Source of the DNA: a virus
Taxonomy: Duplodnaviria; Caudoviricetes
DNA: 61,834 bases
IMG/VR virus record: IMGVR_UViG_3300020061_000006
Location: 1 to 61,834 of that record
Reading direction: 5' to 3' (one strand)
The position numbers were made by a program, and so were the translations under genes. Each line of letters begins with the position of its first letter. The first letter of the stretch is position 1. This document shows, one piece after another, positions 1-61,834 of the stretch. Below the pieces are notes generated by a model. It was not told where the DNA came from. It searched no databases and saw only the letters and a list, made by a program, of their open reading frames with translations.

Positions 1-144
1 AGCCCAGGAACGAGAAGTACCCGGTACCGGTGCCGTACTGGCCCGTGTCGCTGTTGTACGCGAAGCCGCCCACCAGAACCTTGGTCGCCGTGGTCAGCGT
101 GAAGACTCCGACGCCGTTCGCCGGCTGCTCAATGCTGCCCGTCG
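1..144. repeat. Terminal direct repeat / circular-assembly overlap (copy 1)
   Basis: Identical to 61691-61834 except G127 vs C61817; an ORF reads through the junction. Confidence 0.97.
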
Positions 145-925
145 GATCCACCGGAACCGCGCCGGTCTGCACAGTGCCGCCCAGTGCCTCGTTCGTCTTC
201 CAGTCGTAGGCGTTGTCTCCGTTCACGTCCGCCCACAGAAACGCGGTGCCGTACGTGTTGTTGCCCGCCGGATTGTCCGCGCCCGTGCCGGCCCTACGCG
301 AGAAATCCGCGTACAGGGTGTACTGGTAGGTGCCCGGCTGAAGCGTCACGGCCGCCGTGAGAGGCGTCGCAAAGCCGGGGTCACCGACACGCCCACCGAC
401 GTGCGTGAGGACGGTACCGTCCGCACTGAGCGGCGCGGCGGTGGTCACCGAAACCGAAGGGGCCGGGGCGGTCGAGAAATACCCCTGCACGTCCACCACC
501 ACATCAACCTTGCCGGTCGAGCCGTTGTACACGTCCACGTAGCCATTCGTGGCCACGGTACCCGTGATGTCGTTCGCGGTGTTCAGCGGCGCCTTCTGGT
601 AATTCACTGAGGAAGCGTTCGGCCGCGCCACCCCATCGGGGAACACGGTCAGGTGCCCACCGAGCGTGCCGCCGGTCGCGGTGACGTTCATGTCAGCGGC
701 AGTGATTCCCGCCGGAATGCCGTTGGCACCCGACACCTTCAGCTTCAGCGTTGCGCCGGCCGCGAGGGTGGTGTGACTGACGCGGGTGTCCAGAATCCGC
801 GTGGGGGTCACTCCGTGATACTGGCCACCCTGGTCGGTGGCGGTGTCAGCGGAAGCCGCCGAAACACTGACGAGTGCGACCAGTGCCGCGCTTGCGGTTC
901 CGAATGCCATGAGCTTGCGATTCAT
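1..925 (-). CDS. Secreted protein with actinobacterial PTRILDTR beta-sandwich domain; spans the origin (925..1 joined to 61690..61662, 317 aa)
   Basis: Manual translation MNRKLMAFGTASAALVALVSVSAASA-DT (signal peptide), then GVTPTRILDTR...GIPAG...NVTAT...GHLTVFP...RPNASSVNY...VDVYN...VDVVVDVQGYF; missed by the ORF track. Confidence 0.85.
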   Translation of the reverse strand, partial: MNRKLMAFGTASAALVALVSVSAASADTATDQGGQYHGVTPTRILDTRVSHTTLAAGATLKLKVSGANGIPAGITAADMNVTATGGTLGGHLTVFPDGVARPNASSVNYQKAPLNTANDITGTVATNGYVDVYNGSTGKVDVVVDVQGYFSTAPAPSVSVTTAAPLSADGTVLTHVGGRVGDPGFATPLTAAVTLQPGTYQYTLYADFSRRAGTGADNPAGNNTYGTAFLWADVNGDNAYDWKTNEALGGTVQTGAVPVDPTGSIEQPANGVGVFTLTTATKVLVGGFAYNSDTGQYGTGTGYFSFLG

Positions 926-1027
926 TCTGTTTGCCTGCCTTTTCTCTCGTATTTGGACGGGTGCCGTGCACCTCTCCCGATAACACGGCACCCTAGAGGA
1001 AGAATCCCAAAGCGGGGCATCTTCCAG

Positions 1028-1100
1028 TGATCCGGATCGGACTTGAACCGACGACCGTGGGATTAAAAGTCCCCCGCTCTACCAACTGAGCTACCGGATC
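1028..1100 (-). tRNA. tRNA-Lys(UUU)
   Basis: GATCCGG acceptor, GCTC/GAGC D arm, loop CT-TTT-AA, T loop TTCAAGT. Confidence 0.93.
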
Positions 1101-1212
1101 GAAACGCTATTTCTTCGCCTTGCAGTTCGGGTAGTTGCTGGTGTGGCTGCACTTGCATGCGTCGCACCGGTAGAATTCCGGCTTCATTATCCCTCCCTCA
1201 CTATGTCTTGCG

Positions 1213-1285
1213 TGACTCCGATCGGACTCGAACCGATGACATCCCGATTAAGAATCGGGCGCTCTACCAACTGAGCTACGGAGTC
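1213..1285 (-). tRNA. tRNA-Lys(CUU)
   Basis: GACTCCG/CGGAGTC acceptor, CCCGA-TTCTTAA-TCGGG anticodon arm, TTCGAGT T loop. Confidence 0.93.
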
Positions 1286-1521
1286 AAAGCGATGCGCGCC
1301 CCTATCAGCCACGCGTCGCCCCGAGACGCACCGCATTGCACTGCGATTGATCGCGCCTCTATCCTTTTTGCCGGCATCCCTGGACTAGTGGGACTGGACT
1401 GCAATTCGAGCGAACGGAGGGGAAGGCTCGAATCGCATGCCGGCGGGACTGGGCTCGCATTGTGGGGAGTTACCCTAGCGACTTGCGCCGTCCGATTATT
1501 CTCGGACGGACCCATGGCCGA

Positions 1522-1701
1522 TCAGTAGGTCAGCGAGCCATCGCCGATACCGAACGCGATGTCGTCGTACGCCTGCCCGCCATCCGCCTTCAGCTCCTTC
1601 AGCTCGGTCAGCGAGACCTTTCGGCCGCCATCCGACTCGAAGAACGCCTTCAGCTCGGCCGGCTTCACCTTCGGACGCGCGGTGACAACAGTGTTCGCCA
1701 T
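1522..1701 (-). CDS. Hypothetical protein, 59 aa (MANTVVTARPKVKPAELK...)
   Basis: GAGGAG RBS, GC3-rich codons; below the ORF-track length cutoff. Confidence 0.75.
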   Translation of the reverse strand: MANTVVTARPKVKPAELKAFFESDGGRKVSLTELKELKADGGQAYDDIAFGIGDGSLTY

Positions 1702-1703
1702 GA

Positions 1704-1988
1704 TTATTCTCCTCGGGTACGTTTGAGATCTTCTTCTAGGTCACGGGTGAATCGTTCACCCATTTTGCCGTCCGCATCTCTGCGATTCCACAATGCGGTG
1801 ACTACGCGCTTCTCCGTGAAGCTCACCACTAGGACGGCTTTACCGCGAATGTAGTAAGTGCAGTCATCGTCATACAGACGACTTGGGGATGTGCGCTCCG
1901 GGTTGTTGAGTATGAGCTTCACGTCATCCGCCGTAAGCGCCATGTCGAGAATGCGCTCAAGTGCGTGATGAGAGAACGTGAATTCCAT
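1704..1988 (-). CDS. DUF4258-like (BrnT/RelE-fold) small protein
   Basis: MEFTFSHHALERILDMALTADDVKLILNNPE motif, ...VVTALW; start coupled (TAATG) to the upstream gene. Confidence 0.6.
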   Translation of the reverse strand: MEFTFSHHALERILDMALTADDVKLILNNPERTSPSRLYDDDCTYYIRGKAVLVVSFTEKRVVTALWNRRDADGKMGERFTRDLEEDLKRTRGE

Positions 1989-2287
1989 TACGCACCCATG
2001 TTGGCCATGAGGTGATCGTTGGTGTCCACCAGCTCCACAGGGCCGGCCGCTGCCGCGAGACGGACAAGCGTCTCCACGGGGATGCAACCGCACTCGCCGA
2101 CCGTGTGGCAGAAGCCGGGAACTCGACACTGCGGGTTGTTGGCCTGCCACGCGTCGCGGGCCTGCCGGTATGCGGCGGTGCGCTCGTACGGGGTACCCTG
2201 GCTCGCTCGCAGCCACGCATCCTCGCGCTTGATTTCCTTCAAGCTGCAAGCCGATCCCTTGCCGTACCTGCCGTGCCATGCACCCAT
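1988..2287 (-). CDS. Hypothetical protein
   Basis: 99-aa ORF with RBS, coupled to the next gene. Confidence 0.6.
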   Translation of the reverse strand: MGAWHGRYGKGSACSLKEIKREDAWLRASQGTPYERTAAYRQARDAWQANNPQCRVPGFCHTVGECGCIPVETLVRLAAAAGPVELVDTNDHLMANMGA

Positions 2288-2346
2288 AACGCTCCACCCC
2301 TTTGCTGAGATAAAAAAGAGCGCTCCGACGATGCGGAACGCCTGGG

Positions 2347-2419
2347 CTCCCCGGACGGGAATCGAACCTGTAACCTACGGATTAACAATCCGCCGCTCTG
2401 CCTATTGAGCTACCGGGGA
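2347..2419 (-). tRNA. tRNA-Asn(GUU)
   Basis: TCCCCGG/CCGGGGA acceptor, G discriminator, GCGGA-TTGTTAA-TCCGT anticodon arm. Confidence 0.92.
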
Positions 2420-2490
2420 TTAAGGACCCCGAAGTCTAGGGGGTCCCCATCGATTAGCAGATGGACCGTGGGGGGTGACGGTTCACTCTG

Positions 2491-2649
2491 TTAGTCAAGA
2501 TTGAGCAGGCTGCGCAACTTCTCTAGATCTTCGCCTTTTGGTGCCGGCCGAGACTCTATGTACTTCTCCCATTCTTCTTCAGTTTTTATGGACCGAACAA
2601 CTGTTCCCTCTATGAAGAACGGTTCCGAGACGTGTCTCCGATAAGGCAT
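2491..2649 (-). CDS. Small protein (52 aa) downstream of integrase; possible recombination directionality factor
   Basis: MPYRRHVSEPFF...RPAPKGEDLEKLRSLLNLD, AGGGGG RBS; role inferred from position. Confidence 0.5.
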   Translation of the reverse strand: MPYRRHVSEPFFIEGTVVRSIKTEEEWEKYIESRPAPKGEDLEKLRSLLNLD

Positions 2650-2672
2650 GCATCATACCCCCTGGACGCCAA

Positions 2673-2720
2673 ACGGGTCGGCATCTCAAGAGCAACGTTG
2701 CTCTAAAAATGCCGACCCGT
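2673..2720. other. Putative attP (48-bp inverted repeat)
   Basis: ACGGGTCGGCAT-N4-AGAGCAA-CG-TTGCTCT-N4-ATGCCGACCCGT, 9 bp from the integrase stop. Confidence 0.65.
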
Positions 2721-2729
2721 CAATACTAT

Positions 2730-4196
2730 TTACTTGTTGACTTCTGCGTCATCCAGGGTTTCACGCCACACGAGTCGATCTTCGATCGGCGCCCCGACGC
2801 CAGGCGTCGGATTTGGCATGATCGTTGGCTGACCCATATATGCCGGAGTCAAGACGATGTTGCAAATTTCGCGGCGCACGCTGACCTCGGACTCTGCCCA
2901 ACGCTCCGCCACCGAACCCTCACCATCCAGTAGGCCGACTAGCTGAGGGGGCAGCGTTAGCTTTCGTTCAACAGACTCAAGCTCAATGATCTGCTTTTCG
3001 AGTCTTTCTACGGCTTCGGCCAGCATTACGATTGCCGTAGTGCTGGTCGTCTTCTTCGAAGCCGTTTGGTTCTCTTCACGTTCCGTGCGCGCCTGTGCGA
3101 TCTTCGCACGAATCTTGGCCACCTCGGGATCATTTCCCGACTTAGCGCGCAGTTGCTCTATGATGTCCGGCCGACTTAGCCACCGCAACATTCTTGGAAT
3201 CACGAGCGCATCAACGAGTTTCTTAGGAATCGATGCATGCCCGAAGTCTTTGCACTTATAGAGATCTGCACTGACATTTGTTTTGCCGTTGCATATCCCA
3301 CACTTAAGCGCGGCGGTAAGCGGATGGACAGCCCTGCCGGTCCGATTGTTCCAACGGGTCGGGTCACGCAGAATTCTTTGAACAGCCCAGAAGTCTTCCT
3401 CTTCTACGATGCCGTCCCATGTCCCATTGCGCATTACTCCGTCATGAAGCCGCTTGCCGATGTATACGACCTTCAGCGCCATATCGCGGAGCTGCATACG
3501 CGAGAGCTTTCCACCACTCTTGTTCAGGTAGCCCTTGTTCCAAAACTCCCTTTCGACTGACTTGAGGGACCTACCTGACTTGAGGAGACGAAACAGCTCT
3601 CGAATCACCTTTGCCCTTGAGGTGCTGCCGTAGCGTGGCTCTTCGTCTGCAAGCCACGTGTCCAGGCGGCCCGTGTCCGAATCGTAGATCGGTCGCATGC
3701 CATACGGGGCACGTCCGTGCGGCCGGCCTTTCAACGCCTCTTCGGCTGCCGTCTCCTTCGTGCGAAGGTGAATCATCCACGATTCATAAGCGCTTTTGTT
3801 TGCCTGGTCGATGAGCGCGCTTCGATCCGATCCGTCCGCCGGGTCGTAAAGCCGATGCTGCGTCGTCACGTAGAGCTTGAGCCCCTTAGCCGCCATGGTG
3901 TTAATCATGGTCAGCCACTCTTCCTCTTGACGAGAAAAGCGCGAAGACTCCCAGATCTGCAATCCGTCAGCATCAAAGGTGTCGGATCTCATGTCTAACA
4001 TCATCGACTCGAAATCTTCGCGCCGGCGCTTCTCCGTTCCGTCATAGGACCGCGAAGCCGATCTACTGGCGTCCGTGTAGATCTTCCCTAGATCGAACTC
4101 CAACTTCTCGCGTTCGCGGCGGTTCTGGTCGCCCTGTCGCTGGATCGATGTACCGCCGGTTTTCTTACTCAACCGCCTGTACTCGTTCAACCTCAT
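2730..4196 (-). CDS. int: Large serine recombinase (integrase)
   Basis: N-terminal Y-R-x-S (EYRRLS), ASRS, SRFSR, G-x-PYG recombinase domain, CGIC...YKC zinc ribbon, coiled coil; alternative start 4217. Confidence 0.95.
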   Translation of the reverse strand: MRLNEYRRLSKKTGGTSIQRQGDQNRREREKLEFDLGKIYTDASRSASRSYDGTEKRRREDFESMMLDMRSDTFDADGLQIWESSRFSRQEEEWLTMINTMAAKGLKLYVTTQHRLYDPADGSDRSALIDQANKSAYESWMIHLRTKETAAEEALKGRPHGRAPYGMRPIYDSDTGRLDTWLADEEPRYGSTSRAKVIRELFRLLKSGRSLKSVEREFWNKGYLNKSGGKLSRMQLRDMALKVVYIGKRLHDGVMRNGTWDGIVEEEDFWAVQRILRDPTRWNNRTGRAVHPLTAALKCGICNGKTNVSADLYKCKDFGHASIPKKLVDALVIPRMLRWLSRPDIIEQLRAKSGNDPEVAKIRAKIAQARTEREENQTASKKTTSTTAIVMLAEAVERLEKQIIELESVERKLTLPPQLVGLLDGEGSVAERWAESEVSVRREICNIVLTPAYMGQPTIMPNPTPGVGAPIEDRLVWRETLDDAEVNK

Positions 4197-4444
4197 GCGT
4201 CCAGTGTGGCAGACCATCCACTTCTAGGAACAGCACTCCACTGACAGGCTTTCCAAATCTACACAGTGTGTTAGGAAGGTGTGTCCAAGGACTGACTTTC
4301 CTAGTAGGCGAAGAAAAAAGCCGAACATGCCGGTTGTCATTTCGAGACGGAACAGGGCAAGACCGGCATGCACTCCAAGGGCGGTAGGAGTACATGCCGG
4401 CCTACGGGCGACGCGTGAAGGGGGTACGACACACGGCGCCCGGC

Positions 4445-4639
4445 TTAGGGGTCGTGGCGTCGCTCCACGGCAAGCCACTCGCGGGCTAGCTCTACACCGC
4501 GTCCACACGGCGCGTCGCTCGCACAGTCCCTACACCGCGCCGTGTGGCGCATCAGCCGCGCAAGCTCCGGCGAGCGGTCCCACGGGCGAACCTCGCGGAT
4601 CGACGGCCGGCCATGAGGAAGCACCTCGGGCAGGTTCAC
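4445..4639 (-). CDS. Hypothetical protein (H-x3-CxxC...C zinc-binding)
   Basis: 64-aa ORF overlapping the upstream stop. Confidence 0.5.
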   Translation of the reverse strand: MNLPEVLPHGRPSIREVRPWDRSPELARLMRHTARCRDCASDAPCGRGVELAREWLAVERRHDP

Positions 4640-4848
4640 AGGTGCTCACCACTTACGGAGCGAACGAACGCGCGTTCCTGCTCTTCGCGCCGCAAATCGT
4701 TCCTTGCCAACACGACACGCACATCATTCGCGACGCGTCGCAGGGCATCGCCGATATCACAAATGCCATTGCCCTGGCACGCCACACATTTGGTTTCGTG
4801 GTTTTCGAGCAACAGGAACGACCAGTGTTGTGTTGTCTGGTCGCTCAT
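4636..4848 (-). CDS. Hypothetical protein (HxxxCxxC...C)
   Basis: ATGA coupling. Confidence 0.6.
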   Translation of the reverse strand: MSDQTTQHWSFLLLENHETKCVACQGNGICDIGDALRRVANDVRVVLARNDLRREEQERAFVRSVSGEHL

Positions 4849-4988
4849 CGACTTGCCTTCATGGCTGAGCGGTAGCCGTCGCGGATGCTTGTAATCAGCG
4901 TGCTGATTCCGGCCAGTAGCACCATGCCGATGCCGACGGCAAGTGCCAGCGCGACAGCGCCCAAAATGATGAACAATAGTAGAAACAT
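4845..4988 (-). CDS. Small membrane protein
   Basis: MFLLLFIILGAVALALAVGIG...; AAGGGGGTAC RBS. Confidence 0.65.
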   Translation of the reverse strand: MFLLLFIILGAVALALAVGIGMVLLAGISTLITSIRDGYRSAMKASR

Positions 4989-5201
4989 GATGTACCCCCT
5001 TTCCAATGATCTAATTGTCCATGTGTAGGCACGGAGCCTTCTCGGGATCACCGTGCCTACACAAAGCCAATCAATCGGTTAAAGCCGAACGGCGCAGGGA
5101 CCCTTAACGCTGAACACTATCGCGAAGCGAAACGAGATAGAGACGCGCTCGAAGGGGTTTGTCTCGCATGCCATCCTCTGCGCCGTTCGACATCCAAGGG
5201 G

Positions 5202-5516
5202 TCACGACTCTTCGGGAGCCTTGACCGTCATTTCACCATCCGCCAACCACTTAAGCATTTCCGGGATAGCGGTCAGTTTCGTCTTTTCCCGTACCGCAGG
5301 GTCCGGGATGAACGCCTGTGCTGCGCGCTCAAGTATGACCGTCCAACGGGCCTCTTGCTCGGCTGCCCGTAGCTGGAAATCGATCATCTTCTCTGCGTTG
5401 CCGAAAACCGTGAGCGGAATACCGCAGCACATGTACTTGCGGTTTCCGTTGTCATCCAACCCTAGCGTTGCCGCTTCCGAGATTAAGTGACCGCACGGCA
5501 TCGCCGGTTTGGTCAT
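5202..5516 (-). CDS. Hypothetical protein
   Basis: AAGGGGGTAC RBS, 104 aa. Confidence 0.7.
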   Translation of the reverse strand: MTKPAMPCGHLISEAATLGLDDNGNRKYMCCGIPLTVFGNAEKMIDFQLRAAEQEARWTVILERAAQAFIPDPAVREKTKLTAIPEMLKWLADGEMTVKAPEES

Positions 5517-5569
5517 TTCGTACCCCCTTCAGCTAGGGCCGGCGGACTGCGTGTCCGTAAGCCCTAGCC

Positions 5570-6087
5570 AAAATACAAGCGGATGCTAATCCGCTTGCTT
5601 GGCCGCATCTTCCTCCGGACTGATTCCGGCATCCAATGCTCTTTGGCATATACGATCGGGGCCTGTATGTCATATTTGCGCTAGCGGCGCGGGGAGTGAA
5701 TGGTTCGCTCAACCCTGAATCGCTGACTAGTCAGTCGCTAGACTGTCTGCTCTCCGCAATCGTATCCAGAGTATTTCCGGTTACTCCGGTCACCTTATCT
5801 TTTGCCTTACACAGTCACCCGCGTCTCGATCCACATCATCTGCCTCCCGGCGATGACCGATCCCCAACTCGAAGGTTTGCGACTGCCCAGACGCTTCCCA
5901 GCGTTGGTGTGGCAATCTAACTCAGCTCACGTCTCCCGACGAATCCTGTTAGCTATTGTCTGAAGTGAGACTCTAACTTCGAATCTCTCAAACGGTCCAA
6001 GCTGGATTCCTTACGGTTTCCCTCTTGCCCTAGCTTGCCATTCTGAGTTTCAGGACCGAAGTCCCTTTGCCCTGATCGGCTTGCTTG
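5570..6087 (-). ncRNA. Candidate large structured ncRNA (~510 nt)
   Basis: No credible ORF; nested long-range helices and UUCG/GNRA loops; flanked by a promoter and a terminator-like hairpin. Confidence 0.65.
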
Positions 6088-6092
6088 ATACG

Positions 6093-6121
6093 AATGTCCA
6101 CCCTGCGGTCCCGGTTGTCAA
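6093..6121 (-). promoter_or_regulatory. Sigma70/HrdB-type promoter
   Basis: TTGACA-N17-GACATT. Confidence 0.6.
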
Positions 6122-6349
6122 GTCACGGGGAGATCACGGTACTTGTGTGATCATTTGGGACGCCTGAGGACCTGAACCTACATGCACGTGCATGGGAATC
6201 GACGCTGTCGGCGCCGGCGGATGCGTGGCCACTACGTCAGCGCGCGCACCCGCCTGCGCCCACGTGCGCGATGGCACACCTCCGGGCTGCCGTGCAACCC
6301 GTGGCCTGAGCTGCCCGGACACGGCCGCTCAGGCCCTTGGATCATGGAA

Positions 6350-6385
6350 GCGGCCCGACCCTTCGCGTGAGGGGTCGGGCCGGCT
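6350..6385 (-). terminator. Intrinsic terminator after lsr2
   Basis: CGGCCCGACCCT...GGGGTCGGGCCG hairpin. Confidence 0.6.
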
Positions 6386-6399
6386 GTCCGTCAGCATTG

Positions 6400-6906
6400 C
6401 TACTCGGAACGCCAGTTGGGATTGGCCTTGACGTACGCTTCCGTAATCTTCTCCGGAATGCGGCCCCGGTCCTTCACGTCGTGACCCATGCTCCGCGCCC
6501 ACGGACGCACCTTCTCCGGATCCGGACCATCGGACGTGGAAGTGGAACGCCTCTTGACCGCAGCAGCCGACCGCACGGTCATCTCGCGCGACGAATCGAT
6601 GAAGGGCTTGAGGCTCTTCAGAAGCTTGTCGCGGTTCGCCTTGCCGAGGTCGATCTCGCGGTGATTGACCACCCACGTGGTGCCGGTGACCTTTTCTTCG
6701 TCGTCGGCATCCTCATGCAAGGGCACCTCCTCCGGGTAGGAAAAGCGGATGGTCTCCACACCCTCACCGACGCGCACGTCCACGTCATCCACGCACTCCA
6801 CCTTCCAATAGGTGGAGTGCGACGTACCCATGATTACCGTCGGTGCTTCGATCACGCCATCTTCGTCTTTCCGGCTCTCGTCCACCGGAGTCACGCGCTG
6901 TGCCAT
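6400..6906 (-). CDS. lsr2: Lsr2-family nucleoid-associated protein with acidic insertions
   Basis: MAQRV...VDDVD...ETIRF...EIDL...N.DKL...L.PFI and C-terminal VRPWARSMGHDVKDRGRIP...EAY. Confidence 0.9.
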   Translation of the reverse strand: MAQRVTPVDESRKDEDGVIEAPTVIMGTSHSTYWKVECVDDVDVRVGEGVETIRFSYPEEVPLHEDADDEEKVTGTTWVVNHREIDLGKANRDKLLKSLKPFIDSSREMTVRSAAAVKRRSTSTSDGPDPEKVRPWARSMGHDVKDRGRIPEKITEAYVKANPNWRSE

Positions 6907-7324
6907 TACTGCTCCCCTTCATCGATTCCGTGTCGCGATGCTAGCACACGAAATGCCGAGGTGCGTCAAGGGGGTTCCGTGGTCCAAAACTGCATTGCAT
7001 GAGTATGCGTTGGGCATTATGAGTATTAACTACACAGAGTCTAAATTACTTAACAGTACGTATGCGATCTTGTTTAAATGGCGCCTACCGGCCTATCGGC
7101 ATTGGGTAGGTCCAGCCACCCCACCCCATTGCTCAAAGTCGCTTAGGCGCCGTTAATGCTGGTCAAAGGCTATGGCCTGAGGAGCGTTTCGACCGCCAAT
7201 GACATTGGATAGGATTAGATGTTGACGCATAGGGCTATGCAATGCTACGTCGTTGATCGTTCAATGGCATTGGTTGGCAAGCTCAACCGTTACAAAGAAA
7301 TCCCTCGCGTGCGCGTGATGCCAC

Positions 7325-7353
7325 TTGACTTCAATGCGCGCAATGGCTATCTT
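7325..7353 (+). promoter_or_regulatory. Promoter of the divergent two-gene operon
   Basis: TTGACT-N17-TATCTT. Confidence 0.6.
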
Positions 7354-7386
7354 TGAAACGGAAGAGAAACGCGAAGGGGGTACGAG

Positions 7387-7575
7387 ATGCGCGTGCGGGT
7401 GGTCATCACGGTAGACATGGACGATGAAGCGGTTTCAGACTGGTACGAGACGTTCGGCGTCGCACAGGGGAAGCGCGAAGTTTCGCGCGACGTGAAGCAG
7501 TACCTCGGCAACGCGGCGCAGCAGGTCGGAGTATTCGGCAACGGCGAGGTAACCGCAAACATCACGTGGGAGTGA
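7387..7575 (+). CDS. Hypothetical protein
   Basis: AAGGGGGTAC RBS, 62 aa. Confidence 0.75.
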   Translation: MRVRVVITVDMDDEAVSDWYETFGVAQGKREVSRDVKQYLGNAAQQVGVFGNGEVTANITWE

Positions 7576-7739
7576 ACGTGAACGAATCTATGATCGAGCG
7601 GCTGTCGCTAGCGCTAAAAGATCTCAACGAAGCAATCGAACGGCTCGACCCGAAGACGACGGATCGCGGAGCGCTTGCGCGGCTCACTAGCGCGTATGCG
7701 CGAATTGAGTTCATCAAAGAACAGCTTGAGGCGTACTGA
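7572..7739 (+). CDS. Hypothetical helical protein (55 aa)
   Basis: GTGA overlap, ends just before the terminator. Confidence 0.6.
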   Translation: MNVNESMIERLSLALKDLNEAIERLDPKTTDRGALARLTSAYARIEFIKEQLEAY

Positions 7740-7748
7740 CCTGACAAC

Positions 7749-7799
7749 GCAAAAAGAGCGGCACCCAACCCGAGAAGGGAAGGGTGCCGCTCTTTTTGC
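7749..7799. terminator. Bidirectional terminator
   Basis: GCAAAAAGAGCGGCACCC...GGGTGCCGCTCTTTTTGC between convergent genes. Confidence 0.85.
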
Positions 7800-7803
7800 T
7801 GTG

Positions 7804-8559
7804 CTAGCCGAGAGGCCGGCCGGTCACGAGAGTGAAGTAATGCTCAAGCTGAGCGCGAGAAATGCCCTGCCTGTCAACATTATCCTTGAAGAAGTCCGGA
7901 CCGAAGATAACCCACGCCTCATCCCAGTATTTGCGGAAGAAACGACTAGTCAGCTTCTGAAGCCGGCCCCACGTGACGGATACGTAGCCGTTCTTGTCAT
8001 AGGCGCCCAGCGTGACACAGTGGCCACCTACGCTCTCGCTACCGGGAACCACGTCCCACGCTTCGCCATTATTGAACTGCTCCTCTGCCGTGTCGGGCAC
8101 GTCAAAGCCAGTGTAGATCTGACCGAACAGATTGATGGCTGTCTTGACTTCCTTCTCATCGCGCACGTTAACCTTCGCGAATGCAAGGATCTTCTCGCCA
8201 TTGAATCCGTGTTTCTGCCAGAACTCCAAAACATCCTGACACATTGCGCCCTGGTCGGTGTTCGGGTCGCGGGGATCGTAACCGAAGTTCTCATAGAACT
8301 TGATTGCGTCCTCTTCGGTGATTACCAGGACAATGCCCTGATTAGCCCACACGTCGCCAATCCGCTTGTGGCCGACTCCGGCACACGTGCAATCACCCAC
8401 CTTGTCATTGCCGAGCATTCCCCACGCATCGGCTGGCACGTCGCTTATCCAGTCGCACGACTCGGGCGGTGCGGGAATCGTCGGTGGAAGAAGGCGGGCA
8501 AGCCTCACATGCGGACGGCTATGGTCGGCCGGCTTGCGACCGTACTTGAGGCCAGTCAC
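7804..8559 (-). CDS. Papain-like (C1-type) cysteine peptidase
   Basis: GNDKVGDCTCAG (Cys), GGHCV (His), TWG. Confidence 0.7.
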   Translation of the reverse strand: MTGLKYGRKPADHSRPHVRLARLLPPTIPAPPESCDWISDVPADAWGMLGNDKVGDCTCAGVGHKRIGDVWANQGIVLVITEEDAIKFYENFGYDPRDPNTDQGAMCQDVLEFWQKHGFNGEKILAFAKVNVRDEKEVKTAINLFGQIYTGFDVPDTAEEQFNNGEAWDVVPGSESVGGHCVTLGAYDKNGYVSVTWGRLQKLTSRFFRKYWDEAWVIFGPDFFKDNVDRQGISRAQLEHYFTLVTGRPLG

Positions 8560-8765
8560 TTGACCGCACTCGGCTTCTGAGTGTCGCCAATCGGCTTCAC
8601 GACGAAACCGTACACGGCACGGAAAGCCGCACCGACCGCAGCGGCAACGCCCGCGTGCGTAAAGTCAAATCCGGACGCGATGAAGTCGGAAGCGCCGGCG
8701 CCAACCGCTAGGACAACGACCTCTTCGAAGAAGCGCTTAGTAAACTTGGGCATTTGCATCGTCAT
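8556..8765 (-). CDS. Holin-like membrane protein
   Basis: Two hydrophobic segments, ends PIGDTQKPSAV; directly after the endolysin. Confidence 0.65.
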   Translation of the reverse strand: MTMQMPKFTKRFFEEVVVLAVGAGASDFIASGFDFTHAGVAAAVGAAFRAVYGFVVKPIGDTQKPSAVK

Positions 8766-9649
8766 TCACCAATCGTGATTTTGAGATCTTCGAGCGCGGA
8801 CTTGAGTTGTGCAATGAAGCCGGCGGGGTCTTTCAGCGCGGTGAGAATTGCATCGGTGTTCACCTTTGCACTGTGCGCGTCGCTGCCCGTGTTCTGCACG
8901 TAGGACTGAAAAGCCCAGAAAGGATTAGTCTTAGGATTCGGCTCGCCGGGGCCGGCGACCAATACGCCATCCGTCTTCATCATCTTTACATATACGGCGT
9001 CGGCGATATCGGGAACTAGGGCCGCCTTGAGTAGAGCGATGTCCGCTGCGGTAATAGCCATGTCGATTTCCCCATTTGCCCATGCTTTAAGTTCTGCTAC
9101 GGTATTGAAATTGGCTACATCTCGGTCCATGCCGCCGCTTATGGCGTACTGGTGGAATACCCATGGATGCTGGACATTCGGATTGCCGATAGCATGGTTC
9201 GGATCTGCAATCCAAAGGAAGTCACCACAGTACGACGATGTGTCAATGGCGGTCCAGAAGTTCACATTGCAGTAAAGGCCAACCCTGTTATTGGGGCACA
9301 GTTTCTTTACCGCCTTGATGAAGGCGTCTTTCTCAGCGGATGTAGCATGCTTCTTCGTATTGGGATCGGTTTCCCAATCGCACGCAAGCATGTCTCCATC
9401 CTTGAGCCTTCCGACCGCCTTAGCTTCCTTCACGAAATACTCAGCTTGCGCCTGAGTGCTTCCCGTGTGCTGGAAGTGGTAAAGCCCTGGAAGCAGACCA
9501 GCGGAGCGCGTATGCGCCACCTGGCCGGCACCATTCGGGTTGAGGTAGGTAGTTCCCTCCGTCATTTTTACGAATGCATAGGAGAGCCCTGTCACGCTGA
9601 ACGCAGTTGACTGGTAGCCGGCTACGTCAACGCCTTTGGGTTGTGCCAT
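8762..9649 (-). CDS. Endolysin, GH25 lysozyme
   Basis: GVDVAGYQ, FVKMTEG, GLYHF, CDWE, LWIA, HQY, DRD motifs. Confidence 0.92.
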   Translation of the reverse strand: MAQPKGVDVAGYQSTAFSVTGLSYAFVKMTEGTTYLNPNGAGQVAHTRSAGLLPGLYHFQHTGSTQAQAEYFVKEAKAVGRLKDGDMLACDWETDPNTKKHATSAEKDAFIKAVKKLCPNNRVGLYCNVNFWTAIDTSSYCGDFLWIADPNHAIGNPNVQHPWVFHQYAISGGMDRDVANFNTVAELKAWANGEIDMAITAADIALLKAALVPDIADAVYVKMMKTDGVLVAGPGEPNPKTNPFWAFQSYVQNTGSDAHSAKVNTDAILTALKDPAGFIAQLKSALEDLKITIGE

Positions 9650-9654
9650 GGGGA

Positions 9655-10074
9655 TTACCCCAATCTAGGTGCGGACCCCTTGAATTGAGAACAGTTCAGA
9701 GCGTCGTACCCCTCGTTGATCACTTTGTACGTACGGTCATAGACTGCTTTGTCCGGAGAGACTGCGCGCGCCTTGGTCGTATTGCCATCTATGAGAAGCT
9801 GGTATAGCGGACAGAGCGCCTTCTGCCGGCCTACGGTCTCACTGGTATTAAGACGGTTGGTATTGGAGACAACTCCGGAATACGCAAAGCCAGCGAGTAC
9901 GGCAACGGCGACCAGGATCGCGCCCAGGACGATCAGCCACCAAATCATTGATCGGTTCCGCTTAGTCTGTTTGGCTAGGACGACTTGTCTATTGGTTGCC
10001 TCTCGGTCGAGAGCTGCAACCATTCCCGCTAGGTCTTTTGCTGCTTCCGCTAGCCTATCGACTGGATTCGCCAT
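9655..10074 (-). CDS. Membrane protein (lysis cassette)
   Basis: Single TM segment WWLIVLGAILVAVAVLAG. Confidence 0.7.
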   Translation of the reverse strand: MANPVDRLAEAAKDLAGMVAALDREATNRQVVLAKQTKRNRSMIWWLIVLGAILVAVAVLAGFAYSGVVSNTNRLNTSETVGRQKALCPLYQLLIDGNTTKARAVSPDKAVYDRTYKVINEGYDALNCSQFKGSAPRLG

Positions 10075-10136
10075 GGTGCTCTACCTCAAGCCTCTTGAGT
10101 TCATCACGGAGCGCCTGCGTATTGCTCACGAGTGAA

Positions 10137-10325
10137 TTAGCTAGGCGTATCAGTTTCGCTAGTTCCTGTCTCACAATCTCCGGCATTGGGTCTCACTTCC
10201 ATGCGAAGGCTATCGGCCGCTGCGGTTAGGGCGATTGAGAATGCCTCAAGCTTTCCTATCGTCTTAAGCATGTCGTCTCGAATGGATTGGGATTGGGCAA
10301 TGAGCTCATCTATATTCTCGGTCAT
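10137..10325 (-). CDS. Hypothetical coiled-coil protein
   Basis: Fills the operon. Confidence 0.55.
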   Translation of the reverse strand: MTENIDELIAQSQSIRDDMLKTIGKLEAFSIALTAAADSLRMEVRPNAGDCETGTSETDTPS

Positions 10326-10330
10326 ACCAT

Positions 10331-10600
10331 TTATGACCCCCTACGGACAGCGGACAAAGCGTCCCCTACCGCGCGGTTAGAATCGATCATGGCTTGCGAT
10401 GCTTTCCCCAATACCGTCACATACTCGGTACGTACCAATTCGTTAAGCTCTCTGAGCTGACCCTCTAGCCTATCGGCGCGCGTCTTTTCGTCATCATAGG
10501 CTTTCTGCAATCGGTTATACATGACCTTGACCGCCCCTACGGCCAATAGTGCAAGTACCCCCAACGCGCCGTATTGCAAAAGAACATCGCTCAGTTCCAT
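10331..10600 (-). CDS. Membrane protein, possible holin
   Basis: N-terminal TM (QYGALGVLALLAV) plus coiled coil; AAGGGGGTAC RBS. Confidence 0.7.
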   Translation of the reverse strand: MELSDVLLQYGALGVLALLAVGAVKVMYNRLQKAYDDEKTRADRLEGQLRELNELVRTEYVTVLGKASQAMIDSNRAVGDALSAVRRGS

Positions 10601-10647
10601 GTCGTCATTTTCTAGTACCCCCTTGAAATGGACTGGACTACATTAGG

Positions 10648-11274
10648 TCAAATCAAGAGCCAAGTTCCCGGACCATAACCCGAAGGATTGGCAGACTCAC
10701 TCCATCCACATATCATGCGATGACCAAGCGATTCCCAATATTCCTGCGCTTCTGCTTTTGCGCCCGACTCATCAGATATGTCGGCTACTAGGTCATGCGA
10801 AGGATATCCGCCATCGCTAGAAAAGGAAGACTGCCAATGATCCAAACCATCCATAGTTATTCCGGCTTGAGCGAATGACTGAACACTCGTACTGAAATCT
10901 ATATTCCCGGAAACGCTATCAGTCATTGCCAGAAATTGATTGAATTCAGCCGGATGCTCATCCGGAGGCAGTATTCCGTCAGAAGCAAGTGAACTATAAT
11001 TCCCCTCCATATTTACCTTAAAAGACGTTATTCGAAGGCCGCCATTCGACCTTATGTAATCATCGGACTCCGCAATAGCATCATCAAAATCCGTGGCCAA
11101 TAGAGGATGTGAACTAGAGCCTGGACCGATCAAAGCCCAACTTGTTCCATCGAAAGTTATTGTCGCAGTGTAGAATCCGGAGAAATCCATATCAGTGTAT
11201 GCCTGGTTTTTGGATTCGCTCGCAATTGAGTCCACCGTTGACAGGTATGTAACGAGATCTTGTGCTGACACCAT
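10648..11274 (-). CDS. Acidic hypothetical protein at the end of the tail operon
   Basis: 208-aa ORF, GGAG RBS. Confidence 0.7.
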   Translation of the reverse strand: MVSAQDLVTYLSTVDSIASESKNQAYTDMDFSGFYTATITFDGTSWALIGPGSSSHPLLATDFDDAIAESDDYIRSNGGLRITSFKVNMEGNYSSLASDGILPPDEHPAEFNQFLAMTDSVSGNIDFSTSVQSFAQAGITMDGLDHWQSSFSSDGGYPSHDLVADISDESGAKAEAQEYWESLGHRMICGWSESANPSGYGPGTWLLI

Positions 11275-11280
11275 TACTCC

Positions 11281-11820
11281 TCAGAGCGGTATTACGGCCA
11301 TTCGCCTATCGGCAAAAGTTGCAGTAGTAGTCGTTGCGGTAACGGTTCTGTATTTGGCAGTGAATACATTTGACCCGGCAGTTAGCCCGGTATGCAAAAT
11401 CGTAAAGCTTACTCTATTTCCGCTTGTGCTCTGAATTATTAGAGAAGTGCTAGGGTCGGGAGCAACAGAGGTTGCACTTGATATCTGATAGCTCATAATG
11501 CTACCCGTACTAGCGGAACTATTACTTATGTTTGCATATAGGAAAACAAGAGCACGCGTTCCGGTTGAAACTGTTACCACTGGTCCAACCGTTGCCAGGT
11601 TCGTATAGGTCGAAGAGGTTGTTCCCTCGGATGTGGCTATGTAAGCTTGTGCTGGAATTCTTTCAGCTACAGAGTTCAATCCGTCAGAAACATATATAGC
11701 ACCCGGAGTCGTAGCTATGGCGGGTACGGTCTCTAGGCTGTTGTCGCGTAGATACGTATTCAGGTCGGCTGCCGTAAGAGTTGAATTTGCCGTAAATGTC
11801 TTGGGGGCCGTCCATGTCAT
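11281..11820 (-). CDS. Tail paralogue 7 of 7
   Basis: MxWTxP...LRDN..ET.P...Y.NL.T.GP.VTV...GLT.G.N.FT.KY...F..RR..V.PL. Confidence 0.85.
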   Translation of the reverse strand: MTWTAPKTFTANSTLTAADLNTYLRDNSLETVPAIATTPGAIYVSDGLNSVAERIPAQAYIATSEGTTSSTYTNLATVGPVVTVSTGTRALVFLYANISNSSASTGSIMSYQISSATSVAPDPSTSLIIQSTSGNRVSFTILHTGLTAGSNVFTAKYRTVTATTTTATFADRRMAVIPL

Positions 11821-12344
11821 AGCGGAAGGACCGCCATTCGCCTATTTGAGTAGGTCGAAATGCCTGAGCCGGTAATTTGATATTTTGCAGTAAAAGTATT
11901 TGTACCTGGCGTTAGCCCTGTATGCATTATGGCTCCGCCAGACCTCTGACCGCCGGCCCTGTTAAGATTTATTGCCCATATATTAGACGCTGCTGCTATG
12001 GTATCTCCGCTAACAGCGTATGACATCCATGCCGCAGTTGCAGTGGTAAGCATGTTGGCATAAAGAAACACGAATACACTAGTGCCGCATTCAACAGTTA
12101 CGGTCGGACCAATTGATGTCATATCTCCGTACGACGTAGACGCGTAGGTGTCGGAAACGGAAATAAAATCACTGGTCGGAGTGCGCTCTTGAATAGAATT
12201 TGGCGAGTCTGATATAAGCAAGCTTCCTGGCGTTTTAGATTTGGCGGGAGACATTTCAAGCATGTTGTCTCTTAGGTATATATTCAAATCAGACGACGCA
12301 AGAACAGTATTTGAAGCGAATGTCATTGGAGAAGTCCAAGCCAT
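11817..12344 (-). CDS. Tail paralogue 6 of 7
   Basis: Same motif set. Confidence 0.85.
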   Translation of the reverse strand: MAWTSPMTFASNTVLASSDLNIYLRDNMLEMSPAKSKTPGSLLISDSPNSIQERTPTSDFISVSDTYASTSYGDMTSIGPTVTVECGTSVFVFLYANMLTTATAAWMSYAVSGDTIAAASNIWAINLNRAGGQRSGGAIMHTGLTPGTNTFTAKYQITGSGISTYSNRRMAVLPL

Positions 12345-12357
12345 TCGAACCCCTCCT

Positions 12358-12906
12358 TTATAGTGGAAATACGGCTAGCCGTCTGTAGCGCCAATCTCCC
12401 GTAAGAGACCCAGATACTCTATATTTAGCCGTAAACGTATTCATTCCTGGCGTCAAATCACCGTGAAGAATAGCTGCCCCCCATGCCTGTCCGGCATTAG
12501 CTGACCCCTGTTGCAATTGGATTGCCCTATTGTCGGACGCATCAGATTGCGTATCGCCGCTTACTTCATAACTCATCCAAGTTGGACCGCCCGTACTGCT
12601 CCACTGTTGACAGTACAGAAAAATCAATGCACTAACAGAAGTAGCGACCGTTACGGAGGGGCCAATTGTCGCTAGGTCCGTATAGTCAGTTGAGGTCGTA
12701 GTCTCTGATGCAGTTCCATTGTCTACGTAAGCACTTATCGTAGATCGCTCAGCAATCATCCCACGGGCCACTACGGCAAAATGCGATCCAGCGTGTACGG
12801 ATCGAGCCGGCATGGTTTCCAGCATGTTGTCTCGGAGATACGTGTTCAACTGAGATGCGGTGAGAACCGAGTTCGGAACGAAGGTAATTGGGGCGGTCCA
12901 AACCAT
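12358..12906 (-). CDS. Tail paralogue 5 of 7
   Basis: Same motif set. Confidence 0.85.
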   Translation of the reverse strand: MVWTAPITFVPNSVLTASQLNTYLRDNMLETMPARSVHAGSHFAVVARGMIAERSTISAYVDNGTASETTTSTDYTDLATIGPSVTVATSVSALIFLYCQQWSSTGGPTWMSYEVSGDTQSDASDNRAIQLQQGSANAGQAWGAAILHGDLTPGMNTFTAKYRVSGSLTGDWRYRRLAVFPL

Positions 12907-12915
12907 GAATGCCCC

Positions 12916-13482
12916 CTAGAGTGGAATGACGATTATTCGGCGAGTTGCAAATGCGGCCGTACTGCCTGATGATATGGAATACTTCATAGTGAATATATTC
13001 GAGCCCGGATTCAATCCACCCTCATACATAACACTAGACGCAAATAGTGTTTGCCCAACGGCGGGCGAGCCTACCGCCGAGTTGCTTCCCGCGTATCCCA
13101 ATGACCAGTTCACAGATGCGGCAATAGTTGTTGCTCCGGATACCGCATAAGAAGCGCGAACCGATCCGGTTGTACTTGGCGTTGAAACCTCGGCCCTAAT
13201 AATTATCAATGCGGCCGATCCGGTATCAACCGTCACCGAAGGTCCTACCGTGGCCAGGTCTGTAAATGCTCCTGTAGTAGAAAGAGTTTCGCTAGTAGCC
13301 ACGAAGTTCTGAACAACGCTTCGTGCCGCTATCGCGTTGCTGCCCGTGGCCACGAAGTATTGTCCGGTTGCCGTCGCCTTGGCCGGCGATGTTTCTAGAA
13401 AGTTGTCTCGCACATGCTGATTCCACTGGGCTGCCGTTAGCGCGGTATTCGACACGGCAGTCATAGGGGAAGTCCAAACCAT
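12916..13482 (-). CDS. Tail paralogue 4 of 7
   Basis: Same motif set. Confidence 0.85.
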   Translation of the reverse strand: MVWTSPMTAVSNTALTAAQWNQHVRDNFLETSPAKATATGQYFVATGSNAIAARSVVQNFVATSETLSTTGAFTDLATVGPSVTVDTGSAALIIIRAEVSTPSTTGSVRASYAVSGATTIAASVNWSLGYAGSNSAVGSPAVGQTLFASSVMYEGGLNPGSNIFTMKYSISSGSTAAFATRRIIVIPL

Positions 13483-13491
13483 TGATGCCCC

Positions 13492-14034
13492 TTAGAAAGG
13501 TATGACCACTATTTCGCGCTTGCCGAACGACGCGATACCAGAGCCGGCTAGGTACTTCATGGTGAATGTATTTACGCCGGCGGTGAGACCCGTGATGCGA
13601 TGTGCCACGCTTCTCCGCGTAGTCGAGAAAGCCGTCAGCCCGTCCATAAGGCACGACCAGTCATCGGAGGGAGCCACGGTCGTTGCGCCTATTACAGAGA
13701 AGGAGAAGCGGCTACTGGAGTCCGTAGAGGAATTGCTGACCTCGGCGGACATGAACACCAGTGCCGAAGTGTCAGTGCCAGCGTTCACGGACGGCCCGAA
13801 TGTCGCCAGGTTTCCATAGCTAGTCGCCACCGTATTTTCGGTAGCCGATATGACATTGCTATTTGTAAAGGCCGATTCCACGGAGTGAGCGGCTATGTTT
13901 ATGAAGTGGGCGCCTTCATTGCCGGATCCATTGAAAGCTTCCGTCTCGGCCATGTCGTCGCGCACGGTCGCATTCCAAATAGCGGCAGTGAGGGTATCGT
14001 TAAGAACCGCAGTGTAAGGCGACGACCACGTCAC
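13492..14034 (-). CDS. Tail paralogue 3 of 7
   Basis: Same motif set; GTGA coupling. Confidence 0.85.
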   Translation of the reverse strand: MTWSSPYTAVLNDTLTAAIWNATVRDDMAETEAFNGSGNEGAHFINIAAHSVESAFTNSNVISATENTVATSYGNLATFGPSVNAGTDTSALVFMSAEVSNSSTDSSSRFSFSVIGATTVAPSDDWSCLMDGLTAFSTTRRSVAHRITGLTAGVNTFTMKYLAGSGIASFGKREIVVIPF

Positions 14035-14576
14035 AGCGGAATCACCACAATTTCACGTTGCTCGAATTGGGCAGGCGTATAAGTGGGCTGACACCTATAT
14101 TTCATTGTGAAAGTGTTGTCGCCAGCGTTTAGCAATACTCCTCGACACGAACTAATCCGCTGAGGATTATTGCTCTTCACTCCTCCACTGGACGCCATCC
14201 AATTATCGCTAGCCCCTATTGATGTCGCCCCGCTTACCTCGAAACTTGCATATGCACCTTTACCGTCGGTCGTTGCCAGGTTCCGCATGCGAGCCGAGAC
14301 AAACACAACAGCCGCCAGGCAATTGACAGTTACCGAAGGGCCGGCGGTAGTCAGGTCTGCATAGCTAGTCGATATCGTCTGTCCGGAGTCATTGGCGACG
14401 GATGAAACGAACTTACGCTCAGCCAACTGATTAGTACCGCTGACCGTAAACCAGTTCCCCGGACCGCTAGCCTTCGCCGAAGCCATTTCAAGCAGATTAT
14501 CTCTGACGCTTTGGTTGTACTGAGCGGCAGTGAGAATGTCATTCGTGGCTACCGTGATCGGAGTGGACCAAGCCAT
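14031..14576 (-). CDS. Tail paralogue 2 of 7
   Basis: Same motif set. Confidence 0.85.
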   Translation of the reverse strand: MAWSTPITVATNDILTAAQYNQSVRDNLLEMASAKASGPGNWFTVSGTNQLAERKFVSSVANDSGQTISTSYADLTTAGPSVTVNCLAAVVFVSARMRNLATTDGKGAYASFEVSGATSIGASDNWMASSGGVKSNNPQRISSCRGVLLNAGDNTFTMKYRCQPTYTPAQFEQREIVVIPL

Positions 14577-14587
14577 CTAGACTCCTC

Positions 14588-15667
14588 TCATAGCGGCATC
14601 ACGATTATTTCCCTGCGCCTGAATGTTCCGGTAGCACCAGATACGCCAGCGGCGTACTTCATCGTGAATACATTCGACCCTGGAGTCAGCCCGGTAACCC
14701 TGCGGCAAACACTCCAACGATTGGCGTTCGCTGCCGTCATGCCAGACGAGTAGATCGACCAGGAATCGTCGGCTGCTATCGTGGAGGCGCCTGAGACGGC
14801 AAAGCTCGCTTTCGCGTATCCACCCGACACGCCTGGCTTGGAATAGGTCACACGCAATTGTGGTTGATTAGCTTGCCCGCTGCCGGCGAAGTAGCAATAA
14901 TACGAAGTGCTGTTACTTGGTGCCTTGCCCAGAGCTACGCCCTTTGCCGTGCCGTCCCTAAATGCATTTCCTATGGAGTTGCTAACTGTGACCCATTTAG
15001 ATTGGCCATTATCGAAGTGCGTACTAGAAATGCCCGGGGTGACACTTGAATATAGCTTGCTCCCGGAAAGACTGGTATTGGTATGGGTTCCTATGTAGAC
15101 ATTTCCTCCGCCATAAGAAAAGAAGTGGAGGTTACCTAGGAAAAGCTCAGTCTTAGAGATCGTCGCGCCGGCCAGGTCTGATGCGATGGTAGTTGTATTA
15201 AACGTACACATCGAAAACTGATTGCCATTGGTAGAATCAAAAAAGCCTTGGAACATGTGCCCACTATCGAAGCCGGACCTATTCGTCCCATCAGATTCAT
15301 AGCTTGCCGAACCGGTAGTCGCATACGTGCCAACCGCGCTGATGTCTGGCACACCTGGTCCGGTATCGCTTTGCAGCTCGCAGCCAATCCAAACGATCGC
15401 CTCAGAACCGGTCGTTGCAGTGACCGCAGGGCCGGCGGTAGTTAGGTCTCCATACGCGGCATTGGAGCGAGTCTCCGCCGTGGTAACGACAGCGCTGCCT
15501 AGAACGCGCTCGGCTATCGCGTTGGCCGCAGTGCTCATGAAGTAGCCGCCGGCCGTAGCCGCCTTGCCTGACATCGTTTCGAGCATGTTGTCCCGCACGT
15601 GAGAGTTCCACTGTGCGGACGTCCACACGGCGCGTTCAGCGGCCGTCATAGGGGCAGTCCAGGCCAT
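14588..15667 (-). CDS. Tail paralogue 1 of 7 with ~180-aa inserted domain (likely receptor-binding)
   Basis: Starts MAWTAPMT at 15667; paralogue N- and C-halves flank an insert ending PQLRVTY. Confidence 0.85.
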   Translation of the reverse strand: MAWTAPMTAAERAVWTSAQWNSHVRDNMLETMSGKAATAGGYFMSTAANAIAERVLGSAVVTTAETRSNAAYGDLTTAGPAVTATTGSEAIVWIGCELQSDTGPGVPDISAVGTYATTGSASYESDGTNRSGFDSGHMFQGFFDSTNGNQFSMCTFNTTTIASDLAGATISKTELFLGNLHFFSYGGGNVYIGTHTNTSLSGSKLYSSVTPGISSTHFDNGQSKWVTVSNSIGNAFRDGTAKGVALGKAPSNSTSYYCYFAGSGQANQPQLRVTYSKPGVSGGYAKASFAVSGASTIAADDSWSIYSSGMTAANANRWSVCRRVTGLTPGSNVFTMKYAAGVSGATGTFRRREIIVMPL

Positions 15668-15669
15668 GA

Positions 15670-15990
15670 CTAACCCCCCGTGTGTTCTGCCGTTTCGTCG
15701 CGCAACTGGGCTACCGTCTGGCCGTGCGGCACGTTCGCTCGGAGTGCGAGAACGTGGCCGGAGGGAAACCAATTGCGAGTCCTGGGCGCCACGCGCTCCT
15801 GTAGAACCTCCCAGATTTCATCTGCATTAGTAGGCCACTCGATAGAGCTGATTGTCTTGCACTCCGGGCAAGCAAAGGCGGTCTGTCCGGGATCCAGCTT
15901 TAGGGCACCGCCGCAATTTATAGGGCAATCCGCTACCCATCGATCCCAGTTGACATATGCGCGGGCCTGATTAGTGAGTAGTGTTGTCAT
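15670..15990 (-). CDS. Zinc-ribbon protein in the tail operon
   Basis: CPINC...CPEC. Confidence 0.7.
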   Translation of the reverse strand: MTTLLTNQARAYVNWDRWVADCPINCGGALKLDPGQTAFACPECKTISSIEWPTNADEIWEVLQERVAPRTRNWFPSGHVLALRANVPHGQTVAQLRDETAEHTGG

Positions 15991-18023
15991 GTCCCTAGAA
16001 GCCCTTCATCTAGGTTTGATACGTCCAGTACAAAGACGCTTGCGGCATCGTCCAGGCCATCTAGACCGAAAAGCCCCACGTCGAATCCTGCGGAAGAATC
16101 ATCGAATGTGAATGCTGGCGACACTTGCTCACGCACCTGTTCACATGAAATTACTATGGTGTGATTCTTTCCAACATCTATGACCGAGTGCTCGATCTTC
16201 TCAATAAAGAAATCGTGATCGGTGAATGTTTCAGCCTCTACCAGGTGCACGCGATCCGATATATCTCGGGTAAGAATTTCGTTCAGGCGAACATCGTTCT
16301 TGTTGTTTATCGTAATGGTAATTACCGGTAGACGCTGTGCGCGCTGGCCAAGTAGGATCGCCGCAACTGCATATGCGTCATTAAGATTCGCCCAGGGCAT
16401 ATCACCGTCATACGGCACAGGTCCGTTATTGTCAGCGACCGAATTAGCATCCTGAACAAAGACGCGATACGTACGGGCCGCAGTGATGGGCTTAGCGCGC
16501 ATGGTGAATCCATTGACGGCAGACTGAGTAATTGCTGTGATAGTTACATCTACGCTGGCACCCGAAAGTCGAGAGAGCGCGAAGTTCACCGAACCGTACT
16601 GGAGTACATAGTCTGTCGTCTCTTCAGGAATAACGGCATCAATGAATGGGCTATCAGCCTGGATAGTCAGAACCCTGGACTCGCCCGCATTCAGGACTAT
16701 TACGTCTGTGCTCGTGAACACTACGCCTATGTCTCCGGCTGCCCTTTGGTCGATATTCACATCAACCGTGTTGACAATGTCCTTCCAGCCAATGTCATAG
16801 GTCATTGGTGCCGAGAATTGCGGTTCAGGTCCGGAGTCTACGTATGTCGCCTGGACTTCTATCGAACTAGGCTGAAGAATCCTATGGTGCCTGTCTCGGA
16901 ATACAAAGTTATTCGAACTGCTGACATATGCGATTGATGGCGGACCCTCGGACTGGAGAATGCCGTTGAGAGCATCCATTCCAGTTTGACTATCTGCATA
17001 CCAGAACTGCATAATCGTGGCCCCGGGGTCTATGTCCCGTTTATCGGCCGGCCATCCTATGGCGTCTAGGATTTTGTGTATTCCATCGCCAGTACGCAAG
17101 GCTTCGAATACCTCAGTTGATACGTTCGCATTGAACTTCGATAGCATATCCAGGCAAGTGAACTGGACGGATCGATTACTCCTATCCGGAACAATAGTAT
17201 AATCGTCTAGGTATCCATTGAACAGGACGTGACTCATGCCATCATACGAAGCCTTGACGACGATTGATTTTCCGGAACCCAAAAATCCCGCGATTACCGA
17301 CCCTGGGTTATTGGGTGAGTAATCGCGGGATATATTGCTTAGCTCTATTTCCATCTGCCCCGGCGACACGGCAGAAAGGCTTCTGATTTGATCGCGGCCG
17401 TATCCGATACTTAGTGGCGTTCGGACGCCAAGAGTCTTGAGTGTGACATCCTCGCCCGGACCTACGATCATTATCTCATCGGCATATGTGATCTCTCCGC
17501 CGGCCGTGTTCGTGTTTGGCGCTATTCGAATATCTTCAGTGTCGCTCGCCGCAATAAAGTCAACGGTGAGTTCCTGCCATTCATCCGTCAGCGTGCTGGC
17601 GGACGATTGAGCTATTCCATCAACGGCGATTACGACATGCTGCCCACCGGTGGACGGGACATATACCCATGCGCTCATGGTATAGAGTCGGCCGGGTATG
17701 AGCTTAGGGAAGTTCAGAAACGCATAAGGGGATTGCGTATCACCGCCACCGCCACCACCAAATCTGCCTTGGTCAAATCCGCGACCCGATACACCGAATT
17801 TAACCTCTACTCCGGTGTCTCCACTGCCGCTAGGAGTGAAGGCAGTCCAGGTGACGCGAAGAGACTGCACTCCGATGTGAGATACGGTTGAGGAAAGGTC
17901 AAGGGCCGGCTCAAGCGTGCCAGCCGGCCCCCAACCGTCAAAGCTTCCCTCAAAAGAGCCAGCAAATAGGCCACCGTCGTTATCCCAGTCAATGAGTATC
18001 TGATACGCGGCCGTTGCTGTCAC
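15987..18023 (-). CDS. Minor tail / tail-tip protein with N-terminal carbohydrate-binding-like domain
   Basis: Directly after the tape measure gene; SFEG...W...SLRV...GRLYTMSAWVY...W.ELTV.F CBM-like motif. Confidence 0.8.
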   Translation of the reverse strand: MTATAAYQILIDWDNDGGLFAGSFEGSFDGWGPAGTLEPALDLSSTVSHIGVQSLRVTWTAFTPSGSGDTGVEVKFGVSGRGFDQGRFGGGGGGDTQSPYAFLNFPKLIPGRLYTMSAWVYVPSTGGQHVVIAVDGIAQSSASTLTDEWQELTVDFIAASDTEDIRIAPNTNTAGGEITYADEIMIVGPGEDVTLKTLGVRTPLSIGYGRDQIRSLSAVSPGQMEIELSNISRDYSPNNPGSVIAGFLGSGKSIVVKASYDGMSHVLFNGYLDDYTIVPDRSNRSVQFTCLDMLSKFNANVSTEVFEALRTGDGIHKILDAIGWPADKRDIDPGATIMQFWYADSQTGMDALNGILQSEGPPSIAYVSSSNNFVFRDRHHRILQPSSIEVQATYVDSGPEPQFSAPMTYDIGWKDIVNTVDVNIDQRAAGDIGVVFTSTDVIVLNAGESRVLTIQADSPFIDAVIPEETTDYVLQYGSVNFALSRLSGASVDVTITAITQSAVNGFTMRAKPITAARTYRVFVQDANSVADNNGPVPYDGDMPWANLNDAYAVAAILLGQRAQRLPVITITINNKNDVRLNEILTRDISDRVHLVEAETFTDHDFFIEKIEHSVIDVGKNHTIVISCEQVREQVSPAFTFDDSSAGFDVGLFGLDGLDDAASVFVLDVSNLDEGLLGT

Positions 18024-21000
18024 TTAGCCCCTACCCTTCCTTTTTATGTTCCTATTGGCGGCAACAACCATATCCTCGAAGTCTTTCTTGCTGGATATGA
18101 TCGCCCCACGAAGATCGTAGTAGTTGTCTCCACCACCACCGCCGATATCGTGATTGGCTATAATGCGCTCACCGCCGCGCATCTTCATCAACTCAGGGCC
18201 GCGCTCTCCAACCCACGCGTAGCCTGCCGATGCACCAGGCGTGCCATTGGCATACCAGTTATGAGCCTTCTCATGGTCCCACGCTTCAGCGGGCGTTCCG
18301 TAGCGACTGCGAATATAATCAAGACCCCAAAGAATCTGAGTCTTGTAATTAGTTCGCCAGTCCTTACCAGCCGATGCCATTTTCGATGCAGGCAAACTTT
18401 GCGGAATCCCGTAAGCCCCCGAAGTGGGGTTAGTAGCCGTGTAGCTCCAACCGCTCTCCTGATTCCACAACGATTTCAGTGGACCGAATTCCTTCGATCC
18501 CCAGTTGTAGTTTCCGAGAATCCCCTTAGCGAACGACTGAGCCTTTCCAGCGGCCTTTGCGTCGTAGCCTCTATTACTTGGGCCACCATCAGACGTGATG
18601 ATTTTTCCCAAATCATCAAGGGGTATCTTGCCCGTAGTGTCAGCAATTGTCGTTCCGACGTTGTGGATAAATGATCCCACGTGCTTAAAGCCGACCTTTA
18701 GACCCTTTAGGAGACCCTGCATAAGGGCGACGCCAGCGGGATGCAGGAGTCTGCGGTCTAGCTCAATGGGTCCCTTGTGCTTCTTAATCCATTTGGCTAC
18801 TCCGGAAACCCACTTCTGGACATCGGACCAAGGGGCTTTCAATCCGTCGAAGAACCCATTGATAACGTCCGAACCCTTGCTCTTAATCCAAGTACCGGCA
18901 CTCTTGAATACTGCCGTGGTCGGATTCTTTACATGCTTTCCGATCCACGTACTAAGGCCGCTCGCTACGTTTGCAATTCCGCTTGTCAGTCCGTTGACTA
19001 TAGAACGGCCCTTCGAGTAGAGCCAACTGCCAGCCGAAGAGAAGGCGTTCTTAATGGGGATGACGACATGCTTAGAAAGCCACTTGCCAACGCCGGCAAT
19101 GGCATTGAGAATGCCGTTTAGCATGCCGGAGATAATGAACACACCACGCGTGAACATAACCTTCGATGGGGAATGCATTTCAAACAGGCTGTCAATGCTA
19201 TCCATGAACGGCTTAAAGATGTGCTTGTCTATCCACTTGCCGATACCGGTAAACAGAGAGACTATGCCGTTCAATATGCCTTCGGAGAGGCTGCGGCCTG
19301 CCGTCGCCATAAGGATTACGGCAGCAGGGAAAACCCCAAGAATATCCTTGAAGAATTTTCCTACAGCTATTATGGCTTTAGCTGATCCGCCACCCATGGC
19401 CCTTCCTACGCCTTCAATAGCGTAAAGAGCCTTGAGGTATATAGTCGCGCCCCAGCCATCTATATTCTTCAAGACGGTACCAATAAATCTGCCGAGCGCT
19501 CCCTTTGCCCCTGGTATTTCCTTTTCGAAGCCGTCAACAAAAGCCTTCTTCAGGGGCTTCCAGATGACATCAAATGCCTTAGCAAAAGGCTTACCTATAT
19601 CGCCTATGCTCTTTAGCAGGGGGGCAATAACCTTCAGAATCGGAATGTGCTCAAATACCTTGGCGAGCGGCCCTGCTATCTTACCAATTCCCACCAGGGA
19701 GAGAACGCCTATGATCGCGTCAAGCCAGTGCTTTTTCCAGAAAGATGCGCTAAATAGGTCAGTGCCCAGACTTGCCAGGAAGCCGAGTGCGAATCCTATT
19801 GCGTTACCACCGATTGACTTGCCGACATTGACCCAATCGACTTTCTTTGCAACATCGGTGATCATCTTTCCGAGGTCGGCTATACCAGACATCGCAAACA
19901 TGAAGGCAACGCCCAGGATATGCCCCAACACCTTGCCGACAGTTTTTGCGTCCAGGCCTGAAATGGCGTCCGTAATCGTCTTAGAGAGCTGATTCTTTAC
20001 AGACGGTCCCTTGGCGTTCGTCAGCTTCTTAGCCTGAGTGAGGCTGAGGTTTTCACCAGTCTGCATAATGCCGCCGGGATTCGCCTTGCCGGCAGACGCA
20101 AGAGCCTTCGCCCCCGAACCTTCGCCAGACTTGAACGTCTTTATCGGATTGAGCGTCTTAGTTATCGCCTCAGCTTGAGCCTTTGTTGTGCCAGGCTGAA
20201 TAGTCGGACGAACCGGATAGGTCGGAAGGTGGTAAGACTGGTACTTAGTCGTCTTCTTAGTAGTCGGCGAAAGCTTATCGATCAGCTTATCTACGCCAGT
20301 CGATTTCAAAGCATTGGACAGAAGATCCTCTACTTGACCTATCTTCGATTTGATAGTGTCAACGGGGATCATGTCACCTATGGCGTCCTTGAACTTTCCA
20401 GCCGCCGGCAAGCCGACCTGAACAATCCACTCCGCAAACGAAGTGACCGGAGGAAGGAGCTTGTTGCCAAGCTCAATCGACATAGTCTCTACTGCCGACT
20501 TCAGCAGATTGAATTGAGCCTGAGCGGTTTTCCTCTGGGCTGCAACAGCCGGCCCGTACTTGCCCATGCTCGCATTAACCTGATTCTGCTTCTTCTGCAA
20601 AACGTCGTAGTTGTTAACTAGCGACATAATTGCGGAAGAAGACTTGCCTCCACCGAACGCCATAGACAGCAACTGAGCTTGCTTGGTAGCGCTCAGGCCG
20701 GCGGCATCCATCTTGCTCTTAAGCAGGCCCACGGCGCCCACCAGGCCGCGCGGAGAACGCATCTCATTCGCAAGCTCTGTACCGGTAAGGCCAATCGTTT
20801 TCAGGACCTTAGAAGCAGCCTTAGAAGGAGCGCCCAGGAGTGAAATGGTCATACGGAGTCTGGTTGCAGCACTCGCTGCACCGACGCCTTCATCCGTGAA
20901 CACGGCCAGTGCTGCGCCGACGGATGAGAATGTTAGACCGAACGTTTTTGCAGTCGGGAGAATACCGGTTCCCAATGCGGAAACCATATCTTCCATCGTC

Positions 21001-21530
21001 ATATTACCGGCACCGATAATTGCGTTAACGGTAGCTGCCGATTGAGCGAAGGAGGTAGCTCCCTTAATTCCCGTACGCCATGCGCCGGCTAGAGCATTCG
21101 TTGTCGACTCAAGGTCGGCCCCACCAACGGCGGCTAGATCAGACGCCACCTTTAGGGATTTCATTGCATCGACGTTATCCATGCCGACGGATTTCAAGTG
21201 GTAAAGCGCTTCCGATAGCTTTTCTGGCCCCTGTTGTGTCGATGGAGCCAGAGCTAGGACTTGCTTGGATAGCGTCTTAACGTCGCCTGCCGTTGCGCCG
21301 GCCTGCGTCTGAATCTTCTTCATAGAAGACTCGAACTTTACGGCAGACCTAACGGACTCCGCCGCTATCAGTACGATAGGAACGGCGGCTTTCATGGCTA
21401 TTGAGCCGATGCTCTTCGCCATGCCGCCGACCTTGGAGCCGAGGGACGTAACGTCTTTCTGGGCATTCTTAATGCCCTTGTTGTTGTAGGTGCTGTATAT
21501 GGAAAAGCCTAGGGAAGTTACTGTACTCAT
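18024..21530 (-). CDS. Tape measure protein with C-terminal lytic transglycosylase
   Basis: 1168 aa, TP901-type core (FESSM..I...A); LWNQESGW...NPTSGAYGIPQSLP...TQI.WGLDYI..RYG; WVGERGPEL. Confidence 0.93.
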   Translation of the reverse strand: MSTVTSLGFSIYSTYNNKGIKNAQKDVTSLGSKVGGMAKSIGSIAMKAAVPIVLIAAESVRSAVKFESSMKKIQTQAGATAGDVKTLSKQVLALAPSTQQGPEKLSEALYHLKSVGMDNVDAMKSLKVASDLAAVGGADLESTTNALAGAWRTGIKGATSFAQSAATVNAIIGAGNMTMEDMVSALGTGILPTAKTFGLTFSSVGAALAVFTDEGVGAASAATRLRMTISLLGAPSKAASKVLKTIGLTGTELANEMRSPRGLVGAVGLLKSKMDAAGLSATKQAQLLSMAFGGGKSSSAIMSLVNNYDVLQKKQNQVNASMGKYGPAVAAQRKTAQAQFNLLKSAVETMSIELGNKLLPPVTSFAEWIVQVGLPAAGKFKDAIGDMIPVDTIKSKIGQVEDLLSNALKSTGVDKLIDKLSPTTKKTTKYQSYHLPTYPVRPTIQPGTTKAQAEAITKTLNPIKTFKSGEGSGAKALASAGKANPGGIMQTGENLSLTQAKKLTNAKGPSVKNQLSKTITDAISGLDAKTVGKVLGHILGVAFMFAMSGIADLGKMITDVAKKVDWVNVGKSIGGNAIGFALGFLASLGTDLFSASFWKKHWLDAIIGVLSLVGIGKIAGPLAKVFEHIPILKVIAPLLKSIGDIGKPFAKAFDVIWKPLKKAFVDGFEKEIPGAKGALGRFIGTVLKNIDGWGATIYLKALYAIEGVGRAMGGGSAKAIIAVGKFFKDILGVFPAAVILMATAGRSLSEGILNGIVSLFTGIGKWIDKHIFKPFMDSIDSLFEMHSPSKVMFTRGVFIISGMLNGILNAIAGVGKWLSKHVVIPIKNAFSSAGSWLYSKGRSIVNGLTSGIANVASGLSTWIGKHVKNPTTAVFKSAGTWIKSKGSDVINGFFDGLKAPWSDVQKWVSGVAKWIKKHKGPIELDRRLLHPAGVALMQGLLKGLKVGFKHVGSFIHNVGTTIADTTGKIPLDDLGKIITSDGGPSNRGYDAKAAGKAQSFAKGILGNYNWGSKEFGPLKSLWNQESGWSYTATNPTSGAYGIPQSLPASKMASAGKDWRTNYKTQILWGLDYIRSRYGTPAEAWDHEKAHNWYANGTPGASAGYAWVGERGPELMKMRGGERIIANHDIGGGGGDNYYDLRGAIISSKKDFEDMVVAANRNIKRKGRG

Positions 21531-22009
21531 ACCTTGTTCTTCCCGTTTTTGGCCACATACTTAGCAGCGTTCCGAAGAACTAGTTTCACTTCTGCAATGG
21601 CGAATGGCGCTTCCGATTTAACAGCGTTAAAGAACCAATCGCTCTTTTCCGGAATCTGACTAACCCAAATGTCGCTGTTGCCGAATACGGGGTGCCTGAA
21701 ACCCTTTGGCGAGTCAAAACCACGCGGGATGATTGCCTCAGACTTCTCCGGCATCCGCGTAACGATGCGAATGCGAGCGTTCTTTCCGGTCTTTACCTGA
21801 ACTCCCACACCACGTGCAACTGCGGCGCGGATTTTGTTCGCGTCAGTAGACCTGACCGGTAGCGATCTCGCGTTTGCTTTCGCTTTAGCGACAATAGGAG
21901 TTGCGGCGGCACGAATATCTTTTCTCAACTGAGCTGGAAGCTTTTTATCAATAGCGCGAAGAGCTTTCGCTATCTTCGCCACTTCACGCCCGGGTTTCAG
22001 ATCAGACAT
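21527..22009 (-). CDS. HK97 gp10-like tail/neck protein
   Basis: Basic, LRKDIRAAATPIV..AK...RHPVFG...W..Q. Confidence 0.55.
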   Translation of the reverse strand: MSDLKPGREVAKIAKALRAIDKKLPAQLRKDIRAAATPIVAKAKANARSLPVRSTDANKIRAAVARGVGVQVKTGKNARIRIVTRMPEKSEAIIPRGFDSPKGFRHPVFGNSDIWVSQIPEKSDWFFNAVKSEAPFAIAEVKLVLRNAAKYVAKNGKNKV

Positions 22010-22333
22010 TTAATCACCCCTAGCGGCTTGCCTCTTATATTCTGCGTGTAGCTCCCACGGGCGTATTACCGGAATGGGCTTCATGTCATCAGCTCCGCCA
22101 GATTTTGTGTTCATCTGTGCGTACGTATGAAGCATGGATTGAAGCAGTTCGTTTATTTCCGCGAACTGCTCACTAATCCACTGATCGTCAAGGCGGCCGG
22201 CAACATTCTCATATGCCTGCCATTCGGCTAGCTCAAGTGCCGTCATACGGCCGAGCATTTCCCGAACTGTCATTCCACCTAGAGACTTAGCTAGTCTGAA
22301 GTAGAACTGACGCTCGGGTCGCTGCCGAAACCC
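22010..22333 (-). CDS. Tail assembly chaperone, -1 frameshift (GT) extension
   Basis: After slippery G GGT TTC (22333-22327) the -1 frame is open: FRQRPERQFYFRLAKSLGGMTVREML... Confidence 0.8.
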   Translation of the reverse strand, partial: GFRQRPERQFYFRLAKSLGGMTVREMLGRMTALELAEWQAYENVAGRLDDQWISEQFAEINELLQSMLHTYAQMNTKSGGADDMKPIPVIRPWELHAEYKRQAARGD

Positions 22334-22710
22334 TCGGTCAGCTCCTCAACGTCCTTCTCCGACATGCCGTTCATCTCTCGCGCAATGTCGAACAAGCGCT
22401 CAAGGACGCCGGCGTTTTTCTGCCCCAGAAGAGTTACATCAATATCGGAAAAGACTCGCTTGTTGTTTTCGTCAACCATGCAAAGGGCAAGCAGACGCGC
22501 ACGGAAGTTCGTGAGATTCATTTTCTGCGTGCCGCTCTTGCCCTGCGTCACGGACTTGGCTTCGAAGTCATCTCGCTGAGTGCCAGTGAGGGAAAGAAGT
22601 CGGACCTCACCAGGTTCCGTGACTCCCTCTTCGTTCCACTCGGGAACGGGAACGTCTTTCCAGGTAAGGTCATTCGCCTTGAGAATCTGAGCCTTAGTAA
22701 AAAGCGCCAT
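22291..22710 (-). CDS. Tail assembly chaperone (G)
   Basis: V.VPEW...VRL.SLTG..RD.FE...RARLL...VDE...F; between major tail and tape measure genes. Confidence 0.88.
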   Translation of the reverse strand: MALFTKAQILKANDLTWKDVPVPEWNEEGVTEPGEVRLLSLTGTQRDDFEAKSVTQGKSGTQKMNLTNFRARLLALCMVDENNKRVFSDIDVTLLGQKNAGVLERLFDIAREMNGMSEKDVEELTEGFGSDPSVSSTSD

Positions 22711-22733
22711 GATATTTTCCTATGCGGATTAGG

Positions 22734-22787
22734 GGAATGGCGAGGCAGTCCGCAAGGGAGACAGGCAATCCCCTGCCTCGCCATTCC
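22734..22787 (-). terminator. Hairpin after the major tail gene
   Basis: GGAATGGCGAGGCAG / CTGCCTCGCCATTCC. Confidence 0.65.
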
Positions 22788-22809
22788 GGTATATGGTGTG
22801 TGCCTGTTA

Positions 22810-23235
22810 TTAGGAGGTAGCGCGGTCGAACGTGTCGCGCTGAACCATAAAGGTGACTGAAACCTCGGAAAGGGTTCCGACATCACCGGTCAGCGGCTGG
22901 TAATCCAGTAGAATGCACGTTGCGCTGTATTCCGGGTTATCCGTACCGACTACGTCAGCGGTCGGTCGAATGTTCACATCGAACTCTGTCTCATTCTTCC
23001 AAAGAGGGTAAAGAGTCGCGTCTACCTCGGAAGCGGAAAAGTCCTGCTGAAGCTTCAGAACGATTGTGTTGTTCTGAAGGCCGGCAGCAGCCTCTCGGCC
23101 GTCTCCGCCGAAGTTAGTAATGTCGATGTTGTCTTTGGAAAGGTTTATTTCGGCGGACGAGCAATGATCCGAAAAATCCGCCGCGTTGATTGCTGTATAG
23201 CAATTCTTAAGAATGAGCCTAGACATTGTCGGCAA
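22810..23235 (-). CDS. Major tail (tube) protein
   Basis: DITNFG...GLQ...QDF...NPEYS...GDVG.L...SVTF; position. Confidence 0.85.
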   Translation of the reverse strand: MPTMSRLILKNCYTAINAADFSDHCSSAEINLSKDNIDITNFGGDGREAAAGLQNNTIVLKLQQDFSASEVDATLYPLWKNETEFDVNIRPTADVVGTDNPEYSATCILLDYQPLTGDVGTLSEVSVTFMVQRDTFDRATS

Positions 23236-23446
23236 CCTTCTTTACTGCGGGCTTGGCCGCTGGCTTATCCGGAACTACCGGCTTGATATGGCCGGCCTCT
23301 ATCAGCGCCTCAATGGCTTCGCGCCCCATGCGCAATGCGACCTGTTCGCCGCGCTTAACTCCGTTGATTGCATGCCGCCCTATTACCTCGAAGACACCCT
23401 CAGCGGCACCTTCCGAAGGCAAGCGGTGCGCCTCTACCGCCCGCAT
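23219..23446 (-). CDS. Hypothetical virion-associated protein
   Basis: Operon position. Confidence 0.6.
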   Translation of the reverse strand: MRAVEAHRLPSEGAAEGVFEVIGRHAINGVKRGEQVALRMGREAIEALIEAGHIKPVVPDKPAAKPAVKKVADNV

Positions 23447-23793
23447 CAGCTCATCCTTACGAGAGCCACCGTGACGCTCGTGAGCGTTCCGGGGAGAGCT
23501 AGGGTCGCAATGCCAGGCGTATCAACTCCGGCATGCTCTTTACGAAGGGGGAGCCAGCATTCGCCAGTAGTGGCGGCAATTGTGACTGACACCGCAGGAT
23601 TGGCTACGCCATAAGAGGTTTTTCCGGCAACGGTAATTCCGAGAGTCAGAGCACTGCCACTGCCGTTCTTAATAACGACGAACGTATTGTGGCCGCTGCC
23701 AACTTCGGCAGTCATGCTCGTTGCCGGAGTATCGAGTCCGAAATTTATCTTTGTTCCTGCGTCAACCAGATTCTGCACGGTAAGGGCTGTCAT
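23446..23793 (-). CDS. Hypothetical beta-rich virion protein
   Basis: Operon position. Confidence 0.7.
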   Translation of the reverse strand: MTALTVQNLVDAGTKINFGLDTPATSMTAEVGSGHNTFVVIKNGSGSALTLGITVAGKTSYGVANPAVSVTIAATTGECWLPLRKEHAGVDTPGIATLALPGTLTSVTVALVRMS

Positions 23794-23796
23794 GAT

Positions 23797-24225
23797 TTAA
23801 TCCCCTGCAAATATCGTCGTGAGATGGAGACAGGCTCCAATGTGGGGGATTAGAGGCTTTAGCCTCGTTGAAAGTGAACCCCCATATTCGTCCATCTTCG
23901 TAATCATCGAATCCTCAACGACTCCGCCGAGACTGGGATTTTCGAATATGATTCGGCGCAAACTTTTTTCGCTCGACCCGTCTACGTAGTCGTCCAAAGC
24001 GTTTTGTGCAAATTGGATCTCTGGGATACCGACCATAACCATGAGAGGAAATGACCAGGAGTCGAGCCCACGCCCCATGCTTTTTGTGAAGTCGGCTACG
24101 GGTGGCCCGATTACTACCGCAGGAAGGTTGGTAATATCTGCCCACACTGGATAGATGTTCAATTCCTCTAGCTCCGCGCGAATGGTCGTAGCTATTGCTT
24201 GACGAACTTCACCTAGATTCGGCAT
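23797..24225 (-). CDS. Tail terminator-like protein
   Basis: Position; LPAVVIGP...Q.ALD...SL...LGG. Confidence 0.6.
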   Translation of the reverse strand: MPNLGEVRQAIATTIRAELEELNIYPVWADITNLPAVVIGPPVADFTKSMGRGLDSWSFPLMVMVGIPEIQFAQNALDDYVDGSSEKSLRRIIFENPSLGGVVEDSMITKMDEYGGSLSTRLKPLIPHIGACLHLTTIFAGD

Positions 24226-24830
24226 TAGCTCGCCACCAATACACTTCCACGCCTGAAATTCTTCAGCTTCTTAAAAGCCAAAGTGTTTTCTCTTAGGACA
24301 ACTACGCTTCCGAATTGATCAGACCCGGCAATTCCAAGTCGTTGGTCTTTCAATTGGAACGTATCAGAAGTCATGATGAAAGCCGCTTGCCGTACTGATG
24401 CCGGCACTGCCGACCATCCCCAACGGGCCGTAACCGATACCAATTCACCCGTAGGAAAGTTACCCTTGATAGTCCAATAGGGAAATCCACCTAGCCCCTG
24501 AACGACGCCATTCGCAGGCTCAAGCACCAGCGATGAATTGTCGTAAGTGGTTCCGTCCGAATCGACTATCAATCCAACATCTGTACTGAAGTCGTCCGTT
24601 ATCAAAATGGACGGATACTTACTCCACTCGCTTCGTTCCATATTCCTTATCGACTTATACTTACGAATAGAAGCCGAACCGGAATCATTGAAGTCCCTAT
24701 GACAGTGGCGAATAATATCTATCGTCGTTGACGAAATGGCATCAGATATTTCTTCGTCGTGATCGGTCGGTTCAATGCTCATGTAGTGACGAACTTCTTC
24801 GAGCGTTAGGAAATCAGCGCCCAGGGTCAT
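24225..24830 (-). CDS. Head-to-tail adaptor
   Basis: TLEEVR.Y...I...C.RDF...VTARWGW.AVP..V.QA. Confidence 0.8.
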   Translation of the reverse strand: MTLGADFLTLEEVRHYMSIEPTDHDEEISDAISSTTIDIIRHCHRDFNDSGSASIRKYKSIRNMERSEWSKYPSILITDDFSTDVGLIVDSDGTTYDNSSLVLEPANGVVQGLGGFPYWTIKGNFPTGELVSVTARWGWSAVPASVRQAAFIMTSDTFQLKDQRLGIAGSDQFGSVVVLRENTLAFKKLKNFRRGSVLVAS

Positions 24831-24832
24831 GG

Positions 24833-25102
24833 TTAGACCCCTGTTCGCAATACCTGAACCACTGAAGAAGAAGCCGTGATTCCGTAAAGAGCCTCGCCGC
24901 TACTCAGCTTGATAGGCCACGGCAGGTCTGCACTAGCCGCAAGCTTGTACCCATTAGATGTGGTAACCGTGGCGGAACCTATGAACAGGTCAGCAGCACC
25001 ATTGGTGATATACAGCGTCTGTCCGGACACCCCATCAGAATCAGCAACGCTTAGGAGTGTCGCCGTGGTGGAAACGGTGACCGCAGCACTTCCGGTGGCC
25101 AT
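24833..25102 (-). CDS. Small beta-rich virion (decoration-like) protein
   Basis: Head operon. Confidence 0.65.
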   Translation of the reverse strand: MATGSAAVTVSTTATLLSVADSDGVSGQTLYITNGAADLFIGSATVTTSNGYKLAASADLPWPIKLSSGEALYGITASSSVVQVLRTGV

Positions 25103-25114
25103 ATGGCATACTCC

Positions 25115-25378
25115 TTACTTATCGCTTTTGGGGCTCTGCATTTTGTTGGCGGCTGCTGCCGTCTGCTTGGCCGCTGCCGGCTTCTTAGGATCCGGCTTAG
25201 GCTCTACGGGAACAGGCTCCGGTGCCGGCTCAGGCTCCGCTAGACCATTCTTCTCAAGCCACTCATCCGAAACCTCAGAGCCTGCGGAATGAACAAGGAA
25301 GCCGTGACCGCTGGGATTGTCGTCAGCCCAAACGATCTCGTTATTTCGTGTTCGCAGGATGTCTACGTCAATTTTCAT
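25115..25378 (-). CDS. Hypothetical head-region protein
   Basis: PE-rich linker, NKM C-terminus. Confidence 0.65.
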   Translation of the reverse strand: MKIDVDILRTRNNEIVWADDNPSGHGFLVHSAGSEVSDEWLEKNGLAEPEPAPEPVPVEPKPDPKKPAAAKQTAAAANKMQSPKSDK

Positions 25379-25389
25379 TCGACATCCCC

Positions 25390-25776
25390 TTACACGTAGT
25401 AGAGAGTCACGCGAAACTTGCCGGCCGTAGCAGTGCCCACGATTACAGCCTTTACGTTGCGCGTCGCGGTAGTCTTAAGCGACGTATCGCCGGTCGCATC
25501 AGGAATTACGTCCTTGCGGCCCGTGGTCCATGTGGTGAGATCCGCAGGCGCATAAACATCGTTGGCGCCTTCGAGCTGAACCTTTACACTAGTAGCGCCA
25601 GTAATTGCCGTAAGAACCTCAACATAGCCACTCGTCACAAAAGAACCGACAGGGACACTATTGTCGTTGCCGTTAATACCGCGCAAGGTCTTAGTTCCAG
25701 CCGTGCCGCCGTCCTTTGCGAAATCATATTCCGCAATTACTACCTTAGGGGTTGTCGTACCCTCAATGATTCCCAT
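25390..25776 (-). CDS. Capsid decoration-like protein
   Basis: Beta-rich, ends TAGKFRVTLYYV. Confidence 0.65.
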   Translation of the reverse strand: MGIIEGTTTPKVVIAEYDFAKDGGTAGTKTLRGINGNDNSVPVGSFVTSGYVEVLTAITGATSVKVQLEGANDVYAPADLTTWTTGRKDVIPDATGDTSLKTTATRNVKAVIVGTATAGKFRVTLYYV

Positions 25777-26132
25777 TAAGAAACACCCAATCCATTAATT
25801 CCGAACACGCTTACAGACACGGTAGGAGAGGTTCCGCCGCTGATATTAGAAATGTTCAGGCGAACAATTCTAGAGATCTGAACAGGGCCGTTTGACTGAG
25901 GAAAATGAGTAAATACAACGCTTGGAGCGTCCAGGTCGCTTCCGCTTCCGCCCTCAAGAACCGGGTACCAATTGACGCCATCAATCGATCCCTCAAGTAG
26001 AACCGTCGCAAAATCAGGACTACCGGTTGTACTTACCTGCATTCCAAAATATCTAACATCGGCCGCATATTCCGATTCCGTAGCGCCCGTTACGGTGGCG
26101 TCCGTTATCCAGTAAATCTTCTCGAATTCCAC
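25776..26132 (-). CDS. Hypothetical virion protein
   Basis: GGAGG plus GTG start; LEGSIDGVNW motif. Confidence 0.65.
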   Translation of the reverse strand: MEFEKIYWITDATVTGATESEYAADVRYFGMQVSTTGSPDFATVLLEGSIDGVNWYPVLEGGSGSDLDAPSVVFTHFPQSNGPVQISRIVRLNISNISGGTSPTVSVSVFGINGLGVS

Positions 26133-26146
26133 AAAGCCTCCAAAAG

Positions 26147-26185
26147 AAAGGGGGTGCAACCGCCGAAACGATTGCACCCCCTTTT
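26147..26185 (-). terminator. Terminator after the capsid gene
   Basis: AAAGGGGGTGCAA...TTGCACCCCCTTT. Confidence 0.7.
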
Positions 26186-26225
26186 GACTTTTCTCAAACA
26201 CCAGTTCGAATGACTGGGAAAAAAA

Positions 26226-27500
26226 TTAGACGCCAGTAACCTTGCAGAAGGCGGCCGGACGGTAGACGACGAAAGCCGCACGCATGTCCGCACGCATGGC
26301 CTGTTTGCCGTTCACGAAGTAATCGGAGTGCGAGTTAGAAACCTGCACGTTGATACCGCGCTTGACGGCAAGCTCGCTGTAGTTAGCGAAGTCTCCGACG
26401 ATGATGGTGCCGGCCACTAGCGCCTGCGCCTCAGTCACCTGAAGTCCCCAGATACGCGAAACGCCGGTGTCGCTCGGGTTGCCCCAGATGTACAGACCAT
26501 CAGCAGTACGCAGAAGTCGAATACCCTGCCAGTCAAAGGGGTTGAACACCGCTGCGTTCGGCATAGCTCCACCGGTAACGCGAACGTTCGTCATGGCCTT
26601 GTAAACAGCATCCGGGGTAGCGTCGCTACCCTTTGCCTGCGTCTGGATGCCCGAGTAGGTAGTCAGACCCTTAAGGTTCGGAGCGTTGCCATCGCCAGCG
26701 AGAATCTGGGAGTCCAGACGCTGACGCACCATGAACGGAAGGCGGTTGTCAACGTAGCCACGAACCTGAGCAACATCCTCAAGCTGTTCATCCGTGATTG
26801 CGAGATAAACCGAGATCTTACGGACGGGCGAACTCTGCTCAGTAAGCTCGAAATCAGTCTGAGGATAGGCGCCACCCTCCGCGACTTCTGTGGCATTTGT
26901 TACGCCATCAGTGCCGAATCCAGTCTCTTCCATGAACACGACCGCAGACTGATTAGTAGCATTCTGCGGAACGATGTCAACGACCTGAATCGGGCGGGTC
27001 ACGAAGTCAACGACACGGCCGGTACGGATGTTCTGAGGTGCCCAGCCATCACCGGTGCTTATGTCCGTGGCAGCAGTCTTCAGCATAAGGCCCTTGAGGT
27101 CAATATCCAAGGTCGCCTCAGGACCAGAATTACCGGTCTTACCCTTGTAAGCCTGCGACTCAATAAACAGATCACCAAAAGACTTGCGCTGAGCAGGAAT
27201 ATTTGCGTTGTTGTTCTCATTGCCGCGCTCACCATCGCGGGCATTCGGCGCCTGCTGAATGCGCTGCGCAGCCTTGAGAGTTTCCTGCAAGTCGTCGTGC
27301 TTAGTGCCCAGGTCGTTAAGTTCGTGGTTCCACTCGCGAACCTGCTTGGCAACCTCGAAGGTGTTACCAGTAACAGACTTCACCTTAGTGAAGTCCATTT
27401 CCGGCCCCGCCTCAGAGATGACCGCTGAAACCTTGGCACGGAGGTTATCAATCTTGCCCTTTACTTCCTTCAGGGCGGGGAAGTCAATTTCAGTAGCCAT
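26226..27500 (-). CDS. Major capsid protein (HK97 family, with N-terminal delta domain)
   Basis: VAEGGAYP, ITDEQLED, QIL.GDG, NP.DW, IWGL.V, GDF, RA..R...V.RP.AF. Confidence 0.95.
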   Translation of the reverse strand: MATEIDFPALKEVKGKIDNLRAKVSAVISEAGPEMDFTKVKSVTGNTFEVAKQVREWNHELNDLGTKHDDLQETLKAAQRIQQAPNARDGERGNENNNANIPAQRKSFGDLFIESQAYKGKTGNSGPEATLDIDLKGLMLKTAATDISTGDGWAPQNIRTGRVVDFVTRPIQVVDIVPQNATNQSAVVFMEETGFGTDGVTNATEVAEGGAYPQTDFELTEQSSPVRKISVYLAITDEQLEDVAQVRGYVDNRLPFMVRQRLDSQILAGDGNAPNLKGLTTYSGIQTQAKGSDATPDAVYKAMTNVRVTGGAMPNAAVFNPFDWQGIRLLRTADGLYIWGNPSDTGVSRIWGLQVTEAQALVAGTIIVGDFANYSELAVKRGINVQVSNSHSDYFVNGKQAMRADMRAAFVVYRPAAFCKVTGV

Positions 27501-28608
27501 TGGTATTATTCCTCTGTATTTCCATAAGATCGAAAATGGCAGCTTCGCGGGCAAGTTCCTCTTGCGGCGTGTCAACGACCGCCTTAAGGTTCTTAAGCTC
27601 ATCATTCAGCCAATCGAGCATTTCGACTGATGCGTGAGACATGGTGCGGCCCTTTGCGGCTCGCATTGCCGCAATCTCCTGCGCGCGAAGAATAAGGTCA
27701 GATACCGAAGCCAAGACAGCGGCACATTCGTCAGCGAATTTAAGCGAGGTCGAATTGGTATTCGCGCGGAGTTCAGGAACCTCGCGCTTAGCCTCTTCCA
27801 GGTGCGCGGCAAGGTGGTTGTAAACACCGCGCCGGTCGGCATCGGGGATGCCGGCCCCTCCACGTGCTCCATTAAGGATTGCAATACCCGTGATGCAAGC
27901 GCGGATATTGGCCTCACCCTTGACGGCTTCATGGTGGGGAAATTTGTAGGACTCCTTAACTTCAGGATCCTTAGTGGGGTCACACCAGGCAAAAACACTT
28001 CGGAGATCAGACACCGAAGATTCCGCAGGGATACCCTTTATCGCCTTGCTACCGTTCCATTCGCCGTCCGCAGCCTTAGTAAGGTGCGGGCGAATTGCAG
28101 CCTTGTAAGCATCGCCAGCCATTGCGGCCTGCTCCTTAGCGGCCTTAGTGCCTAGAGTGCGGGTATTAACTCCGGCACCCTGCATAACCGGCGACACTTC
28201 ATGGACCTTGACGGCATTAAGGAATCGAACGTCTTGTCCATCGAATACGCCAGGGGCTGCGTCCAGGATGTCAAATCCGTAGGACCACTCACCCAATCCA
28301 CTTTTGGCAAGTTCGGCCACGGTATTAAACGCGTCTACGCCGTGCGTGGTGTCCATGAAGAACTGCATATCTGCAATTGCTTCAGACTTAGTGGTTCGGA
28401 TAACACCCTTGCCAACGGGAAGCTGGCCGGACCAACTCTGATGACCGTAGGCGCTGACGACGATGGGTGCACCATCCTGGATTGCATCCGGAGGTGTTAC
28501 GTCGCCGTCTTTGTCAATTACGTTGAATGTCGAGAACACCGCCTCGACTTCACCCTTGGCGGCATCCTTGATTCGTATTGTGGAAGAGAAATCCTTACGG
28601 ATGGGCAT
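27490..28608 (-). CDS. HK97-type prohead protease with C-terminal extra domain
   Basis: FNVIDKDGDV, H, PVGKG, WSYGF, EVSPV..GA; then YKFPHH...LNGARGG domain. Confidence 0.9.
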   Translation of the reverse strand: MPIRKDFSSTIRIKDAAKGEVEAVFSTFNVIDKDGDVTPPDAIQDGAPIVVSAYGHQSWSGQLPVGKGVIRTTKSEAIADMQFFMDTTHGVDAFNTVAELAKSGLGEWSYGFDILDAAPGVFDGQDVRFLNAVKVHEVSPVMQGAGVNTRTLGTKAAKEQAAMAGDAYKAAIRPHLTKAADGEWNGSKAIKGIPAESSVSDLRSVFAWCDPTKDPEVKESYKFPHHEAVKGEANIRACITGIAILNGARGGAGIPDADRRGVYNHLAAHLEEAKREVPELRANTNSTSLKFADECAAVLASVSDLILRAQEIAAMRAAKGRTMSHASVEMLDWLNDELKNLKAVVDTPQEELAREAAIFDLMEIQRNNTNGY

Positions 28609-28637
28609 AGCAATTTCCAATCGGTACCAGGAACCGG

Positions 28638-30050
28638 TTAGTTGCCATTTGGACCATTGCCCGGAGAAGTCGGGTCTTGTCCATTGGCTGATTTAGGAGG
28701 TAGTTCAGAAAGGGGGGGTTGCATTTGTACGGAAACAAGGCCGGTATGCTGACCGGTCAAAAGGCCAAGATCCCGCGTCATCGTCGCCTGAACTGACGCG
28801 TCCGGCTTGTATCCGGATTTAATAAGCGAATCGATGGAGTTAGCCTGAATGCGGAAGATCTCCGCCAGGTCTGTTTCATCCTCGCGAAGGAAAGCCACAT
28901 CTGAGGTGTCGTACCAAAGTGCGGCTTGGCTATTAGGCGCGTTGACGACGTTCTGAAGGCTCGCCGCAGCAATGCGCCACAACGTGCGAATGGTGCCGTC
29001 AGCGAGACGCCGGCGAGCGGCTGCGTAGTTGCCAGCATTAAGGCCGGAACCCTGCAATCCCTCAGAGAAGCCAACCCACTGAGGGGGCATTCCGCCGGCT
29101 GACGCTATGCGCGACTCGCCCTTTCCGACCGTTGCGGAGAAGTCGAGCTGCCGGAAATCCATTGTCAGTGGCGTTACGTCTGCGCCACCCAAAAGGAAGA
29201 GCGTCTTATAAGCATTGAACGCCCCCTGATGGCCTGCTTTGAATTGCAAGACGAATTCGTCAAAGTCTTCTTTCGAAGTATCCTTATCGAATTTGACAGC
29301 GAGGTTCGGAACGGCGGCATGATCGAAAAATTGCTTCTTATGCAAGGTGGACGACATGTCCGCTTGAATCTCAAGCAGGATTGGCGTAAGCCACGACATG
29401 CCACGGAATCGAGCAACAGGATCCGGTGTCGGCGAATAATGGCAGACTTCATCAGGCATAAGCAGGACCGTTGGCGCTTGCCCGTTGTCCTGTTGCGGCA
29501 CACCGCTTAGCTGCGTGCTATACATGTATCCGATGATTCGCGCATCCGCCGCAAAAGGATCCTTGTTGCTGGCGAGGCTTGAACCGATAAGGATGATGAC
29601 CCAATCGGGACGCAAGCGCGTGAGCCGCAGCCCCTGGCCGGCGGCTGCCTTTCCATAGCGCCCAAGGTCGTCGGTACGCGTCCAGTACGAGTTCCCTGCG
29701 AGCGAAGCGTCCTGTTCCATACGCGCAAGCAATTCGCCTGTCGTGCCGCCTGGCCATGGCGTTTCCAATATGGAAAGCTCTGGACTGCCGAACAGATTGC
29801 CCTTATTAATCCTGTCGCGCCAAATGAAGGTACCTTCAGAAAACAGCTTCATTCGCGCATCAATTACAGAAAAAATAGTACCATTGCGCTTGTAGGCGCC
29901 TTGTGCATATCCCTCGAAATCGTTGTCTAGTCTTTCCTCGGTAGATATCCCAGAAGCGACGAAGGGGAGATTCAATAGGTCTGTCTGCCAGAACGGCGGC
30001 TGGACGAATGACTTTTTTTCCCTGCCGAATAGGCGTTTCCAGAATGCCAT
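28638..30050 (-). CDS. Portal protein (HK97 family)
   Basis: LAGNSYW, LRPD, EV.HY, RG.S, IASA.G.PP. Confidence 0.92.
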   Translation of the reverse strand: MAFWKRLFGREKKSFVQPPFWQTDLLNLPFVASGISTEERLDNDFEGYAQGAYKRNGTIFSVIDARMKLFSEGTFIWRDRINKGNLFGSPELSILETPWPGGTTGELLARMEQDASLAGNSYWTRTDDLGRYGKAAAGQGLRLTRLRPDWVIILIGSSLASNKDPFAADARIIGYMYSTQLSGVPQQDNGQAPTVLLMPDEVCHYSPTPDPVARFRGMSWLTPILLEIQADMSSTLHKKQFFDHAAVPNLAVKFDKDTSKEDFDEFVLQFKAGHQGAFNAYKTLFLLGGADVTPLTMDFRQLDFSATVGKGESRIASAGGMPPQWVGFSEGLQGSGLNAGNYAAARRRLADGTIRTLWRIAAASLQNVVNAPNSQAALWYDTSDVAFLREDETDLAEIFRIQANSIDSLIKSGYKPDASVQATMTRDLGLLTGQHTGLVSVQMQPPLSELPPKSANGQDPTSPGNGPNGN

Positions 30051-30057
30051 AAAGTTG

Positions 30058-31563
30058 TCACCCCCAAGCCATTGCAGTGGTTGTGGTTTTCTCAAATGAG
30101 AGCTTTTCGTGACCCCACAAAGCCAATGTCATGCAAACTGCGGGACTGATATCCACGTTCACGTTCGGTCGAGCCAGCGCCCAGAGTCCGGCCAAGTCGC
30201 GCTTTGATGCGCCGCGCATTGCGTTGTTAAGGTCCGTCTGATCGCGGTGCCACAGGTACGGCTCATTGTTCTTTGCCGGACAAATAGCGGAGCGCATCTT
30301 TCCGCACGCCTGAGCGTATTCACGCGCGGTAGGAGAAACGACTCTGATGCCGGCGGCTTCGAGTGCCGGCTTGAGGTCTCCGGCCTGCGATGTCATGTCG
30401 ATGATGAAAGCAATGGGCTTCCAACGCTTCTGCAATTCCTTAGCGCGCTCTACGACCCAATTGGCACCGGGGCGATAGTCAATCTCGGTTCCGTCACCAC
30501 GACTCGTTATTTCAGCGACCTTGCTGCCGTCGCCGGCATCGCCTACCGCGAGAATGCAGGAGTGCGAACGATCCGGATTCGTATCAATGGCGAAGACGAG
30601 TGGCCGCTGTGGAGCGAGGGATTCCGTAGTTCGAGCCAGCCAATGTTCCTCCGAAAGCACTTTCCATTGCTCGGTCGGATTGGGCCAGTCTCCGACGCCT
30701 AGTCGCTCCTGCTTAAACAGCACAGGACCGAGCGAACGGAATTCTTTCTCTATATGCTCCCGAGAAATGGTTATACCCATACTCGGATTAGCTATTGCCC
30801 ACGCCTCAGGATCGGTAATCGATTCGTGGTCAGGACACTTGTAATCCTTGACCTCGGGATCGCAATAGTCGTTGCAGTGATTTATGGACCATTCAAGATA
30901 TGAAAGCGAAGGATCTTCTCCCTTGAGCGCACGCGCACGCACCGCACCGAATTGCGTAGACTCCTGATTGCCGGCGGATCCCGTATACCAAAGCTGTGGA
31001 TTGCCAGTCACTGATCGAGCCGACATCGTAGGGATAAGCGCGGCAACCGCCGTATCGGCTAGGTACATCGCTTCGTCCAGGATGATTAGATCACCGGTGA
31101 AGCCACGGCCACCGCCCTTGGTCCGCGTACGGAATCTGATCTTTTGTTTGTTCTTTAGAGTGATTCCCTCATCGCCGTGCGAACGCGACACGCGCATCAC
31201 TTCGCGGTCGAGATCTGGATTACTTTCAATGAGAGTTAGCAAACGCTCGAATGCCTCAAGCGAAGTATCGAAGAGGTGCGCTGAATGTATGATGAACTTC
31301 TCGCCAAACAAAAAAAGCCCGGCAAGTTCCCGGGCTTCTAGAATGCTTCCTTTTCCATTTTGTCGAGAAACCATTAGGCCAACTTCGAAAGCTGACCACT
31401 TTCCGTCGTCTCTTACTCCGAGCGACTTTCTTAGTACCGTCTTTTCCCATTCGAACAAATGCAGACCGGCTGTTGCCGCAAGTTCTATCGCGTCATCACC
31501 GAGACTGTATGTTGTTGAAATAGGCGTATGCATGATCCGTGGATCCTGAACGCCAATCATCAT
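30058..31563 (-). CDS. terL: Terminase large subunit
   Basis: VSRQNGKG Walker A, GRGFTGDLIILDEA Walker B, ANPS.G, FAID, DISP. Confidence 0.95.
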   Translation of the reverse strand: MMIGVQDPRIMHTPISTTYSLGDDAIELAATAGLHLFEWEKTVLRKSLGVRDDGKWSAFEVGLMVSRQNGKGSILEARELAGLFLFGEKFIIHSAHLFDTSLEAFERLLTLIESNPDLDREVMRVSRSHGDEGITLKNKQKIRFRTRTKGGGRGFTGDLIILDEAMYLADTAVAALIPTMSARSVTGNPQLWYTGSAGNQESTQFGAVRARALKGEDPSLSYLEWSINHCNDYCDPEVKDYKCPDHESITDPEAWAIANPSMGITISREHIEKEFRSLGPVLFKQERLGVGDWPNPTEQWKVLSEEHWLARTTESLAPQRPLVFAIDTNPDRSHSCILAVGDAGDGSKVAEITSRGDGTEIDYRPGANWVVERAKELQKRWKPIAFIIDMTSQAGDLKPALEAAGIRVVSPTAREYAQACGKMRSAICPAKNNEPYLWHRDQTDLNNAMRGASKRDLAGLWALARPNVNVDISPAVCMTLALWGHEKLSFEKTTTTAMAWG

Positions 31564-31949
31564 CTCGGCAGCTCGCTGCCCTTGGGTCGCGTCCGGCGGC
31601 TGTCCTGCCGGCGCGCGGCAGACTGCGGAGACGCTGAGGTCTCCGTCCCGCCACCCGTACGCTTGCTGACGCGGTTGCGGATGGTCGCCAGGTCCGGCAC
31701 GTCCGACGGGAGCCCCGGGGACGCCTGAGGGGCCGCAGGGGCCTTGTCCATGGCCTCGATCTTGGCCAGGCAATCCATGAGTCTATTGGTCAATGGTGCA
31801 ATCTCTTTGTAGTCCGGACCGCTTCTATTGCAGTGTTCGCATTCGTTGCCACTGAGCGCTCTGCCGAGCATGTCACGGATAGCTTTAAGAGATTCAAGCG
31901 TGTCGTCTTGCCGTAGGACGCCTAGCAGGACATCGGGTATCTCTTGCAT
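31560..31949 (-). CDS. Terminase small subunit (putative)
   Basis: ATGA-coupled to terL; L..L...RD.L...IAPL..RL. Confidence 0.7.
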   Translation of the reverse strand: MQEIPDVLLGVLRQDDTLESLKAIRDMLGRALSGNECEHCNRSGPDYKEIAPLTNRLMDCLAKIEAMDKAPAAPQASPGLPSDVPDLATIRNRVSKRTGGGTETSASPQSAARRQDSRRTRPKGSELPR

Positions 31950-31975
31950 AGACGCTCCTTTGGGTGCGGCCCCAG

Positions 31976-32596
31976 TTATCGATTTCCCTTTATGGAATTG
32001 CAAACCCTGTGCATTAGTTGAACGTTAGAAAGAAGATCATTGCCACCATTTGAAAGCGCTACGCGATGATCTATAGTCGGGCCCATAGGCAGTAGACCCG
32101 AAAGCTCCATGTCTACCGGACAATTACAATATTGACATTCGTAATTATCTCTTTCGGCTATCTCAAAGAGCGAATACTTTTCGCTATGAGCACCGATCTT
32201 CCTTGCCCTACGCGCGCGATGCTTACGCCTATCGCGTTCTGCTCTTCTCTTGTCTGCGCATGGCTCGCACAGTCTCACGCCATTTGACTTGACGGCTTCA
32301 GTTGGAAGACTGCAATCCGTGCATGGATTTACTGTTACGCCAACCATCCTGTTTTGCCTGTAATAATTTCTGTGGTATTTACGTATACTGCCGTGATTCT
32401 CTGTGGCCCATTTTTCCAAGAGATGCTTTTTGCATATTCCACTACTGCCAGCGTGAGAATCGCAATCAACGAATGAACACGCTCTATTCTTCCTACATGA
32501 CTGACACGTCATCTCGCCAGGTGGCAGAGATTTCGTACTTCGCCATAGCAGCTTTCCGCATCCGCTCGCGCATGGAACATCGGCCTTTCTGGGCAA
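31976..32596 (-). CDS. HNH endonuclease (homing-type, multiple Zn fingers)
   Basis: ERD...CQYC...TIDH.V.LS.GG....NVQL.H..CN..KG. Confidence 0.9.
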   Translation of the reverse strand: MPRKADVPCASGCGKLLWRSTKSLPPGEMTCQSCRKNRACSFVDCDSHAGSSGICKKHLLEKWATENHGSIRKYHRNYYRQNRMVGVTVNPCTDCSLPTEAVKSNGVRLCEPCADKRRAERDRRKHRARRARKIGAHSEKYSLFEIAERDNYECQYCNCPVDMELSGLLPMGPTIDHRVALSNGGNDLLSNVQLMHRVCNSIKGNR

Positions 32597-32659
32597 CGCT
32601 CATTCTCCTTTTAAATTTTATGCACGCTAACTCTTCAAGATCATTTAGGAAACACGCAA

Positions 32660-32745
32660 TTTAGAGAGGAAATAGGTCAGGAGTGGGGGCAGGGTCAGCC
32701 ACGGTCCATGATCAGTTGCATACCCACCCCCCCACATGTATACCT
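32660..32745. other. Possible cos / packaging region
   Basis: Non-coding, G-run (GGGGGGGTGGG on -) after the HNH gene and upstream of terS, as in HK97-like cos phages. Confidence 0.35.
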
Positions 32746-32836
32746 ATGCGTTGCCGGTACCATTTGCTCCCCTATCCACACATGTGATTGATCAATGCAA
32801 TGACATATGACAGAGCTCTGCGGTCGGCGGCTCAAG

Positions 32837-33157
32837 TCACCAGCGGCGAGACGCATTAGTTGCAATGCGTACTTCTCTATTTCCTTTGGCACTGTTGCAT
32901 GTACGATGCGCCTCGCGTGCATTGCTACGCTCAAGCGCTAGATGCGGTGCCTTGCTTAGCGGTATGTGGTGGTCGAGTGTCCATGCCCACTTGTTGTTAC
33001 GGTCTATGCGGGATAGCTCCATGTCTATTGGCCGTGCACACACACAGCACACGTGGTCGCCATTCTCCTTAAGCCACTGCTTAAGCCTATTGAGCGGCCT
33101 GCCTGAGCGACCACGCCTCTTGTTGAGCGCATCCTCGCTATCGTCCACCCTGCACAC
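32837..33157 (-). CDS. HNH endonuclease (terminase-associated, gp74-like)
   Basis: CCVCARPID...WTLDHHIPLS...N...AH..CNS.KG. Confidence 0.88.
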   Translation of the reverse strand: MCRVDDSEDALNKRRGRSGRPLNRLKQWLKENGDHVCCVCARPIDMELSRIDRNNKWAWTLDHHIPLSKAPHLALERSNAREAHRTCNSAKGNREVRIATNASRRW

Positions 33158-33357
33158 CTACTGCCTATACCTAGGTGGCCATTCCCCTAACTGCCCCGTC
33201 ATACATTGAATGATTCAATTGGTATTGAACGCAAAGAGGCCACCACTCGTGATCGTTACGAGTGGTGGCCTCAGTGGGCATGCCAGTGGGTACCGCTTAA
33301 GCTTCGCACCCCTTCGCGCTAGCGTCAATGTGCTACACGTGTGCTAGCGCATATGTG

Positions 33358-34320
33358 CTAGCGCCCCCCTTCGTGCTGTGTAGGTAGAGGCATGCGCGCG
33401 CGCCCACGCGGTAGGGGTGGCGGGGCCGGCATCGGCTCGCCTGGTATGTACTGCGGTAGCTCTGCTAGGTCCCATCGTGGTATGCCTCGCTTGCCGCTGG
33501 CGTACGCGGTAACTCGGCCTTCCGACTTCCATCTGTACAGCGTGCCTACGGGACGACCGGTGTAGGCGACCGCTGTAGCGGTATCCACAAGTCCGCTGAT
33601 ACGCGCAAGCAGGCGTACCCATTCATGTCGCTTATAGCGGTGGCCGCATTGTACGCACGTCACATCGCTGTCGCTGTCCTCGGCTACAACGAGCATGCCG
33701 GCACATTGGCCGCACGGCGTATCAGGCAATGCCTTTTTACGCACATCATAGCCAAGCATAATTCGCGCCGCTTTGACGTGCTTACGAAATGCTTCGCGTA
33801 TCTCTAGCAGAAGCGCTGCGGATTGCGGTGTTGCCTGATCCACTCCGGCGAGCTTTACCAAATCGGCAAATGAAAAATATTCTCGCTGCGCCAATCCTAG
33901 AATAAGCCTTAGATTAGCATTCGCATAATCTAGCGAATTTGATATATCGTCTCGCAAATAAACGGCTTCGAACTTGCCAGGCGCCGACGATTCCGACTTG
34001 TTCGCCTTTTTATCTTCGCTATTTCGCACATTGCGAAGCTGAACAATTTCACTCTCAAGCTGGTTGAAAAGGCCGGCCTGTTTCACATTCGCACTGCGAT
34101 GATACTTGATTCCGTCGATTACCTCTACGAAATCAACTTTCTCATTCCACCCTGATGTCAATTGCTCGTACTGCCTTAGCACTACTTTCCACAGAAGTTC
34201 GTCCACCGTTATAACTCCTCTTGTGCTGGCAAAAGCAGTGCGTTTGATCTGGACCGTTATTTTCGCAGTCCTTGTGACGATTCGGCAAATTATTATCGGC
34301 CGCGTCCTGGCACGGCTCAC
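33358..34320 (-). CDS. Zn-finger + C-terminal HTH protein, possible late regulator
   Basis: CGQC...CVQC; TATAVAYTGRPVGTLYRWKSEGRV; real start may be GTG 34206. Confidence 0.65.
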   Translation of the reverse strand: MSRARTRPIIICRIVTRTAKITVQIKRTAFASTRGVITVDELLWKVVLRQYEQLTSGWNEKVDFVEVIDGIKYHRSANVKQAGLFNQLESEIVQLRNVRNSEDKKANKSESSAPGKFEAVYLRDDISNSLDYANANLRLILGLAQREYFSFADLVKLAGVDQATPQSAALLLEIREAFRKHVKAARIMLGYDVRKKALPDTPCGQCAGMLVVAEDSDSDVTCVQCGHRYKRHEWVRLLARISGLVDTATAVAYTGRPVGTLYRWKSEGRVTAYASGKRGIPRWDLAELPQYIPGEPMPAPPPLPRGRARMPLPTQHEGGR

Positions 34321-34541
34321 AGATTGGCAAGGAATTTCCTCTCTTTGCGCGCACGCCGCTTCTCGGCTTCCTCAACCTCACGAATCAGATTCGGCAAGTC
34401 GTGATCAACGGCCAGGGTGAACGCTTCCTTATCGTGAAAGGCGCAATCCGCTAGCCGAATACCGGGATGCCGTGTGCTGTGCATGAACTCAACAGCCATG
34501 CCTTTGAACTTGGAATAAATATCATTCATATCCAACCTCAC
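34317..34541 (-). CDS. Hypothetical protein
   Basis: Operon fill. Confidence 0.55.
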   Translation of the reverse strand: MRLDMNDIYSKFKGMAVEFMHSTRHPGIRLADCAFHDKEAFTLAVDHDLPNLIREVEEAEKRRARKERKFLANL

Positions 34542-35199
34542 CCTTTTTAGGTTCTAGATACTCGCCACTAAGTTTGTTGATTCGCGGATATCGCGGCTTC
34601 TTCGCCGAAGCAACTCGAAGCGAAACGTCTAGCTGTTCCTCTGGACTACACGCGAAATCATGCCGCGAATACCAATTGAAGTAATCGATATAGAAAGCGA
34701 AGAACGCTCCATCTTCGATTTCCTTTTCAGTAAAGAACGTTCGGCATACGAGACACAGTTTCGGCTTGAAGATAAAAGGTTTTTCAGAACGGACAGGGGT
34801 CGCATTCCTGGCAGCTTTTTCCTTCAACTCCTGCGAGTATTTTGGCGCAACAGCCGTGGGCGCGTTGATAAAGCTCACAGGAGCCTGTGGAGGGTTTACG
34901 GTTACATCAACTCGACTCGCGTTCACGTAAGCGCCGCTACAGGGATGCGACGCCAATACAGGCATTGCACCCCATTGCGATGCGGTGTGCCTACGGAGCA
35001 ACCGCAGAGGTTTGCCAGTGCGTTCCTGTACAAGGTCGTAGGTTGAGCGTCCAGCTATGAGCGCTTCTCTGTATGCGTCCAGTGAGAGCGGGGTGAGGTC
35101 GACGGCTGTTTCTAGTCCATCGACAAATGAAACGAAAATGTAGGTCTTACATTTAGAACATTGACTCAATTCGGGTTCATTACTAATAAGACTTGTCAT
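34522..35199 (-). CDS. Hypothetical protein
   Basis: CxxC...DG....VD..PL....EAL..GR.TY, H-x-C. Confidence 0.65.
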   Translation of the reverse strand: MTSLISNEPELSQCSKCKTYIFVSFVDGLETAVDLTPLSLDAYREALIAGRSTYDLVQERTGKPLRLLRRHTASQWGAMPVLASHPCSGAYVNASRVDVTVNPPQAPVSFINAPTAVAPKYSQELKEKAARNATPVRSEKPFIFKPKLCLVCRTFFTEKEIEDGAFFAFYIDYFNWYSRHDFACSPEEQLDVSLRVASAKKPRYPRINKLSGEYLEPKKGEVGYE

Positions 35200-35295
35200 C
35201 GAAATGAAACCTCAGCGTCCAGTGAGCCGACTACTCTGCGCATTCGTTCCAAGATCATCTAGCACTTGTTCCACAGTTGTCGCACACACTCCGGC

Positions 35296-35510
35296 TGACA
35301 TACTTGGCATACATGGAATAACTTAACTACTCTCTGTGAGTGTGTCCATGATCGCTCACCAGTTATGTCAGCCGGCCCCAGTTATGCCAAGTATGCCAAG
35401 TCTGTCATGTGTGCCAGCCCTGAAACCCACAGTTGTGTCAGGGGCCTGGCATAACTGCGGATTCTGACATAACTGTAGGTCAGAGGCCTGTAAGGGGTGG
35501 CATAACTGCG
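35296..35510. repeat. Iteron cluster, putative replication origin
   Basis: ~12 copies of TG(A/G)CA(T/C)A(A)C in both orientations at the 3' end of the helicase gene. Confidence 0.7.
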
Positions 35511-36682
35511 GGAGTCTCGATCTTGGGCAGCGACCAGTAGGAGACAAGATCACGACCGAAGCCGGAGCGTTCTACTACTACGTCCAAGGACTTCCTAGCC
35601 CTATGCAAAGAGGATTCCGAAATACCCTCCTGCCTGGCCGCAGTCTTGGCGTCTTTCGCGTTTGTTTTTCCTTGCGACTCCAAAAGATCCTTAAGAAACT
35701 TCTTCGCGTCGGTCATCTGTCCGCCATCGCTCAAGCTGGACTCTGCGAGAACGTCGGAAGTTTTGACCTTTGTAGTACCGGTAATTTTGATAAAAGAAGT
35801 TGAGATAAAATTGCCATCTTCGGTGAACGAGAACGGTTCGATAGTATACGTATAGCTATCGATATTCAGGTTCCCTAGATTGCTCTTTTCCTGTGAAAGG
35901 ATGTAGCCATTTTCTACTTCAGGATCCGCAATGACGCCCATAGCCGATCGGCATACGTTACCCATTTCAGTGCTTCCCAAAATGGCATCCATAAGGTTGT
36001 TCGTCATTGCCTTGCGCGTGTGCGCCAATCCGATAGCTGCCAAATTGTTTTCAATGCACATTTTCTGAATTGCTTGCATACTGGTCCGCATGAACGATCC
36101 TGTGTCGCCCTTAATCGATTCAAGGTTTGCGCTCAGCGGGTCGAGCATCACGCACGCCGCATCGACGCTACGCGCTGCTTCCGCCATGCGCTCACAGTCT
36201 CGCGGTAGGATCACGTTGCTGTCCGGCACGGACACGAAGAAGATGCGCGACAGTTCCGCGCCGGCAGCGACCATGCGAGGCTTCACCGTTCGTTCTAGCG
36301 AATCCTCGTTGACCACATATAGCACTGACTTGGGCTTGCCGAAAAAGCTGCCGTCCATGTTGCCGGTCGTGATGTCCGCAGCGATGCGAGCGAGCATCGT
36401 TGACTTGCCTACGCCACCACGACCAGCGATTAGGGTGATCTCCCCCATGGGAACGCGCTCTTTCCAAAGCCAATGCGTCGTAAGAGACCGAATACCGGAC
36501 GCACCGGTAAGGACAATCGAGCGGCCGGCTTGCAGCTCCTTCTCTGCTTCCTCCTGCCCTTTCTTCTTAGCAATCGTCTTTTCTTTTTCGATCTCAGTAA
36601 GACGAATGCGTTTATCTTCGGCAATAAAACGTGCAACAGGATCCCGTTGTGCTGCAACCTGATCTAGTTGCGTTTCCTGCAT
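35480..36682 (-). CDS. AAA_25 / RecA-superfamily helicase (RepA-like)
   Basis: WLW...P.GEITLIAGRGGVGKST, EDS, LDP, HTRK, LGS, KSNL. Confidence 0.9.
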   Translation of the reverse strand: MQETQLDQVAAQRDPVARFIAEDKRIRLTEIEKEKTIAKKKGQEEAEKELQAGRSIVLTGASGIRSLTTHWLWKERVPMGEITLIAGRGGVGKSTMLARIAADITTGNMDGSFFGKPKSVLYVVNEDSLERTVKPRMVAAGAELSRIFFVSVPDSNVILPRDCERMAEAARSVDAACVMLDPLSANLESIKGDTGSFMRTSMQAIQKMCIENNLAAIGLAHTRKAMTNNLMDAILGSTEMGNVCRSAMGVIADPEVENGYILSQEKSNLGNLNIDSYTYTIEPFSFTEDGNFISTSFIKITGTTKVKTSDVLAESSLSDGGQMTDAKKFLKDLLESQGKTNAKDAKTAARQEGISESSLHRARKSLDVVVERSGFGRDLVSYWSLPKIETPAVMPPLTGL

Positions 36683-37062
36683 ATCGGGCAATCCGGATGA
36701 TACGGAGTCAGATCCTTCACTTGGTACTTCTCCGGCACTGACGAAAGGGTGGTGTCCGTTTTGCATTCCCGCCCCTCTCGGCAATCCTTGCAATAAACGT
36801 TAAATTCGCAATCGTCATGCGGCTTCGCGTCGAGCCGGCAGTTCGGTTCCACATCCCAACCCGCGCCCCGCGCCGCTACCTCTGCTGCGCCCCGTGTGGG
36901 CCACATGCCGGCGGTGCGAGCCGTCGCGTGGCACTCCAGTGCTTCGTTAGGCACCGCTGGGCTGTGCCCTGCCAGCACCGCGTCATAGGCTGCCTGCGGC
37001 GTGCTCAGCCACCCCTTGCACGGTCCGTCGCACCGCATCCGCCAAACCTGCTCAGCGCTCAT
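36664..37062 (-). CDS. Cys-rich hypothetical protein
   Basis: CDGPC...A...GW...DCPIC. Confidence 0.65.
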   Translation of the reverse strand: MSAEQVWRMRCDGPCKGWLSTPQAAYDAVLAGHSPAVPNEALECHATARTAGMWPTRGAAEVAARGAGWDVEPNCRLDAKPHDDCEFNVYCKDCREGRECKTDTTLSSVPEKYQVKDLTPYHPDCPICRKRN

Positions 37063-37682
37063 TCTTCATCATCCGGCACGGGAGTTATGTCATGGCGCGC
37101 ATTCTGTAGCTCGCAATGGTTCCACCGCCTTTGCGCTTCATTCCACTGCACAGGCTTGCCGCATTCAAGGCAATACATGTTCGGCCCTTTAGGCGATGCC
37201 TGATGCATATTCTCAGGAAAAATCACGTGCTGCCATTTCGAATGCGTGCTACTCCACTCGATTGGAATATTGCATGTCGCGCAATGCACACAACTAGAAG
37301 GAGTGGCCGACTTCTCCAATACCCAATGCACTCCGGTAAGCTCGCAATCGCTCTGATACTTATGGAACCACCTGCCGGGCTTTGACACGTCGTTCCAATA
37401 AGCAGGCTTTTTGCATTTATCGCACACTATCCCATCGGGCCCCAGGAAGAACGACCTGGCCGGCTTGTTTGCTTCGCTAGTCTCGGCTTTCTCTTCCCGC
37501 GTCTCTTCCCAGTGAGCGCGAACGATGTTGCCGTATTCAATCTCTATGGTCGCGTTGGCGGGAACGCTATGCTCGTGCCAGCGGTTGAGAAGCTGCCTTA
37601 GGGATTCAATGCTTACGCCTTCCGTTTGAGCTACCATTTGCCTATCTAGGCAATGTTCCATCATCATTCGCACGACTATCAT
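37059..37682 (-). CDS. Protein with three CxxC-x2-P-x2-W...W-x-H repeats
   Basis: CDKCKKPAYW..WFH; CATCNIPIEW..WQH; CLECGKPVQW..WNH. Confidence 0.7.
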   Translation of the reverse strand: MIVVRMMMEHCLDRQMVAQTEGVSIESLRQLLNRWHEHSVPANATIEIEYGNIVRAHWEETREEKAETSEANKPARSFFLGPDGIVCDKCKKPAYWNDVSKPGRWFHKYQSDCELTGVHWVLEKSATPSSCVHCATCNIPIEWSSTHSKWQHVIFPENMHQASPKGPNMYCLECGKPVQWNEAQRRWNHCELQNARHDITPVPDDEE

Positions 37683-37847
37683 TTATTCACCTTCGCGTCT
37701 GCTTTGCGTACCGCCGCAAGGACCTTATCTGCGAGTTCCGGCACCCAATCCGCGTACTTGCTCTTGGGGTCCACGTCGTCAAGGCCGTAGTTTCCGAAGT
37801 CGAACCTTCGGATAGCTTGGACGATTGCGGACAGTGGCACGTTGTAT

Positions 37848-39054
37848 TCATCCGCCATCCCTGGTCGCCTCCTTATCTATACGAATCAACAGCTCTGCAC
37901 AGCTTGTGGGTATCGTGGCCGCATCCCACCAGTCCCAGTTATTTGAGTCGTCATTTCCTACGGCGAGCTTCAGCCGGTCCGCGAGTGCTTCCACGTACGC
38001 GCTTACCAGTGCGTTCGCCTCGCGCATGGGATAGATGGACTCCATTCCTCCTGCTATCGTGTCGCGCAGCTCTTCTAGGGTCAGGTTGTCTTCAGCTTCG
38101 CTCACGTCTTTACCTCCGGATCGATTGAGTCGATAACGCTTTTGGCGAACCTGGAGCTGTATTCGTCTATGTAAATGTCACACTCGTATAGCTGTAGTGC
38201 AACTTCTCGCTGCTTCTCCGCCAACGCGTGGGCATGCTCGGCAAGGATTCCGTCCGCTATGCGATCGGCTTCTTTGCTCGGCTTTCCCCAGCCTTCGAGC
38301 CATGAGAGTATTTTGTCTCTAGGGCTTTTATCGGCATACTCAACGAGTTCATCACTCATCCGCCCTCCCCCAACACCAGTCCGCATCTATCGCAAACTGC
38401 TACGTAGCCACCTGCGTACCAAACGTTGTACTCCGGAACGTGCTCGCGTCGCCACAAGCACACGAAGATATTCCACCTTCCGCGTAGCCATTTCACGTTA
38501 GCTCCTGCATAGAATGCATCGCGGCATGTATCCGGCGGTTATTTTGCGGCACAGCACGTGATGCTCAAAGTTGAGTATGCGTTCCGCCGCAGGCGGACAC
38601 GTGCATTCGACTTCGTAGTCGAGCCATCCAAGCTCGCGTGCCGCATTCGCAGCCTTCAGCCTGGTATCGAACTCGTTCCAATCCGGTTGTGCAATTTCGT
38701 CGTCTCCAAAGCCTAGGTATTGCTTGCAGCCAACGCACTGCACTCGGTAAAAGGCAACTATCATTCGCACTCCACCTCTATTACTTCGCAGGCCGTGAAC
38801 TTCCAACGCCAATTGACCTTGACGAATAGCTTTCCGGTGTCGCTGAACTTGAAATCCAGGCCGTAGGGATTGAAGCGACGCAAAGCCGCACGCCTGGCCG
38901 AATCCTCCGTGGTGGAGAATGCGACCGGACGTGCGGCTTTCATCACTACGTATCCGCTACGGATTGCGTCCGGTTTCATATCGGAAATCGCTCCTAGCGG
39001 TGCGGCATGCTCGACAGCCAAGGACGTAGCGTGCGCCACTCCAGTGCTTGTCAC
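37848..39054 (-). other. Run of small coupled hypothetical CDSs (37848-38105, 38102-38359, 38498-38764, 38761-39054)
   Basis: Overlapping start/stop arrangement. Confidence 0.55.
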
Positions 39055-39715
39055 CTATCGCCCTGTGCAGCCTGTAGCCGGCTACGGTGCCGCACTCCCC
39101 CGTGTACTGCGGCACCGCATCAGGATTGTCTATCGTGTCGTCATCCCAGCAATTCAGCGGTGCCCATTCGTGCCGCCTCGCATACTCGGATGATTTCTTG
39201 ATGACCCAATCGACAACGCCCTGACTGGCCGGAGTCACAATCTCAAACCGGTCAGTAAGCTTGTGGACTTTCTCCGCCATCGACAGCGATATGGTGTCGT
39301 ACATGCCGACGATGATCTGATTGCCCGCTACGAAAGCCGCGTGGCTTTGCTGCCCGTTGTACAGCACGTTGGTTGCTATCCAACGCTGCGAGTATCCAGC
39401 GCTGACAAGGCCCCGCAGCCGGCGACGCGTGCCGATGCTTGGGACCAGTTTGTTCGGCACGCGCTCGGGCCGCACTGACCGCAATGATTCAAGCGTAGAC
39501 GCGTAGCAGCCCACCCCTATGGTCGATACCGTCGTTGCATGGATGAAGAAGCCGTTTTCCGTGGCTTGCTCGGCTATCCTCGCATCCGTCATTCCGTATG
39601 CCCTAAGGCGGTCCCGGATTTCCCTCGCCTCACCTGAGGGAATCTGGTGGGGCTTGCCGTGAAGCCTATCCAGTCGCGACTTTTTGTCTACGCGGCTCTT
39701 GTACGTCATGGACAC
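38957..39715 (-). CDS. HTH DNA-binding protein (actinophage type) with C-terminal Zn finger
   Basis: GT.RRL.GLV..GYS...IA; WAP...WDDDTID.PDA.P; CGT..GY..H...C..C. Confidence 0.7.
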   Translation of the reverse strand: MSMTYKSRVDKKSRLDRLHGKPHQIPSGEAREIRDRLRAYGMTDARIAEQATENGFFIHATTVSTIGVGCYASTLESLRSVRPERVPNKLVPSIGTRRRLRGLVSAGYSQRWIATNVLYNGQQSHAAFVAGNQIIVGMYDTISLSMAEKVHKLTDRFEIVTPASQGVVDWVIKKSSEYARRHEWAPLNCWDDDTIDNPDAVPQYTGECGTVAGYRLHRAIGDKHWSGARYVLGCRACRTARSDFRYETGRNP

Positions 39716-39718
39716 GAC

Positions 39719-40114
39719 TTATCCCCCTAGCGCGGCATTCAGGGCCGTTTCGATAATGACGCCTTCGCTCTGCACCGGAATCATGGTCACGGTTTGCAGC
39801 GTGAAGTCGCAAATCCACGGCAGGTCGACCAGGATGTGAGCCATTCCGTCAGGTGACCTAAGGGTAATCATGACGCGGTCGTCGTCGTAGCCCTCGAACA
39901 GGATGTCCCCCTCGCCCGCCTGGTCGCATTCCATGAGGTCTATCAGAAGATCTCGCGCGAACTTCCAGGAAATGGGAGCCGGTGTGAAGAACGTAATGGT
40001 TACGGCGATTGGGTCAGACGAGTTGTAGCTCAGCCTCGCATTAATGGATGCCGGCCGCGATCCGTCCTTGGTGGTCGAAACGAAAGCCTCGCTGTCGCTC
40101 ATGTGAATGCTCAT
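39719..40114 (-). CDS. SsgA-like (SALP) sporulation/cell-division protein
   Basis: ARLSY...DPIAV...F...W.FARDLL...AGEGDI...ITLRSPDG.A...F...T...P...E. Confidence 0.88.
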   Translation of the reverse strand: MSIHMSDSEAFVSTTKDGSRPASINARLSYNSSDPIAVTITFFTPAPISWKFARDLLIDLMECDQAGEGDILFEGYDDDRVMITLRSPDGMAHILVDLPWICDFTLQTVTMIPVQSEGVIIETALNAALGG

Positions 40115-41814
40115 TCGAACCTCACGTGTCTCTGCATAGCGCTGTCCTGATACTCAGTGAATCGCGTCACGACTGAAGATATGTCGCATTCACCGCCGTA
40201 CTGTCCTTCTACAGCCACACGCCAGCCACCTATCCTTTCCGTCGGGATTGGCTGAGTTTCGGGATCGGCACTCCATTCGATGTTTATGTGTTGCATCCAA
40301 TGCACATCATCCCCGAACCGCGTAGCCTTTACCTCATTGATGTTGTACTTGGTGATTCCGCACCGGTCCAGCAATGCGCGAATCTCCGGCACCGAAAAGA
40401 ACGGCTCATCAATGACAATCCCGGGAAGGCGCGTGCCTATATGAACTCCGTTCGCGTCGCGAATCACAGGGTCCGGTCGCGGTAGACCCCTAACCGTAGA
40501 GTTCATGAAGAATCGCTCAGAAATAGTGGGAGTTCGCACAATGTCCACAGCGCGCTGAAAGTCTTCCCAATTGAACGTGAACGTCTCGTCAACGACCGTG
40601 CATTGATACGCAGGCATGCCTTCGCTGGCAATAGCGTTTATCGTCACGTCGCTAATGCCTGGCACTTCTTCGCCGTTGACGCTTACGCGTTGCACCTCAT
40701 CGACTATGACGAGAACTTCGCTCGGCCCCCTGAATCTCTGCTGAACAGTCTCAGGGCTCATTGTCGAGCCTTCGTCCGGTTCGGGTGGCTCAACTTCGCT
40801 GTCTGAATCCGGCGCAATGTTCACGGTTTCCAGTAGTCTGCGCTGCCATGATTGCAGTGGCGCTCCCATTGCTGCGGCTAGATTCGCAGTAGTGATCTCA
40901 TCCCGAATAGCCGGTTGCGGCGGTCCTACTCTGGTGAACATGTCGTTCAGCCGTCGTGCTGTCTCAGGCGGAACGCGCCGATGTCTCGTGAACGCCTCTA
41001 CGGTGGCGTCAATGTCGATATCCACGCCGCTGCTCTGCGGTACGGCGTTCTGCGCGTACGCGTCCCATAGCGCTTGCAGTTCCTCGGGCGTGCCCGTGTA
41101 TCCGACGGCTTGCAGTCGAGATGCGAGTTCGGAGCACTGGCCGGCCGTCATCGCACCCGGGGCAAGCGGAGCGTGGAGCGCGTCACGTTGAAAAGAGGGA
41201 TCGTTCGCCAGTCCACTTAGCCACGAACCGGCGGTTTGGGCTCCCGGAGCCCACTGGTAATGGGATGCCCTCGGGTGCAGCAATTCGTCGCGCTCTATCA
41301 TTTCGCGTCGCCGTTGACTGCGCGCCTCTTCCTCTTCCAGGGCTCTCGCCGTATCGTGCTGGCCTACGCGCTCCAACGCCTCTTGCAGCACCGACATTCT
41401 GCGTAGCTCACCATCGCTCCGCACGGTTGGCGCTGCGGCCGGCTTGCGGTAGCCGAACACCGGATCGTGTTCGGCCCCTTCGATGTCGCGGTACTGGAGT
41501 CTGCCAGACTCACCGCTTCGGTCAATGTATAGACCGGAACGTGGATTCGATATGGATTCCCCCTCTTCGAAATTCCCCTCGTTCTGGAATGCATGACGGG
41601 GATCCTCGGGTGGTCGACTGGTCGGAGAGCGGAACGTTCCTTTGCATCTACTTTGCTCCGCGTCCTGGTCGTAATCGTCTCCGTTCCAGGGTGCGCCTTC
41701 TGCTATCCTGTTGCGGAAGTGCTTGCCGAGCACCGCACCGCGATGCGCGGACTTGACTAGGTCCACGTCGCGACCGCAGTGCCGGCAGTAACCTGTTTCG
41801 TCCGGCTCGCTCAT
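40111..41814 (-). CDS. Large hypothetical protein (567 aa)
   Basis: N-terminal CRHCGR...KH...C.G zinc motif. Confidence 0.7.
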   Translation of the reverse strand: MSEPDETGYCRHCGRDVDLVKSAHRGAVLGKHFRNRIAEGAPWNGDDYDQDAEQSRCKGTFRSPTSRPPEDPRHAFQNEGNFEEGESISNPRSGLYIDRSGESGRLQYRDIEGAEHDPVFGYRKPAAAPTVRSDGELRRMSVLQEALERVGQHDTARALEEEEARSQRRREMIERDELLHPRASHYQWAPGAQTAGSWLSGLANDPSFQRDALHAPLAPGAMTAGQCSELASRLQAVGYTGTPEELQALWDAYAQNAVPQSSGVDIDIDATVEAFTRHRRVPPETARRLNDMFTRVGPPQPAIRDEITTANLAAAMGAPLQSWQRRLLETVNIAPDSDSEVEPPEPDEGSTMSPETVQQRFRGPSEVLVIVDEVQRVSVNGEEVPGISDVTINAIASEGMPAYQCTVVDETFTFNWEDFQRAVDIVRTPTISERFFMNSTVRGLPRPDPVIRDANGVHIGTRLPGIVIDEPFFSVPEIRALLDRCGITKYNINEVKATRFGDDVHWMQHINIEWSADPETQPIPTERIGGWRVAVEGQYGGECDISSVVTRFTEYQDSAMQRHVRFE

Positions 41815-44032
41815 TTCACCTCGTTCTTAGCAAAGTTATTTAGGTATGCCTCAGGATTGGGAACACAGAAGTGCAGCATTGCCATATCAGCAATGATTCT
41901 TGAGCATATTTCCCAAGCCTTTGCGTCGGACGGATACGCCCGAACCTCTTCCGCTACTAGTGCGGCAAGTTCGGGACCACTTCGCTTCTCTTCGGCGTAT
42001 ATTCTCGCAGCGGTATCCCAAGCGTCGCTAGTCGTCATAGCCCCACGCTTTCAGTTCGCGTTCACACCATCCGGCAGCGTCTTCGAAAGCTCGCTTAAGC
42101 GCTAGAATTTTCCCTATGTGGGAGTTGCGTTCATCGCCTTTGCGTCGCTTAGCCTTGCCGACGCCTAGCGCCCCGTGAGGCGTTTCTACCTGTGCAAAGG
42201 TTTCGGTCCCGTCGGTGACGACTAGGATTTCAAATTCGTTGGTTACTTGGAGCTTAGGTTTGGCCATTGAGAATGTACTCCTTAAACTCTTCGGCCTGCT
42301 CAATGATCTGTGTTTCTGTATCGCCTTCAGTCGAGAGGAACACAGCGGCTTGCAACGCAGCGGCACGCGCGGCCTGTTCATGATTCAGCCGAGAGGGCTG
42401 CCCATTCGCCGCAAGCCATTCGTCCATCTTCGGCATGTTAGTGGTGTCATCGCTCGGAAACTCAGACTTCGCCATGTCGTTACTCCTTAGGGATAGCGGT
42501 AGGCCAACCGGCGCCCTTGTAATCACTCGGCGTGAAAGCGCATGTGAACTGATTGGATCCGACATGTCTCCAAACTGCGCGGCCTAGCTTCTTATTGCCA
42601 AACAGGTTAAAGAAGATTTCCGCATTGCAGTGCCTACACTTTGCACGCGGATGCTCTTGCTTAGCCACTAGAAGCTTTCCTCTGCCGTCATCGCGTCCGC
42701 AACCGCGTGCAACACGGTTTCAAGGAAGCGACGCGAGCCCTCCGCAGTAACGGAAGCCACGCTCTTCGGACTTCCGTCCATGAAGTGTGACGGGCCACCG
42801 GTTACCGTGACATCTATCTGTGGAATCTCGCTGATATTAACCGTTGCTACGAACACTGCGTTCCTCCGTAAGCTTTCCGTTGACATAGGTCTTGCCGGCC
42901 GCGCTCTTATACGTGACGTTGAACTCTTCGGGACCCTTCTCGAAAGAACTACAGCTATTCATCAGTATTGATGTCACTTCAATAGGGTTACTACTAATCA
43001 TCACGGATATGCGGTTGTCTCCGCCAAGGTCACGCAGCCACATAAGAACTGCATTGATCAGTAGACGTTGCCGACGCTGCATTTCCACTGTGTCATCTAT
43101 GGCGTCACCAAGAATCTTTACGTTCTCGCGCGTTCTCTTGAGTTCTTCCTCAAGCTTCGCGATGCGGCATGACTTGGACTTCTCCCACTTGCGAACCCTT
43201 GCGCAAGGCCAGGGCTCTTCGCATCGCACGCAGAACTCTTCTTCAGTTTCATCGTCAAAGTCTGACGTGTGCTTCTTAGGCTCTTTCACTACAGCACCAA
43301 TTCCCGTCGTAGTCCTGCTTGCGTTCGCCGTAGCTTCGGGCTGCCCTGGTCGCCTCCATGGTCCCGAGCAATACGGCGCCGCAATCGTCTTCCGTTGATC
43401 CGTCAACGCGGAACACCACGTAGTCGCGTCCGATGTACTCGACCGTCCGGCACGTATAACTGTCACGACCGAAGTAGCCGCCGGCATAGCCGTGCACCCG
43501 GTTCCCTACGCGTAGCGCACTGTCTACGGTGCGCCTTTCCAGGTTGTCTACTCTGGAGATTTTGAGGACAACCGAGAAAAACGGCCGGCGGTCCAACGCA
43601 TCGAAGAAGCTTGCCGTATCGACCGCAGGCATTCTGTGATCTATCTGGAGATCGGGAATCCCACTGCCCGCGTACTCTGTTCCGTTCGCTCCCGCGACGC
43701 GAAACGTCACTGGCCCGTCGCCCTGCTGAATGAACTCAAACGCCATTGCGCTTCCTCTCGTATGTACTCTCTATCGCGTTGCAATGCTCTTCATTGGTAA
43801 GCACGTGGCGATGCACATACCGCCGTACGAAGAGGTGTCTCTGAACGTTTCGCATGGTGTGCTGAAATGACATCGTTCCGCCGTAGTAGGTCGAGCCGGC
43901 GAGCGAGCACGCGAGGCAAACCCAAAGCCAACGGCCGGCTACCCGTGGCGGCTTGTACCGCTGACCGATGCTGATGGGCTGATAGCGGATGACAATGAAC
44001 GGGATTGGCATTTCCTCCCCTAGGGCTTGCAT
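41811..44032 (-). other. Run of small hypothetical CDSs (41811-42038, 42254-42475, 42480-42668, 42668-42886, 42837-~43290, 43276-43746, 43736-~44011)
   Basis: Coupled ORFs. Confidence 0.55.
42028..42267 (-). CDS. Rv2632c/dsRBD-fold-like protein
   Basis: G.GKAKR..GD.....IG..LAL.RA. Confidence 0.55.
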   Translation of the reverse strand: MAKPKLQVTNEFEILVVTDGTETFAQVETPHGALGVGKAKRRKGDERNSHIGKILALKRAFEDAAGWCERELKAWGYDD

Positions 44033-44068
44033 TGGCGTTGGCGGTCTGCTTTAATAGAGACATCGCAA
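44027..44068 (+). promoter_or_regulatory. Cassette promoter 1
   Basis: TTGCAT...TAATAGAGACATCGCAA, shared with promoter 2. Confidence 0.65.
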
Positions 44069-44096
44069 AGGTCGGACGCAAAGGGGAACGGAAATC

Positions 44097-44312
44097 ATGA
44101 CGCACAGGAAGCTTTCGCAGGGTCAGGCCAAATCGCTTCGTGAAACCGCCAGCGTGATAGGTCGAATCCCAGGTGCGACCAACACGCTTAAGTCTCTCGT
44201 TCGTCGCGGCTTGGCGACTTGGAGTTACGAGAGCAACAGTGGCACGGTTCGCAAGTGCGCCATCCTCACCGATGCCGGAATCATTGCTCGCAAGGAATTG
44301 CGCTCCGCGTAA
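44097..44312 (+). CDS. Small winged-helix-like protein
   Basis: LS..Q...L...NTL.SL.RRGL....LTDAG. Confidence 0.75.
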   Translation: MTHRKLSQGQAKSLRETASVIGRIPGATNTLKSLVRRGLATWSYESNSGTVRKCAILTDAGIIARKELRSA

Positions 44313-44333
44313 TCGGCAACCCCCTAGGGAAAC

Positions 44334-44367
44334 CGGGGGGCATTGCTCTGTCCAATGACTTGCATTG
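44334..44367 (+). repeat. 34-bp direct repeat (terminator end plus -35 box), copy 1
   Basis: CGGGGGGCATTGCTCTGTCCAATGACTTGCATTG. Confidence 0.9.
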
Positions 44368-44427
44368 GCCTATCCGGCTATGCAATAATAGAGACATCGC
44401 AAGGGAAACACTGAAAGGGCGGGCACC

Positions 44428-44700
44428 ATGACTCGCAAGGTAACTGCACAGAAGGCCACGTTCGGCGGCTCCAAGGCACTGGTCGTCACCGCATTGCACA
44501 CAGCAAAGATCACCGGAGCGCGTGACGTTTACACCCTGTGGGTTGAGGACGCGCCCGCGAAGAACGGCGGATACGCGGCGGGCACCATCACTCACCGCTG
44601 GATTGACGGAGACGGCCGTTACGCGGACAAGCACGAAGCGACCGAAACGAAGGTTGTCACGCGCGAGTCGCTTCCCGCCGACGTGCGGGACAAGTTCTGA
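44428..44700 (+). CDS. Hypothetical protein
   Basis: Own promoter, RBS and terminator. Confidence 0.75.
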   Translation: MTRKVTAQKATFGGSKALVVTALHTAKITGARDVYTLWVEDAPAKNGGYAAGTITHRWIDGDGRYADKHEATETKVVTRESLPADVRDKF

Positions 44701-44730
44701 TCAATGCAATCCGCCCCCCGGCTTCCAAAG

Positions 44731-44764
44731 CGGGGGGCATTGCTCTGTCCAATGACTTGCATTG
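44731..44764 (+). repeat. 34-bp direct repeat, copy 2
   Basis: Identical to 44334-44367; followed by -10 CATACT. Confidence 0.9.
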
Positions 44765-44815
44765 CAGCATTCGAGCTGTCATACTCGAATCAACGCGAAG
44801 CGATAGGAGAAGAAA

Positions 44816-45058
44816 ATGGGTTACACGGGAACCTGGCAGACCGAGTGGGTAAAGACGGAAGCCGGCGAGATGAAGCGCACGTACGGCGGTCGGACCGTGT
44901 CCGTTCTGCCGAACGGAACCGTGTGGGCAAAGACTTCGCGAGCCAACAACATGGTTCGCAATGGAAGTGACGGCCAAGAGGCCGGAATGAAGTGGGCTGA
45001 CGGGCGCTACTCGCTCAAGAGTATTTCAGAACGGGAAGAGCACTTGCGCCAATCCTGA
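44816..45058 (+). CDS. Hypothetical protein
   Basis: AGGAG RBS, own promoter and hairpin. Confidence 0.75.
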   Translation: MGYTGTWQTEWVKTEAGEMKRTYGGRTVSVLPNGTVWAKTSRANNMVRNGSDGQEAGMKWADGRYSLKSISEREEHLRQS

Positions 45059-45135
45059 TCAACGCGACGCGCCCCGGCGGCTACGGCTATCGGGGCGCTT
45101 TGACGCGACGCGTCAGCATCCGCTAAGCTTCGCAT

Positions 45136-45222
45136 GTTCGGCCGTTCTCCAAGGTGCGGCCGGATGAGAGAAGCCACGCTCCGGATTAAAGGTCTCGCCA
45201 CCTCCGGAGCGTGGCTTCTCGT
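45136..45222 (+). ncRNA. Candidate small RNA
   Basis: TTGACG-N18-TAAGCT (45100-45129), CGGCCG hairpin, then GAGAAGCCACGCTCCGGA hairpin. Confidence 0.35.
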
Positions 45223-45228
45223 TTGCCC

Positions 45229-45414
45229 TCAGCCTTCCGCGTGCTCCGCATCGGTCATCAGGTCGGATTCCCACACGATCGTTCGAGCGCCATTATCCCA
45301 GTCGACTTCTACGCGCACAATCGTGGTAAATGCAAGATTAAGTGATTCGGCCTCACTCATCACGCGGCCTTTGCTGTTGTCATACCAAACGCTGTCACCG
45401 ACCGCGAATCGCAT
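45229..45414 (-). CDS. Small SH3/KOW-like protein
   Basis: F.VGD.V.....GRV...V.WD.G......E.DL. Confidence 0.65.
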   Translation of the reverse strand: MRFAVGDSVWYDNSKGRVMSEAESLNLAFTTIVRVEVDWDNGARTIVWESDLMTDAEHAEG

Positions 45415-46076
45415 CAGAACCGCATCGCGGCTGTCAGGAATTCGTCCACGTCGCCTGCCTTGAACTCGAAGCTGTCGTCAACGACCCTCAGTGTCCAGCC
45501 TTGCGCGTCGCGCTCAAGGACCGCCACGGCGAGCATGCGCTTGGGACGCAACAGCGTCGGCTCCACGAAAGCAACCGGGGTCTTTGCGCCGTCCGAGCTA
45601 TCGTAAACCGTCACAATCATGTTCTTGATTTTGCGAACATCCGCACCACGCTTGAAGGCGCCACACGTGAGCAGGATCCGCGTCACGCGCTGAGGGATTT
45701 CTTCGAGCTTGAACGTCAGCGTTTCGTCGTCTCCCTCCCCCTCGCCGGTGAGGTTGTCTCCACTGGACGTGACCGCGCCGGCGCCACCCTGCGAATCGTT
45801 CTTGAAAGCGTCCGTCGAGTCGAGCCCCACATACTTGATGGGCTTGTTGCCGACCATGCACACGCCAATAGCGTCCGCATCGCTCGCATTCGCTTCGTCC
45901 ATGAGCGCGCGTCGCGCAATACCGGACAGAGAAGCGAACCGGGACTTCTTAATGCCGTCCATATCCCACGCGGCGCCGACTTCCAGAACCTTCATTCCGT
46001 AGAGCGGATTCTGTCCATCGCCCGGAGTGAGGTTCGTCAGTGCCGCGCGATTCTCCGGCTTCAGCATGTCTGTCAT
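45414..46076 (-). CDS. terD: TerD-family protein
   Basis: VGAAWD...DADA...SSGDNLTGEGEGDDETLTFKLEEIP. Confidence 0.85.
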   Translation of the reverse strand: MTDMLKPENRAALTNLTPGDGQNPLYGMKVLEVGAAWDMDGIKKSRFASLSGIARRALMDEANASDADAIGVCMVGNKPIKYVGLDSTDAFKNDSQGGAGAVTSSGDNLTGEGEGDDETLTFKLEEIPQRVTRILLTCGAFKRGADVRKIKNMIVTVYDSSDGAKTPVAFVEPTLLRPKRMLAVAVLERDAQGWTLRVVDDSFEFKAGDVDEFLTAAMRF

Positions 46077-46771
46077 TGTGCTGCCTATCCTTATCTGTAT
46101 TTGGGCACAAAGAAGCGGTCCGACCGCGAAAGGCCGGACCGCTTCTGTTCAACTAGCCCTTTGGATTCCCCTTCATCCATCCGGACTTGATTTCTTCCCC
46201 TTCTCTTTCCTCTTCCGTGGGCATCGCTATCCTTCCGATAGGTTGCGATCACACTATCAGAAGTCGTGAATACATTTAGGGCATGAGAATATTTGATCAG
46301 AACTGATCACGTCTATCACACCCCATACAGTCGAGCGGGCCGGCAGGGCACGGGCAGCTCTGCTCAGCCGCAGGCGTCGCGTCGCTTAGGATCGTTCCCA
46401 CAGAAGTCATTGCGGGGCTAACGAATCGCGATCGCTGCGGCTCCCACGTGGAGGACGCGCCGGCCGGCTCGGCGGGCGGTGTGCCTGGCTCGGGGTCGCC
46501 GTAGGCGTGCCACTGCCCCGCGTCCCAGGCCCAGCGTCGGCCGCAGGCACAGCGGCGGTACCCGACGCGGTGCGGCTGGAAGTACGACCACCACGGCCGC
46601 CAGTGCGGATGCCGGCGGAGGCACCGCACGATAAACCGGCTATCGAGCGACATGACGCGCTCGCCTGCTTCCAGGCGTATCACCTGCCCGCCGTATTGGA
46701 GTAGGCCGGCCGCAGCTTCTTCCATGGACACGCCTGTCATAGCGCGCTGCCACGCGGCCCCTTGGTTAAAC

Positions 46772-47098
46772 TTATCGCGTGTCACCACTCCCCCCCAGCG
46801 TTCCGTTGGCAAGGCGACGCTCGACTTTCGAGAGATTAAGCTCCGCTATTCCATCCAGGGTGTAGCCAAGCTCATTGGCGCATGCCGAGATATACCACAA
46901 CACGTCGCCAAGCTCATCGGCTATCGCTTCCCTAAGCTCTGAATTGAGAAGCAGCCGGTCTCGCTGAATCTTCTTTACCTTGTTGGCTACCCCCCCGGCT
47001 TCACCGACCAGTCCGAGCGTCGCGTATTCCAGATTGCCGCCCACCTTGGGATAGACAGCGGCGCGTTTGGCTTGCTCCTGATAGTCATTCATTTGCAT
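46772..47098 (-). CDS. MazG-like nucleotide pyrophosphohydrolase
   Basis: YQ..A...LGL.GEAG.V..KVKK...ELGDVLWY...N..K...R. Confidence 0.9.
   Translation of the reverse strand: MQMNDYQEQAKRAAVYPKVGGNLEYATLGLVGEAGGVANKVKKIQRDRLLLNSELREAIADELGDVLWYISACANELGYTLDGIAELNLSKVERRLANGTLGGSGDTR

Positions 47099-61834: not shown

Follow-up and report, generated by a model that had tools for sequence, protein, structure and literature searches.

In a soil actinophage, a gene-free stretch probably encodes a hairpin-rich RNA, part of which is kept in a related phage

Upstream of its serine integrase, beside an Lsr2-type gene, a soil actinophage carries a non-coding stretch of ~0.9 kb (about 5517-6399). What is this stretch for, and is it read as RNA? 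The window, that is the whole stretch of DNA that was analysed, is an IMG/VR virus record of 61,834 bases that was recovered from soil. An earlier note, made from the letters of the window, proposed that the minus strand of 5570-6121 encodes a self-contained and highly nested RNA, possibly of a new class. The analysis described below indicates that the ~0.9-kb gene-free stretch probably gives rise to a hairpin-rich RNA and that a related phage keeps part of it.

The two ends of the window are identical over 126 bases (1-126 = 61691-61816), and the contig closes as a circle of ~61.7 kb. Because the first 126 bases recur at 61691-61816 the assembly is circular, and the GC-richer left end with its tRNA genes is therefore phage DNA rather than host flank. 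The genome is that of a complete, circularly assembled, temperate actinophage. The record itself is classed as linear and 80% complete despite the 126-base identical ends. By large terminase the nearest isolated phages are Rhodococcus equi phages (49% identity). The integrase shares no more than 26% identity with those of isolated phages, and 36–42% with proteins named from Streptomyces genomes. By its integrase relatives the phage would have a Streptomyces-like host; the terminase points toward Rhodococcus phages. With identities this low, the lineage has evidently been sampled very poorly.

Along the minus strand come lysis genes, then the Lsr2-type gene, the RNA segment, a 104-aa gene, ORFs of 68, 70 and 64 aa, and the serine integrase. 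Both flanking genes point the same way as the segment, and Pfam and PHROG matches place it between lsr2 and the cassette that leads to the integrase, as the earlier note had it (Table 1). An Lsr2 orthologue with 64% identity (P0015) is encoded on a 1610-nt contig. For the 104-aa protein, Pfam and PHROG give no match and PADLOC none that is significant. Its one relative, P0003 (58 aa), is 61% identical over 46 residues. The two proteins share a conserved N-terminal MPCGH...CCG motif and P0003 is without the C-terminal half. Structure rows of the ESM Atlas hint at a zinc ribbon in the 104-aa protein, all of them below the tool thresholds. A PADLOC scan of the five small ORFs and Lsr2 gave E<0.01 for Lsr2 only, with a weak match (MTase_II, E 0.00028, 17.5 bits). 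ARAGORN made 7 tRNA calls and found no tmRNA in the record. The tRNA nearest to the RNA, tRNA-Asn at 2345-2419, lies ~3.1 kb away with the integrase in between. Two tRNA-like ARAGORN calls (51957-52041 and 53255-53341) are odd, with one 4-nt and one 2-nt anticodon; Rfam scores them as tRNA at 49 and 52 bits.

Table 1. Features of the gene-free stretch and its neighbours, and differences from the related contig in soil metagenome X3 (positions in the window).
Feature	Positions	Strand	Basis or difference
Serine integrase	2730-4217	-	Resolvase and Recombinase domains; phrog_95
X3 comparison	4845-4952		22 substitutions
X3 comparison (469 nt)	4953-5421		Replaced by 317 letters; fits a shorter P0003-type gene
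104-aa gene, downstream of the RNA	5202-5516	-	Cys/His-bearing N-terminus; no family
X3 comparison, 3' block (359 nt)	5422-5780		64 substitutions, 22 gap letters
Predicted leader hairpin; at its base a U-run pairs with GAAG in the 104-aa gene's ribosome-binding site	5524-5573	-	Fold; inverted repeat I1
Predicted hairpin-rich untranslated RNA body, ~525 nt	5568-6092	-	No ORF; flat codon-position GC; z -4.9
Terminator-like hairpin GCAAGCGGAU-UAGC-AUCCGCUUGU plus AUUUUGG, extended by CCAA/UUGG	5568-5602	-	Scan call; pair probability 0.97
Predicted 3' domain: hairpins 5793-5762, 5715-5691, 5690-5678, 5629-5615	5602-5780	-	Kept in relative
Predicted variable middle: hairpins 5993-5958, 5955-5918, 5917-5881, 5862-5828; three GGGA-capped stems	5781-6004	-	Probabilities 0.75-0.99 in the window's own fold
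X3 comparison, most of 'domain 1' (224 nt)	5781-6004		Replaced by 126 letters; unalignable at 80%
Predicted hairpin with internal loops, cap CC-GUAA-GG; second AGGGCAA before it	5994-6030	-	Pair probability 0.73-0.98
X3 comparison, 5' block (546 nt)	6005-6550		50 substitutions, 13 gap letters
Predicted 5' hairpin capped GGGAC-UUCG-GUCCU (6065-6052); has the first AGGGCAA	6032-6085	-	Pair probability 0.63-0.78; in kept block 6005-6550
Putative promoter-like TTGACA-N17-GACATT	6093-6121	-	Strings present; perfect -35, weak -10
Upstream GC-rich, ORF-poor stretch: near-perfect inverted repeats 6382-6351, 6335-6303; palindrome CATGCACGTGCATG 6181-6194	6093-6399	both	z; repeats
Lsr2-type gene	6400-6906	-	Pfam Lsr2_DNA-bd E 1.3e-12; phrog_1223

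The segment had been described as free of any credible ORF, and this is borne out. Stops occur in all three minus-strand frames, and GC by codon position is flat (0.58/0.49/0.51), compared with GC3 of 0.62–0.79 in the neighbouring genes. The interval 5517-6328 is the third-largest gap in the window without a minus-strand ORF of at least 65 aa. The two larger gaps adjoin across the circular junction and contain tRNAs and an open-ended ORF that the script did not count; about 5517-6399 ranks as the genome's largest non-coding stretch. Translation of 5636-5920 was also considered. This 94-aa plus-strand ORF has no Pfam or PHROG family, and a search of 5.8 billion clusters (3 scored candidates) returned only the ORF itself as a homologue.

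Every string quoted in the earlier note was found on the minus strand where it had been placed. They include TTGACA (6121-6116), a 17-nt spacer and GACATT (6098-6093); the three pairs of presumed closing strands, GCCGATC (6080-6074)/GATCGGT (5862-5856), AACTCAG (6049-6043)/CTGAGTT (5925-5919) and CGCGGG (5823-5818)/CCCGCG (5693-5688); AGGGCAA at 6073 and 6031; and a terminal hairpin beginning at 5598. What the strings signify is less certain for the promoter and AGGGCAA. The putative promoter has two hexamers 17 nt apart, but the -10 matches TATAAT at only 3/6 positions and the site was not called by a promoter scan. A lone TTGACA is expected an estimated ~0.4 times in ~0.9 kb on two strands. 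AGGGCAA is indeed present twice, but it occurs 15 times genome-wide against 7.3 +/- 2.8 expected, with 11 copies on the minus strand. Since the motif is over-represented across the genome it is not specific to the candidate RNA, and the excess is probably an effect of codon usage rather than a signal. The terminal hairpin (5598-5575, 10 pairs and a loop of 4 followed by ATTTTGG) was called by the scan and is predicted with high pair probability. It is one of 3 terminator-like sites called in 4200-7400, vs 2.5 in shuffles. The same scan revealed no promoter-like site between the terminator hairpin and the start of the 104-aa gene at 5516, and no antisense promoter in the region. A direct repeat formed by CAAGCAAGCCGATCAG (6087-6072) and CAAGCAAGCGGATTAG (5601-5586), matching at 14/16 positions, was considered as an antiterminator or insertion footprint and dropped, as ~0.14 such pairs are expected by chance. 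No tandem repeats were found in 5517-6399.

Does the segment fold better than chance? The minus strand of 5565-6095 has a minimum free energy of -194.9 kcal/mol (z -4.90), which 0/100 shuffles equalled; the plus strand of the same segment has z -2.74. With 25 shuffles the target gave z -4.0, a value reached by 1/18 control strand-windows. This control, the minus strand of 38457-38987 (z -4.23), is tiled by small ORFs of 85–104 aa. In this genome, then, coding sequence can match the candidate RNA in folding. In a GC regression over 492 strand-windows, the two overlapping minus-strand windows of the segment rank 24th and 142nd. Strand asymmetry of folding was dropped as evidence of structure because it vanishes after G skew is regressed out. 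The folding stability of the segment is only mildly unusual. On the minus strand, four hairpins have GNRA or UNCG tetraloops and stems of at least 4 bp, against zero on the plus strand, which ranks the region within the top 1.4% among 2454 windows. This count is mildly supportive of a structured minus-strand RNA.

In the thermodynamic model the RNA is a chain of local hairpins, several with pair probability of at least 0.9, closed by pairing of CGUAUC (6092-6087) with GAUGCG (5609-5604) at a pair probability of 0.91. The nested three-domain architecture proposed earlier finds no support here. Its three long-range closing helices have mean pair probabilities of 0.000, 0.002 and 0.002, and the energy penalty for imposing them is +6.2, +3.9 and +4.4 kcal/mol one at a time, or +14.6 kcal/mol for all three. 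Long-range complementary 6-mers number 18 vs 18.8 +/- 5.7 in shuffles, and 7-mers 3 vs 4.6 +/- 2.6. The elaborate nested fold is no better than chance. The local hairpins and the terminator-like hairpin, on the other hand, are real.

Comparative evidence comes from public sequencing runs that were compared with 4200-7400. One of them, X3, is a soil metagenome from another sample and another study than the probable source of the window. It contains one 1593-nt contig, at depth 5.2, in synteny with the window from the 68-aa gene as far as lsr2 (Table 1). Positions are listed for 40/138 substitutions and 12/27 indels, and the substitutions in 5459-5601 are complete. Most of lsr2 and of the 104-aa gene has no alignment to X3 at 80%, and the two ends of the non-coding stretch are thus the best-kept parts of the neighbourhood. 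In one aligned piece, non-coding 5517-5573 differs by 4 substitutions in 57 nt (93% identity) and the adjoining first 58 nt of the 104-aa gene (5459-5516) by 21 changes (64% identity). Two 19-mers, 5555-5573 and 5518-5536, are intact in X3. Within the leader hairpin (5568-5532) the stem changes at 5537 and 5554 each give G-U in place of a Watson-Crick pair in the minus-strand RNA; read from the plus strand they would give C-A. The change at 5551 lies in the loop. Two compatible changes are weak evidence, with a chance probability estimated at roughly 0.1–0.25. Within 5602-5780 there are five deleted letters, all at 5699-5710, where one predicted hairpin has its top. Conservation is lowest in the terminator hairpin, where 5574-5601 has 6 substitutions and 8 deleted letters. 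Depending on the reading of the deletion coordinates, the reconstructed X3 terminator is a shorter hairpin or no hairpin, with 5 inserted letters left unplaced. The conserved 5' block extends ~300 nt upstream of the putative promoter, into lsr2.

Both ends are kept better than the flanking genes in another soil phage, from an independent metagenome, and this pattern speaks for a functional non-coding element that is read from the minus strand. The self-contained, nested three-domain fold gains no support from it. In each of the proposed closing helices, one strand lies within or next to the 224-nt middle that is replaced in X3. The change of this middle from 224 nt to 126 is what might be expected if the segment were the decayed remnant of a gene or some other filler, and in a phage lineage so poorly sampled nothing forces a function. 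We consider decay improbable. The ends are more conserved than the neighbouring genes, and the searches found no protein or DNA that resembles either the 94-aa ORF, which spans the segment replaced in X3, or the candidate segment.

Could the stretch act as DNA, or simply as a spacer? It would then hold terminators of lsr2 and the late operon, operator palindromes and perhaps Lsr2 sites, with a functionless fold, and the conserved blocks would be protein-binding sites or a recently exchanged mosaic module. The upstream part, 6093-6399, invites such a reading. Its near-perfect inverted repeats fold about equally on both strands (z -4.4 minus, -3.7 plus), the 14-nt palindrome CATGCACGTGCATG is unique in the window and lies within the conserved block 6005-6550, and this part may hold lsr2 terminators and an operator. 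The run of conservation past the putative promoter and the unexceptional folding of 5570-6095 against the genome point in the same direction. However, a merely young mosaic block does not predict the sharp difference between non-coding 5517-5573 and the coding sequence beside it. The G-U compatibility of the stem changes on the minus strand only and the distribution of tetraloop hairpins (4 vs 0) also suggest that an RNA is read from one strand. For the segment as a whole we therefore rate a DNA-level or passive role as unlikely.

Of all pieces the best kept is a predicted hairpin that covers the U-run together with part of the 104-aa gene's ribosome-binding site, and no promoter-like site lies between the RNA and this gene. 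For these reasons we favour, at a probability of about 0.4, a functional, long, hairpin-rich leader or attenuator RNA on the minus strand, whose terminated product may also persist. Transcription would enter near 6090, or farther upstream after lsr2, pass through a string of stable local hairpins and mostly stop at the hairpin 5598-5575. Transcripts that read through would meet a second, strongly conserved hairpin (5573-5524) that would pair the U-run with part of the ribosome-binding site. The element could in this way gate transcription and translation of the small-gene cassette beside the probable attP and, in the circular genome, of the integrase. The terminated product of ~520 nt may accumulate as a stable RNA. 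The lack of coding, the local hairpins, the terminator-like hairpin, the synteny and the pattern of conservation in X3 are shown; transcription, its start site, attenuation and any switching effector we infer. The masking of GAAG in the ribosome-binding site by the leader hairpin and the 0.97 probability of the terminator-like hairpin count in favour of a leader. The weak promoter, a terminator hairpin that is the worst-kept part in X3, a length of at least 500 nt, which is long for a leader, and the failure to find an antiterminator or known aptamer count against it, as do conservation drawn from one contig at depth 5.2 and a folding stability that is unexceptional against the genome background.

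The layout of a promoter-like site, a structured RNA, a terminator-like hairpin and a co-oriented gene with a hairpin-masked ribosome site resembles that of terminator-containing leaders (attenuators and riboswitch leaders) and of type III toxin-antitoxin loci. The latter consist of a tandem-repeat RNA, a terminator and a protein gene (a ToxN/AbiEii-type toxin). Unlike the usual leaders the candidate is several times longer and has no known aptamer, and unlike type III toxin-antitoxin loci its RNA has no tandem repeats and the 104-aa protein is without a family match.

Known RNA families were searched with Rfam 15. At gathering thresholds there were 6 matches, all tRNA. Over 5200-6500 at E<=10 the only 2 matches lay on the plus strand, with scores far short of gathering, and no riboswitch, T-box, 6S, Ms1, RNase P, tmRNA or intron was matched on the minus strand. 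ROOL and GOLLD are phage and prophage RNAs described as often lying near tRNA islands (PMC12286853). The ROOL model (RF03087, 574 positions, gathering 99.1 bits) and the GOLLD model (RF02032, 416 positions, gathering 150 bits) had no match at E<=10 in the whole record, and control genomes were also silent for ROOL. RF01998 (group-II-D1D4-1) had no match. The absence of a match to any known RNA family, ROOL and GOLLD included, thus agrees with what the earlier note had supposed. Like ROOL and GOLLD, the candidate RNA is large and ORF-free and lies in a temperate phage with tRNA genes. GOLLD is described as having one conserved and one less conserved half (PMC12286853), and the X3 relative similarly suggests conserved parts and a variable part. 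Unlike them, the candidate matches neither covariance model. Its nearest tRNA is ~3.1 kb away. ROOL and GOLLD have a conserved multi-domain fold with pseudoknots and covariation, whereas the candidate is known from a single-sequence fold and one partly listed relative.

Homologues of the RNA were sought more widely. There was no match by blastn at 1e-5 in 50,697 phage records and no homologue in 72,556 plasmid records; within the window's own record the RNA found itself only. When the blastn threshold was relaxed to E<=10, 84 phage records (83 Klebsiella phages and one 'Bacteriophage') were returned, the best 40 of which were ~49-nt matches in Klebsiella phage virion genes that were judged to be chance. 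In IMG/VR, queries with the 104-aa protein, the integrase and Lsr2 yielded no relative, alignments A1 and A3 gave 177 and 62 pattern matches that included none, and an exact 22-mer had 0 hits. A 251-aa lysis-region protein identified 14 IMG/VR loci at 28–35% identity; there, as at three Rhodococcus phage loci, neither nhmmer nor blastn detected an RNA match. When R1, a covariance model built from the single sequence 5994-6092, was run on 3 Rhodococcus phage and 2 IMG/VR records, nothing was found. Candidates that were examined and rejected comprise an 18.6-bit R1 match in L014, a terminator-like hairpin judged to be noise; 11 IMG/VR loci with a loop and junction pattern, all chance; and 2 loci from a pattern scan of reference genomes (Hyphomonas and Bacillus), both chance. 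For comparison, a catalogue derived from IMG/VR is described as holding >10,000 candidate structured RNAs (PMC10690425).

The main rival to a leader or attenuator is a free-standing, trans-acting structured RNA of a new class, ~0.5 kb long (at most ~0.85 kb if it starts after lsr2), with conserved 5' and 3' cores and a variable middle, read from the accessory region near the att site. A molecule of this kind would account for promoter-like and terminator-like boundaries, for many tetraloop-capped hairpins on one strand only, for the closing helix between the 5' and 3' ends and for two ends that are better kept in X3 than the flanking genes. It would also suit an RNA that matches no known family in a phage with tRNA genes, as has been described for ROOL and GOLLD (PMC12286853). 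We nevertheless hold it doubtful. The middle, which holds most of the hairpins cited in its favour, is kept neither in sequence nor in length, long-range nesting is at chance level and the terminator is poorly kept. Moreover the stability is equalled by a coding control window, no homologue was found in the 50,697 phage records, the 72,556 plasmid records or the IMG/VR scans, and the nearest tRNA lies beyond the integrase. Slightly less probable is the fuller proposal of a new class of large (0.5–0.9 kb) structured RNAs in barely sampled soil actinophages, independent of ROOL and GOLLD, in which conserved 5' and 3' cores flank a swappable middle and an RNA made from the accessory cassette by attP acts in trans, e.g. 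in lysogeny or superinfection control.

Another precedent among actinophages is the non-coding RNA 'ori' of ~400–500 nt, which is described as prophage-expressed and located in the parABS cluster of non-RepA cluster A mycobacteriophages (Wetzel et al. 2020, PMC7157519). The deleted ori regions, Alma 26463-26959 and LadyBird 25900-26299, are reported there as required for stable lysogeny, and the parABS phages of cluster A are described as being without an integrase (PMC7157519). We wondered whether the present segment might be an RNA-primed replication origin of this kind, or like ColE1 RNA II. The two resemble each other in being ORF-free, of similar size and placed in an actinophage where lysogeny-maintenance functions lie (PMC7157519). 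However, a serine integrase is present here, and no ParA-type match passes the cut-off (PF13614 no match; PF01656 12.4 bits vs a cut-off of 25.4). No sequence likeness was found in the 50,697 phage records and, as noted, the scan revealed no antisense promoter. An RNA-primed origin is accordingly very improbable.

At 4263-4292 the contig graph branches in runs X1 and X2 (the probable source). A 52-nt low-depth record in X1/X2 continues past 4292 with 22 letters unlike the window, and TAGGAA-N20-TTCCTA occurs within 4263-4302, just upstream of the integrase start. The interval 4263-4302 may be the attP core and the side branch an integrated junction. If so, the prophage would place the RNA and the small-gene cassette at the end opposite int, reading outward.

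For now the candidate RNA is a lead with partial comparative support. The immediately usable result is a negative one: the ornate nested fold should not count as evidence. Should the RNA prove functional, it would rank among the very few long non-coding RNAs known from actinophages. It would also sit in the part of the genome that decides integration and carries prophage-expressed accessory functions, and could reveal a new way of gating the integrase or the accessory genes.
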